Assembly: GCA_000708835.1 (NCBI GenBank)
Contig: DF236980.1
Coordinates: forward strand, 1 to 64,000
Source: Klebsormidium nitens
Lineage: Eukaryota > Plantae > Klebsormidiophyceae
Length of the DNA: 64,000 bases
Direction of reading: 5' to 3'
Part shown: positions 1 through 64,000 of the stretch, piece by piece
How positions within the stretch are numbered: the stretch's first letter is position 1
How the letters are laid out: each line of letters starts with the position of its first letter
Translations under genes and position numbers: made by a program
The notes under the pieces: generated by a model
Told to the model about the DNA's origin: nothing
What the model saw: only the letters and a program-made list of their open reading frames with translations
The model's database searches: none

Positions 1-2
1 CC

Positions 3-1616
3 GGTCAAGATCAGCAAGCCCCCGCCACCAGAGCCCAGGGTGGTCAATTGAACGGAGAACCCGCTAAGACCCCGGTTGCTTTGAGCCAGCCACAAGCAGC
101 CACTGCAAACCCATCAAGCCCTCGGAACAAGACCGCCCCGCCCCAAGTTGGATCAACCTTCTCAAGCAAGACAGGTGTGTCAGTGGAAGGAGCTTCTGCG
201 CAGGCGGCGTATCCTGAGAACGCTCGCACGTACAGCAGCGTCGTGAAAGTGGGCAAGCAGTACACTGACGGTGCGCGGCGCCTGGTCAGAGCAGAAACTG
301 ACAACCGCAAAAACCTGGCAAACGCTCAGAGGGAAAAGACCCAGCAACGAAGCGTGACCCAACAAATAGCGAAAGCTACGGGCGCTCTTCGGGCCGAGGT
401 TGCTCAGCTTGAGAAAGAGAAAGCTGAGATGGGGAACAACAACTCCAAGAAGGACGAGCAAATCAGACAGTTGAGTGCGGAGCTTCAGCGCGCCGCGAGG
501 GGATGGCAGGACGCCTGGGAACAGGAGGCTTCGAAGTACAAGGCTGACATTCTGAACTTAAAGAAGCGCCTAGAAGAGTCGGATAATCATGGGAAAACCC
601 TGCAAGCGGAGGTGCAGAGACGGGGCCAGGAAATCACCCGAGAGCAGGCCCGTGCGAATGCGGAGGCGGAGAAGAGGGTTGAGTCGGAGACCAGACTCCA
701 AGCCCTGCAAAAGACTTCCGTCCATGAGCGCCTGTTCAACCAGGTCTCCGGGGAGTTGGCGGCCCTCAAGCAGCAACTGGGGGCTACGTCCGACGCAAAC
801 TGCATCGCCAACAGGAACGCCCTCAATTCGGCGGTCCAGAACTTGAAGAAGAAGGTCGTCTTCTGCGCCATGGCCCTGATGCAGGAGTCGGAGCCTCCCG
901 TCGACCCCAGGGCTCTGCAGCCCAGCGCGCACTTCTCCAACCCGGAGGACAGGCAGGCCTTGCTGGAGGGTCTGCTGTCCCGCATCCTTTTCCAGGGCTT
1001 CGAGAACGAGGGGTTCGTACCGGAAGGCAGCGCGTGCTTTGGCAGCAAGCGGGACCGCTGCGCCAAGTACGAGGCTCAGTACAAGGCCCTCACGGAGCGT
1101 GACGCGGCGCCCCCTGGTTACGCAGAGTTTCTCCAGGAACGGACGGCGCTCATACAGAGCGAGCTTGCCAGGCTCCTGAACGTGGACCCGTCCAAATGCT
1201 CCGCCAACTTCGGGAAGTACTGGGCTGCCGCGCTGAGGGACGTCTTCACCCTGCATCTGCTAACGCTGGCCGCGCCCGTCCTCCCGCGGCTCATCCGGCG
1301 CGTGCGGGGGGATCCCTTCGATCCGGTGTACTGCGAGAAGACCTTCGCGTGCACGCGCGAGCGGGAGGGTTTCGTTGACACCGTCGCTTTCATGTTATAC
1401 CCTGGGCTGTGCTTGATGGACGAGGTTGTGCCGGGCCTGACCAGCGAGGTATACCTGGAGAATCAGTTAGCGGCGGGGCAGCCAGAAAGCAACGGGGGGG
1501 AGCTGCACGTGCCCAACAACGGGCAAGCCTCGGCCGAAGAACAGCAGAAGGCAGACGAGGAAATGGCAGACGCAGGGCCAGGCCGCACGGTTGGAAACGG
1601 AGACCATACGCACTAG
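3..1616 (+). CDS. Coiled-coil protein with GIL1/IRK-interacting-like C-terminal domain (5' partial, intronless in window)
   Basis: The frame is open from position 3; the track start at 48 is a TTG, so the true start lies upstream of the window. Long coiled-coil region, then LFQGFENEGF...W..ALRDVFTLHLL...GDPFDPVYCE...VAFMLYPGL...VYLE, which resembles the plant GIL1/IRKI C-terminal domain. Clear paralog at 3021-4805. Family assignment is from motif recall. Confidence 0.75.
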   Translation, partial: GQDQQAPATRAQGGQLNGEPAKTPVALSQPQAATANPSSPRNKTAPPQVGSTFSSKTGVSVEGASAQAAYPENARTYSSVVKVGKQYTDGARRLVRAETDNRKNLANAQREKTQQRSVTQQIAKATGALRAEVAQLEKEKAEMGNNNSKKDEQIRQLSAELQRAARGWQDAWEQEASKYKADILNLKKRLEESDNHGKTLQAEVQRRGQEITREQARANAEAEKRVESETRLQALQKTSVHERLFNQVSGELAALKQQLGATSDANCIANRNALNSAVQNLKKKVVFCAMALMQESEPPVDPRALQPSAHFSNPEDRQALLEGLLSRILFQGFENEGFVPEGSACFGSKRDRCAKYEAQYKALTERDAAPPGYAEFLQERTALIQSELARLLNVDPSKCSANFGKYWAAALRDVFTLHLLTLAAPVLPRLIRRVRGDPFDPVYCEKTFACTREREGFVDTVAFMLYPGLCLMDEVVPGLTSEVYLENQLAAGQPESNGGELHVPNNGQASAEEQQKADEEMADAGPGRTVGNGDHTH

Positions 1617-3020
1617 GCTAGATTCTCTAAGAGGGCTCAGACTTTAGAACTCAACCGCTTATGTTGTAACCTCTGATAACTGCCGCACGGTCTGCTTTTG
1701 ATGCCCGTTAAGTAGGTGCAGGATTTAACAGTAGATAGTTTTCTATGCCAAGATTCTCACTCTTCGCCTTGCTTATAGGAACTTTTGGAACCTGTGCTTA
1801 GATAGGCATTGAACTCATTCGACATTCATTGGTTTCAATTAAATCAAGCGGCCCGCTTTTTCTCAACATGACCCACTCGTTTGCATTCCCTTTCTTCGTC
1901 GGCCGACTGCACAATCCTATCCCCACCTTCGCGACAGTCCTCAGCCATCGAAAGATGTTCCTTCGACTCTGACGTCCAGTTAGTCGACTTTCAGAATGTA
2001 AGTTAGCTGCATACATAAACATACGCAGCGAAACATCGCATGTACATCTGCGCATTCAATCTGGATACTCTTTATAAGTCGTCAACTCTACTCAGCTCAT
2101 GTAGCTCGAGATCAGACCGTGTGGTTCTGACCACGTTGGTAATCTCCACGACCGCAGAACAGAGAGCTTAAATTTCATGTTTTGACTCATTGATTCGACT
2201 AGCATGTCCTGCACTAGCTATCGCCGTCTTGCTTTCTCTCCAAGGAGCAAATGCATTCGTACCCCAACTTTGTGATCATAGGCATGCTAGGATACAGCAG
2301 GATAATACGCCCCGTCAAATTGTCGGATTGGGGAGGACATGATTAATTGGCCTGGCGCATAACGAGAATGTTACAGTAGACATCGTCGGCCGATGTCACA
2401 TGAGCATTGGGGTGGCCGGTCATGATGCGGAGCATATTGATTGTGGAATGAACAATCTTCTGAACAGCCGGATGTTGTTTCTGATGATTGTTCCATTGAA
2501 TCGTTGGTAACGAGCTCCCATGAAGGGTTGTAACCAAGCTGGGTCCGGCTTGAAAATTATCGCCTCAACAATAAGCCAGATAACCATGAGAAGTACTTGT
2601 ATTTGAATAAATTGGTGTCTTGACATTTATGTCATGCTGCTTGAAGGGCTTTTATGCACAAGTCTATTGGAAGAGCTGGCTGATTGGCAATGGTACCGGT
2701 GACGGGACAATTTGCAAGGTGCAGTTGGGTACTACGCAGAGCACAGACATCAATGGGACCGTCAAGAGCACTGAACTGATATAATGTCTGATCAAGAAGC
2801 TTTCTGAAAGCTTCGACTCAACGCAATCAACGGGACGATTGCATTGAAAGCAGAGCGTTTCAAAAATCAGAGAGATATCCAAGTGTGTCCGGAATGTTTC
2901 TTCGCCTGTAACCATACAAGGAAGTTCTGCATCGTTCAATTCATCTCTACCTATTGGCCTTTCACAAATTGTACTCGTCAGACATTCCTCCTACCATCTT
3001 CTCCGTTGCTGTTGAGAAAC

Positions 3021-4805
3021 TCAAGCAAATCGGTTACTGCCTGCCTGCATAGGTTCCAAGTACACTTGGCACTTCAGCCCCGGTACGACTTCGTCCAGGA
3101 GGCAAAGACCCGGATAGACTGAAAACGCTACTTTCTTAGTGAACGCCCCGCCGTTAGTCGAGCAAGCCGGATCAAGCTCGCAGAACATTGGGTCGAAGGG
3201 ATCCCCCTGCTGCCGGCGGATCAATCTGGGAGGGACGGTGAACGCTAGCGCCAGCAAATGGAGGGCGTACACGTGTCTGAGCGCTTCCGCCCAGTTCTTG
3301 TCGAAGTCTCGGCCCCCCTTGTCACGGATGTTCGCGGCCAGGACGCGCGTCTTCTCGTCCGCAAACGCCCGAAACTCCGCTGACTCCGGGGCGTCACCCT
3401 CTACGAACGCCACGTAGGACTGCTCGTACTTGGCGCAGCGCTCGGCCCTCCCGTAGAGGCTTGCCGAGCCCCCCCTTCTGAAGCTCTCGTTCTCGAACCC
3501 CTCGAAAAGGACGTCCGAGAGCAGGCTGCTCAGCCTGCATTCCCTGGCAGCCCGTGAAGCGAGCTCCCGCCCCGTGGCTTGCGGCTCGTGCGTCAGGCTC
3601 TGGGCGCAGGCCGCAATGCTCTTCACAACCCGCCTCATAGCCGAACCGAGCGAGGCCTGGTTGGTGAAGCGGTTCGCGTCCGAGGACCCCGCAAGCTGCT
3701 GCTTCACCCGCGCCAACTCCTTTTCGATCTCCGTGGAAAGCGACGTAGCCTGCTGCAGGCGTCTCTCGGTTTCGTGCAGCTTGGCCTCCGTCTGCGCTAG
3801 CCGGTCTTTGAGGGATGAGCAGTCAGGCTCCTCCTGTGCCCCCTGCGCTTTACCCCGAGCGTCCGCCCCAGACCGCTTGATCCTGTCCGATTGTTCGGAC
3901 CCTCTGACCGTTTGACTGGCCGCGTAGACTTTTTTCTGAGCCCCGGCCAAACTCTCTGCTCCTTCACGGCTGGCCATATTTTCGAGCTCTTGCCGCTCTC
4001 TGTTGAGCCGCTCGGTGTGAAGTTTAAGCTCCGTCTCATGCCTGAGCTTCTCAGCCCTGACGGCCCCCTCCCCCTGAGCTTTCTCATCCGCTAACCTCTC
4101 CTTCAGTTGTGCCAAGTCCTTGGTCAGCCGGCCCTCTCTCTCCGAGCTAGTTGCAAGCTCACTCTGCATTGTCTGAAGTTCCCTCTTCATGCTAGTGCAC
4201 TTTTCTTCCCTTGCAGCCAGCGCTTGCGTCGCGCTCTCGAGCTTTGCTTGCAGACTTGTCAGCTTGATCTGGGCGCTTTGCCTCCGCTGACGCTCCCCAT
4301 CATATTTGTCCTGCCATTCTTCTGCGTTGTGAAACTCAGTCGCCTCCGCTTCCCGCACATTCACGACAAGGTCACCCCTTTCAACCAGGCGGGAAACTTC
4401 CTCGGCTTCGACCAGAATCTGCAAAAGCTCGGCTGCTTGTTTGCTTTTAAACTCTGCTAGCTTCGTCTTCAACTTTTCCGCAGCTTGAAGAAGATCTCGC
4501 CGGGAAGAAACCAAACCCTCCTTGTCAGCCGTGGTCTTTCCGGTCGCTTGTCTATAATCAAGGACCGGCTGATGTGCTTCTTCCAACCGGCTGCTAGATG
4601 GTCGCGCTGTGACAGGCTTTGCTAAAGGGCCAGCAGTTGCTTTCAGGATCGGACTACTCAGCCTACTTGAAGCCTGCCCTGTATACACGCTCTTGGCGGC
4701 AGATGCTTTATATAAAGTACTGTCACCTCTTTTAGAGTAAAAAGAGGACGCCATTCTCTCTTTTTGCCCTTCTGCGTCCGCACGTCTACTGCTGTTCATT
4801 GACAT
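3021..4805 (-). CDS. Coiled-coil protein with GIL1/IRK-interacting-like C-terminal domain, 594 aa, intronless
   Basis: ATG at 4805, uninterrupted 594-aa ORF. The C-terminal ~230 aa align by eye with the 3-1616 protein (FEGFENESF, RCAKYEQSY, RLIRR..GDPFDP..CE, VAF..YPGLCL.DEVVPGL...VYLE). Confidence 0.8.
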   Translation of the reverse strand: MSMNSSRRADAEGQKERMASSFYSKRGDSTLYKASAAKSVYTGQASSRLSSPILKATAGPLAKPVTARPSSSRLEEAHQPVLDYRQATGKTTADKEGLVSSRRDLLQAAEKLKTKLAEFKSKQAAELLQILVEAEEVSRLVERGDLVVNVREAEATEFHNAEEWQDKYDGERQRRQSAQIKLTSLQAKLESATQALAAREEKCTSMKRELQTMQSELATSSEREGRLTKDLAQLKERLADEKAQGEGAVRAEKLRHETELKLHTERLNRERQELENMASREGAESLAGAQKKVYAASQTVRGSEQSDRIKRSGADARGKAQGAQEEPDCSSLKDRLAQTEAKLHETERRLQQATSLSTEIEKELARVKQQLAGSSDANRFTNQASLGSAMRRVVKSIAACAQSLTHEPQATGRELASRAARECRLSSLLSDVLFEGFENESFRRGGSASLYGRAERCAKYEQSYVAFVEGDAPESAEFRAFADEKTRVLAANIRDKGGRDFDKNWAEALRHVYALHLLALAFTVPPRLIRRQQGDPFDPMFCELDPACSTNGGAFTKKVAFSVYPGLCLLDEVVPGLKCQVYLEPMQAGSNRFA

Positions 4806-5881
4806 GTTTCTCTATGTTGAAAAAAGGGCGCACAAATCCCTCCAACGCTGCACAGTCATCGCCTGACGACCGAGCATCCTCTCCAAGGGTCTGAGCAAGT
4901 CTAAAATCTACTTGATCACGACCACGATCATTCAATGAATTTTCCAATCACTTGAGAACCCCTTTTTAGCTCAATTGCTGACCGTCCAATCAAATCGGGT
5001 TGACTCAGTCAGGCCCTTCGATATATGACTCTATGACGTCGACTTGCGTTCAGCCTCTCCAGTTGTTGTATACTACTATTCAAGGAAGTCAAGAAGTACT
5101 GCTGATCTTAAAGTAGGTACCTTCTGACAGATTGGTGCCATGTGCAGTCCCGGAGTTTGAGATGAGATGGCGTCTCTTATATACACTTGGAGTGATGTTC
5201 AGACAAAAGTGTTGTTGTAGTTGTTGACTAGATTTGTATCAATTTCTTTGGTTGAAAGTCGCAATCAGTCCGGCATGTCTCATGCCGGCGTGTCGGTTTG
5301 CTAAGCTTCGCACGTTCCATCCTCACTGTACAGCTGTACAGCAATATATGTACACCCGTTCTCTCAGCTTCACAGGAATCCCTGTATCAGCTTGGTGTAG
5401 TAAGGGTTGCCATGCGCTTGGCTAGAGAACTAAGAGGGTGCCGCGTGGCAGCCGCAAAGCGCTTAAAGGTGATAGCACACATGCCCGATGTTGAACGGGT
5501 GCTCGTGTATAAGAAGGTTTTCTTTCCCGCTCGACGACTTTATGCTATGAGATCGGTCACTATGCAATCGTACAGCTTGAGTACAATCTCAGCCACTCAC
5601 AGTACTCAAAGCAACGTTCTAGAAGTCCGAGAGTAAGGGCTACGTCCACACGATCGACGTCGTCTCATCTTCCAGCACCGGAAGGCTTGAGAAAAAGCGG
5701 CAACCGACGGTGGGTGTCCTGAAACCGCTGGCTAAGCTAAGACAAACACTCAGCCCTTGTCAATATTGTGTTCCATTTTTCAGAAATCTAATGTCAGATT
5801 GCTGTACAGTTTCGGGCTATGAATTAGTACAAAATCGTCAAGAAATATATTTGAAGCTGGTCTGCCGTTCTCAGGCTGCTG

Positions 5882-5917
5882 AGGCCTGGGTACCGGCTAA
5901 GGCCTGGGTACCGGCTA
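5882..5917. repeat. Perfect 18-bp tandem duplication
   Basis: aggcctgggtaccggcta twice, at 5882-5899 and 5900-5917. Confidence 0.9.
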
Positions 5918-6096
5918 AGTACCTGATAAAGAGGACAGCGCCCGGAGCGAGTCGCTAAACTGCAGTGCCTGGCCCAATTCTGCCGATCATGCAGGTATCA
6001 ACACGTACACATAATGAGTCATGACCCCATACTTGGCCCCACCTGTCCCGGAGGCCGATTTCTGTCCGAGTCGGCTTGCAAGGCTACCTGTCAATA

Positions 6097-6302
6097 CCGT
6101 ACCAATTGTCCGGTTGGGCAACAATTAAATATTCTTTGAGTTGCCCAAATATTTGAATTGAAAATACATTCCGATTAAGGTTTCGCTGATCATTTTGCCC
6201 CGTAAAGAAACAAAATAAATGCATAAATGAAGCTGCCCAAAATCCATGAGATACGAAATTAATTATTGGGCAAAAATCTGCCCAACCGGACAATTGGTAC
6301 GG
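6097..6302. mobile_element. MITE, 206 bp, Tc1/mariner-like (TA target-site duplication)
   Basis: Perfect 24-bp terminal inverted repeats ccgtaccaattgtccggttgggca (6097-6120) and its reverse complement (6279-6302). TA on both flanks (6095-6096, 6303-6304). AT-rich non-coding interior with extra TGCCCAA motifs. Confidence 0.85.
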
Positions 6303-7694
6303 TAGTATACCTAGGTAGTAGCTGGACTATCGTACGGGCCGCAATTCAGCCGAAACCGAGTCAGAATGCTCAACCGTACTTGCAACCGTCTACTTGTAGT
6401 GGCATGCGCGTATTGAAATTCTTGGCGTTTTTTGCAGTCCGTCGATCTCGCGCTTTGGAACGAATCGACGGGTTCGACAAGGTACAATTGCCATAACTTT
6501 TCTGACGCGCGCGGGCCCAAGCTTGTTGCGGTTGAACAATAATGGGTCGTACTAGTGTACGGCATTACAAGGTGAGCTGTTCCCCGCGTACCGGCCACTC
6601 GTGCAGGCCTTACTAGGTAGGTACTATCCGGTTCATCCAATTCATACTCCTCGTCCTCATCGAAACATCCAGGACCTGCCTCTGAGGACGTGAACTGTAC
6701 CGTACATCTAGCCGTCCTGACCACATGATCTACAATGTTTGGGACGAATCCAAACAGCAGCGCGCTGCATGATGCGCTTGACGTCACTTCAGTAGCCTCC
6801 ATGTGGAAACCGCTCCCAGGCCGCGCGAACATTCCGCGGAAGACTGGCCTAGGATCCGACGCAAAGGTGATGCGCTGGGCAGACTGGATTTGTCAGTTAG
6901 TGTGCTTGCTAATACTAATTATGCAGTACACTTTGTGACAGAACCGTCCGCTCCTCGTTCCACAGTTCGTTCGTTCGTTGCCTTGGCCGCACGATACTGG
7001 GGCTTCATACGCCCACTCGCGTGCTGGCGTGCTAGCTATGGTCCATGAGTATGCAGAACGACTATGTGGATTGTCATAGCTCGCACTATGACGATGAATC
7101 GCATTCCCGTGTGCATTGCACTAGCTAGTGCTTGTGAATTTGCTCACCTAAGGAATGATGTCACTAGTGAGTGGCTTGAATTAGTACGTCTGCACAACTT
7201 TGAGCGAGAATGGACCGCATTAGTCTTGCTGGGCAGCGTGTGCAGCCGGAATCGGCTGCCTTGAACTTGAAGCGCCGCTTGTATGCAGTTCCGCAAGCCA
7301 TATTGCTGAACCTTTACGAGAACCTACAGAAGGTACTCACATGAGTCTGCCGTTGTGTCCTTTGCACCTAAGCCGTCAGCTGTGTGTACGTCATGCAATG
7401 CGTACAAGGGCTGCCTGAATGATCGTGCTTTCTTAATAGTGCTGAGTCACCTGCTTGTGTGAGTGCTTTATCTTCCTGACCTGCTTGACAGGTCGAGAAC
7501 CGTCCCCGTAGCAAAGTCTTCCTAGGTGCCAGTATGCTAGGTAAGAACTTAGGATTCCAAGGTCCAGCTTAACAAGGAGCGTATCAAGATTCGTGAACAC
7601 ATTTCTTGGAACTCTCTTCAACACTCCGTGCTCTATTTCTCTCACACTAGCTACTTTCGAAGACGCGACCCGCTACTTCCTTCCCTCTGTCACC

Positions 7695-10600
7695 ATGGAT
7701 ATTACCGCGGAGGAGTCCAAGTACGTGATTGGGCTGGACTTTGGAACCACTTTCTCTGGGATCGCCGTAGCCGCCCGCTCTTCCAAAGATAAGATCTTCA
7801 TCAAGGAGGATTGGGAGGCCCAGACGGAGCTGGTGGGGGGCTCATACTGCAAGACGATCACTGCCAGCCTTTACCACAATGGCAAACTGGAAGGCTGGGG
7901 GTGGCCAGCGTTGCTCAAGTACAACAAAGCCGTTGAGGGGGCCATCATCAACCAGGCCAAAAGCGGCACGCATGACCCCAACAAGGACGTGGATCTGGGC
8001 GGAATGGAACTGCTGGAGCGCTTCAAGCTGCTGCTCGCGCCTGAGGGAACCGCGAAGACGGCCCTTGTCCTGCCTAAGGGCCTGACCAAGGAAAAGGTAG
8101 TGGCCGACTATCTGGCGTGCGTTGCGGAGGCGGGGTTGACCCTGCTCCGGAAGAACTTCGGCGACTTCATCCAGCCGGAACACGTGCAGTGGTGTCTCAC
8201 GGGTGAGGATCGAGTCTCCGTGGAGCGTGAATGTTTGTAACACGAATGCGGTGCTTTTGGAAGGGGATGCTTTGGCTGCTTCAGGGATTTCAGCGGAAAT
8301 AGGAAGGGTGCAGAACCACCGTTAGGCTCCCAACAAAAATGCACCACTTGAAAATCGGAGTTGGGATCGGAAAGGGTCCTCTAAGATGATGTCTTGTGGT
8401 AATGACACGGTGTTGAGAGGAGCGTCTTTTCAGGCGCTCCGCAGAAATAAGTGATATCTCCAAAATATACACTCTATCCGACCGGAGTGAGATCCTTCGT
8501 CACGAGTCAGGCAATAATCGCTAGACGACAATGGTGTTTGTTGAAGCAGTGATGGGCTGCAAAATTGCAGTTTGATCTGATGGTTCTTGTTGATTCCTAC
8601 AACTTGTTCGTTCGAGCGACTCAAAAGTACTTCAAAGGTTTTCCTAAACCAGTCTTGTGCTTCTACGCTTACGTTATCCTCCAATCTCCCACGACTACGA
8701 CAGCGGACACCCTGCTTGGAACTTTGCATCTGGGCTACTTCTCCTCTGTTAAGATTCGGTCACGGAATGATAAGGTGACCGCAAAAGCTATTTTGTAAGA
8801 AGCATCTGATCGTATATGAACTATATGAACCATGAAATGAATCTTTGCGGATTCTTGGCATCATTCGTTTCTACTTCAGTGGTTTTCCCTTTGTGCTGGG
8901 CGCTTCGTAATTCACCTGATCGAGAGGAGAATCCAGAAATCACAACTCTCTCTTTTTACCGACAGTCTTTGTTTTTGCACGTTTGATTGAAGGTCAACTT
9001 GAAGGAGACTGAATGCCAACTTCCTAAATCTTCCTGAAAATCTTCCTGAATCTTCCTGAAAAGTACAGCAATTGTCGAGGATCCTCGAATCCGGTTTGCA
9101 AGGTAATCTGCCGCAGCGAGAGTCCAGTCTTCCACTCAAAGTGAGATGAATCCCAAAGATGTGCTTGGTGCAATTGGCGCGCTTCTTCCGACCTTCTACT
9201 TTCTGCACCAAATTCTTTATCTGATGCACTCTGCAGAATAGCTATCGACCGAAACCTCGTTGCCCACATTGCTGCCCAGCATAAAAGAATCGTCTACCCT
9301 GGACATTGGTCGCTGTGCTTCTCGGTTCAAGTGGGGACTCAGCAGATCTTCTGCAACTACTTCTCTTTGTCAAAACTAACTGTATGATTTCTCGTTCAGT
9401 AAAGCGCCGCCTGTCTATCTGGCAGCACCGTTGCCTGTTCTCAACTATTGACCGTTCTCTTCTCGCAGTGCCCGCTATCTGGACCAATGCTGCGAAGGTG
9501 GTGATGCAGAAGTGCGCCGAGCAGGCGGGTCTGTTGAAAACCAAGACCAACCCCAAGGGCAGTCCGTTTCCGCTCATCATTGTTCTGGAACCGGAAGCCG
9601 CGTCCCTGTACTGCCAGCGGAACCTGGAAAAGGAGCTATCTCTCCAAGACAACGAGCCGTACATGGTGGTCGACGCCGGGGGCGGCACCGTCGATCTAGT
9701 TGTCCACGAGAAGCGCGGCGAAGGCTTGGGAGAACTAGAGATGGGCAGCGGCGGCACGTGCGGCGGGTCCTACGTGGACGACAACTTCTTCAAGTTCATG
9801 GCCGCCAAGTACCCCTTCTTCGGCAAGTGGGCGGGCATCCACAAGACCGGGCTGGACGAGCTCAAGCGCGACTGGCACACGCAGAAGAAGCTCTTCAAGG
9901 GGTCCGACGAGAGCATCCTTGTGCGCGTCCCGCACTCGTTCCTCGACATGGCGCGCGACGAGGGCGTCAAGGAGGCTTTCTCCAAGGGTTCGATCACGGT
10001 CAGCGGGGCCGAGGTAGCCGCCATCTTTGAACCGGTCGTGGAGGACATTCTGCAGCTCGTGCGGGACCAGCTGGCGAAGCAGCCCGGCTGCAAGACGCTA
10101 CTGCTGGTGGGCGGCTTCGCGGAGTCGGACTACCTCCACGACAGGATCAAGGCGGAGTTCAAGGCCAAGATCCCGGTCATCGTGCGCCCGGCGCAACCGG
10201 GGAGCGCCATCATCCAGGGCGCGGTCATCTTTGGCTTTGACCCGCGCAGGGCGATTCTGAACCGGAGGTACGCGTCCTTATATTCACCAGAAGAAACCCA
10301 ATGCGGGTTGGTGTGAACAGGCCGGAGCGATCTCTCTATGCATGATTGGTGCATCGTTGAGTACCGTCTTTCGCTTCTGATTCTCAAGTTTGTTGACCGA
10401 ATCAACGCAGTATCAGTTTAATCATTTATCAGCATCCGGATGATGGCAGCTCGTTGTCGAATTGGTGGCTGGTAGATTGAACTGGAAATAGTAGAGTCTG
10501 ATGCCGATCTCCAAAGATCCACTTTATAATTGTTTGGAAGAGAAAAGAGGACAGTGACGCCGTTGTGATCAGATCAAATATTTGGCTTCGAGGAAACCTG

Positions 10601-11175
10601 ACGTTCTTATTTGGCTACCCGTTCCACGTCCCTGTTTTTGGCCTACTTCAATCCTTTAAGGCACATATTCAACTGGGAGGGCACAGATTGCTCTGGACTT
10701 CCACAGTGTAGAAAGCGCTATATGTTACAATTTTGACTACAGATCCCGCAAGACGTACGGCATCGAAATTGCTGAAGAGTTCGTGGAGAGCCGCCATGAC
10801 GCCAGCAAGAAGTTCTACGAGGGGAGCCGCGCCTACTGCCGCAACCGCTTCCTCAAGTTCGTGACCGTCAATCAGGACATTTCGGTCGACGAAGTCGTCG
10901 AGCACATCGTGTTGCCGCTGAGCTCCACGCAGAGCGCAGTGTCCATTACCCTATACAGCACGGATCAGACGGACCCAGAGTACGTGACCGACGCCGGGCT
11001 GCACAAGGAGAGCTCCATTGTGATGGACCTGTCACAGTCGAGCCTCGGCAAGAAGAGCCAAATCGTCGTGAGCCTCAGCTTCGGCTCGACCAGCATTGAG
11101 GTCAAAGCCAAGGGCGGCAACTTCGCGGCGGAAGATGTTAAGTGTGAGGTGACCGGCCATTTTGAGATGCACTAG
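7695..11175 (+). CDS. Atypical Hsp70 family protein (HSPA12-like), 3 exons, 579 aa
   Basis: Exons 7695-8202, 9469-10267, 10743-11175 (1740 nt, phases consistent). Motifs VIGLDFGTTFSG, WCLT|VPAIW (restored by splicing), LEPEAASLYC, VVDAGGGTVDL, LLVGGFAES and R|SRKTYG. The C-terminus is HSPA12-type rather than a DnaK substrate-binding domain. Confidence 0.88.
9018..9063. repeat. Short imperfect tandem repeat in Hsp70-like intron 1
   Basis: About four copies of aatcttcctg. Confidence 0.7.
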
Positions 11176-12387
11176 ACGAGGCTCGCGGGTGCCAGGAGAC
11201 CAGGTACTAGGCTGCTCTCTGAGTTTTGCCCTTAGGGGCCCGCGGGGTTTGATCATACTAGCTTGCTCAGTTCGTAGTTTGACTAATTTCAAGTATACAG
11301 CTCAAGCTCGACTTGAAAAGCCATTGGCAGTAGGACCATACACAGCTTTACTATACTTGACAAGTTCAATGAACACCGTGCGCATCATCATTGCTCACAA
11401 AGTGACGTTTCCGGAGTTATAAACAGACAATCTGCATGATGCAGTCGGTAATTGCTGAGCACTATTATTACTGAGCACTACTAATATTTTAGTGATCACA
11501 AAGGTTCTGTCTTCATCAAGCAGCGCCCATGCAGGCCCGCAATATATAATGAATAATACCCGTAGGTAGAGTAGCGGGATCGACGGGATACTTACCTTGC
11601 AGTGATTGGCCGTACGTCACGGTGTGCGGCACGCGCGCCTCGATATCATGCAAGCCCCTATATTCTATCAATTGAGGCAGGCTCAGTCCCCCGGCTGCTC
11701 AAACTGGTTATGCTGCGGCATGCCAGTCCGCTATATAAGCCCTAGCACATATACCTAAGTGCACTCGTGTAAATATACGTACACGATGATATAATTAAAG
11801 AGATCGTGCCATGCATGTGTTGCAGATGACTCAATTTGACATCATCAATCGTATAAGTTCTTGAAACTATACAAAATATCGTGCACTATAATCATTGTAT
11901 GTTCAAAAGCTCCAAGGCCGCTTCCTTTGCGAGATTAAGTTCACTCTGCGGATCCTGATGCTTGCGCATTCGCAGTATCGATTTCAACTTATCCGTACTC
12001 ATACATATGGATTCAGCATATACGGAATTGTACAAAGTCGCATGCGGACGGCGATATGTGTATGACCGTTACCATCCAGGATTCCGTGCGATCTTACATG
12101 TATTTTCAACGTCACTGTACTTTGACGCACTGTCCGGTTCCAAATGGTGTCCAAAAATCTGTGCTGATCAAGAATCTGATGTGAGCCGGACTCTGAGTCT
12201 CGTGTACGGCCGAGCGCTAGACTGCGAGTACAGGTTCGTAGGAGTGCGCTAGTTTTCAAGGCAGGCTTCTTGTCATGCGCAGTCTACGGATTCAATGTGC
12301 AATTTCCATTGTTGCTCCCGAGCTTCTACATCCTTGTATAGCGTGTCCTAGTCCCCCTTCGATCCTACTCGAGCGCACTGGAAAGCC

Positions 12388-15300
12388 CTAAAGCACGCTC
12401 GCTGCAGGCTGCGCCGACGTCGACATGCTTTTTGTGAAGGCTGTGAGCGAGGGAAAAGCGCGAGTCGCACGAATGGACCCAACGCCGGTCGTGCTCTTCG
12501 AGTGGATCTCCCCCATCGGCCATCGCGGCCGCAGTTGGACCTGCAAACGGCGTGGCATGAAATGATTCATGCAATGTGCTAGTACTGGATGGATTGCAAG
12601 CGTTATGTGCACCAATTTTGGGCTTACAAATCTTGAAAAGATCAACGTACTCCAGGTAACACGGACTATCTTCGATTACCATTGGTTCAGCTGAAGGCTG
12701 ATGCACGGCAGACACGGAAACGGGCACGAAGCCGACACGCAACTCCCTGCGAACAATCTGCGCGTTTCATCACGTTCCTGCTCGCCGAACGCCGCAGTGG
12801 AAAGGCCATAAGCTTTTCCTTCTCAGTTCAGAGACTCCGCCAACAAGTCGACAGCGCCCCAAAGAGCAAACATAATCAGTTCCCAATATCCCGTCCTTCA
12901 AAAAGCTAGAAAGCCATCTAGTTTCCGAGCCTATGTTCGCAAACAAACTTCTCTCAAGGCGTCAGCGCAGATGAATTGTCTGGCAGACTGACCATGGTCG
13001 TCGCCAGCAAACGAAGACTATTTTTTATTTTTTTCTTAACACCAATGAAAGGCAGACCTTTGTAAAACGTGAGACGTCAACAGAAAGAACAACCAATTTG
13101 AGTGCCGTATGAGTAACTCCAGGGGGCGCGACAGCCGTGAAAGAAGGATAGGAACACGTCACGGCCCGCCAGCAACCGAGACGCATCTCAAGGTCTTCGC
13201 TCACGTTTGAATGGTCCGTTTCCTCTAGCGGCGGCGGCGGCTCTTCCAGCCCCAGTCGCAGCCGTTCGACTCCTGCCCATGCCACCATCACCCCTGGGGA
13301 ATCAAACAGCGCAAATCAGCGCAAATATTGAAATACGCGTTTGGGGAAGTAAGCAAGCGTCCCCCCCGGATACTGGAACAATGCAGCGTGCTGGTTCGTG
13401 GATGTGAAACGAGAACAATTAGCTTCTTAGTTATGAGTGTGCTATACTATTTGCGTATTACGGAGACAAAGAGCAAAAATTGTGAAGGTGGCAATGCAGT
13501 CTGACTTGTGCGGGGAGCAAAAAGTCGCCAGTGTCCAGAAGGCAAAACCAGCACGCCAGTGACTTACAGAAAGAGCACCCTCTACTCAACGTCAAAACTG
13601 GTTTTGAGAACTTTGGCTCCTTAAACCTTTGCGCTTGAAGGTAACATGATTCAGGCTCTCGTTCTCTACTGGATTCATATCCTCTTTGCATTACGGTGTG
13701 ACAGGTGACTAAGACACCTTACCCGGAAATAGAAATGCAGAACCAAGAGAAGCTAAGCTTACCATTGTCGGTACATAACCGCGGGGGCGGGCAGACTAGC
13801 CGGATCGGCGTGTACTCCTTTCGTTTCATCCCAAGTTTAACCTCTCTTCGAGTCAACTCCAGGGGACCTTCTTGCACAGCGCGCGTCAGGCTTTCGCGGA
13901 CGTACTTGTTGGCAGCCACGCCCCCAGCCATGACCTGTGAATGACTCATCGATTCAGGAAAAGAAAGCTTCCAAGATCTCAGGCTCCTAACTTGACTCTT
14001 CATACCTTTAATCCCCGAAACACCTGCTCCGCACCTGTACCAAGTTCAAACCCCCAGACTAACCCCACCCGTCCCAGGTTGGTGACAACACCATTCTTAC
14101 GCTTACTGTTTCTAAATTGGAGTTTTTTCACCTGTAGGAAGACACGTGAGCTCCGCTGGCTTAAAAGAAAACCGTTCGTGCATAAGATCACGATATCAAT
14201 AAGATTGGCTGGTTTCCTCGCCGAGCGCAAGCAAGTCCTCGGAAATCTGCCAGAAAGATCAAGAAAGGAAAGAAAGAGCAAGGAACGGAGTATCGCACGG
14301 ATGTGAGCTTGAGAAAAGGTATGGAAATCAAGGGCATTCTGGGGACGGTAGAAGGAGGAACAAAAAGGAAGAAACTCTAGAGGAACCCAAGCATCGCGAA
14401 AAACGCTACACAGGCGGTGCACCAATAACTGAAAAAGAAAAAGGAGTTCAAATCTATTGATTTGGAAGGCTGGTGGAAGAGAAGAGGTTGATGAATGATA
14501 CAGAAAAGAATGCTACAAAGGGTTTCAGGTCAAAGTTGACGCCATATCTAAGTATTCAGGACGCTTCGACTAGTAAACGTGCCCGGAACTTATTCAAGCG
14601 AAGGGTTCGTTGACGCGCTGCTCACCAAGCACTTGATGTTTGGTTCCTGTTCGAGCGCCCATCCAATTGCGCGCCGTGTCCGCTCCTCTAGATGCGCTAC
14701 CGCAACGCGCTGTGGATCAAAGTCAAACAGCACGTTCAGCACCTTAGCTTTCGTCGCGATCAGGATCTACTTCTTCTAACTCGCAACCAAGAAAATACAG
14801 GGTAAATCTATTCGGAAATCGACTAAGTCGATTCCGCAAATCGAAGGTTCTCGACTGGATCCCTGGTCAACAAAATGAGGAAACACTTTGACGACATCTT
14901 CGACCCCGCAGAAACTGCGAGGTCTCACGTCATGCAGGAACGCATGAAGAGACTTCGAGAGAAACGCAAGAGAAGAGTTTACCGGAATTCAAAGCCTCAG
15001 AGCTCGGACCTCAGAATGTTACTCATGTGCGAGAACTTGCAGAAGACTTGAGCGATCATTAAAACAGTCTCCGCTCCTCCTCGCTTTTCACAAGTACGAA
15101 TTTCAGATGCTATAAAATGGTCAGTCCTCAAGCGCAGCCCTCACCTGAAAGGACGCCGCAATATCCGCTCGCAGCTGCCGTTCCGTCGCGTCCACGTCAG
15201 CAAGCGGCCGCTGCTCGGCCCCGGGAATCTCCGACTCGATCGCCAATCGGACGTTGGTCTTGAGGCCTGGATACGGGAAATGAAGGCGTGGATGTAGGCT

Positions 15301-18300
15301 GAAGTAATGGTTTTTCCAACGTGTTACTGCGTATGCTTGTGAGCACATTCCTTTTAACGAGCTGCTTACGGCCAGGATATTGTTACAAAAAAGAAGAAGG
15401 CGAAAAAGCAAAGGCTCGAGCAAGCGCTGGTCTTCAGTCTAAAAGCCTGAAAAAAACTGGTTAGTTTAACGAATTTGCGAGCTAGACAACGGTAAATTGT
15501 CCCATGCTTGATTTTGGAAACGTGGGCCACAAAAACGATGCGTTGAGGGGACAATCTTTGCTCGAGTCCAAGCAATTCAATTAATATGAGGAGCAGACAG
15601 AATTTGCAGCCCTGGTTTTCAGACCGACGAAAGCGATGTGGCGGGAAAGCATAAGCAGCGGAGGACGGAAGCCTGCCGCTGCACTATAGTCCCGGCTCTC
15701 TGTGTGCACCCAGAAATGGCACCCCCACAATGGCAGGCCGGCGGAACCGAACACAGCTGTTGAGAGCAAACCAAGAGTGCACGTGGCCCTAAGGCCTTTG
15801 TCGAAAATGCTCTAAGACTGTGCACTACATTGCGAATCCACTAAGAACGAGAAAAACGAGGATGTAATGCAGTGTGTGAACACCCCGCTTTCAGAGTGTT
15901 GCATTACAATTTTGAAGACCGCAACAAGGTATTCACATACTTAGTAAAGGTACAACGTCAGCAATCATCTCAAGCTGAAGCGTTGATGAGAAAAGTCTGA
16001 CCCAAGGAGAAGCAGATTATCGGAGGGTATATTTGGATATAGAACTGGGGGGTGGGTGGCAGGTGTGGTGTGCTATTCAGACACAGTTTTTGCGAAACGA
16101 GTCGCCAAGCGAGGGAAAAGAGCCCCAGCATCGAATGAATGCTTGGCCCAAGGCAAATGCTGCATTCTCACAAAGCGTCCGTGGTACGGTTATTTTACAT
16201 CGTAGCCTGAAAGCTTGGTGGCAACCGACTCGCATGAATAACAGTTCCGCTTTGTTTCTAATCAGCAAGAGAAAGACGTATCATAGTCAAGGAGTCTACT
16301 ACAACAGCAACTTCATACCAATGGCCAACTTCCGTCTACAACGGTTCAGAAAAGGTGTCTCACCCGCATACGAAAAGTCGCAAGTCTTCGACCCCGTTTT
16401 GCTGGCCCGCATGGGAACAGAGAACTTGAAGCGCTGGGGGTCCCCTTCCCTGGCAAGCGCTTCTAGGGCGGGACCCCCCCCTTTGCTCAGATCCAGGCCC
16501 AAAAGGCGCGCCGTCTTATCATACGCCTGCAGGGTCCGATATCCACAACTCAGACTTGACTTTGAACGCGGACTCGGCCCATTCTGATACAAACCACGCA
16601 AAGAGAGCTTCCAAACGCTTCGAAACATTATGGGCGCTCTAGGAGGAGAAACCTGTGATGCTCTTGAAAGGGCGCTATTGTGCAGCTCAGATACAAACTA
16701 GTCAAAACATTAATCATAGGCGGAAATGAGGGCGCGTTTGTGCACACGGTCTAAAACAGGCCACGTGATAGTCAACACGGGAAAACGAGAAGGTATTCAG
16801 AGTACAGGGAGGTAGAGTCCTAACCCCATTGCTTTTGACCAGATAATAACCTGGTATTCAGCCTCCCACTTCAGTGCTTACCAGTGCGCGCCTTTCCCAA
16901 TTTCGACGCACACATATTCCACAATTCCTGGTCTACGTGATCAAACAACCGACTTTCATTGCTTCGAAACACAGCAAACAAGGCCACGAACTCTCGGCTG
17001 ACATGAACTGAGGCGAATTGTCTTACCTCCCCAAGCGCGTCGTCTAAAGTGGTCCCCAGCTGAGTGTAATGCCCGACGCTGTGGGCCAGCAAAAGAAGGT
17101 TGTGCCCCCCCGACACGAGGAGCGTCAGGAACGGAAAGTTGACGCCGTCGTTCGTAAGCCTGCGGAAAGAGCTCCACAGGATTCGAACCAGAGGTGTATC
17201 TCCAAAAGAATGACAAACCAGGATCTGCAAGTCAGGTTCACACAGCATACGCAACTCTGAACTGGACTAGTTCCACGATGTTGAGTTTCGCCAAAGGGGT
17301 CATATTCGTTGTGAAGTTTGGTGTTCCCCTCCCTAGTCCCTAGCCAAAATTTGAGAAGCAGAGCGAGCTATGCAATCGTCAACATGTTAACCAGTCGTCC
17401 AGATCCAATAGCATATATCAGCCAGACCGTTGTTGACGCAAGGCTTCACCTCGACTTGCCCTGGCTCATTGAAAAAGGGTTTCCCAAGTTTCTCACTTAC
17501 GCCTCAAATCCACGATCCTCGTCGATAAGACATGTTCGGCGTTCTCATGCTGCTATGTCATATGCTATACAACGCCCATTTGTCCAGACAAACGAGATTT
17601 TAGAACCCCGAATTGACCCATTCTTTTCAACATTCAACCTCCAGATGTCATACGTGCTTCAGGCTCCTGGTTGGGCTCGCTTATGGAGGACATCAGATAT
17701 CCCCTCACGACATCCCACTGCTTCACGGCGCCTCTTCTTACACCAATCCAGATGAAACATCTAGCTTTTTGAGGAGCTTTTGCGAAATACTTCATTATTG
17801 CACACCAGCTTAACCCACTTCCTAAACCTCACCGTGCGACCAGCGCGTGCGCCTCCATATGGTGTACGCTGATGAGGGGCGTCCGGTGTTGTCTTGCAAG
17901 TTCCCTCGCTTTCATGGCGCCTAATCTGAGACAGAGGCTTAACCCTGGCCCGATGGTCACCGCAATTGCCGAGAGATCACTAGCGGAGACACCCGCATTT
18001 GAAAGGGCCAAGTCGACCACCTGAAGAAAGGAGGAAAATGGTGGTGTGCTTGTTCAACTGCTTGCAAGAGCAATATCTTGAATCAACGACAGGATGTGCT
18101 TCAGAATGTAGAGCGCCCTATGAGAGATATTATAATCTTGTTAGGCAAACAGTTTCTTTCAACACATCAGTAAACAAATGTGGCAGCTACCAGCACGTTC
18201 AGCAGTCCCTCTGCCAAAAAGTCACGAGGGGCGTCCTTTCATGAGAACATGACGAAGCAGACCACCGATGGGATCTTCCTATACATATGTCTCAATTCGC

Positions 18301-18966
18301 AATGCTAAGGATTTTGCAACATTCAGCGGCAACGTCAACGCTCACCCCATCAATCGCCTTCTCGTGTTCTCCCTTCGCCAAGGCCGGCACGACACCGCCC
18401 CACTGCGCGTGTATCGCAGCCGACGATGCGAGTGCCTCGCCCAATACCCGCCCATCAGTGCTTACCACCGCAGCACCCGTTTCATCGCAGCTCGTCTCAA
18501 TGCCGAGAACTAGCCTGGATGCTTTCTCAACCGAACCGTTTTCACTCCCATTCTCTGTGGAAGCTTCCGCTTGAACGGTCGCTGGCTCAGCGCTGTCTGA
18601 TATCTCTTGATTCTCCATGCTTTCTACGTTCTCAGCGAGACAAAAGCTTCTGCTAACTCCTTGAGAAGGTGCTTTGACCACTGACCTGGAGAATGCCAAA
18701 TGGTGGCAGATATCCGCAAAGCTTTGAGGGCTCAAAGACCCGACGGAAGCGCGACTTAAGGGCTCCAAAAGAGCAGACCTGCACGCTCGGCTGACCTGGT
18801 GTGCTGCCCTATGGAGCGCCAGGTGCATAGGAGATTGGGAAGAGTGGCGGCTTATGGTTGCCGCGCCCAACCACTGTTGCTGCAGGCTTAGAAGAGTCTG
18901 TTCCTGCTTGAGAAGAGTGAAGGCACCAGGCTGATGAGTGCGCTGAGCCGTGAGAGATGCCACCAT
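12388..18966 (-). CDS. GCP1: Organellar tRNA N6-adenosine threonylcarbamoyltransferase (TsaD/Qri7/GCP1 family), 9 exons, 574 aa
   Basis: Exons 18966-18346, 18020-17833, 17159-17027, 16526-16364, 15266-15145, 14709-14626, 13934-13763, 13293-13205, 12540-12388 (1725 nt). Motifs [73 protein letters not shown]. Long Ser/Ala/Arg-rich N-terminal extension consistent with a transit peptide. Confidence 0.93.
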
Positions 18967-19400
18967 CGTCTTCTAGGCAACAGTGGCGGTGAAAATGGTG
19001 TCAGCCATGGTGCTTCTGCTCCTGCGAATATGCGAAGTCAGAGAACTGCAACAGACAATGGCTTGTATAAGCTATGCATTCAAATGCATCTCCGATGGTC
19101 GATGAAATTCCGCATTTATGACGACGTCAAATTCCCCTAATTCATTGGCATCAAAGGATTCTTCCCCCACTGGGAGGCCACTGGCACTACCTCTCAAAGC
19201 TCAAAAGGAGATGCTTCAGGCGCCATTGCGCATGCATCCATTCTGCAGTATTCTGTCTGGCTGCTGCGTAAGACGATTCTGCAGCATTGGGCAGCTTTGG
19301 GCAGCTGGGTTTCGAAACTTTCAAAAAACGTTTACGAGCAATGATGCGCTAGCAGCGTGTTTTGGTACACGAGGACGACTACAGTCCCCTAGAACATTCA
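18967..19400. promoter_or_regulatory. Probable bidirectional promoter between GCP1 and TOP3B
   Basis: Only 434 bp separate the two divergent ATGs (18966 minus, 19401 plus). No TSS data. Confidence 0.5.
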
Positions 19401-22400
19401 ATGGCGCCAACAGTCCTGATGGTGAGTTGTCTCTCAATTGCACGTGGTGGTTATCTTTTGGTGTGGCCTCAGCGCTAGTACATCAACTTTTTTAGAATTG
19501 TAATATTCATGCAAACCTTCTGAGGAATGCCAAAAGCGCCAAACAGCAAAAAGTATCGTAAACAATGGTGCACTCTCAATGCTTAAGTAGTCCCGCTAAC
19601 AAACGTTCGCCTCTGTCGAGCAATCATGGACCACTGTAAGATCAACAGTATCAAGTTCCTGGTCACACCTTATGCTGTCCAACATTGTCACACCAGCTTA
19701 AGCACGTCCTTGGTTAAATCAGATCTCAAAGTGGTGGTATGAGTCTGAAATCATCTTACTATGAGATTCCTTCTCTTTCTACATATATAAGTGGCTAAGC
19801 AGCCAAGCATGTCAACGTGGTGATATTATGAACCAGATTGAGGTCTGTTCTTTTTAAATTTCTGTTTCCTACCACATAGGTGGCTGAAAAGCCCAGCATC
19901 TCCAGCTCCATTGCTCAGCTGCTGTCAAATGGGAAGGTGAGCCCCCAAAAATCTCTGCAGATCATTTCCAGTACCACCAGCTTGTGCTTCCCTTCCGCCA
20001 TCATGCCAGCCCCTCTCTTTTGGGGGGAACAAGTAGATGAAGCCTCAAACTTCGCCCCTTAAAATCTCCACCCACAACTGTGTTAGGCTTTGCGACAACC
20101 TGTCAATCAACTGGTATTATGCTGTTAACATGCGAAACACTGTTTCACCATCATGTATTTCCAGAAAGACTGTGGCCTCAGTGAGTCATGAAAGGGCACC
20201 CTGGTGGACTTTCCTTCTTCAGACGAGTGGCACAGATGCAATCACAGAAAAGTGATAGTTTGAAAGGTTCTAAAGGACCACTTAATGAAATTCACAGATT
20301 GTTCCTCGGATTCTCAGTTCGACGACACGATTATGACGTTCATGAAGCCCTTTTGATTATAGCACTTGATTGGGGAAGAGAAAGTTCTTCCACTGCCGGT
20401 CCCCCGTAGAGCAGTTTCAAGCTGGGCCTCCCTCATGCTGAAATGATCCATCTTGACTATCTCGAGGTTCAGTTAGGCCGTTAACCAACCTGGATAGTCA
20501 AAGGGCGTCTCATTATGCAGCATGGCTCTTAACCCGGACACAAACCCGGTTAGTTAAGAGCGGTTTCCCTGTGCCGTGCAGGCCATGTCCAGGCGGAGCT
20601 ACTTGGAGGTGCACGAGTTTGGGGGGCAGTTCCAGGGGCGGCCCGCCAACTTCAAGATGACGTCAGTCATTGGTCACGTACTCAGGTGCGCGCGCCGTTG
20701 TTTGGTGGAAGCGTCTGACCAAAGTGGGAAAAAAAGAGAGAAGCACGTGAGGAAAGGGGAGGAAAGGGAAATATTGGTCCTGAGAAGTGGGTTTGAGAAC
20801 GAAAGAGAAAGTAATCAGTCTTCAAGGACAATTAGAAACTAGTCGGATATGACATACAGAGCATAAGGTGAAGCAGCCTAAGGAGAGAACAGAACAAGAG
20901 AAAGATAAGGAGACGTGCAAAAATCCAATCCAGCTGAGACGAACGACGATCTGAGTAGAAGCATTTTTGCAGCTCAATTGAGTCGTATAGTGAGGTCGGG
21001 CCTTGAGCCTAACACTTACTAGAACTCACAAAGAAGCGACGAGTCAAATGAGCATTACGATGGAGGAAAGACAGACTTTTTGAAGTCTCGGAAGTGTTCA
21101 AGGATCTCCTCTCAAAGTCCTGAAAGATCTTAGAACCAGCAACAGAGGACACACATTTAGTTCTGTGACACCGTACTCTGAAACGTATCAGCCTAGCCCA
21201 GCCGGTATCGTACATTTATCCTGATTGCTCCAAACAAAATTTTCTGACAGTCAAAAACACAATTTCGTCTACTCCCTTGCAGCATCGACTTCCCGGCCAA
21301 GTACCAAAACTGGGACACAACCGACCCAGCGGAACTGTTCGACGCGCCCACTGTAAAGAACGAATCGAATCCCAAGGTGATCATCTTGCGCATGCATGGC
21401 AATCGGTGTCTGCACAGAATGGGAATTCTCTGCACAAGGTTGGCAAAATACAAATATGTTTTCGGACAGTTGGTCGCATCGGCTGTCAGTTTGATATGCA
21501 ACGTCGACACGCTCTGGAAACTGTAGGCTGGCCTTTAAAACGTGTGCAGAAGGTGAATTTCGCGCAAATGCTTGCCTGCTCAAAAGACGCCTTGTATTAC
21601 TTTCTAAAGTCAACCCTTATTCCCGCTGACTCTTGTCGTCAATATGTACGTCAACTTTAGTTCGAAAGCCGAACGATCCTATGAGGGGGCCGAAGTGTTC
21701 CTAGTGAATCGTTTTTCAAGCTCGTTTTTAACCCACTTCTAAACCGTCTATTTGCCAGGCCCACGTGTGCAAACACCTCCAACAGGAGGCACGGGGCTGC
21801 GACTACCTTGTTTTGTGGCTTGACTGCGATCGGGAAGGGGAGAACATCTGCTTCGAAGGTATTTTTTTTTGATCCACCTTGTCACCCGAAGGAGGGTTAC
21901 CTTAACCCGCTATAGTATTAGTCGAGGTAACTTTCGAGATGGGTGGCGGATGAAGCCGGGTCAACTTCTATTCTCAAAGTCCTCTTTGAAAAGTTTCTAC
22001 CACTGGGCCTCGCGTTTCCACCCAATTTTCGTCAGCTCAAATTCGAAGGTAGGATTGTCCGGGATATTGCTTCCTTTTTCATTGCAAGAGGCCGACTGGT
22101 ATGCATGGAATCCTCCAAAACGTTCCTCGGCCTTTTGTAGAACCCGGTCCTCGTTTGCCCCCGCAGTCATGGACAATGTGGTCCCATTTCTCCGCAAAGC
22201 GCCCGGGCAGCAGGTCTACCGGGCGCGCTTCTCAGCTATTTCCGCTGGCGATGTGCGCTCGGCGATGGCGTCACTGGGCGTTCCGAACAAGAACGAGGCT
22301 CTCGCTGTCGACGCGAGACAGCAGATCGATCTGAAAGTGGGGGTGGCGTTCACGCGCTTCCAGACACGGTTCTTCCAGGGGAAGTACGGCAACCTGGATT

Positions 22401-25400
22401 CGTCAGTCATCTCGTGAGTGACTGCTCACCTATTCTTTCGGCCTTCTTCTTCCAGTCTGTGATCCGCCTCTGTTCATTTTCTTATTGGGTTCTGTCTTTC
22501 CATCCCCTCTTCCGTTCTGCGTGTCAAATTTTAGAGATGCATGTCAAAGGTTAGAGATGCGCTTCGTTTGGTCGAAGCCTATCTTTGCTTTCCGTCGACA
22601 GTGACTTCTCTCCCCAATTTTGTCCATGGTTTAACACCTCTCTGACCTGCCTAAACATGCTTGTTAGGGTTAAATTCCTCCCTTCCTCTGTCCAAGCGTG
22701 CGAGACGCTCTTCTCCTTTCAAAGGGCAATAATCGCGTTCAATTGAGTCATTCTGTCGCTTTTGCTGTGGTTGTCTTCATTATCTGTCGCCTCACACCTT
22801 CTCTCTTACACCACGTTCGACGAACACCGTCGTTTCGCCCTCATAGTCGGTGTATCCAGTTTAGATACCGCCCTGCCGGACCACAATGCTCGGCTCCCCT
22901 GACGTTCCCTTGACCATTATACCCAGAATGGATTTGCAAAATCTAGCTCTCTCTCCGCCTAACAAGTACAGCCGATTTCCACCTGCACAAACATAGCTTC
23001 CTTCTTTTTGACCCATATCCGGCTCTTCGCCAGACACCATCACTGATCATCAAACTGGGCCTCATTCCATCTCCCTCCCCCCTCAGGTACGGCCCGTGCC
23101 AGACCCCCACGCTGGGCTTCTGCGTCGAGCGCCACCAGCGCATTGCGACCTTCGTTCCCGAGAACTTTTGGTCGGTCCGCCCCACCGTGCAAAAGGGGGG
23201 GCGTCGTATTCCCCTGGAATGGGAGCGGGGCCGCGTGTTCGATAAGGAAATCGCCCAGGTGTTTCAGAGAATAGTCGCGGAGGGGGGTGCGGCGCAAGTG
23301 CTGGAATACGGCGCGAAAGAGGAGAGGAAAGGGCGGCCGGCGGGGCTGAATACGGTGGAGATGCTGAAGGTCGCGAGCAGTGGACTGAACATAGGGCCGC
23401 ATCACGCGATGCAGGTGGGTAAGCTTATGCATTCTTGAATGAACTTTGAGAGATACTGTATCATTGTGCGAGATAATGAACGCGAGATACATTTTAACAT
23501 TGTCAACGTCTACTTGACCTGTCGAAGCAGAAAAGCGCGCCTTTTGCGAACGTTTCTGGTACCTCATAGCAGGTTGCATTGCATCTGCCCGAGTGGTTGA
23601 GCCTTTGATGATCGATCATATCTCCCGTCGAAAGCAAAGCATGATAAGGCATAGTCAATCAAAGTTTGGAGCGGTAGAATTATCGTACGAGTTCCGAGAA
23701 TAACGTGTCGAAGCCGTCGAACGTCCCGCTTTTTAAAATGTTGTAATTGACCAGAGGTCTGTGTCATTAACGAAAGTTTGATCTCACGAGGATAGGTCTC
23801 GACCATGCAGGATTTGCAAAGAGGGTTCCTTTGACGTCCGCTTCTTATTGTCATATCCTCTGCAAATCACGGACTGTGCTGCCACTTTCTGTCCGAGGCA
23901 AAAAAAGAACGGAGGTTTGCTGGCAAGGTCTTCCGAGGATGCGGTGTCGCTGCCCGCGATGCACTCACGAAAGACGTCGACCAGGCGGTCATTTGGACGG
24001 AGACAATTGATACTAGACTGTTCATCAGCGATGTTGCAAACCACTTCGAAACAGGGCGTTTGGATACAACGCTGATACACCTTGAGTCGTAAGGTCACTA
24101 AATCTGTGGAAGCACGTAGGGCAAAAAAAAGAAAAACTTTTGAATATCGGTGGCAGCCTGTTTTACGGTTGTTCCTTTCGTTGTTCCAGGAAACTGGCAG
24201 TATATAAGAAACAGCCTTCTCTTCAACGTGTTATTCACAACAGCTACGCCCCTCACACCCCCCCCCTCAATCGAATAAATCCCCTCTGTTTCGATTTCAC
24301 GAAACCCCGTCTCCGCAGCTGGCCGAGCGCCCCTACAACAATTGGCGTACCCTTAACCACAGTCATACGCTCGCTCTCCAAGATTTTGAAAAGCATCAAA
24401 ACTTCCTGCTTCTTTATTTCTCTTACCCCCCCGGTTCGCAGCTGGCTGAGCGCCTCTACATTTCGGGTTACATCAGTTACCCCCGAACCGAAAGCTCCGC
24501 CTACCCCGCCAGCTTCAACGTGCGGGAAACACTGGCGGAACACCGGTCGCACCCAGTCTGGGGGGATTACGTCACCTCCCTGCTGGCGATTGGCCCGTCG
24601 GCGCCTCGGGGGGGGACCGATGCGGGGGATCATCCGCCGATCACTCCGGTCCGGCAGGTGAGCGGTGGATGACGTCAGATGCCAGGTTACACGCCATGCT
24701 GATGACGTCATTAGATGGTGATGCTTAATGTTAGTGTGCAGTTGGCGTGGGGCGGTTTGATACGCTTGCTCGTTAGGTGGGGAAGGGCGTTCGTGACGTC
24801 ACGAAGGTGTTGCTGACGTCGTGAAGCGCTGACGATAGAGATGAAGTTGCTCGCACTGGGGACATAGACCCAGTTGATCATCGTTTGACCCCACATTACA
24901 AAACGGATCTCCTTGGATACATTTTTTTGGCAGTGGCACTTCCACCGAAATTTTTCGCCTACCAATTGGGACGCCCTCCTAATGCCAGTCGCTTTTCAAT
25001 CCAAATGTCAAATCTCTTGGCCTATCTTGTAGCGAAGTTTGTCCTCGCCTCATGGCATGCTCTTCTGGTTCCCCTTTCGAATTCCTTCTGTGCCAATCGC
25101 TCAGATGAGACTCTTTGCTCTTTCCAGGCAACAGAGTCCGAACTCGACACCGACTCGTGGCGCCTTTACGACTACATCGCCCGCCACTTCATCGGGAGCG
25201 TCTCCCCCGATTGCCGCTTCACCAAGACCCGGGCACTTTTCTCCATCGGAGGAGAGCGCTTCCACTGCTCCGGAAGGGCGACCGTGGCGCCCGGATTTAC
25301 CGCCATCATGCCCTGGCTCGCAGTCCCGGACGAGGGCCTCCCGGTATTTGTGGTCGCCGAAAACGTGCCGGTGAGGAGGCTTGGGTCGTCTTTTGGGGTC

Positions 25401-28400
25401 GTTGGCTGAGTAACCTATGCGTCTCGCTCATTGTGCCGGATTTGTCAATGGTTGAAGTGGAGGACTGTTCCTTTGAGAGTTTGTAACCCACAGGGAAGGA
25501 CGCTAGGCTGTTAAGTATGGCAGCGTCGCCTCGTTCGGAAGCATTTGTTTTCGGTAGGTACACTCTGCGGGTATCGAAGCTTCAGTTGGAAATATGGACC
25601 ATGAGAAACGCTCAGTTCAAGTGAGAGGGGTCCACTACTTCTGGAAGCGAAGTATCATTCTCACATGATTTTCAAAACAAATGAGAATGGCTACAAAGCG
25701 GAAGACCTAGTCTCGAGAAACATCTGGTGTCAACTTTGTAATAGGCACTCGGCATTGACCATCACCAGGGGCAACCGGGTCCCATTCAGTATCGAACGGA
25801 AGCCGGACTTGACACCATAAGAGCAGAGAAGGCAATCCCCAAATAACATCCTCAATCTGTGGCAAAAGTTCTGCCAGGTTGGCGAACATGAGCTCCACCA
25901 GAGGCAAATGAGCCCCACCCGTTCCTCAAATCTGAAACCAGATTAGCACAACAGGCATATAGCAAAACAGAGTCCACATTTGTGTCACACCGCCACGTTG
26001 TTGAGATTGAGCTTCACCAAGGGCGGACGAACCCCTCGACTTTTTGGCAGAAAGCAGACCTGACACCAAAAGAGCCACGTAGGCAAAGCCAATATAGATC
26101 CTCACTTTGTCAAACATTCTGCCAGGTTGTGGAAGTCGAGCTCCACCAGGGGCGGACGAGCCCCACCCACTTTTGTGGGGAAGCTGACACCAAAGAAGCA
26201 GATCAGGCAAAAAGCAGAGTAGATCCTCACTTTGTGTCACATGTTTTGCCAGGTTGTGGAAGTTGAGCTCCACCAAGGGCGGACGAGCCCCCCCGACTAT
26301 CTGACGGAGTCGGAGCTGATCGGGCTGATGGAGAAGCACGGCATCGGGACGGATGCGTCGATCCCGGTGCATATCAACAACATCTGCGAGCGCAACTACG
26401 CGCAGGTAAGGGGACTCCGATATAATCGATCCGTTCCAAACGACAAGCCGCCGAGAGATATCAATCGAAGCTCTGATCCCTGCGAGATTGCACCAAGGTC
26501 ATGGGGTCTCCAAAAACAAGTTTTTTGAGGATCGGATTGCAAAATACAGGGTTTTTGGTTACTACCTCACGTTAGGCGGAAGGTTAGGATCGAGGCTCCA
26601 GGTTTGGCATCGCTCGAGGCTTTCAAGGGGCAGCGGCCAGACTTGGATTGTAGATAGAGGAGTTTCAAACAGCTGAAATGTGTTGAAAATGAATTGGTGG
26701 GCCTCTAATTAGTTCTAAAAATAAGGCTGCAAGCCTCGATTTGGTCGGCAGAGAGCGCTCAGTTTTTAGCGATCTGACAGCTGTGCATATCCGAGCACTC
26801 GTTGCTGACTGGCGTTCATTTGCACCGGTCCAAAGACGAAACCCGCAGACCCTTGCATGCCAACCCCGCTCTTACCAGGCCCGATCCAGGCGGCATGAGA
26901 TTCCAGCCGCGTTTGGGTTCATTTCCCTTGCGGCTATTGGATCGTCATTCCGAACATCCGCATACTAGCCGTTCGCATGGACCATTTCAGATTTGAAGAA
27001 AGAACACGCGACTTTTTCTGGTTCCCAAACCCTTCGCAGGTTTAGTTGAGCCGGCGCGTTGCTCGGACCGCGCTTACCATCACGCGCTTCCGCAACAACA
27101 GCACAACGGCCCTTTACCTAGTGTTATTGACACCCTTTCGAAAACGCAGAAGTTCAGAGAAAATCCTTAGAGTTCGTAAATAATCGGCTAATTGGGCTCG
27201 GCGTCCACCCTCGCCCACGGATGCAATATCGTCGAGCTTGTGCTTACCAGCCATATCATTGCATCTTTTCGAATGCTCAAAACAGGAAACCGTGCAACCT
27301 GGAAGCCCAAACTTTGAAACCTTGAAGTTCTAGTACTCCAAAATTGAGGTTTGGCGCAAATCCAGTGGGCTTGTTGGACGGTTCACTGGACCATCAGACT
27401 CTCAGTAACATGATACTACCAGTTTAATACTCGGCTTTCCAATCCTCTGCAGGTTCAGGCCGGCCGGCGCGTTGTGCCTACCGCTCTGGGCATCACTCTC
27501 GTCCGCGGCTACAGCAGCATCGACCCGGACCTGTGCTTGCCGGACGTCCGGTCGCACATCGAAAAGCAGATCACGCTGATCGGGCAGGGGAAGGCCGAGT
27601 ACGCGCACGTTGTGCGCAGCTCGCTGCGGGACTTCGCCGCCAAATTTGCGTACTTCGTTAGCCAGGTGCGTTCTGGTTGGTTTCTGGGTTGTACTCTTTA
27701 GGTTTGAACAGAGTCAAGTGTTTGGGTGTCAGACCTGGCCAGACCTGTGGTCGCAACCCGAGCAGCAGAAGGCGGTGAAAGACCGAGTATACGCAGATCG
27801 TGCGCAGCTTCCTACAAGATCTCGCCGCCAAGTTCGCAGTCTTCGTCAGCCAGGTGCGATCTAGGTTTCTGGAATCTGATTGAGCGCAGAATGAGGGTTG
27901 TTGGTTCTTGGGGCTTTCTTGTGAGCTTCTGTGCTTCGTTCCAATGGCGCGCATGCCCGTCCATTTTCGTATTCCCCTTCAAGAAACTCACGCTTTGATT
28001 TGTCTGCTTCCTTTTCTCAAGTTAGCATCTTCTCTCATTCCTTGCCTGCTGTTTTCGTCTCGGGTCAACTTGTTCCATATTCCGTGCCTTAACATACTCG
28101 AGCCTCTCCGGAGCAAGTCCACGTGTTACCACATGGAGTAAGGGGCAGTCCTTTGCTCTTCCCCACCTCGTCAAGGAAGTTCTGATCCTTCGTCTCGGAA
28201 CGAACGGCTCAGTGTTTTGTTTAAATGGGCTATTCAAATTCCCTTTTCTTGTTCTCCCCCAAATCGAGCGCATGGACGCTCTATTCGGGGCGCAGTCCTC
28301 TGCTCTACTCCTCCCTCTATCTGTGGCCTTCATTTAACCCTTTTGTATGTCGACTTATCTGCGCTGTCCTCAAATATTGTTTACCTGTCGCCCTACCAGA

Positions 28401-30627
28401 TCGAACGAACGAAGAACGTCCTCGAGGCGCAGGTTTTCTCTCTGTTCCACCTCGGCAAGTACTTTTCGGCTCATGACTCTGTAGTTTCATTCTTCCGTAT
28501 TTTCAAAACCCCCTTTTCCTTTTGCCCCCAGATCGAGCGCATGGACACGCTCTTCGAGGCGCAGTATTCCGCTTTCCCTCCGTCTAGCTAACCTGTATTT
28601 CCGTTCATGTGGGCTGCTGTCAAATCCCCTTATTTCCTTTCCTTCCCAGATCGAGCGCATGGACACCCTCTTCGAAGCGCCATTCTCTACCTCGTCAAAA
28701 GATTGAGCGCTCTTTCAAAGAAATTGTTTTGAAAGTCCATTTTTCTGGCCTTATTTTGAATGCCCTTTTCCTGTCTCCCCACGCAGATCGAGCGCATGGA
28801 CACTCTCTTCGAGGCGCAGTTCTCGCCGCTGGCCGCCACCGGCAAGCCCCTCTCCAAGTGCGGCAAGTGCACGCGCTACATGAAGTACATCCCGATGCGC
28901 CCCGCGCGTCTCTACTGCTCCTCCTGCGAGGAAGTCTACAACGTCCCGCAAAACGGCGCGGTCAAGCTGTACAAAGAACTGCGCTGCCCGCTGGACAACT
29001 TCGAGCTCGTGCTCTTTTCTTTGTCGGGCCCAGGTAAGCTCCTCGCGGAATTCGCTTCTGAATTTAAGTCAGCGCGATTCAGCGCGACTCAGCTGTAGAG
29101 ATTGTCATTCGTCAAAAGGGCAGCTCGGCAGCTCGTACTGTACAAAGAACTGCGCTGCCCGCTGGACAACTTCGAGCTCGTGCTCTTCTCCTTGTCCGGT
29201 CCTGGTAAGTTGCGCCGTCTGGTGCGTGCTTTTCTTTTGGTTAATCCCCCCTCTGATCCTCTTTCTTTTCTTATTTTGTCTTTTCAAGCTATATAGTTTC
29301 TCAAAACCGTCGTAAGCTCGTCAACAAAGCAATGCAAGGAACTGCGCTGCCCGTTGGACGAGTTCAAGCCCGCGCTGTTCTCCTTATCTGGGCCAGGTGA
29401 GCCGGGCCGTCAAGTCTTGGGACGTTTCTTTTCCATGTTATGTCTTTTCTTGTCGCCCCCTTCCTTTCTTCCATGGGTCAAGGTTTGGCTAGGTATACAG
29501 ACAGGCGTGTCGCTCGTCAAGCCGACCAAGATTACCGACTGGAGGATCTGGGTCCTAATATCGTCGTGCTGTTGGGTCCAGTTGACCCACTGCCTGTGGA
29601 AAGCTGGTCCTAATGTTTCACTGCGTTTCTCGAGTCAGACCAAGCTGATATAATCTGCGCTCAACGTCCGGGCAAGGAACACAGGGAAGTGCACTGCCCG
29701 CTCGACGTCTCCGAGGCGCTTGCTGTTCCTGTTTCGGACCCAAAAATGCTTGAAAAGCGTGTAGAGCCGATTCTGTGAGGAGAGCCACCCTCACAGGGAT
29801 GCTACCGGTGAGTTCTCCGCATGGGTATAAACTACACCCTCTCCGTCTTCGAACAGATTGTCTGAGAGGCAAAGTTTCGGTTGACCACTCTTCAGCTTTT
29901 CTTATTACACTCCGTGCGCAGATCTTCCGGTCGTATCCAGCCAATTCAGAAGCATATCTGTGTCTAAGCTCATTGGCGCCCCAAGACTCTATTAAAACGG
30001 AGAGTTGCACCATCTCGTATTTGGCAGTCTAAGCCCTTTGATACCGTTCTCCTCTATCCAGATGGCAAGTCCTACCCCCTTTGTCCGTACTGCTACAACA
30101 ACCCGCCGTTCGAAACCGCGGGGCTGCTCTACGGGGGCGTCGGCGCAGGCGGTAAAACCGCGAAAGGGGGGATGCCGTGCACGCTTTGCCCCCACCCTAG
30201 TTGCCCCCACTCAATGGTCCAAAGAGGTGTCTGCGCTTGTCCCGAGTGCGAGGGAACCCTGGTTTTGGACCCGGTTAGCGCGCCCAAATGGCGGTTAGAC
30301 TGTAACCGATGTTCCTGCTTAGTGTATCTACCCAAAAACGCGCACAAGGTCGGTGTGAACGCGGCCCAGCGGTGCGAGGAGTGTGAATCGGCTCTGCTCG
30401 AGGTGGACTTCAACAAGAACGACACGCCGCTTGCGGGGGGGGCGACGAAGCACATGGGGTGCCTGTTATGCGATGAGCTGTTGCTAGGGTTAGTCGAGAT
30501 GAAGCACGGGAAGGCGTTTGCGCGGCGGCCGGGGGGGAGGGGCCGGGGGCGAGGGAGAAGGGGGCGGGGGCGGGGAAGGGGGAGGGGACGGGGGGAGGAT
30601 CCCAGGATGAGCTTTCGGGACTTCTGA
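19401..30627 (+). CDS. TOP3B: DNA topoisomerase III beta, 13 exons, 862 aa
   Basis: Exons 19401-19421, 19880-19936, 20582-20685, 21283-21376, 21759-21858, 22167-22413, 23087-23414, 24442-24657, 25128-25370, 26253-26405, 27453-27665, 28787-29033, 30062-30627 (2589 nt). Toprim motifs VLM|VAEKPS and [21 protein letters not shown], catalytic [29 protein letters not shown]-terminal Cys-rich zinc fingers and RGG tail. Confidence 0.96.
25690..26295 (+). repeat. Tandem array (~125-bp period) of degenerate copies of the TOP3B exon 10 acceptor region
   Basis: Exon-start sequence gttgtggaagttgagctccaccaagggcggacgagcccc recurs at about 25878, 25997 and 26126 before the true start at 26253, each with a copy of the preceding intron end. 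A further very decayed unit lies near 25750. Confidence 0.85.
28255..28830 (+). repeat. Tandem array (~130-bp period) of copies of the TOP3B exon 12 acceptor region
   Basis: atcgagcgcatggacac.ctcttcga.gcgc recurs at 28263, 28400, 28532 and 28650; the true exon starts at 28787. Confidence 0.88.
29138..29405 (+). repeat. Two downstream copies of the TOP3B exon 12 3' end plus donor site
   Basis: (ctgtac)aa.gaactgcgctgcccg.tggac.a.ttc...gg.cc.g|gt recurs with donors at 29205 and 29397; the true donor is at 29034. Confidence 0.88.
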
Positions 30628-31765
30628 AAAAGACGAAATATCATCTGGGGATATCATTTCATATCATATGACGAATGCGCACCCGAGCATTATAGCACAT
30701 CAGACCACTAGCTGCTAAAGTGAGATGATGATTGTGTGCGCCGAGCAGGGAGACCACGTGGACGGTCAGCGGGGCTAGGTCACGTAGACGGTTATGGACG
30801 TAAACGAAACGTTCTTTCTGCCCGCTGGTGGCGTGTTTCACACGAAGGAGATCAAGCAATTAGTTGACTACTGTACATGAACGCTCTCTGACATTCAGTA
30901 TATGGTGTAGTAGTATAGGGGCCAGTGATCGTACACCAAGCTCTGGCAGCGGATCGATGCTAGGTTCATGTCACCTTACTGCATTTTAAATTCATCCACA
31001 GGCATGCAATATTGCACCTGAGAGTTTTGTCAGACTGCGCGGTCTTGACTCATGCATGGCCTTTGATCGCGCGTCAGCCATGCATGCAAACCTTGAAAGG
31101 GCCCGGTTTTCTTGTCCTCAGTACATTGGATTTGGTGCGTGCGGCCAGGACCTGTGCACGCAAATGATCCTATAGCGCTGCATGTGTTTGAAGGGCACGA
31201 TGTCGCGATTGGACAGCATGCAATTATCGTTGATCAAAAGCTTTCGAAGCTGGCTCCAAGCTTCTCTTTTGATCTAAGAATACAGTGTCGGCCGCTTCAA
31301 AATGCCGCTGGTGAATCCTCTACCTTGCTTGCCCCTGGTTCGTCGTTTGCGCTCCTCAAACTGAGTATACTGGACTGTTGATTCGTTTCCAGGCCCAAGC
31401 CCGCCCAGGCCCAAGAGTTCTGTTACAACTCTGTTCGTTCATCACCCTTGAGAAGAGTCGAAGCCGACAGGACTCAACACCGAGGCTGACTCAGCTTCCC
31501 GAAACTTTGATCCAACCTCGTGTCTCCCGTATAAGGCATAATGGCACTGATGCACCGCTCAAAGCTGAGCCGCATGCTCTGTTACAAAAGCATTGCAGAC
31601 GGGCAAAGCGTGCTTTCGCCCCTTGCCAGATGTTGAGCATTTTAATCACAAGCTCGTTGGAACAGCAGAGTTAATTTTGCGCTAGGATAATCCTTTTGAG
31701 CTTTTGGTGCCGGCGGAGATCGAGATCGCTGCAAGCAACTCGGCTTCATCTCGGAGCAGCAAAAG

Positions 31766-32944
31766 ATGGCGCAGGGGGGCTCCAGATCAGCTTTCGACCT
31801 TCAAGTTCTTCCCGCAGAGGTTCTGGACGTGATCGTGGAGAAAGTGCGGAGGGGTTGCAGGGAGAGCTTCCAAGCACTTGGCAATTCAAGCAGAGAGTTT
31901 CGTGACTCTGCCAGGAGATGCACCAGGAGTCTAATTGTGACACCATCAAAGGAAATTGAAAAGCAGATTGCGAAAGAAGCATACCAGAAGAATACCAGCC
32001 ATTCAATGTATGGCAACGAACTACTTTCGAAGGAGATCCAGAAGCGGCCTGGCCTCTCTGAGCTGGTGATGAGAGAGCCTGGGTTTCTGAACCGGCGTGG
32101 CACTTTTTCCAAACTTAGAGTTGCTGAGAAGAGTCCCTTGGATCAGTTGCACATTAGTCGGTCATGCCTGCGCATCCGGGTCCGTCCAGCTCGCCGCATG
32201 GGATGGCTCCTTCTGCAAGCGCGTGCTCTCTGGATCCAAAGCGAGCCTCGAGAAGCTCAGGATATTGAGCTTTGATTTCCAAGGGAAGGCGCTCCTTAAA
32301 CTTCGTCAGCTATATCCTGGTCTCGCCGCCTTGGAACTCGAAGGCAGAGTCTGGGAACCCTGCAGATTACCCGAGCACGACAATCTGTTGGAGCTCGATG
32401 TTTCCAGGTTCAGACGCTTCAAGAAGCCACCACCACAGAATTGGCGTATGTCATGTGGAGGTGGAACGCCCCGATCAATTTCGTCTGCGGCGGCCGAGCG
32501 AAGCTGCCGTTCTCCAAGGCACCTGGCCACATTCACCACCTGACCGTGGCGGCCTTTTGCAGAGAGGAACAGAGCAGCAAAATCCGTATCTTGAATCCCC
32601 TTGAAGGTCTTTCTCCTCTGCCTCGCAGTTAAGAGGTCCTAGCTAGGACCTCTAACTATAGAAATGTACTTGCAAATATGCTATCAGAGCACGAGCCGTC
32701 CATGGTGTTCGATACTGGCTGCGTCAGCGTGTCCGCTGCTTCGAAGGATCCACGTTCGCGCCACTTCAAGCTCAGTGCAGAAGCAGTTCTGTTACAGGAA
32801 AACTTTCCTTGGTGGTATGGTCCTAAAGTCGAGCGGGTCTTCACAGCGTGCCCTCAGCTGAATGAGGTGTGCTTTAGCGGCTTCGACGGGGAGGGACTAT
32901 CTAGGTGGGAGAGATCACTGCAAGGAGTGAGGGTCGTCAATTAG
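31766..32944 (+). pseudogene. F-box-like/LRR-like gene disrupted by two frameshifts and one nonsense codon
   Basis: F-box-like start DLQVLPAEVLDVIVEKV...LGNSSREFRDSARR. Coding-like sequence continues in another frame from ~32097 (VALFPNLELL), shifts again near 32430, and has an in-frame TAA at 32630-32632 followed by 103 open codons to 32944. No usable introns explain the shifts. Sequencing error cannot be excluded. Confidence 0.6.
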
Positions 32945-34760
32945 CTGCCAAATGTGCCTATAGAAGCAGAACGTCACTACGGTCTAATTTTCAGAGGAAA
33001 GGAAGTCCTCAGGCTAGGGTGGGGTCAGCAGAATTTCAAGCAATCACCCAGTCCTACAAACTCAGAACTTTGCAGATTCTTGACGGATGAGATGGCGGTG
33101 GGTTTACTTTACCTCTGATCTGCTAGTTTCCTAGATCCAACACCTCATTGGTTCACCGTCCTGTAATTAGCTATATGTAAACAGAGGAGAAGAAATTGGG
33201 GACTGCATTTGTAGGACAACTGTACATGAATTGTCGGTGATATCAAACTCTTAAGAGTGTCGTTGGAGAGAAGTCGCGAAGAACAAAGAGCTTGGACTAT
33301 TCAGCTTAAAATTTGACGTCTATGATGAAATGGTTTTGCTCTTGGCCCCTCCGCCATTGCATATGAACTGGTGATTACCCGTGTTGCTTTTGGTAACATT
33401 TGAAGATTCTGGGCTGCCGTTGACATCCATGCGAGCGCCCACGATTCAATGTCAGTGCTATGTACAGCTTCTTACAAGAGCTTGGTATGTGATCTATGTT
33501 GGCAGTCGACCGCAAAGAAACCCGGCCAAAGCAAACTAGTCCTCTCTTCATCTTGTCGCTGCCATTGCAAGAACGCTCATCGTTGCCAGGAGGAGTCTTG
33601 TACTTCATGACAATAGATTTGAGCGCCATGGATACTGGCCGCCGCTTATCTAGGTATACTGGGACTACACTTTTGGCAGGCATCCCATCCTTATCAGGGT
33701 TTTACCGTCGCACTTGCTCTACATGAGTGGAATTCCAATCACACAATCCACTTTCAGGCACTTATCACGCGATTCAAATACGCGTGCCGAAATCTAGGCC
33801 ATGGGGGTCATCCTTTATCCCTCCTTCGTCACAATTCTATACAAAGCGTCGAGACTCTCGCGCATCTGGCTGCTACACCCACTTTTCCAAAGTCCTTGGA
33901 TGGAGCAAAGCCGTCGCTAATTTGTGAGTCTTCAATTGAAAGGATTGTCGCATGATTTAGTGTACGTATGCTCACACAGTCCCTGCAACTTGCATATGGA
34001 CACACTTGAAAGTCACTGCATGCATGAGGCGCAGTACTTTGACACCAAATTCGGGGCAAGTGTCAATAAAAGGACTGTCGGACCACATTGGCGCCGGCAT
34101 GACGCGATTCTGGTACATATCTCAATCTCAATATTCCAGTCAAGCAGTTACATGAATGTTGATTCCATGGCAGCCTGAGAGGTCGGCACATCCCGGATGC
34201 CTGGCGTAGCATTCGCGTCATTACTGACAAAAACTCAACCAAAGCATAATACAACACTGGACATTGGCCCCAGTCGAGTCGATTATCAGGACGCTGGCTA
34301 GCTCTCGCCGGGTTTTAAAGTGTTATAGCTGCATACAGCGATGGACAGCCTTATGTTCGGTGGCAGCATTACACGCATATAATTGAAAAGACAGCTTCCG
34401 ACAGCTGCCACGATAATTTTGTGAAGCAACATTCGACTCACAGATCAACGATACAAATTGTTGACTTGTAAAAATAGCTCATGGCGGTCTTACGATTGTC
34501 AGTTCGGTACTATGCTAAGCTTCAACCTATCCCTACGCGATTTGACCACCCGTTTTGGGCGTCTGAGAACTACAAGCAACCTATCCCTATGCAATAGGAC
34601 GACACCTGAGTGGTGACCTCCTTCAACTATCACAAACATTTCTGCAAACAAGTAGAAGCTGGATTTGGGGCTGGCAAACCCATTTCTTTTGTGTCTTCTA
34701 ATAATTTTTGGCAAACAATCACTATCAACCCTACATCAATCATAGTTTATGACCTGCTCT

Positions 34761-36830
34761 CTAGTAGTACGCATCGTCATCGCTCCCAGACAGGCTAGCG
34801 GTCTCATCACTCTCCTCCTTGGCCGCCTCCCCCTCACTCTGAAACTCCCCGCCATCCGAGCCCGTGTCGCTCGAGTCCATCGCCGCATCACCAAAGTGCG
34901 AGTCGGAGTCACTGCCCGGCTCCTCCTCCCCAAACGGCAGGCGGTCGCCCTCGGACCACAGGTAGTGCGTCTTGATGTCCGAAGTCGCGAACCCGTTGAA
35001 GCTCGTGCCCGCCGCGAGGGTATACGCCCCCATGTTGGGGAACAGCAGCCAGTCGCCGACCTCCAGCTTCGGCAGCCACACGTCGGTCAGGACCTGGTCC
35101 AGCCCGTCGCACGTCGGCCCGAAGACCGTCGAACGGTACATCTTCTCATCGAGCAGGCGCAGGCCGCCGGACACGCGCAGTGGGCGAGCGGAGATGGTAG
35201 CGTGGTCGTAGAGGAGGCAGTTCATGGACCCGTACACGCCGTCGTTGATGTAGTACTCGTTGGCCTTGGTGTGCGCGTGGCGCAGCCCACGCAGGCGGCG
35301 CCCAAAGACGAGCGCGGCCAGCGTAGCAGGCGCCTCGGCGAAGTAGCGCCCAGGCTCGGCGATGACCTGCAGAGCGGAGGGGCAAGGATACAGGTCAGAA
35401 GTTGGTTCCGGAGGTAGAAAGCACAGATTAGTCGACGATTCATCATTGTCCGGTAAGATGGAGTAAAATGGAGCACACTGCACATCTGAAATACTGCGAA
35501 CGGCTTCTAATCTGCAGCGTCCAGTTTCCATAAGCCCTCAGGACTTCAACTTGAAAGTCTCTCAACAGCAGCGAAGAACGGAATGCTTCCAGGCGGCACT
35601 TCGCAGTCCTCACCTTGACCCCCTCCTCCTCGGGGAAGAACTTCTCCAGCGCCTTGTTGATCGCAGCCCCCGCCGCCGAGAACGTCAGCTTCCCGCCAAC
35701 CGAGAGCCCGCCTCCAATGTCCAGCACCTTCATCTTGGGCATACCCAGCCCCTCCGCCATCTCAAACACCAACTTCGCCGCCTTGATCGCCTCCACGAAC
35801 GACTGCGCGCTCGCAGCGCCGCTGCCCACGTGGAACGACACCCCGACGCAGCTCAGCCCCAGGCGCTTCGCAACCCTCAGCAGCGGCTCGCACTCGTCGA
35901 ACTCGGCGCCGTACTTGGACCCGAGGGGGCACTGCGCGCCAACGTCGTCCGCGCGGATGCGCAGCAGAAGCTCCGCGCCCGGGTGCACCTTCTTGATCTT
36001 GTAGAGCTCGTCCTCGGCGTCGAAGACGGTGAGCTTGACGCCGGTAGAGACAGCGTGGCGCAGGTGCGACTCCAGCTTGCACGGGTTGGCGTAGATGATG
36101 CGCTCAGGCCCGACGCCGGCGGCGGCAACGGCCTGCATCTCGGCGAGCGAGGCGCAGTCGAAGTTGGCGCCGAGGGCGGCGAGGACGGCCAGCAGGGCGG
36201 GGTCGCCGTTGCACTTGACAGCTGCAGGAAAAGGGTGGCACTTGATGAGAATTCTTGGATGCAGCTGAGAACCATGTAAGCACAGTGCTTAAAGGAGGTG
36301 ACATTCGTTGACAGCTAGGGAGCAGGAGAAAGCGACTGACAGCACGAAGGACGGGCGTTAAGGATACTGGAACCACTTGCAAAGTTGATTACTATTGTAG
36401 AATAGTTGAAAATTTCGTGACTTGCGCAGCCTGTTCAAAAAAGAAAACCTTTGATTCAAAGCCTGACAGAAGGGTAGCACAGACCAGCAAGTGCGGCATC
36501 CGTCCCTCCTAGCAACACCCAGCTCCTCTTAAGAGATGAGGCAACACCAGAAAAGACAACAAATCAACAACAGTCCTCACCATAGAAGGGCTCCACGCGA
36601 GGCATGGTGGTCGTCCATGCGTCGTACAGGCGCGCCACCATTCCCAGGTCGAACATCATGAAGGGCGCCTCCTGGCCGTTCTGCTTGATGAAGTTCTGCG
36701 CGTACTTGTCCACGTCCCTGGGACTTCCCACTGATGCCAGGGTAGGCTTGAAGGACGCGACGGCAGTAGCCACCTCGTCACCCAAGGGGGCCAGGGCCTC
36801 CCACAAATCGCCAGACCCGCCGTGCAGCTT
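34761..36830 (-). other. ODC: Ornithine decarboxylase module of the fusion gene (fold-type III PLP enzyme)
   Basis: Motifs PFY|AVKCN (PLP lysine, K468 in the fusion), [55 protein letters not shown] and MGAYT. Confidence 0.96.
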
Positions 36831-39054
36831 CTGTAGCCGAAAAAGGACGAGTGTGAGGTACAGTCTTCAACTCATAGGATCCCACAGAAGGGCTGTATAA
36901 ACAAGAGCTGCATGTTTCAGCAAGTGGGAACAAGCACCGCCTTGCCAGCTGGACAAACATAGCAACGATGACCAAGCATAGCAGACATCAGGAAGCTGGT
37001 AGTAAGCGGGAGCAGGTGAAAGAATCCTTGAGAAGATAGATGAGTAAGGAGGGCAGAAGAGTATGTAGCAGCACCTCACAAATTTGGCCCAGCGCTGATT
37101 GCGAATGTTACTACATGCAACCTGAAAATCTTCAACATGCAACCAGATCAATCGATCTGGCACAGGAAAAGGACCACAGTCTCACCTGCAGCTTCTCCTT
37201 GGCGAAGGCAGCCCTCTTCTTGGCAGCCAGCGCGTACAGCTTCTCCACCTCGCGGTCAGCAAACAGCGGCTCAGGGACGCACACCTCCACCTCAGCTGGT
37301 GCACTGCCGACGGCCTTGAAAGTGTGGAACACCAGGGCCGCTCCAAAGGCCATCTCCTGGCGGATGGTGCCGTCGCAGACGTAACCAGCGAAGGCCGGGG
37401 ATACGCCCCAGGCACCCGCCCCGGCTGCACCGACCTTGCCGTCAGCAGAGAGCGCAAGCGAGAAGCGCCCCGGGTTGAACACCCCGAGCACCTTCTGGAC
37501 CATCTCGTGGGGGGACTGCTCCTGGGGGGCGTACCCGCTCGCCTCAAAGCTGGCATAGGAGAAGGCGTCCTCGGGCGTGATGTGAATCGTGCTGAATGCC
37601 CGGTTCTCGATGCCGTTCATGGAGTAGCCGCAGGGCTCAAAGTCAAAGGCGTCAATCTCGGACCCGGGGAGAATGGTGTCGATCCCAGAGGCGACGGTCA
37701 TGGCCTTGGCGTCGGCGAAGCCGGCGGCCTTGAAGAACTGAGCAGCCTTGGTGCTGTCCAGCTTCTGCATGCACATCTCCAGGGTGAAGGTCGGCTCGGC
37801 GCCGGCCTGGTTTCCCGAGGAGGCGGCCTCGTAGACATGCCAGTTGGGAAACTGGTCCGGTGCGCCGAGGACGTAGGCCTTGCCGCCGGCCCCCAGGTGG
37901 CCAAAGTGCTGCTCCAGGAACTCAATCTCCTGAGCGAAGCTGCCGTGGGGGTAGGGCTGCAAGACAAGGAACCGCCGCAGTCAACATCTATGAATCAACA
38001 CGTTGCTTTCTGACTGACACAGCATCTCCACTTTCTCACCGAACAAGGGCTTTCAGGGGAAAGGGCTTGAAAAACAGAGGAGAGGAAACAAGTAGGGATG
38101 GCTACTTGAGAAGTAGGTCTACAACCGAGTTTTTAACAACTGAAAGACCACTGAAAACAAGATAGAAAAGTCCGCAACCAATACAACCAAGAGAAGTATG
38201 CCGGGAGGACATGTGCTCACAAAATGCAGCTCTGTTCCAATATCTTCACCAGCAGCATGAAACCAGACATATCCAGCATAACAATCCCAGAAGCAAACAG
38301 CAACCTGTCACCAAAAAATAATGAGGGTGGCATGATAAACTGCATACACCAAACCTGCAAAGAGGAAGGGTCTTCCTGTTCGGAGAGTGGTGCAGAATGA
38401 TAACATACACCGTTGCTCTATTACAAGAACTGCACCAAATCCTTACCTGAACTGCAGGGAAGTTGAAGGTCCCCCGGGTGTACTTGACGCGATGTTCCTT
38501 CAGGTCAAGCTCAGCAGCATGCTTGAGGAGGGTGGGAACGGCCTGCAGGAGGAACAGAGGGCGAGCTATGAGATACCAGATACGTGACAGAAGCAGCAAA
38601 AACCCAGTGTGCTTGAACAAAGCGGGGGTAGCATAGTCCTCACCATGCAAAGATCTCCACCAAATGCAGGCAAACCACTACCACTGGCAACACTCAACTC
38701 AATGTGCAAGCAAACAGAACATACATGGAGATGCAGACAATGCAGAGACGCAAGCTTTTCAAGAAAACAACTCACCTTGAGCAGAGCAGTCGTGCCGCAG
38801 GTCTTAATGACCAGCTTGAAGGGGTGGATGAAGAGGCTGGACTCTGAGAGCACGTACGAGTCAAACAGCTCGTTGCTGAGCTGAGACACGATAGTGCACT
38901 CAGCCAAAGTGAGGAGCTCGTCAATCTTGGCGCGGGGCATGTTGCGCAGACCGCGAGGAGAGCATGCTGCACTGGCAGGAGAAAACTCCACTTCCAGGCG
39001 CTTCTCGAAACCCTCAAACCCAGGGGCAGGGAGCATCATTGCGTCGGCACCCAT
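34761..39054 (-). CDS. Bifunctional S-adenosylmethionine decarboxylase - ornithine decarboxylase fusion proenzyme, 6 exons, 869 aa
   Basis: Exons 39054-38776, 38542-38447, 37956-37186, 36830-36581, 36221-35614, 35366-34761 (2610 nt). All introns are GT-AG and phase-consistent. The AdoMetDC exon ends CAG|GTGAGA (phase 0) and the next exon begins tttttcggctacAG|AAG (phase 0), joining ...AKEKLQ to KLHGGSGD... in frame. Confidence 0.85.
37186..39054 (-). other. SAMDC: AdoMetDC (SAMDC) module of the fusion gene, eukaryotic class 2 pyruvoyl enzyme
   Basis: Motifs [19 protein letters not shown] (self-cleavage E71/S72), [30 protein letters not shown] and YASFE. Confidence 0.97.
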
Positions 39055-39211
39055 TGTATGAGTGCGTGTACCTTTGACTATCTAGACGTGCGGCGCAGCG
39101 TGCTCTTTCCTAGGCAGGAGGGGTCGTCTGGACCTGTCTTATACTACTCGACAGCCCGGGCGTTTGCCAGTCTGCAATCCAGCTCCTTATCTAAAAGCTC
39201 CAGGAGGACTA

Positions 39212-39596
39212 TCAGGAGGGTGCCTTCAAGCACTGCAGCAAAAGGGGTAACGGTCAGCAGCACTCGCAAATGGTGGGTTTGTAAGGTAAGAGTCCTTTCT
39301 AGATCAGAAACAATCCACCTGCGTGCATGAAGTGTGCAGAGAGGGTACAGCCAAATGCGATATGCGAAGACGACAACCAAACAAACAGCATCTTTAGGTT
39401 TGCAATGAAACACCTAGCGCATGAACCATCTGCTAATCATTTGACACGCTGCTCTCTGTGTTGAATGACTTACGTTGCTATAAGCAGGAGAGCGGAACTT
39501 CACGACTCCTCCGTCGGGCCTGATATCCTCCAACACGTAACCAAGAGCGGGCTCGTACTGTGAATTACTTGAACTACTATTGTCCTTGCTCTCCAT
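39212..39596 (-). CDS. AdoMetDC leader peptide (conserved small uORF), spliced, 47 aa
   Basis: Exons 39596-39474 and 39232-39212 give MESKDNSSSSNSQYEPALGYVLEDIRPDGGVVKFRSPAYSN|CLKAPS*. This matches the plant AdoMetDC small uORF pattern MESK..SSSS..YE.PLGY.IED.RP.GG..KF.S..YSNC.K.PS. The stop lies 157 nt upstream of the main ATG. Confidence 0.93.
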
Positions 39597-41799
39597 GATT
39601 TTTACCTGCCACGGCAAATCGAGAACCAACATCAGCAGATGTGATAAAAATGGAACAAAGAAGTCATATTGAAGCCACACAACCTTTAACAACAACCGTC
39701 AACTGGTGTATGCCTTTCCCACCTGTCTTGTGTCACACCTCAAGAGTTTCACCTAAGCCTTCACTAGATCCGACAAAGACAATATGCCACAGCCCCTGGA
39801 ACAGCAGAAGTCCTCCACAAAACTTAGCGTGTGCTCAAGATGAGCTGAACCAACAAAAGCACTGGCACCATAATTGACCAATAATCCAAATTAATCCAGA
39901 TTTTTCCTCGAAGGCTTTAAGTTGGAGCATACTTGACCGCACCGCGGAAACAACTCCAACCATGCTGCAACCCTTGACAAGGTCCGACCGACAAAGATGG
40001 TGTGCATGGTCATCTGTATACCCTCAAACCCTTCCCGAGATGCTTGAATCTTGTCCCCGATTTGGATCCAGGTTTGCAAGAAAGCAGCTACAAACGCTCT
40101 CCACTGCTGGCTAATGTAAAGACTCTACTCCCAACCCTCAACAAGCTGACATAAACAAAGATCGGAGCATGCAAGACAACCTCCATCCATGCATTTTCAA
40201 CCCAGCCCCCAAGCAAGCATCTCAGAAGCACGGCATACAAAGAGCAAGCATCTGCAACTCACCAAGTTTGTAAGTTTTTTAGGGTTGAAGGGCTAAACGA
40301 CGCCAGAATTCTCGCTGGCAAGGTCTTGGTCAGGCCCGCTTCTTAGCAACTCAAAAAGATGACTGTATCTCGATTGATTCACTTCCTAAAAGCTCCTTCC
40401 ACGGATGGCAGAGGGTTTCAGAACGATTCAGCTTGCTGTTTGCTGATTGATGGTTGCAGGTTGCGGGCTTCGAGCGCCAGGAAGCAAGATTGCCGAAGAT
40501 GACTGCAGAAGAATGCTGAGAAGTAGTCCTTGTCGAAATGATGTTCTTGAGATTCATCAAGTTCGAACTTGTGGCCCTCTCGTCTCGATACAAGACACGC
40601 AACTCGTGCACCTGCAAACAGAAGTGAGAATGCCCCGTAGGCAGTCTGACGTTGTTTACATCCACTCCCATAGTTCAGCTAGAACCGCTTGTTCACATGC
40701 ATTCCCGCAGGCAAGACACGTGTGGTCAACCGGTACATACCCACCTACCTAGGTGTTCGCGACTAGGTTTTCCGGTACCGTTCGCATAGGGACATATGTT
40801 TGCCATAAGCAAACACTTAGACGTACCGACTGATCACACCGGGCATCCGAAGTGCCCTGTTTCTGCGTTCTAATTTGTCAACATTGGAGGCCCGGATGGT
40901 TATCTCCGAGCGGTCTGCAATCCAATAACGGGACTACGCTAGCAATAGCTAGTTCATAATACATACCGTATACCTACCACGTCCATTTGTCAGAATTCAA
41001 TCATCCACCACAAGTTCCCATCCTTGATTGGCAGCTGGCAGTCGGCCACGCTGGCTGCATATGGCTATGCGCGCGCATCTGTCCACTCTGGACCGTCCGA
41101 TGCTCCCGTATGCTTGGGGAGGTTTCTTCTGTACAAGAAAAGTAAAAGCCGTCCGATGTTCGACATTCCCACCGCCTGACTCGTCGATCGACGGCACCTG
41201 GGGCTCAAGATTTGCCCGTTGCATCTGGCCCACGTGGACGTTCGAAGCTTCTCCCCACGCTAGTCTCCTCGGTCGCTGTCTACGGTACCAATTTCGCAGC
41301 CATGAAGATCCAACCTTGGAATTTTCAAAGTTCAGAGCTCAGCGTTTTGCCTGATTCAGTGATTGACATGATGAGCGACAGCCTAGCTGCTGTGCTTTAC
41401 AAGGTCCCTAGGGAGCAGGGGGCAAGGTCGTCGCTTTCAATCGCACGAGGAAGCTGGTATAGGTAGCTCGTAGGAGCGGCTCTAGGGCGGCTGCGAGCCA
41501 GCTTTGGGCAAGAGCTTCAAGTCGACTGCAGAGGTTGTTTGTTGGACCGACATTTGTGGGGTCCTCGACAGGGGAGTCCTCGCCATTGAAAGAACCGCTG
41601 ACGAAGCCAGATAAACCCTGGGGATGGTCGAGTAGGATAGTGCAGAACAACTCCAAGGGCGTTTTGCCTTTAGCTTAGCAGTCTCCTATTTTGTTGTCTT
41701 TCAAGTCCCAAGTCTCCCCTTTAGCATTCTCCTATCTCGGAGCTTTTTATCTCTAAGAGAAGTCTAGGAGGCGAGCCACTGAGGACAGGAAGCGGTTCC

Positions 41800-43560
41800 A
41801 TGGGGCTGCAGCAGGTGCCGCTTTGGGTGACGCTGCTCCTCACAACCCTCCTGCTAGTTGCACAGGGGCACGCCCTTCCCCGGGAGCTGCGGGCCCCTGA
41901 TGGACGAAAGTTGCAGCAGACAGGCATAGGGCTTGTCTGGCTGGGCACAGCGCCCTTTTGCATCCCCTTCTCGGAAGTGATGCAGGCGTGTGCGCAGCAG
42001 GGGCTCACGTTCGTTAGGGCAGACCCCCGGGGTGACGGTGCGATTTGTGTGACAGGTGCGCCGTGTGGACAATTGCGTGTGTTTGCACCAGCGTTGGCTC
42101 AAGACTTTCACTGCTTCCGCACTGAGATCTGTGGATAACATTTCCAAGAAAGTGCTTTTAGGGTACTGCTCCTGGTGTCCTACTTTCTCTAGCTTTGGTT
42201 GATATGTGTGTTTGGGGCACTCCTGATTTACTACATCTTAGTGGCAGCTCTGGAGTGTTTAGGTTTTGACCAAGTCTACTTTCATTGGCTGTTGCTCACC
42301 ACTGAGAGTCCGCAAACAGTGTTTCAAAATCCATCTTTCCGGTTTACTTAGTGGCGGTCGTTGTATGTACCGTTCCAACAGCTTTGGTGGTGAAAGCAGA
42401 GAGAATTTGTGTGATCACAAACAAACCCTCAAAACAGCACTCCTCTGAAGTTTCCCCCTTTCTGCACTTGCCCTTTTTCAGACGGGGCACCTCTACTTGA
42501 GTTTTGGCAAAACTCTTTTGTGTGCTCCTAAGGGCCACCACTAGGATCCAGAAACTCTTGTTGATGCACTGTACTTTGCAGCGTCTGACTTCGACATTTC
42601 CAGTGCTATGCTATGTGTCCTGGATTCTCGCTGGCTTTTTCGTTTTGTGATTTTAGGCAGAGGGCCTGCGGAACTTGGGGCTTCCTGGTCGGAGATCTTT
42701 GTTTAGGAGAGATCAGAAGGCCAGTCAGTTCCTTTCTACCTGTTGCTTGTTCTCAATCCTGAGGAAGGGGTACTTTGACACTGGACGGAGGCCTTGATTT
42801 TGCCTGTCGCTTCACTTTCATCAAGGCGCTTGCTTTAGAAACTCTTGGGCCGGTTTGCATCTCAGCACCAGAACTCACATCTCTTGCTTCAGACCTCTTA
42901 ACGACTCCGCTTCTCCTGAACCCTTTCCCCCCTGCTTTTGCAGGACAAAAAGTCCTCTGCAGCGGCAACTTATCCCCCCCCACACCAGCTCCCGGTTTAC
43001 TCGTCCCCCCCGCGCCTGCCCCCGCCCCTATCCGAACCCCCTTCTTCGGTTTTCTGCCATCGTTGATCCCCGCACCGGTCCCCGCCCCCGCTCCTGCCCC
43101 AGTTCCTGCCCCCGTCCCTGCCCCCGCTCCCCTAAACTTCACCCTGAGCATTGTGCCTTACGCATTGCCCCCAGCCCCCGTGCCGGCTCCGGTTCCGGCT
43201 CCCGCCCCAGCGCCCCTGATTGCTCCAAATCCTGCCCCCGCGCCCGCGCCTGGTCCCTCCGATTTTGCTCCAATTCCAGCGCCAGCTCCTTTGGAGCCAA
43301 CGCCTGCTCCCGCGCCGCAGTCAACCAACGGTCTAATAGGGCCCAGTCTGCTGACGCCACCTCCTGCAACGGGGACGCCGGCCCCGGTGGTTGTGGCTTC
43401 CCCCCCGTTGCAAAGCACGACGCCTAGTTCGGCAACGACGGGGGCCAGTCCGACTGTGGTGGCGTCTTTGCAAACGATCGTGGGGAGCGACGCGGCTCGC
43501 GGGCCAGGCGTTGTGTGGACACTAGTGTTTGGGTTGGCTGCGCTAGTCTACATTTTGTAG
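41800..43560 (+). CDS. Secreted, probably GPI-anchored chimeric arabinogalactan-type proteoglycan, 2 exons, 290 aa
   Basis: Exons 41800-42055 and 42944-43560. Hydrophobic signal peptide, GRKLQQ motif, small 4-Cys domain (WLGTAPFC...C...GDGAICVTG|QKVLC), long AP/PA/TP/SP-rich region, and a C-terminal hydrophobic tail ([24 protein letters not shown]). Confidence 0.85.
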
Positions 43561-46112
43561 GCAGATTGGCCGTTGCAGGGGTTGGTACCTGAGAAGGTTT
43601 ACGGTGGTGTTGGTCGTGAGCACAATAGTGGACCTCAAGCGAGGGGGGTGGATCTCTGAGGCACAAAAGAGCTCAGTCTTTGAGCTTACATAGGATGTAG
43701 ATGAGGTTACCCAATCTTGAGGCGAGATGTATTATAAACAGGCTGCGAAGCCTCGGACAAGCACGGCCCATTTGCTCATCGACCCTCTTTCTGTTACTGG
43801 ATAATCGATAGCTATGATAGTGCTCGCTTAGTTCTAGGCTTACTGCAGTATGGTGGTTGTACCATACACAAGAATTGGAAGCCTAGCCATCAGAACGGTG
43901 GATACAGGACCTGGTGTGGAGCTTCAGAAGTCCGTTCCAAGGAAGCTATTAATGTTGTCAATCAAGTGGTTTGAGGCGTGTCACAGTGCAGGCTTGCTTG
44001 AAGTGCCGTGCGGTTAGCTTAATTTTAGTATCAGCTTCAGAACCCGCTAGCTTTCAGGTGCAGCCTGAGAACATGAATGCCGTTCCTTTGGTCCTGATAA
44101 CTGCAAACTTCTTTCGAGAGAATTGCGACTGCACCATATGTTCATGCCTATAAACGTACAAGCTGATCTCGATTTCTTGATCTTCGAATGTGATGCAACA
44201 TATACAAGCCACTGTCGGATAAAGCGGCGTGCATACTCAATAATTGCATGGCCGGGCGCGGCTGCATGAATGAGACGTGGGTCAATGTGACCATATATAC
44301 TCGGCGCGCTGCACTGAGGCCCACATGCATGCACGTATACAAATACGAATGGCAGAGCCGGAAGCATTCTCACCACTTGCGGTCCCCAAGATAGCAAGAA
44401 TGATTCTGCATGTCTGAATTGAACAAGTCAGACACTTGTTCCGTCTTCCATGCTTCAATACGAAATAGCTCTCAGATGAAGGGCATGGTGACTATCATAT
44501 ACCATGAGAATCATGAATAATCCACATGCCAAGAAGCAGAAATGGACGCTAATATGTTACCTCAAAGCGGCATCCAATTCAATGAAAGGTCCTGCTAACT
44601 GACTACGTACACTGTAGTTAGTTTTGAGTCCTTTCCTTCTGCTATTTGTTTAACTTGCAAACCTAAGCTCTACTTTGGCTAAGTCCCGAGAAACGTGTTC
44701 TGTGACTCCCACAAGCTTTGCCCAGCAGAGCTACCGCAGACAGAGGTTTGCTTAAGATTAGGCATGTGACACGCAGAATGGGTTGCAACAGCAGCTGCAA
44801 AGCCTTCGTCTCACTGCAAGGTTAAAACCAACGAAACCACTGCACAACCTAGCACGTCATTTCTTCTGAGCCGAGCTGAGGATATTCTTCATACCTGAAA
44901 AGCAGAGCAGAACGTTGATGAGTCCGGGAGTCTTCGAGTTGTCACTGATTGCAGTCAAAGTGTACCCAGGCGAAATGGTATCCAACTGCAGAGCGGGTAG
45001 CTCTGCTGGGCCAGGCGACGGAGAATTTGCTAGTGCCGGCGCTTGCTATTTTCTTCTCTTGTGTTGTTCTGTGTGATCTGTATTAAGGCTGTCTTCAAAT
45101 GCCAACGTTTGTTCAAATGCCTCAAGTCATCAAGTGCCACTGTCAATACTTGAGCCTAGTCAAGATTGGGCCTATGTATTGTTTCATCAGTGCAGACTCA
45201 AATCGTGCACAGGAAGTAGGAAGATTCACGAAGCCTGCGCAGGGTTTCAAAAGGCCGGCGCATGCTGCGCAGGGGTTGCGCAGCTGGGAAGCTGTGCGCT
45301 TTGGCGCAAGGCGAGTAAAATCTCGCCGGCCAGGCTGCGCTCAGCTCGGCGGTTCGAGCGGTCAGACTGATTGCCGTCTGGCCGCACTGATTACAAGAGT
45401 CACGAGCTCAATAATGCAAAAGAAGAGAAAACAAGTGCAAAATACAAGTGTTGCATAATGCAACCTGAGCAAAAAATGTTCTGCAGTCATTCCGAAACTC
45501 AGATGTTTCGAGTTAAACATTACATGCCGATTGAGACGCTTTATACATCGGTTGCGGCAGTCGGTGCATCTCCATGATCGATCCAAGCGTGTCATGCCTG
45601 TGCATGCATGATTGATTCATGCAAATGTGTCAACGTGACCGCACATTTGCATAAATCATTGATATAAGACAAGTAGCTATAGCCGTTGGCTGCACTTAAT
45701 CTTGCCTCGTTCACTCCACCATATCTTGGCCGCAAGCTTTCAATATTGGCATACGAGAAACGGCCGGATTAGATCACGAAAGCAGCATATCACTGTTCGA
45801 TAGTGGCACCTTTGTAGTGCCGTCCAATTGTTTATGCTATTTGCAGCTGCCCATTTGCAGTTTTCTAATACCTGGTCAGTCTCGATCGATTCGCGCTGAA
45901 GTCAAAGAACATTAGCGGCCTCGTCAGCTTTGTATTGCTGTCAACATGTGGGCAAAAGTACAACGAATGCACTCCAGAGACCCAGAAATGAAAGCATGAA
46001 TTGACACCGTCGACACTCATTCAGAACGGCAACAAAGATAGCGAGCTTCTGTACAAAATTCATAGACTTTCAAGTATCTTACACTACTCGAGCGACTGAT
46101 AGTATCGGTTGC

Positions 46113-48016
46113 CTACTTCTTTATCTGCATCGCTCGATTAACGAGTTCGTCCTGGACAAAAGAGCACATTATATGAGTACTGAAGGGCATCTGGCTGATC
46201 GAATTACCTCACCTATTATAGTGCAACTTCAACTTGCAAACGTTGGCATGGACACCAACGGTTCGAGATCGCAACCTCGTATCAGGATGCAACTGTAACC
46301 AAAGCAGACCCCAAAGCAGGAAGCAAAAATGCTACACCAGTAGAACGCCCTCGAGCTACCAATGGATTATAGGACGCCAATGTGGAAGAGATTTCACGGA
46401 ATCCATCCCAGGACGGCCTATGCTCAGAAAACGTGGACCTATGTAAACGGCCTCTCCTGAAAGCCCGACCAAACGAGAATCGACGCGTCACCCGCAGCCA
46501 TCTGGCCTTATGCCTGCACTCTGGTTGCGAACACAGCGATAGACGTCGATCTCTTAGGGAGTAGTTGGACAACTTACCTTCCTTCCTTTCAGAGGGTAGC
46601 CATGCTCTTTCAGCAGAGTTTTTAGTCTCTCAACAGTGAAAGACTGCAACTCTTGTTCCGTGTAATAACCTCCAGGTGATGCGCCATTGGTCTCTGAAGT
46701 CGTGGCAGGAAGGGGGGGCGTCAGGGGCTCGATCAGCTCATTGGGAAACCGCTCAAAGCCGGTCATGTGATTGACACTAGACACAACAAGCAAGCCTTTA
46801 ACCAATACAAAGGGAGTAGTCTGCGCAAGGGCACAACCAGACTACGTGTGATTAGAAAAACTTTGACGATGGGAGGAAAACTGAGTGCAGTGTTATTTGT
46901 GGTCGACCTGGCAACGACGAGCCTTACCTTCTCTACTGCTGCCAATGTTTTGCCTTTTTGCACTCTGCTTCCCCTCCGGTTGCCGGTCAGCGACTCTGCG
47001 GAGACAGCATTTCACCCCATCAGGCGACCTCTTGTAGACTAAGGAGTAGGACGCAGCAAGAATTTTGCCAGAATTTGGCTTGCTTTTCTAGAAGCAACGG
47101 CACATGTCGCAGTGCTAGGTCACAAGCGAAACTGTCCACAAGCTTGATTCGGATACTCGATACAATGAGTTTGATACGGCTGCAGCACTTGGAGTTCAGC
47201 TTTGTGGTGTCCCCCTTGAGATCTGAGGCTGTTCTGAGAAGGTGAACAACCGCGTGGCTCACCGTTTGCCTTTCGCATCGCCCCCGTCTTTGGTCTTGCC
47301 TTTCCGAGCATCTGCAATTCCGCCACCGCCCTTCGCTCGGCCTTTCACATCTTTCCGCAGCGTCAGAGCTCGTATCAGGATATTCGTCGGGTCTGTGGTT
47401 ATAATCTGGTCATCTGCAGAAAAGCACCATGCACACTGCTTTGAGTAGACTGCCGCCAGCACTTCTGCACCGGCGCCTGAAATAAACAACGAGGAAGCAG
47501 CGAGACCGAAGGAGCACTTCGAAACAGGAGAATCGCAGCATTCACGGGTCAATGAACAAGAACATCAGCATTCTGCCCTTTTGTGCTGACAATACTGCGA
47601 ACTTCTGAAGCCCCACGCACCTTACTTAACAATCATTGATCGGCCAATTTGAGAACCAAACAAGAGACAGGGAGTTTACCTGGGGCTTGAGTGTCATGAT
47701 CACATACATATAGGGATGGAGCACCCTGCAAAGGAACGGTGACAGATACTCCCATTACAGATGCACCAAAAGAAAGGGAGTTGAGCGAATCGACGCCCTT
47801 AAGATTCTCAGAACCAGGGACTCAAAAGGCCCAAATGATGAAGAGGGAATGATCAATCACACTAACCAAGAAAGTGCCCGAAGAGGCAAGAACGCAGTTA
47901 GCTGCCATAGAAATATACTACTGCACATGACCCGTAAAAGAGGCTGTTCTGACCTGGACTGGTGGGCCAGCGTGCACAAAGTTGCCTCGGGAAGGAAGAT
48001 CGACAAGTAGCTCCAT
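46113..48016 (-). CDS. DDA1-domain protein with C-terminal SAP domain, 6 exons, 160 aa
   Basis: Exons 48016-47954, 47725-47680, 47413-47263, 46995-46928, 46693-46578, 46151-46113 (483 nt). DDA1-like LVDLPSRGNF...LYVCDHDTQAP|DDQIITTDPTNILIRAL; SAP-like LQSFTVERLKTLLKEHGYPLKGRK|DELVNR. Confidence 0.85.
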
Positions 48017-48800
48017 CGACAACGAACAAGTTTAGCTCTTTAATAAACTTGCTTCAAATTCTGTGACGACTTTCTTGGACTTCAAAGGTGCTGATGCTCT
48101 GTGCCGACGCAGCGGGGAAGGCGACAATTGTATTAGTGAACGGTTCAACTCTGCCACTGGAGATGGCCGCCACCACTTGCAGACAGACGCTTGCTAGCAC
48201 CCACCGCGATGTCCTTTCGAAAAAATGGGCGCTTGTCCTGTGCTTGTCCAGGTCCTTGCCTGTCCAGTGGCGAGATTCTTTCAGAAATTCATGACATTGA
48301 TCTGCCATCAATTGCAATTTGTCAGATTCTGGCGCGCCAAAATTCTTTAAAATGCTTGATCGAAGAAATACGTACGTGGATTCTCGCTGCATCTGCACCA
48401 CCCGATTTCATGCGGGGCAGAACGAAATCATTCATCGACGGACTGAAAGATCCTTGCATGTCCCTGTCACCTGAGCCTAATCTGTTTGGATCTAGGGTTT
48501 GGTTCCAAATTGCCAGTGCTGCTGCAGATTTTTGCCATTGCAACAATCGAGCAGCTGAATTGAGTAGGGTACCTACCGTAGATCAATGTCTCTCGACAAG
48601 TGAGGAAGAATCACGAGAATGCTTGAGGCAGTGGGCAGCGGGGGCAATACGCCCGTCTTCCTCTGTTTCCAATTGAGAGTCTCGCTTATTGTTCATTGCG
48701 TGCGAGGTACTTGTAATGCTTAAGAGAGGTGAGAGGAACAGGTGTCACCGCCCATTGCTTCACGTCGTTTGAAGGCTCGGTTGGTGCAACTGTGTCCAAG
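48017..48800. promoter_or_regulatory. Probable bidirectional promoter between DDA1-SAP and BSD-RAB3GAP1
   Basis: Divergent ATGs 784 bp apart, with a telobox-like ctagggttt near 48494. No TSS data. Confidence 0.4.
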
Positions 48801-51800
48801 ATGGAGCGAGCTCAATCCACTGGGAAGCTTTCTGCAATGGCTAAGGCAAAGACAGGTAAGCTGTTTCAGTTTTCCATGCTGCAAACGCTGCATTGCATAG
48901 CACCAAAGCTTAGTCTCTAGATTATGGCAATAATTCTCAATAGCAATGCATCCAAGAAACTTTCCAGATTTCAGGCACTTGAATATCATTGCAATTCTGT
49001 ATGGACATATTTTCCATGTCAACCCTGAGACTGTAAATTCTGAAATGCAAGGAGCTAAGCCATCGATCACTGCAATGCAGCGTTTCAAACATTCTCTCAG
49101 CGTGCTGAGAAGCTCCTTAATGAGGTGAAGGCAGAGATAAGAGGACATGAGGGGAACAGCAGCTCGCAACCATCACCAAACGCTTCCAAATGTGAGTCAA
49201 TGATTGATGGTGGTTGTGGTGAGCATGCCAATGTTCATGCAGGCACTGCTTTATCAGATTGAACAGTTTGGTGCGTTGTCAGCTGCTCTGTTTAGAAGTA
49301 TCATGTCGTACTCGCAGTCTCAAAAAAGTCGTTCTGTATGCCTGTACACTATGCTATGCTTGTACCGCAGCCTAGCCAGTGTGAATGTGTCATACTTGTC
49401 GTCTCAAAAGCGTCTGGTCCTAGTCTGGTCCCTTTGCCGCTCCTGCAGCATCACCATTGCAGCCCCTGCCGTGGACTGCAAAAAATATGCACGAAAAGAA
49501 GCACGAGGCAGATTTCAAGCGGGGCATCCTGGAGATTTCGCAGGTCTGTGCCCCTTTCTGCCCAAATCAATCCGCTACCGACTTCCGGAGGGGGCCATCA
49601 ATCCAGCTTTGGTATCTTCAAAGCAGCTAGGGAGTCAGCAAGATTGTTTGAGCAACAGTCTTGTGAAATTGCTCTTTCACATGGTAGGTACGTGAAGTTG
49701 TTTGGTGTTTAGGCCTGCAAAGATTCAGTATGCCCCTACAATCCGGAGGTATCCCCTCATTGTCGGAGGTACACCTCTATGACCGTGGAAGGTGGAACCA
49801 ATCACTTTCTGGTTCCATTGCTCTTACTGTTAACTTTTTGGACTTAACTCGCCCCCTCCGTGCGACAATGCCTTTCTGGTGAAAGTAATACAGTCTATCC
49901 GCAAAGCGACCTTTTGTGGCGAGTCTCATGTGACAACTGACAGGAGCTTTCTTGCCTCGTTGCAGAAACCAGAGGAGTACTTCCTTGGTCCCTATGATGA
50001 GAACCTGATCATTGACATGAGGGCGGCGATGGCATCAGCGGGAGCAGTTCTCGAGGTGGGGCTATGCTCAGGCTCTTGTTGTCGGTTTGGCAGTATCTTG
50101 ACAATACGGGATTCGCTCATGAAGGGGCCCTTTCACTAACTTGTTCAAGCACTTATTTGGGAATAACCAAAAACGAACGCAATTAATCAGGCTCCTCAAT
50201 AGGTCGAAGTAGACTTCCAGCGGTAGGTAACGGTATAGTTGAACGGCCGGGACGAACCGAGACGCTTGTGGTGCAAAGGAAGGGTGATTCTTTGCTTCTG
50301 AAGTGCACTTTCTTCAGTAGACCAAAGAAGTTTGACTTCTGCGCAATAATCATTTCCAACGCAAGAGATTGAAATTCGAGTTTGACGGTGGAGGATGCAT
50401 TCTGGGCGCTATGCTACCAGCCGGTCTCCATAGAGGAAACGATGATGACCTCTGGGGCCTAGTACTCAACCAACTCCATCTCTTTAAATGTTCCGTTATT
50501 TTCAATTCGGATTAACCTCCATCCCATCTTTGGGTGGCTTAAGCGCTTCGAGCCCCACGCTACCAGCTGGTTCCCATCTTATGAAAAGACCGTAATTTTT
50601 CTGATACCAACCAGTTGGTTCGCTCTTTCTCGCCTCGATGCCCACTCTGAAGGTGGATGACGTGCTTCGAATGCTGCGCTACCAGCTCGTCCCAAAGAAA
50701 ATGAGCGAACCGAGGTTTGAAAGCGTCATACAGAGATTTGCAATCTGTTTATTCCAATCCGTTGCTCCAATCCTTTCAACTAATATTCTGGGCCTCGATT
50801 GTTGACTCTGAAGGTGGATGACGCGCTCCGAGCACTGCGCTACCAGCTCGTTCCAAAGAAGATGAGCGACCCTGAGTTCTGGAAGCGGTACACGATCGCC
50901 GTGAAGCGCATCAAGCAGGAGGTTCTGGACGCAGCAGCCAGCGAGGACGTTATCCCGGAAAGCTCGTTGACGGACAGCGTAATCATCAGCCGCCAGGAGT
51001 CGGGTCTCGACGCCCTGCGTGCAGCGGTGAGTCTTGTGTCTGGGAACTTGTTCGCGAGTTCTCAACCCCTCGTGCTAGATACTTTGGAGACTTGCTTGAG
51101 ACTGTGAACCGCCTTGTACTTGTAGACTTGATAGGATTGGAGTTCCGTTGAACGAGCTATTGACGGATAGTGTGATCATCAGCCGCCAGAAGTCGGGTGT
51201 GAAAGCCCTGCGCACAGCAGTATGCTTCCGAAGCATTCCAAAACTCCTGCCAGAATTGTCTATCGCCAGGAGTTCAAGCAGTCCCTAAACCGGAAGTTTA
51301 GCAAAGAGTCTGACTCGTAAGCCAGGATTTGAGACCAGAAGCCTTGCGAGCAGCTCTTGGTTTGCAGACCCTGCTCAGACTCCTTGTTTTGGGCTATTCC
51401 CAAACTCTCTAGATAGGTAAAGCCAGAAGGATAGAACGCCCTTGTCGACAAAGTGTCATTGATCTGGACGAGTCGGGGCTCGGAGACTCATGGCGGAACG
51501 CGCCCCAAGTTCGTGCAAGTCAAGCTCGAGAGCTACTTCACTGAAGGTGCTAAGAATTGAGGTTATTTCGAGGGCCATCTTTCGAGCTGCGGTGAAGATC
51601 GCACGGGGACTCGAAGCAGGACCTTGTCTCCAATCTTTCAAAACTGACATTTAAAAGCACTTAGCTGTACACCTTTTACCCGATTGGCGATTTTCAACCA
51701 ATGCCCTCCTTCAGCGGGGAAATGAAGCGTGTCATGCGATCTCTGTTCCTAGAGGCCTTTAGTATCAAGTCGCCTGGTTTTGAGGGTGAACGATCTTTCA

Positions 51801-54800
51801 CATTTAGGCATTACCTTGCCAATATTCAGGCCAAGCACGAACTGCACGAGACGCCCGTGTTCCTCCCCCTGCCCATTCCGCCATCCACCACTGTGCGACG
51901 GCTGAGCCGGGCTGCCCAGTGAGTTCCCTCAAACCCTTCGACGGACCTCTAAAAACGTGTGGGAGTGCTTGCCGGGGTTTCGCAGGTTGCCCGCAAGACT
52001 CGAAGGAGGTTGTGCAGTTAGTGGGTCCTGATTTTAGCAAAATACCACCTAAACATTTCTGAAAGATATGGATGGCCGACCTGCCCTTGCAATTCACTAG
52101 CAGGATTTGTCTGTCTCCTCTCCCTCGGCAAAGAGAGTGTTCGGCACTTACCTCAGCACGATGTTCCTCTACGTTTCCCCAACATTTCCCCCACTTTCTG
52201 CCCTCACATGACTAAATATATTCTCTCTTTTTGTTGACCTATCAATGTGACTCACCGCGGCCTTCTCTGTTTGCTTGACCGTCCGCGTGCTGAGAAGCAC
52301 AGATTCATCCGCCTCGTAGCAATGGCTACCACTTTTCCCACCTCCCTCACAACGTGTACGACTTTCTCCCTCTTTAGGGGAAGTGGAATACAATGGGGGG
52401 CGCTAGCTCTAACAAAAGGGTACGAAACCTTTCCGTACGATTTCCCCCCGGCTCATGTACGATTCCCCATGCTCTGTCAACAGGGTTACGAACGATTCCT
52501 CCCCTGCAGGTTCTCGAGGGCTTGCTCCAGTATGAACGATCTGTCAGCTTACGAAGGCGACGCCTCGGAGCAGAACGGCGATAGTGGCGACCCGTGGGCC
52601 AGTCTCGTGAGCGGTCTGCCGGGTTTCGCGGCCAAGACGAAGCCCAAGAACAGGCCGAGTAACACGGCCGGCGCGGCAGAGTATCACGCGCTGCTTTGGA
52701 CGCTGTTTGAGGCGGGTAGGTTCATTTGGGGCGTGGGGGCGAATCTGCTGAAGACTCAAATCTTCCATCGTGATGCAAACCACAATCTGGTTTTTAAGGT
52801 TTCGAAAGCGGTGTGCCTCCTCAAGTATTCTTCTGCCCTAGAGGACAGGGGCTGTAATCTTCGATAATGGGGCTTTGAGAAGAGCCGAGCTTTGGCTGCT
52901 GACTCTTATGCGAGGGCAAGAGCTTGATCAGGGTGTGGAGGCTTGAAGCGGTGAATATTGGGAAACGCGTTACGATCGAAACTTGCACGATGAAAGGGCT
53001 TCCAGGAGTCATGGAAGTACAGGCTTAAGCAGAGAGACGTCCAGGCACTGTCTAGGAACGGCCGCATTGAAGGCGACTTGGCAAGTCTTTGGCTAAGTCG
53101 GACTGTCTCCAAGTCTACCCCTTCCTTGGGAGACACTCGTCTCCTCTCCTACCACGTTTCAAGGCCTCACAACGTTGATTGAACCAGCGTCAAGAGTCGC
53201 TCTTTCTGACCTACGCCTTCCTTCTCCCAGACGCCACTGCAGAGGACCTCGCATCCAGCTCAGAAGCAGATGTTCTTGATCGGCCGCACACGTTTGCGGA
53301 GGACGTCGCAGGTTCATTCCTTCACTCGCTTTCCACATTTTCAAGGATTCGTTTTTCCATCTCCACAGACGCCACGGCAGAGGACCTCGCATCCAGCTCC
53401 GAGGCGGGCGTCCTCGATCGGCCTCACGTTTGCGAACGGCACCGCAAGTTTATTCCTTCACTCGCTTTTCACATTTTCAAAGATTCGTTCTTCCCTTTCT
53501 CCTCAAGACGCCACGGCAGAGGACCTTGCATCCAGCTCCGAGGCGGGCGTCCTCGATCGGCCGCACACGTTCTGCGGAGGACATTACAAATTTTTTCCTT
53601 CGGCTCGCTGTCTACTATCTTAACCGTTTGTTCTTCCATCTCCACAGACGCCACGGCAGAGGACCTTGCCTCGAGCTCAGCAGCAGGCGTTCTCGAACGG
53701 CCGCACACGTTTGCAGAAGACATCCAGGGCGCCCCGGCCGACAGCTTTGTGGCGCAGCTCGCGGAAGTGATGGCGGGGATCAAGACGGAGCAGAAGATGG
53801 CCGCCTTCTGGCTGGAGGTTGTGAAGCAGGTGAGGCGCGTTCACCAGGCAATCTGGGGACGAGAAACTGCGTGCACTTGAACCAGGACACCGGAGAGAAT
53901 CAATAGACGAAGCAGGATCAGTCTCGAGGCAGTCCCTGTCTAGTTGAACAGGAGACTCCGGCACAGCTCACAATCGATCACGACCCCGCTCCCTTTTGCG
54001 ATTTAGTGTTCCGCTGACCGAGCTCTATATAGGAACTTGTGCTTCGCAGAGTGCAACGAGCTCTGTTTAGTAAGATCGAGCCGCTTTTGGCGCTTGTTGT
54101 TGCTTCCTCTTTCCCACTCCTCTTCCTTGCTTCGTTCTCTTTCTCAGCTACAGAATCCAAAGCCAGTGACTTTTAGCTGGGCACGCGTTCCACGTGCTCA
54201 TATCTAACTTCGCAGCCGAGCCCATCGCGACTCTGATTGCTGCCGCAACTAACCTTGAGCCTGAAATCACGAATTTGAATGCCCACGTCACAACGTGCTG
54301 ATTGATATGAGTTTGCACTGCATCGCAGTTGCGCAAGCACTGGGCGGAGCGACGGCCCGTCCCTCGCACACCTGTCGACGCGCAACCGGAGCTCTACTTT
54401 TGCAACCTGCAGCAACAGCTCGAGCTGCTCAACTGTTGCATTGCACGGTGGGGCTACGTCCTTTGAAACAAGTTTTCATTTGATTGGATTCTGTAATAGG
54501 CGGCAACCGGAGCTCTCTTGCGATTGGCAGCTATGCTTAATTGCTGCAAAGCCTGGTGACGGAAATTCTCCCGACCAGCGCTGCACAGCCCAGTGGATAT
54601 ATTTTTTCAAGCATGCTGCATAGGTTTATAAAACTCTCCTTCGAGAACATAGCGGATAGATTTCCCTGCATTTGATGCATAGCACCGTGACAGTAAAGGT
54701 CGTGAGAACGGCTGCCTAGCCCGCTGTGGTTACGCCCACGAAAATGGCCGCAACAAGTACGGTTACGGATGCAAGCTCCTCGAGAGCCTCCCCCCGTAAG

Positions 54801-57800
54801 CATGACGTCAACGTGCTAGAAAAATAGAGACACTGCATCCTTAACCCGTGTCACTGAAACGCGCAACTCTCTTGCTAACCGCGGTCAGCCATTTTTGCAG
54901 GGGGAAGCGGCGAGCCGCCGCGGTGGAAGCCGCAAGGCTGGCGGCAACGGCAGCTGCGGCAGAAGCAGCCGCTCTAGTTCCGACAAAGTCCCCCACAGAA
55001 CCCCCAATCGCGTCCAGCAGAGCCCCAGAAGACGAAAGCCCTAGCGCGCCGTCCGACTTAGTCGACCAGTCCGCCCGAGAAGCGGACTCCGAAGCTTCTC
55101 CCGCTCAAGAACCGCGTACCAATTTGGAAGCGCAAATAGGAGAGAGCGAAGGGGAAGAGAGGACGAACGGGAACGCCGAATCATTGCAATACCACGATGG
55201 CGATTCTCGATCTCAAGTCAGCCCCAGCCAAAGTGTAGAGGCGAGTAGTGGGGCAAACGGTGCTAGTGTTGGGGCGCCCCACAATAGCGGAGCCCCAAAA
55301 AGGGCGATCCGGGAAGGGGTTGAGTGCGCAGTTCCAGGGATGCGGCTGCTCGCGACGGGGGAGCAGATGTATGCGCCCGTTACTCAGGAGGGGCCGATTC
55401 TCACCGAGGACCTTATCAAGGAGACGGAGGAGTTGGTGCTCAAGACTGGCAGGTGAGAATGGGCCGACTGCAAAGCAGGGGAAAATAAGAGAATTTTTCA
55501 TGTTCCGACATTTCAGTACCTGCATGAGGTCGAGGGAATGGTTTGAAACTTGCCTTGAACATCTTTTCGGTGATGTTGAAGATTGAGCGCGGAAGGCACG
55601 CTCACGGGTCGAAATTGAGTGATCTTATCCCGATAAGTTGAGCATGACTGGATGCAATCGTTGCGAGTCCTTGTTCACCTTGCTTCTTCGTCCCCTACCT
55701 TGAACATCGATTGTACCTTAATGATTCTTTGAGCATCTTCGTCTGAAAGTCAGTGCGGCTTTCAAAGCAAACTCGTGGCGGTCTTACAGGCCATTGCCCC
55801 CCGCTTATGTCCTCGAGCACTAACGCTTGGTTCCGTTGCTTTGGCTGCGTTTCACTAACTTCGTTTCCGCGCCACACGACACCTTTCTGAATAATATTCA
55901 ACAAAGCTCGCAGGTCGTGCAGATGCTCTATCACTCTCTCTTCCGCCGTGACATCTCCCTTTCCACTGACGCAACACTTTCCCTCTTTGCCAAAGAGGCG
56001 TTTCCCTCTCTGCTGACGTAACACTGCCCTTTGCTGACGTAATCCTCCCTCTTCCTCCTCGCAGCGTGGGCCACGGGTGCAAGCAGCTCCTCTCCGACAT
56101 GCAAGCGTTCAAGGCGGCCAACCCGGGGTGCACTCTCGAGGACTTCGTCCGCTGGTACTCCCCCCCGGACTTCATAACCGGGTCAATGCCGACCCCCCCT
56201 GCAAAAAGCAGGCACGGAGACGAGGGGCCAGAGACACCCCAAAAGGGCGGCACAGAAGGCCCGCGGCCGGAAGAGAACCCTGTGACACCATCTCCTAGTC
56301 GGGGTGAGCCGTCAGGCAGTCGTTTACTTGGCGCAAATGCATTGCTTGGCGCACGGCATGCCGACGCAGTTACATTCGCTTGCCCCGTCCGATCCCGTGC
56401 GCATGCCGCTACACCTCAACTCTCTCATTCCCATATATCGACTGCTCCTGGCAACCCGCCTCCCTCCGCAATTCCCACCTTCCCCAAGCCCCTCGTCTCC
56501 CTAACGCTCCGTTGCGCGATACTTCCAGCACGATAGCCCGCTCGGTTGGACCTTCATTTACTTTCGCAAAGCGTTCCATTCCTTTCTATTCAACTCTTGA
56601 ATCCTCTCGTTCTCTCTAAACACTTTCACCAATGTTTATTTGGTGCGCTCTCTCTTTCTTTGCAGCCCCCGACGCCCCCGAGCCGCGCGCCTCCCCCCTC
56701 ACCCCCTCCCGCCTTGCCTCCCGCAAGTTTTTCCAGAAAGGCGCGCTCAGTGCGCGCATGCAGTCCGAGGGCAACCTGTGGCAGGAGCTTTGGGCGTCCG
56801 CACAACCGATCCCCGCTGTACGGCAGGCGCCGCTCTTCGACGAAGAGCTGGCGGGGTAAGAGCCAACTCTATTGGGATTTACCGAAGTGTCCTTTACAAC
56901 CTTTTAGTTCCGTTGAAGCCGGTTCGCGTTTGATACGGTTTCTGTTTGATTCACTTTGTTTCTGGTTGGGTCGTTACGTTCTCGTTTGGTGAATAATGAC
57001 AAGAACAAAAGTACTCTTCATAAGGACAGTTTTGGAAGCATGTCCAGACGCATGCTGTGGTGACCGTAGTCGTTCCCAACGAAATTGAGGAATACGCACA
57101 GGGTGCTGCTGTCCATTACGGTCTCCGCATACCCGTGAAAGACGAACGGTCCTCAACGTCTGGGGCATACTGAAGGTTTAAATGTTATCTATCTTTGATG
57201 TGACCGAGTCGTTGGTTCGGATGAACGATGGTCTTCTTTGTTCGTTGCTGCCCAATCTGTATCTGCGAACAGAGACCGGAGGTCATGTCGGAGGTCATGT
57301 GTCACTCCGCCGATCTATCAGCGTCCACAACGAGATAATCAAGGAATCGCTCACGTGGCAGTGTCGTTCACCGGAGCTGATGGCCGATTCCGACCACCCC
57401 TTGGTGCCGTGCGAAAAGTGGCGACATTCCGTTCCTGCTACAAATATAAAGAGGTATTGCAACTTATGCTCACCTTGTAGTCCATCAAACCGTCAGGTTT
57501 ACCCACTGATTGTCACTCCGTTCCGCAGGGAGACCGCACTCGACGAACTGGCCAGCATCGCACCGTCCGACCTTTTCGAGCAACTCTTCGTGGTTGCCTT
57601 GGGGGCGGGCTTTGCTGTTGCGCAAGCGTCGCCGCAGGCGGCCCGGGAACCCCTCAGAAGCTGCCTGGAACAGTGCGCCGTGTATGCGGCCGAGACGTGC
57701 GGGCGGCAGATGAGTCCGGCGAAGCTGGAGCGGCTGTGCCAGGTACGGACCGCCCCACTCTAGTTGCATGTTAATCTGGCGAAGCCGAGTGCCGTTGCCC

Positions 57801-58183
57801 TCGCTCAGTGGATCCCATGCGTTTCGTGAAGCAAAAAGGGTTGGCGACGATAAGCAGGCGAACCGAGGTCGCAGATTGAAACGTTTTCCACTTCGCAGGT
57901 GTATGAGACGATGGAGCATGCCGCCCTGTTACCACCCGAGGAGGAGCACCCCGCTTCTGCATCTGCAGAAGCACCTCAGGATAGGGACTCAAAGCAGAGC
58001 AAAAGCGACACGGCTGATGAGGAGAAGAACGACAAAGCAGAGGTTGTTGCGAATGGAACAGCAGCTGGAGACGTAGAAAGCGTGAAGCAGGTGCTTGATG
58101 TAGGCTCGAAGGAGGGCTCTTCGGAAAATGGGACTAATAGGTTGCAAGGACAGAAAACCGAAGAGGACTGGACAATACTGTAG
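48801..58183 (+). CDS. RAB3GAP1: Rab3 GTPase-activating protein catalytic subunit with an N-terminal BSD domain, 14 exons, 879 aa
   Basis: Exons 48801-48855, 49081-49191, 49449-49543, 49966-50055, 50814-51026, 51830-51918, 52510-52715, 53648-53829, 54329-54447, 54901-55452, 56065-56303, 56666-56855, 57529-57742, 57899-58183 (2640 nt, all phases consistent). Motifs IQGAPADSFVAQLAE, QQLELLNCCIAR, APVTQEGPILTEDL, LLSDMQAFKAANPGCTLEDFVRWYSPPD, RMQSEGNLWQELW and QAPLFDEEL. BSD-like LRYQLVPKKMSDPEFWKRY. Confidence 0.88.
50385..50900 (+). repeat. Degenerate copies of the BSD exon 5 acceptor region
   Basis: gtggatgacgcgctccgagcactgcgctaccagctcgttcc at 50814 has a close copy at 50653 (with its ctctgaag acceptor) and decayed copies at about 50534 and 50388. 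Confidence 0.75.
53205..53730 (+). repeat. Four-unit tandem array (138-140 bp period) of the RAB3GAP1 exon 8 acceptor region
   Basis: ag|acgccac.gcagaggacct.gc.tc.agctc...cggcc.cacacgtt recurs with exon-start positions 53231, 53369, 53508 and 53648 (true exon). Confidence 0.92.
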
Positions 58184-59240
58184 AAATTGACTTGGACTAA
58201 ACTCGTGACTGTATTATACAGGTCTGTTGATGGAGTGTATGTACTATAAAATCACTTGCTCTTCTCACGAGCAGGTCCTGGCCATCGGTACCGGGTTATT
58301 TAACGGCATGCTTGAAAGAGAATGTGCTTGGCGGCCTGCAGTCGTAGGACTGTTTCAGTTTGATCGGGCGATCTGACATATGTTTATGAACTTGAGACTG
58401 ACATTGTGGTATCAATGGACTGGCAACGGACGTAGGTTAGCATGCAGCGGGGCTTGCCATGTTTTGACAGATACCGTATGTTTTACGACATGTATGCCGC
58501 CCACCCGCGTGTCTATATATATGTGCCAAAGTATTATATTTCGTGGGAAAATGCCACGTTGATCCTTTATCACACGCGTCCGGGGCTTAAACTCGGATAT
58601 AATGGTATTGCAATCGCGGATTAGATTATAAACATGCCAGGTGCGTTACCGTCTAACTTCGTTTAAGCACGTGCGTAAGTTTCTGCTATGTATATATACC
58701 CGCGGCCACAATTTTCAACACTGGCCCGCGATCTTGCACCGAGTCACTAGCAGATTGACGGTATGTGGTGCCGCACGTACGAAAGAGAGACATGGTTGAG
58801 GCTAGCTCACGCGGCGGCAGCCGACGCGCACATGGTTGGTTTTCTCGAACAGATGCTTTCGTAATCTGCTTACTGAACGCTGGCCTGACAAGGTGCTTGT
58901 TTGCGGGGTAAAACGGGCCATCACCATCATTGTGGCGGGCAGCGTTTCGATCGTTACATGACAGTTAAAAGGTTCGGCTCTGGATTAGATGCTAGCCAGG
59001 AGCACAGACGCGGCTGCGCCCAACGAGACAGTCGTCTAAGCGAACTCGATTTACTCAAATTTCTATGAAATAACTGAATTTCTGCCTCAGCATGCCAACG
59101 ATTCAGCTCGCTGGTGACAAAGCTGATTTTTGTTGCGCGAGGTGCTAGATTATACGACTTCTGGCTGCTTAACCAGTAAACAGTTTAAGATCTTACCTTC
59201 GGTTCATTGCTTGATTTTGCATACATCGCTTGCTAACGAC

Positions 59241-61497
59241 CTACTTCGCTGCTTGACGCTTTTTAGCTATAGAGATGCTTTCTCGTTTAAGGACAGCCAA
59301 CAGTGTCTGTGAGCTTTCAAGAATCTGCAAAGCAAGGATGACATCTGCGGTGAATCCCGCCTGGTAGCAAGCATCACCCAGTGCACCGGCAAAAGGCTTG
59401 TGAAACATCAGTCTCGACTGTTCTTGATACTCTAGCAAAGCTTGAGGACGCTTCTTATCAAGTGACTTTGTCTGCCTACGCAAAAGAGTGGGCCACAAGA
59501 AAAAGAGAAGGCTCTCCAAGAAAAGAGACCCTTATGTCCAATAAACGGTAATAGCTCCGGACAAAGCCCCTTTAACAAAACGAGATGCATGATCAGTTAT
59601 TGGACCAAGGGGCTGGCTTTCAGAAGAGGGACCTCTGAATGTCCGTCAACATTGATGGGCGGGCACCGTAGCTCTGGTTTCGCATTTTCCCAAGTCGGAG
59701 ATGAAACCTCTGCGTTGTGCAATGTGTCGTGTCAGACAGGAACAACCAATGAGAGGACTTACCTTTTGATAAGCTGCTTCCGTTTCCTGGATCGTCTTTT
59801 CGTACTCGTTTCGAGACGCTACCTTTCGGCCCAGGCTCTCATTCACCTGGGCTAGCCTCTTGGTGAGGACGGCAAGATCGCCCTGGATCTTGGCCTTCTG
59901 CAGAAAACAACAAGACATGCACTGGCCTCAGGCATCAAGTTTTTATGAGATATTTGACAACGACTAGCTCTGATGTGGAAGATGATTGTGAGCGCTCGCC
60001 TTATTGACGAGAAATGGAAACATTTGGATAGTGGAAAACGGTAGTATCCTTCTGTGAAACAAAACGAAGGACTTGTCCACCTGCATTCCAGTCCGAGATG
60101 GGCCAAAACTGGCCAGATCGCATCAAGGCCATGGCTTGCTTTGCCGTAGAAACGGCATGACAAATAAGGGCCTCAGCCTTTGAGCTCCCTCACAATCAGA
60201 CCTAAAAGAGGCTATGTATTGCAGAACGAATCAACTCGAACCTTGACCTTCTCAAATACCAAAGCTCAGTGGCCTCAACCAATAAGCTCCTTGGAGATAA
60301 ATTGTCAGGGAGTCCAGTCTCTACGGCAACATGAAAGGCGGGTTTCATGAATGTTTAGCCTCGAAGAGGCCCACCCTACATCACCTTTCCGAACAGACCG
60401 GTTGCATACGCAACTTCCACTTTGAAGTTGCAAGTAAGATGTGAACAAAGCGATGATGCTCGCATCAAAATGCTCGAGTTACTGATCTGCGTTGATTGCC
60501 TTGACAATGAGGACCGCTTATTGGGACTTAATTCATTACGCTTGAAAACCGGAGCGGCTGACAATGAAGTCAAAAATCAAGACGAGTTCTCTCAAGTCAA
60601 GAATCGAAATGACTTCTTACAAGTGATAAGGCAGAAGCATACATTTGGTAAGTCTTGGCCCACAAATGAGTAGCATGGAAGCAGAGGCAGGAAGTCAATT
60701 CGCAAAATTACCTCCTCCTCTTCTGTAGCTATTAGCCGGTCCACTTCAGCCTTCTTTTCTCGGAGGTCTTCTATGCCTGTGCAGTATCGGGACATCGTTG
60801 TTGGAATGTCATCCAGCTGGAACACTCAATTCAGACTCCAAATAAAGACGCTCCTTCAAGGAAAGGCTCGGAGCTTCTGACTGGCTTTCTCCTGAACAAT
60901 ATTGCTCTTAGCCAGCATTGGCAAGGTTGTCAAACGGCATCTTCAGTAGGATTGGGGTTGAGACAGAATCTTGGCCTTGGGGGCATATCAGCTGGAAATA
61001 GAGCCCCTGGGGAACACCTTTTTCCAAATCACAGTAGCATCAGCATAGAGAAGCTTGCCACTTCCATTATCCAATCTAGACGGACAATTTTGTCCATCAC
61101 TATCGCCTGCTGAAATTACAATGCATCGCACAGAGGCTGTGATTGCTAGTCAACAAAGGCGTTGGGGGGAAGCTTCGAACTCTGACAACTGCCTGATCCT
61201 CTGAGCACGAAGCTGCTCCAGCGCAGAAATGAAAAGCTACAAACTTAGCTGCACAACATTAGTTGCTGCAATTGCCTGTGACCTGGTAACTGACTAATGC
61301 AGAAGAGAAGCAACCCAGAAAGAGAATGAACTTTATGTGCCTTCCGCTATCCTCTTGTGATTAATTACCTGTTCTCTCCAGTCAATCAGCTAAAGATTGC
61401 GATGACAAGTCGGACATGGTCTGCTGAGGCATGCGCTCAACTTACATTTCACAAGTTCATTATTGTGATTCTGCAAGGCCGCGCCTTGGGCCGCCAT
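59241..61497 (-). CDS. SSNA1: Sjogren syndrome nuclear autoantigen 1 / DIP13 homolog, 4 exons, 111 aa
   Basis: Exons 61497-61446, 60776-60712, 59897-59763, 59324-59241 (336 nt): MAAQGAALQNHNNELVKCIEDLREKK...[47 protein letters not shown], a near-diagnostic match to SSNA1/DIP13. Confidence 0.95.
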
Positions 61498-62510
61498 CGA
61501 CTCTCTTTGCTGGGGCCAACCAGGGAGCCTCTTATAGGGGGCTTACTTGACAATCAGTGGGTTAACCTTGCGGGTGCACTCTCATACAGAATTTGCCTGT
61601 TGCAACATACAGAAGAAGTCAAAGCAGATTGGATCCAGATTCTGCTGGCATAATCTGTTTCTTCGACTGCACGACACGGCCGCTGACGAACAACTTTATA
61701 ATCATACGGTGCGGCTGGCCTCGAAATGCCAATAACGTCTCTAACGCTGGAAGAAAGCACTTGCCTACATGAGAAGATAATCGTAAAGGGGCCAGTGCGC
61801 CTTTCAACTTCAAGTTTCTCAGCAGGCTAAATGAGTTGCCTATGCAAAGTTCAAACATGGCTGGGCGGCATCCTGCTGAGGCTGCTTCGAGCGTGCCTGG
61901 GCGCCCAATTTTAGGGTTTCGTATGCGGACGATGGGACAATGGGACGTCCTGTCCACAATCGGCCGCCAATCGTGCCGTCCGAGCTCCGAGACGGTACTT
62001 TTGAAGGCTACTATTTAACTTGGTAGCCACCGTCCGCAATTGTAAACCCTCTGAACCTCGTCCGGACAAGATGTCGTGCGCCGCGCGGCCGCGCCAGCGC
62101 TTCAGCCTCCGACTGCCAGGCCAACTCAGCTGCAATGCGTGAAGGACTGTGCCAGGCTCCTAATCACTCCTAATACGCGAAGTTGATAAGTATCACCTGA
62201 GTTCTGTTGCGCTGGCGTGTGCTCTACTACCTAAATGAGAAAACTAGAATAGAGAGCGACATTCCCGCAACATAGAAAAACAGCTTGTTTATCTTCGCGG
62301 CTTGTAAAGGATTTTGACTTGGCGTCTCAGTGCGGGCCACTTGCCTAGCCAGTGGTCTGTGCTCTACTAGTAGAGTTTCTCTGCAACCAAAGTCTAAAAG
62401 GATCCTACCATTGGAAATTCTCGTACCCGTCATATAGGCACGCTCCTTGTGGTAGATCTTTAGAATCTTCACGGCGACGGTTGATTTCATTGCAGTCCTC
62501 CGAATCATAG

Positions 62511-64000
62511 TACGGCAGACTCCATAAGAATAGAGAATCCTGCGGTCAGACGTTTGATACTTTGCCTCTGAATGTGATTCCGGAAGGGAAGACTGGACAT
62601 GGGCCGGGGAACTTTTGGCTGAAGTCGTCTTGGCTAAACTCGGGCAACGATACAGATTCGGAAGAAGAGGGAGACAATCTCCACGATGTAAGGAGACCTG
62701 CCGCTGGAAACGGATCCACTGCCAGCGGTTTGTTCACCGAATCGAAGTGCTATGACTTTGCCTTCGCATACGGGTAAGCCTTGCAGATAAGGTTCCAATG
62801 AGATGTTCCAACTTCTGCATCATTCGCATATTGTTTCAAAGATGCGAAGCAGGCAATTGATCTTTGGACACAAGCACGAGGCTTCTCATGGCAACCTGTA
62901 ACCCTGCTTGATAGAGTCTACAGATTCTTGCTTTGGCTCCTTAGGGAGATTCAAAGCAGACATAGGATTGCAGTACGTTGTCACAACTGATCCATTTCAT
63001 CGCATGATGAATCTCCGCATTAAATTGGAGCTTACTGCGAGAACAACCTCCGCTTTATCACCTTAATTTTCATTCTTTACTTACAATTGCAGCGATCTCT
63101 TCTTCAGCGACAGGGTCCTCTGGTTGCGGAAAGTGGAGACAAGCACTGAAGGTGAGCACCATGCGGATCTATGTGGCAGACACCTTCACTGTAGAGTATA
63201 CACTAGTCGAAAGAAGAAGGTACTAGCAAAGAGATGGTAGACATGAAACCTTGTTGACAGGAGCTCTTTGAGTCCTCTGCTCTCTTCACCTAGTGTCAAC
63301 AGGAGTATAGCGATCTTTATTTTGTTTCCCATATCCTTGAAGAAGTCTACAAAATGCAAAAAGATACTGAAGTTCGTTAATGAACAACGGTTTGTTCTCC
63401 TGCAGCAGAACAGACACTTATTGAAGAGGACGTGCCTATCAACAGTGCCATCTTGGCGTCCAAAAGCGGTGTATTCAGGACCATGCTCTCCAGCGGTATG
63501 GCAGAGTCTAGAAAGGATTGTGCCATCATCATCAGGATGAGCTGCAATGACGGTAAGACCCTGCACATCTTCTGCGATGTTCAAAGAAGACTGTGAGCTC
63601 TGGAACAATACGAGCCGTCTCAACGAACCGCCCTACGGTTATTGCATATGTTCGACTTCTCTCTTGAGTATCTCCTTTAGTTCCTTTTATTTTGATTGAA
63701 CTGCTCGCTCAGAAGGTCTTTGTTGCTTTGCAGAGAAGCAGTCCTTCCTGGAGATGATACGATTCATCTACATTGGCTATCTGTCGACCTCCAGCCTGGC
63801 TGGTGCAGAACGCGCTAACGAGCTATTGCGGCTGCTATCAGTTGCTGACAAGTATGGGGTCCCGAGCTTGGTCAGAGCCGCCAGTACCGCTTGGGGAAGG
63901 GTGCTCGGTGATGTCGATCTGCTGCAGTACGCTGCATTCCGCCTACCCCAGGAGTACCAGTTGCAGTACCCTCAGATTCGGAAGCTCCAGGGAGAAGCTC
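62511..64000 (+). CDS. BTB/POZ domain protein (POB1-like), 5' end unresolved, 3' partial
   Basis: Exons ?-62773, 63093-63151, 63406-63552 and 63734 to the window end, phase-consistent: YDFAFAYG|DLFFSDRVLWL...PINSAILASKSGVFRTMLSSGMAES...|EKQSFLEMIRFIY...LLRLLSVADKYGVPSL. The first visible exon frame is open from 62511 but has no ATG. Confidence 0.85.

Follow-up and report, generated by a model that had tools for sequence, protein, structure and literature searches.

The window analysed here, a stretch of 64,000 nucleotides from Klebsormidium nitens (assembly GCA_000708835.1, contig DF236980.1, positions 1 to 64,000), carries on its minus strand a gene in which AdoMetDC and ornithine decarboxylase (ODC) share one reading frame. 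The frame, 869 aa long and free of internal stops, is distributed over six coding exons between 39054 and 34761 (2610 nt including the stop), and in its product AdoMetDC comes first, joined to ODC by some 70 aa of linker. A first-pass annotation made from the letters alone had proposed a single AdoMetDC-ODC gene in a streptophyte alga, and one frame on one mRNA is indeed what is found. The fusion gene itself is already known, its model having been public since the release of the K. nitens genome. The 'Ornithine decarboxylase-like protein' of NCBI and UniRef (864 aa; P0161), annotated on the same assembly and contig, is the same gene: it has the same three Pfam domains and is 100% identical to aa 6-869 of the present model, and its public name conceals the AdoMetDC half. 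P0161 begins only at M6, in the second Met cluster; the 869-aa model takes as its start the first AUG behind an upstream open reading frame (uORF), at 39054, where -3 is A and +4 is G. The features of the gene are as follows.

40264-40516, minus strand: first 5'-UTR exon, without ATG; 5' end approximate
39606-40263, minus strand: 5'-UTR intron, about 657 nt long with 1 nt of uncertainty at the boundary; loose ends of RNA contigs at 39606
39474-39596, minus strand: uORF exon 1, 41 codons; Pfam PF08132, on one contig with the main coding sequence
39212-39232, minus strand: uORF exon 2, CLKAPS and TGA; joint 39232/39474 in contigs X1, X9 and X13
38776-39054, minus strand: coding exon 1, AdoMetDC N-terminus with FEGFEK, the LSESS processing site and KTCGTT; Pfam SAM_decarbox, potato and human alignments
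38447-38542, minus strand: coding exon 2, AdoMetDC aa 94-125; RNA joints 38541/38775 and 37956/38447
37186-37956, minus strand: coding exon 3, AdoMetDC core, C-terminus and start of the linker helix; Pfam SAM_decarbox, potato 1mhm_A
36831-37185, minus strand: intron 3, the fusion intron, 355 nt; skipped in four RNA runs
36581-36830, minus strand: coding exon 4, remaining linker and ODC N-terminal segment to PFY, ending in phase 1; block conserved in 12 fusions
35614-36221, minus strand: coding exon 5, PLP-binding barrel of ODC with HVGSG and DIGGG; Pfam Orn_Arg_deC_N, T. brucei 1f3t
34761-35366, minus strand: coding exon 6, MGAYT, C-terminal sheet domain of ODC, acidic tail and TAG stop; Pfam Orn_DAP_Arg_deC, 1f3t
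34447-34760, minus strand: 3' UTR and poly(A) site; contigs end at 34447

Splicing and transcripts at the fusion junction

The two halves are joined across an intron. Exon 3 ends at 37186, in phase 0 and without a stop, at a CAG/GTGAGA donor, and exon 4 begins at 36830, also in phase 0, behind a pyrimidine-rich tract and CAG; the GC content of the intron between them is 48%, against 63-65% in the flanking exons. It had been read from the sequence that a donor takes the place of the AdoMetDC stop, that an acceptor exon in the same phase lies 355 nt further on, and that no ATG precedes the ODC core, all of which holds: the nearest in-frame stop upstream of exon 4 is a TGA at 36869-36867, 39 nt away, and the first in-frame ATG of the exon is codon 58 (36659), at the MMFDLG motif. 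The accompanying claim of a linker of about 70 aa leading into a complete ODC survives in part. Linker and ODC do follow in that order, but about 50 aa of exon 4 would already be N-terminal structure of ODC, because conservation returns around aa 420 and the first modelled ODC strand lies at about aa 412. Were intron 3 retained, it would append 17 codons and then a TGA at 37134-37132. None of the ATGs in intron 3, all of which were listed by frame, continues in phase into exon 4. The only frame-0 ATG (36875), considered as an alternative ODC start, runs straight into the TGA, and a candidate mini-exon at 37138, ATGTTGAAGATTTTCAG followed by GT, joins exon 4 out of frame and reaches a stop.

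The RNA data are assembled contigs from four runs, which stem from four studies and carry two organism labels. Contigs of all four contain the joint 36830/37186 with GT..AG ends on the minus strand, so that the spliced junction which the first-pass annotation had named as its check is present. Contig depth is 0 over 36906-37084, that is, over most of intron 3, and faint pre-mRNA coverage is seen on other introns of the same gene. The same annotation had looked to a single transcript running from the uORF to 34761, and one 3488-nt contig (X9) reaches from 34447 to past 39606, covering the 5' leader, the uORF, all exons and the poly(A) site, with every joint in place including that of the intron inside the uORF. 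Another contig (X20) carries 13 T past 34447, equivalent to poly(A) on the minus strand. At the 5' side, X1, X9 and X13 extend 219-253 nt past 39606, and this extra sequence maps to 40264-40293 onward; the edges of the 5'-UTR intron so placed are GTGAGT after 40263 and CAG before 39605. Assembled contigs drop rare isoforms, and a minor mRNA encoding only AdoMetDC, produced by intron-3 retention or premature polyadenylation, is possible and compatible with them. Contig X1 also has a loose end at 38494 whose sequence is absent from the window; a chimeric contig or trans-locus artefact is its probable source.

Leader peptide, enzyme halves and linker

The ATG of the uORF is the first AUG of the mRNA. 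The uORF encodes 47 aa, has a proline as its penultimate residue (ending PS-stop), stops 157 nt before the main ATG and lies with the main coding sequence on one RNA contig. It matches the Pfam family AdoMetDC_leader (PF08132) with an E-value of 7.4e-16 and 58 bits, the cut-off being 25, and appears in the public annotation beside the K. nitens gene as an 80-aa 'gene' with PF08132. In plants, such a leader uORF mediates polyamine-responsive repression of AdoMetDC, and a penultimate proline is a feature of the plant leader peptide (PMC2811004).

The AdoMetDC half matches SAM_decarbox (PF01536; cut-off 22) in exon 1 (E 1e-32, 114 bits) and in exon 3 (E 8e-56, 190 bits), and its best match among solved AdoMetDC structures is the potato enzyme (1mhm_A, 9e-53). 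In the motif YVLSE/SS, residues E71 (codon 38844-38842) and S72 (38841-38839, both on the minus strand) align exactly to the C-terminus of the potato beta chain (1mhm_B), and also to the human proenzyme (1jl0). The motifs LSESS, KTCGT, PCGYS and H..TP, which hold the serinolysis site and the equivalents of the catalytic Cys, His and Ser, do not vary across 70 fusions.

On the ODC side, exon 5 matches Orn_Arg_deC_N (PF02784; 2e-61, 208 bits) and exon 6 Orn_DAP_Arg_deC (PF00278; 5e-19, 69 bits). Exon 4 alone gives no Pfam match; its ODC N-terminal block is conserved across 12 fusions. Aligned to T. brucei ODC (1f3t), exon 5 (3e-54) places K468, encoded at 36216-36214, opposite the PLP lysine K69, exon 6 aligns at 7e-35, and the other positions compared are present as well (H197, G235-237, E274/R277, D332, C360/D361 and Y389 in T. 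brucei numbering), among them the Gly-rich phosphate loop, the EPGR motif and the active-site Cys/Asp supplied by the partner subunit. Across the 70 fusions the equivalents of K69, E94, R154, H197, GG, E274, R277, D361 and Y389 are invariant, and those of D88, D332 and C360 reach 90% conservation or more. Close homologues of this half include an arginine decarboxylase, that of a chlorovirus (2nv9). A separate ODC paralogue of 652 aa exists in K. nitens, and the supply of putrescine is therefore not tied exclusively to the fusion gene.

The structure model of P0161 has a mean pLDDT of 85 and two confident domains, whose placement relative to each other is uncertain (pTM 0.58). By Foldseek its ODC domain resembles human and T. 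brucei ODC with TM scores of 0.88-0.95. The linker is poorly conserved among the fusions, where its length ranges from 48 to 163 aa, and part of it is modelled with low confidence; helices are modelled at residues 384-402, confidently and adjoining ODC, and at 414-428. The Ser/Asp/Glu-rich acidic tail within exon 6 (34955-34764) has a pLDDT below 40.

The fusion across the green lineage

It is now apparent that the arrangement extends far beyond this alga. At least 120 full-length proteins, named and unnamed, have the same three-domain order, and in ten out of ten long matches tested the three Pfam domains occur in that order. Carriers include prasinophytes, trebouxiophytes, ulvophytes, Mesostigma, Chlorokybus, Coleochaete, Zygnematophyceae, liverworts, Selaginella and ferns. 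The fusions of Marchantia polymorpha (P0158), Selaginella moellendorffii (P0160) and Mesotaenium (P0002), and likewise those of Chlorokybus (P0177), Mantoniella (P0500) and Auxenochlorella ('DCA1', P0258), resemble the K. nitens protein in domain order and catalytic residues, but are 43-55% identical to it and differ in the sequence and length of the linker. A metatranscriptome contig from a relative of Klebsormidium (L004; 83% nucleotide and 86% amino-acid identity) is colinear with the K. nitens gene across the junction and contains an 868-aa ORF and a uORF that is 94% identical. In Marchantia the 859-aa fusion is encoded in the genome by a single ORF without introns, as opposed to a coding sequence with five introns in K. 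nitens, and a uORF-like peptide lies upstream; an upstream uORF, where checked, is thus shared by Marchantia, L004 and K. nitens.

In separate trees of the two halves, the K. nitens protein falls where the species tree predicts: within a streptophyte clade for AdoMetDC (99/97), and for ODC in a clade (99/98) with fusions of Coleochaete, zygnematophytes and land plants. The first-pass annotation had mentioned a green-algal fusion outside Plasmodium and had advised a search for the same architecture with a phylogeny of each half. The database matches bear this out, and the fusion proves widespread; the rarity implied there does not stand, since the architecture occurs widely in Viridiplantae, liverworts, lycophytes and ferns among them, and the gene model was public. 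The fusion of this kind reportedly noted in Micromonas belongs to a prasinophyte, whereas K. nitens is a streptophyte; a mamiellophyte related to Micromonas, Mantoniella, has the fusion in the database search. In the open full-text literature searched, a description of an algal or plant AdoMetDC-ODC fusion was not found, and a biochemical study of any green-lineage fusion is seemingly absent from the open literature searched.

What is added here are the trees of each half, which suggest an ancestral fusion in the green lineage. Seed-plant AdoMetDC (potato 1mhm) and ODC are encoded by separate genes, unlike the two halves in K. nitens, to each of which they are about 50% identical; the seed-plant AdoMetDC uORF belongs to the same Pfam family as that of K. 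nitens. In the trees these stand-alone enzymes are nested among or beside the fused forms and look derived. We lean slightly towards the whole reading that fusion and leader uORF are ancestral to the green lineage and the separate seed-plant genes secondary. Under it, the ODC half would have been lost several times, yielding the stand-alone AdoMetDCs, and the source of the stand-alone seed-plant ODC would be a single ODC-only duplicate, already present alongside the fusion in the last ancestor shared by Klebsormidium and land plants. Further, the uORF of plant AdoMetDC would have evolved to restrain both rate-limiting enzymes together, and all AdoMetDC of K. nitens may come from the fusion gene. 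A single origin of the stand-alone AdoMetDCs is rejected by the AU test (p 1e-5), for a group that was defined after the tree had been seen and includes Chara. Some 'solo' gene models of liverworts (Calypogeia, Marchantia paleacea) may be truncated annotations.

Alternative readings and a proposed joint control

The gene might instead be two adjacent genes, the joined RNA being read-through or an assembly chimera, with a stand-alone AdoMetDC that stops within intron 3 and an ODC that has its own promoter in that interval. Retention of the intron would indeed end AdoMetDC after a few extra codons, and rare isoforms can be hidden by contigs, but a canonical phase-0 joint recurs in all four runs, most of intron 3 has zero depth while other introns of the gene do show faint pre-mRNA coverage, the N-terminus of ODC has no in-frame ATG behind the upstream stop, and the fusion is kept across the proteins listed above and, in Marchantia, in a single ORF. 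Two adjacent genes are thereby largely refuted, and we regard them as extremely improbable. One half could also be a pseudoenzyme that regulates the active one, like the trypanosomatid AdoMetDC prozyme or antizyme inhibitor; dead paralogues are known to regulate polyamine enzymes (PMC5201418), and K. nitens has another ODC. However, both halves retain every catalytic and cofactor residue checked, each of them invariant or nearly so among the 70 fusions, and no stand-alone K. nitens AdoMetDC occurs among the best 120 matches, so that a dead half is very unlikely.

A further thought is that the fusion is translated and the linker then cut in vivo, leaving separate mature enzymes and a fusion that serves only co-expression. 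The poor conservation, variable length and partly low-confidence modelling of the linker would accommodate such a cut, but no protease site or precedent was identified, the helix at residues 384-402 is confidently modelled beside ODC, and the Plasmodium enzyme reportedly functions as an intact bifunctional polypeptide (Mueller et al. 2000, cited in PMC10216422); cleavage of the linker is accordingly considered unlikely. Taken together, the K. nitens gene very probably belongs to a family of bifunctional polyamine genes found in the green lineage, with one mRNA and an 869-aa proenzyme.

One promoter would then serve the gene; the first AUG of its single eight-exon mRNA opens the 47-codon uORF, and the main ORF lies 157 nt downstream. 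Judging by the biochemistry of the AdoMetDC family, the proenzyme would cleave itself between E71 and S72 into a beta chain (about 8 kDa) and an alpha chain headed by a pyruvoyl group, the latter still covalently attached to ODC by the linker, which is poorly conserved and in part helical. The ODC halves, presumed specific for L-ornithine, are expected from ODC family biochemistry to form an obligate head-to-tail dimer; the particle would therefore contain two sites each for AdoMetDC and ODC, as the Plasmodium enzyme does. The polyamine-sensing uORF may throttle translation of both activities together, and the two compounds that spermidine synthase consumes, putrescine and decarboxylated SAM, would therefore be supplied in fixed stoichiometry under one control.

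The joining of AdoMetDC and ODC tends to be described as peculiar to malaria parasites; the distribution described above shows that it is the norm for much of the green lineage. In K. nitens one uORF of a polyamine-sensing family stands over both enzymes at once, and the separate uORF-controlled AdoMetDC of crops and Arabidopsis probably derives from such a fusion. Marchantia, a tractable plant with an intronless gene, could reveal the purpose of the covalent coupling. The AdoMetDC/ODC of Plasmodium falciparum is likewise a single polypeptide, with AdoMetDC at the N-terminus, ODC at the C-terminus and a hinge between them, and catalyses the same two rate-limiting steps. It is much longer, at about 1400 aa, and contains parasite-specific inserts, and we know of no plant-type uORF for it. 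Structure 9fos, considered as a Plasmodium ODC for this comparison, is that of Leishmania.

Gene structure and transcripts across the fusion junction

In the streptophyte alga Klebsormidium nitens, AdoMetDC and ODC are encoded by a single gene on the minus strand, whose six coding exons sum to 2610 nt (869 codons and a TAG) without an internal stop.

Features of the fusion gene and its leader
39606-40516, minus strand: 5' UTR upstream of the uORF, with a further intron of ~657 nt (contigs and sequence mapping)
39212-39596, minus strand: uORF (AdoMetDC_leader match, RNA joints)
39473-39233, minus strand: intron splitting the uORF, 241 nt (RNA contigs)
39054-38776, minus strand: CDS exon 1 (this and the exons below: GT..AG borders, scripted exon assembly)
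38542-38447, minus strand: CDS exon 2
37956-37186, minus strand: CDS exon 3
36830-36581, minus strand: CDS exon 4
36221-35614, minus strand: CDS exon 5
35366-34761, minus strand: CDS exon 6

Introns of this gene have a GC content of 45-51% and exons one of 58-68%. Pfam places SAM_decarbox in exons 1 and 3, Orn_Arg_deC_N in exon 5 and Orn_DAP_Arg_deC in exon 6, and the ODC signature PFYAVKCN is restored across the exon 4-5 junction. The first-pass annotation had described an AdoMetDC exon ending in a strong donor and an ODC exon opening in the same phase, and each of its statements on the sequence of this gene proved correct on exon assembly, phases, stops and Pfam domains. Exon 3 ends at CAG|GTGAGA (37186, phase 0), exon 4 starts at 36830 in phase 0, and the in-frame TGA claimed ~40 nt upstream in the intron lies 39 nt in, at 36869-36867. 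As also stated there, exon 4 has no ATG before MMFDLG, where the first in-frame ATG is codon 58 of the exon. Since the MMFDLG methionines are replaced in other species (FYVMDLG and similar), this internal ATG is incidental. Of all ATGs in the fusion intron (36831-37185), each considered as an ODC start, none is in a frame that runs on in phase into exon 4.

The RNA evidence consists of assembled contigs from four runs of four studies, aligned over 34400-39750; the stretch is represented in numerous RNA runs of a single organism and, in part, in one from 2012 that carries another organism label. The predicted splice 36830|37186 is present in all four runs, skipping 355 nt with GT..AG borders on the minus strand, and the remaining coding joints are confirmed wherever contigs reach. 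Depth over 36906-37084 is 0 in each run, and faint contigs (depth 4-6) cover other introns of the gene, so that unspliced RNA is detectable when present. Polyadenylation within the fusion intron together with an independent ODC start, the outcome named beforehand as speaking against a fusion, was not seen in the contigs of the four runs, a statement limited by the loss of rare isoforms during assembly. The span from the uORF to 34761, for which the first-pass annotation had proposed long-read cDNA, is covered by one assembled 3488-nt contig of run X9. It extends from 34447 to 39606 plus 253 nt and includes all six coding exons and both uORF exons; the additional 253 nt map to 40264 and upstream, which defines the 5'-UTR intron. 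The poly(A) site is marked by a contig of run X20 that stops at 34447 with a run of T. One contig of run X1 departs from the locus at 38494, within exon 2, its next 255 nt being absent from the window; a chimeric assembly may explain it, as may a rare trans or alternative joint.

Catalytic halves, leader uORF and a possible mechanism

The AdoMetDC half aligns most closely with potato AdoMetDC. Its YVLSE|SS lines up with the C-terminus of the beta chain in potato, which makes E71|S72 the expected site of serinolysis. Across 70 aligned fusions, FEG.EK, LSESS, KTCGT, PCGYS and H.TP are invariant. Aligned to the Trypanosoma brucei and human enzymes, the ODC half places its lysine on K69 and has equivalents of H197, the GGG loop, E274/R277, D332, C360/D361 and Y389, all of them either invariant or conserved to 90% or more across the same 70 fusions. 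The linker varies from 48 to 163 aa between species with no conserved sequence, and conservation restarts ~45 aa ahead of PFYAVKCN. An AlphaFold2 model built on this alignment (mean pLDDT 85) has two confident domains; numbered as in P0161, the public 864-aa protein of this gene (the 869-aa model minus five), it has a long helix with weak support at 355-380, helices at 384-402 that are better supported and run into ODC, and an acidic disordered tail from 809. Superposed on solved ODCs, the ODC domain gives TM scores of 0.88-0.95.

The first AUG of the mRNA (39596, minus strand) opens a 47-codon uORF that ends in CLKAPS-stop at 39212, 157 nt ahead of the main ATG, and whose first exon matches Pfam AdoMetDC_leader (E 7e-16). 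The 5' exon contains no ATG, and hence no 'tiny' uORF precedes it. Both features agree with PMC2811004, according to which the small uORF has a penultimate proline and not all green algae have the tiny uORF. In two Chlorokybus proteins from Chlat1 models (P0177 and P0011), the fusion enzyme carries the leader peptide (PF08132) at its N-terminus in the same frame, probably a gene-model artefact in which the uORF was read into the coding sequence.

The K. nitens gene is transcribed into one mRNA with a single frame, both halves have their motifs intact, and a conserved uORF lies ahead. Given the known chemistry of both families and the precedent of the Plasmodium fusion (Mueller et al., 2000, as cited in PMC10216422), autoprocessing would yield a beta chain of ~8 kDa and a pyruvoyl-alpha-ODC chain of ~86 kDa, and dimerisation of the latter through ODC would form the shared ODC active sites. 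High polyamines would, through the uORF, repress translation of both activities. The likely benefit would be that spermidine synthase receives putrescine and decarboxylated SAM in equimolar amounts and under joint regulation.

Distribution and history of fused and stand-alone genes

As a fused model, the gene has been publicly available since the K. nitens genome was annotated: residues 6-869 of the 869-aa model are 100% identical to the 864-aa 'Ornithine decarboxylase-like protein [Klebsormidium nitens]', and every letter of the 10.3-kb public locus (GCA_000708835.1, DF236980.1) matches the window at the same coordinates. An AdoMetDC-ODC fusion of the same kind is already described in Plasmodium, and one was reportedly noted in Micromonas by Green and colleagues in 2011. 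The K. nitens fusion is already known, because the kind has been described and this instance annotated. Full-text literature searches turned up no open publication on such a fusion in plants or algae; what is under-described is its breadth in land plants and its apparent ancestral status. Its interest rests on the evolutionary reading and on the absence, from the open literature searched, of biochemical work on the green-lineage enzyme.

Database searches for the same architecture, which the first-pass annotation had proposed for algal and bryophyte transcriptomes, found it from chlorophytes to ferns. In the ESM Atlas, the fusion belongs to a 77-member cluster carrying all three Pfam families. 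A phmmer search of 1.84 billion representatives with the AdoMetDC exon returned many close matches of 800-960 aa, and the order SAM_decarbox, Orn_Arg_deC_N, Orn_DAP_Arg_deC held in 10 of the 10 scanned. With the Mesotaenium fusion as query, the best 120 of 318 matches all had the three domains.

Genera with fusions
Streptophyte algae: Mesotaenium, Spirogloea, Netrium, Closterium, Coleochaete, Klebsormidium, Chlorokybus, Mesostigma
Land plants: Marchantia, Riccia, Calypogeia, Selaginella, Adiantum, Ceratopteris, Psilotum, Pteridium
Chlorophytes: Nephroselmis, Crustomastix, Mantoniella, Pyramimonas, Cymbomonas, Tetraselmis, Bryopsis, Neomeris, Trebouxia, Coccomyxa, Micractinium, Chlorella, Auxenochlorella

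Seed plants, mosses and hornworts have none among the matches listed, absence from the top 120 not being absence from a genome. In two assemblies of Marchantia polymorpha the fusion is a single intronless ORF of 859 aa, with a peptide 69% identical to the K. nitens uORF ~430 nt upstream. From a relative of Klebsormidium (83% nucleotide identity) there is a metatranscriptome contig that holds the uORF and an 868-aa ORF and is colinear with the spliced K. nitens mRNA across the AdoMetDC-ODC junction. Three-domain fusions of Trebouxia and Cymbomonas (P0191, P0192, P0201) bear the NCBI name 'Mitochondrial 2-oxoadipate and 2-oxoglutarate transporter', an evident propagated misannotation. A 925-aa fusion in the EukProt set of the vampyrellid amoeba Leptophrys vorax (P0181), 49% identical to the Mesotaenium protein, is likely contamination from algal prey and not a non-green fusion.

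Trees were built from both halves of 31 named fusions with 14 stand-alone AdoMetDCs and 15 stand-alone ODCs found in domain-wise searches, among which the 'solo' models of Marchantia paleacea, Calypogeia, Closterium NIES-53 and Mesostigma may be truncated annotations. In both trees, one for each half as the first-pass annotation had proposed, the K. nitens fusion falls among green fusions. The overall observation of that annotation is confirmed and its interpretation supported. The AdoMetDC tree, midpoint-rooted without a non-green outgroup, branches in species-tree order, with chlorophytes first, followed by Mesostigma and Chlorokybus, then Klebsormidium, then Coleochaete with zygnematophytes, and last the land plants; the stand-alone genes of Chara, mosses, lycophytes, a fern and seed plants are nested among fusions, and the starred branches require five or more changes of state. 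A single group of all stand-alone AdoMetDCs, named after the tree had been seen, was rejected (p-AU 1e-5). Rooting the ODC tree on animals puts fusions at the base of Viridiplantae. A 652-aa K. nitens ODC shares one stand-alone clade (88/83) with those of Closterium, Sphagnum, lycophytes and seed plants, and this clade lies within a 99/98 clade containing the fusions of Klebsormidium, Coleochaete, zygnematophytes and land plants. On the simplest reading of these trees, the fusion would date back to the ancestor of the green lineage, an ODC-only duplicate would predate the divergence of Klebsormidium and be retained by seed plants, and AdoMetDC-only genes would have arisen repeatedly through loss of the ODC half.

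The 652-aa protein (P0267), encoded outside the window, has an N-terminal extension of ~200 aa, shares 55% identity with the ODC half of the fusion, and groups with seed-plant ODCs and not with the fusion. Clusters of Actinomycetota in the ESM Atlas, independent bacterial analogues of joined polyamine steps, fuse an ODC-type PLP decarboxylase either to the prokaryotic AdoMet_dc domain (PF02675, ~506 aa) or to a domain of spermidine synthase (~653 aa).
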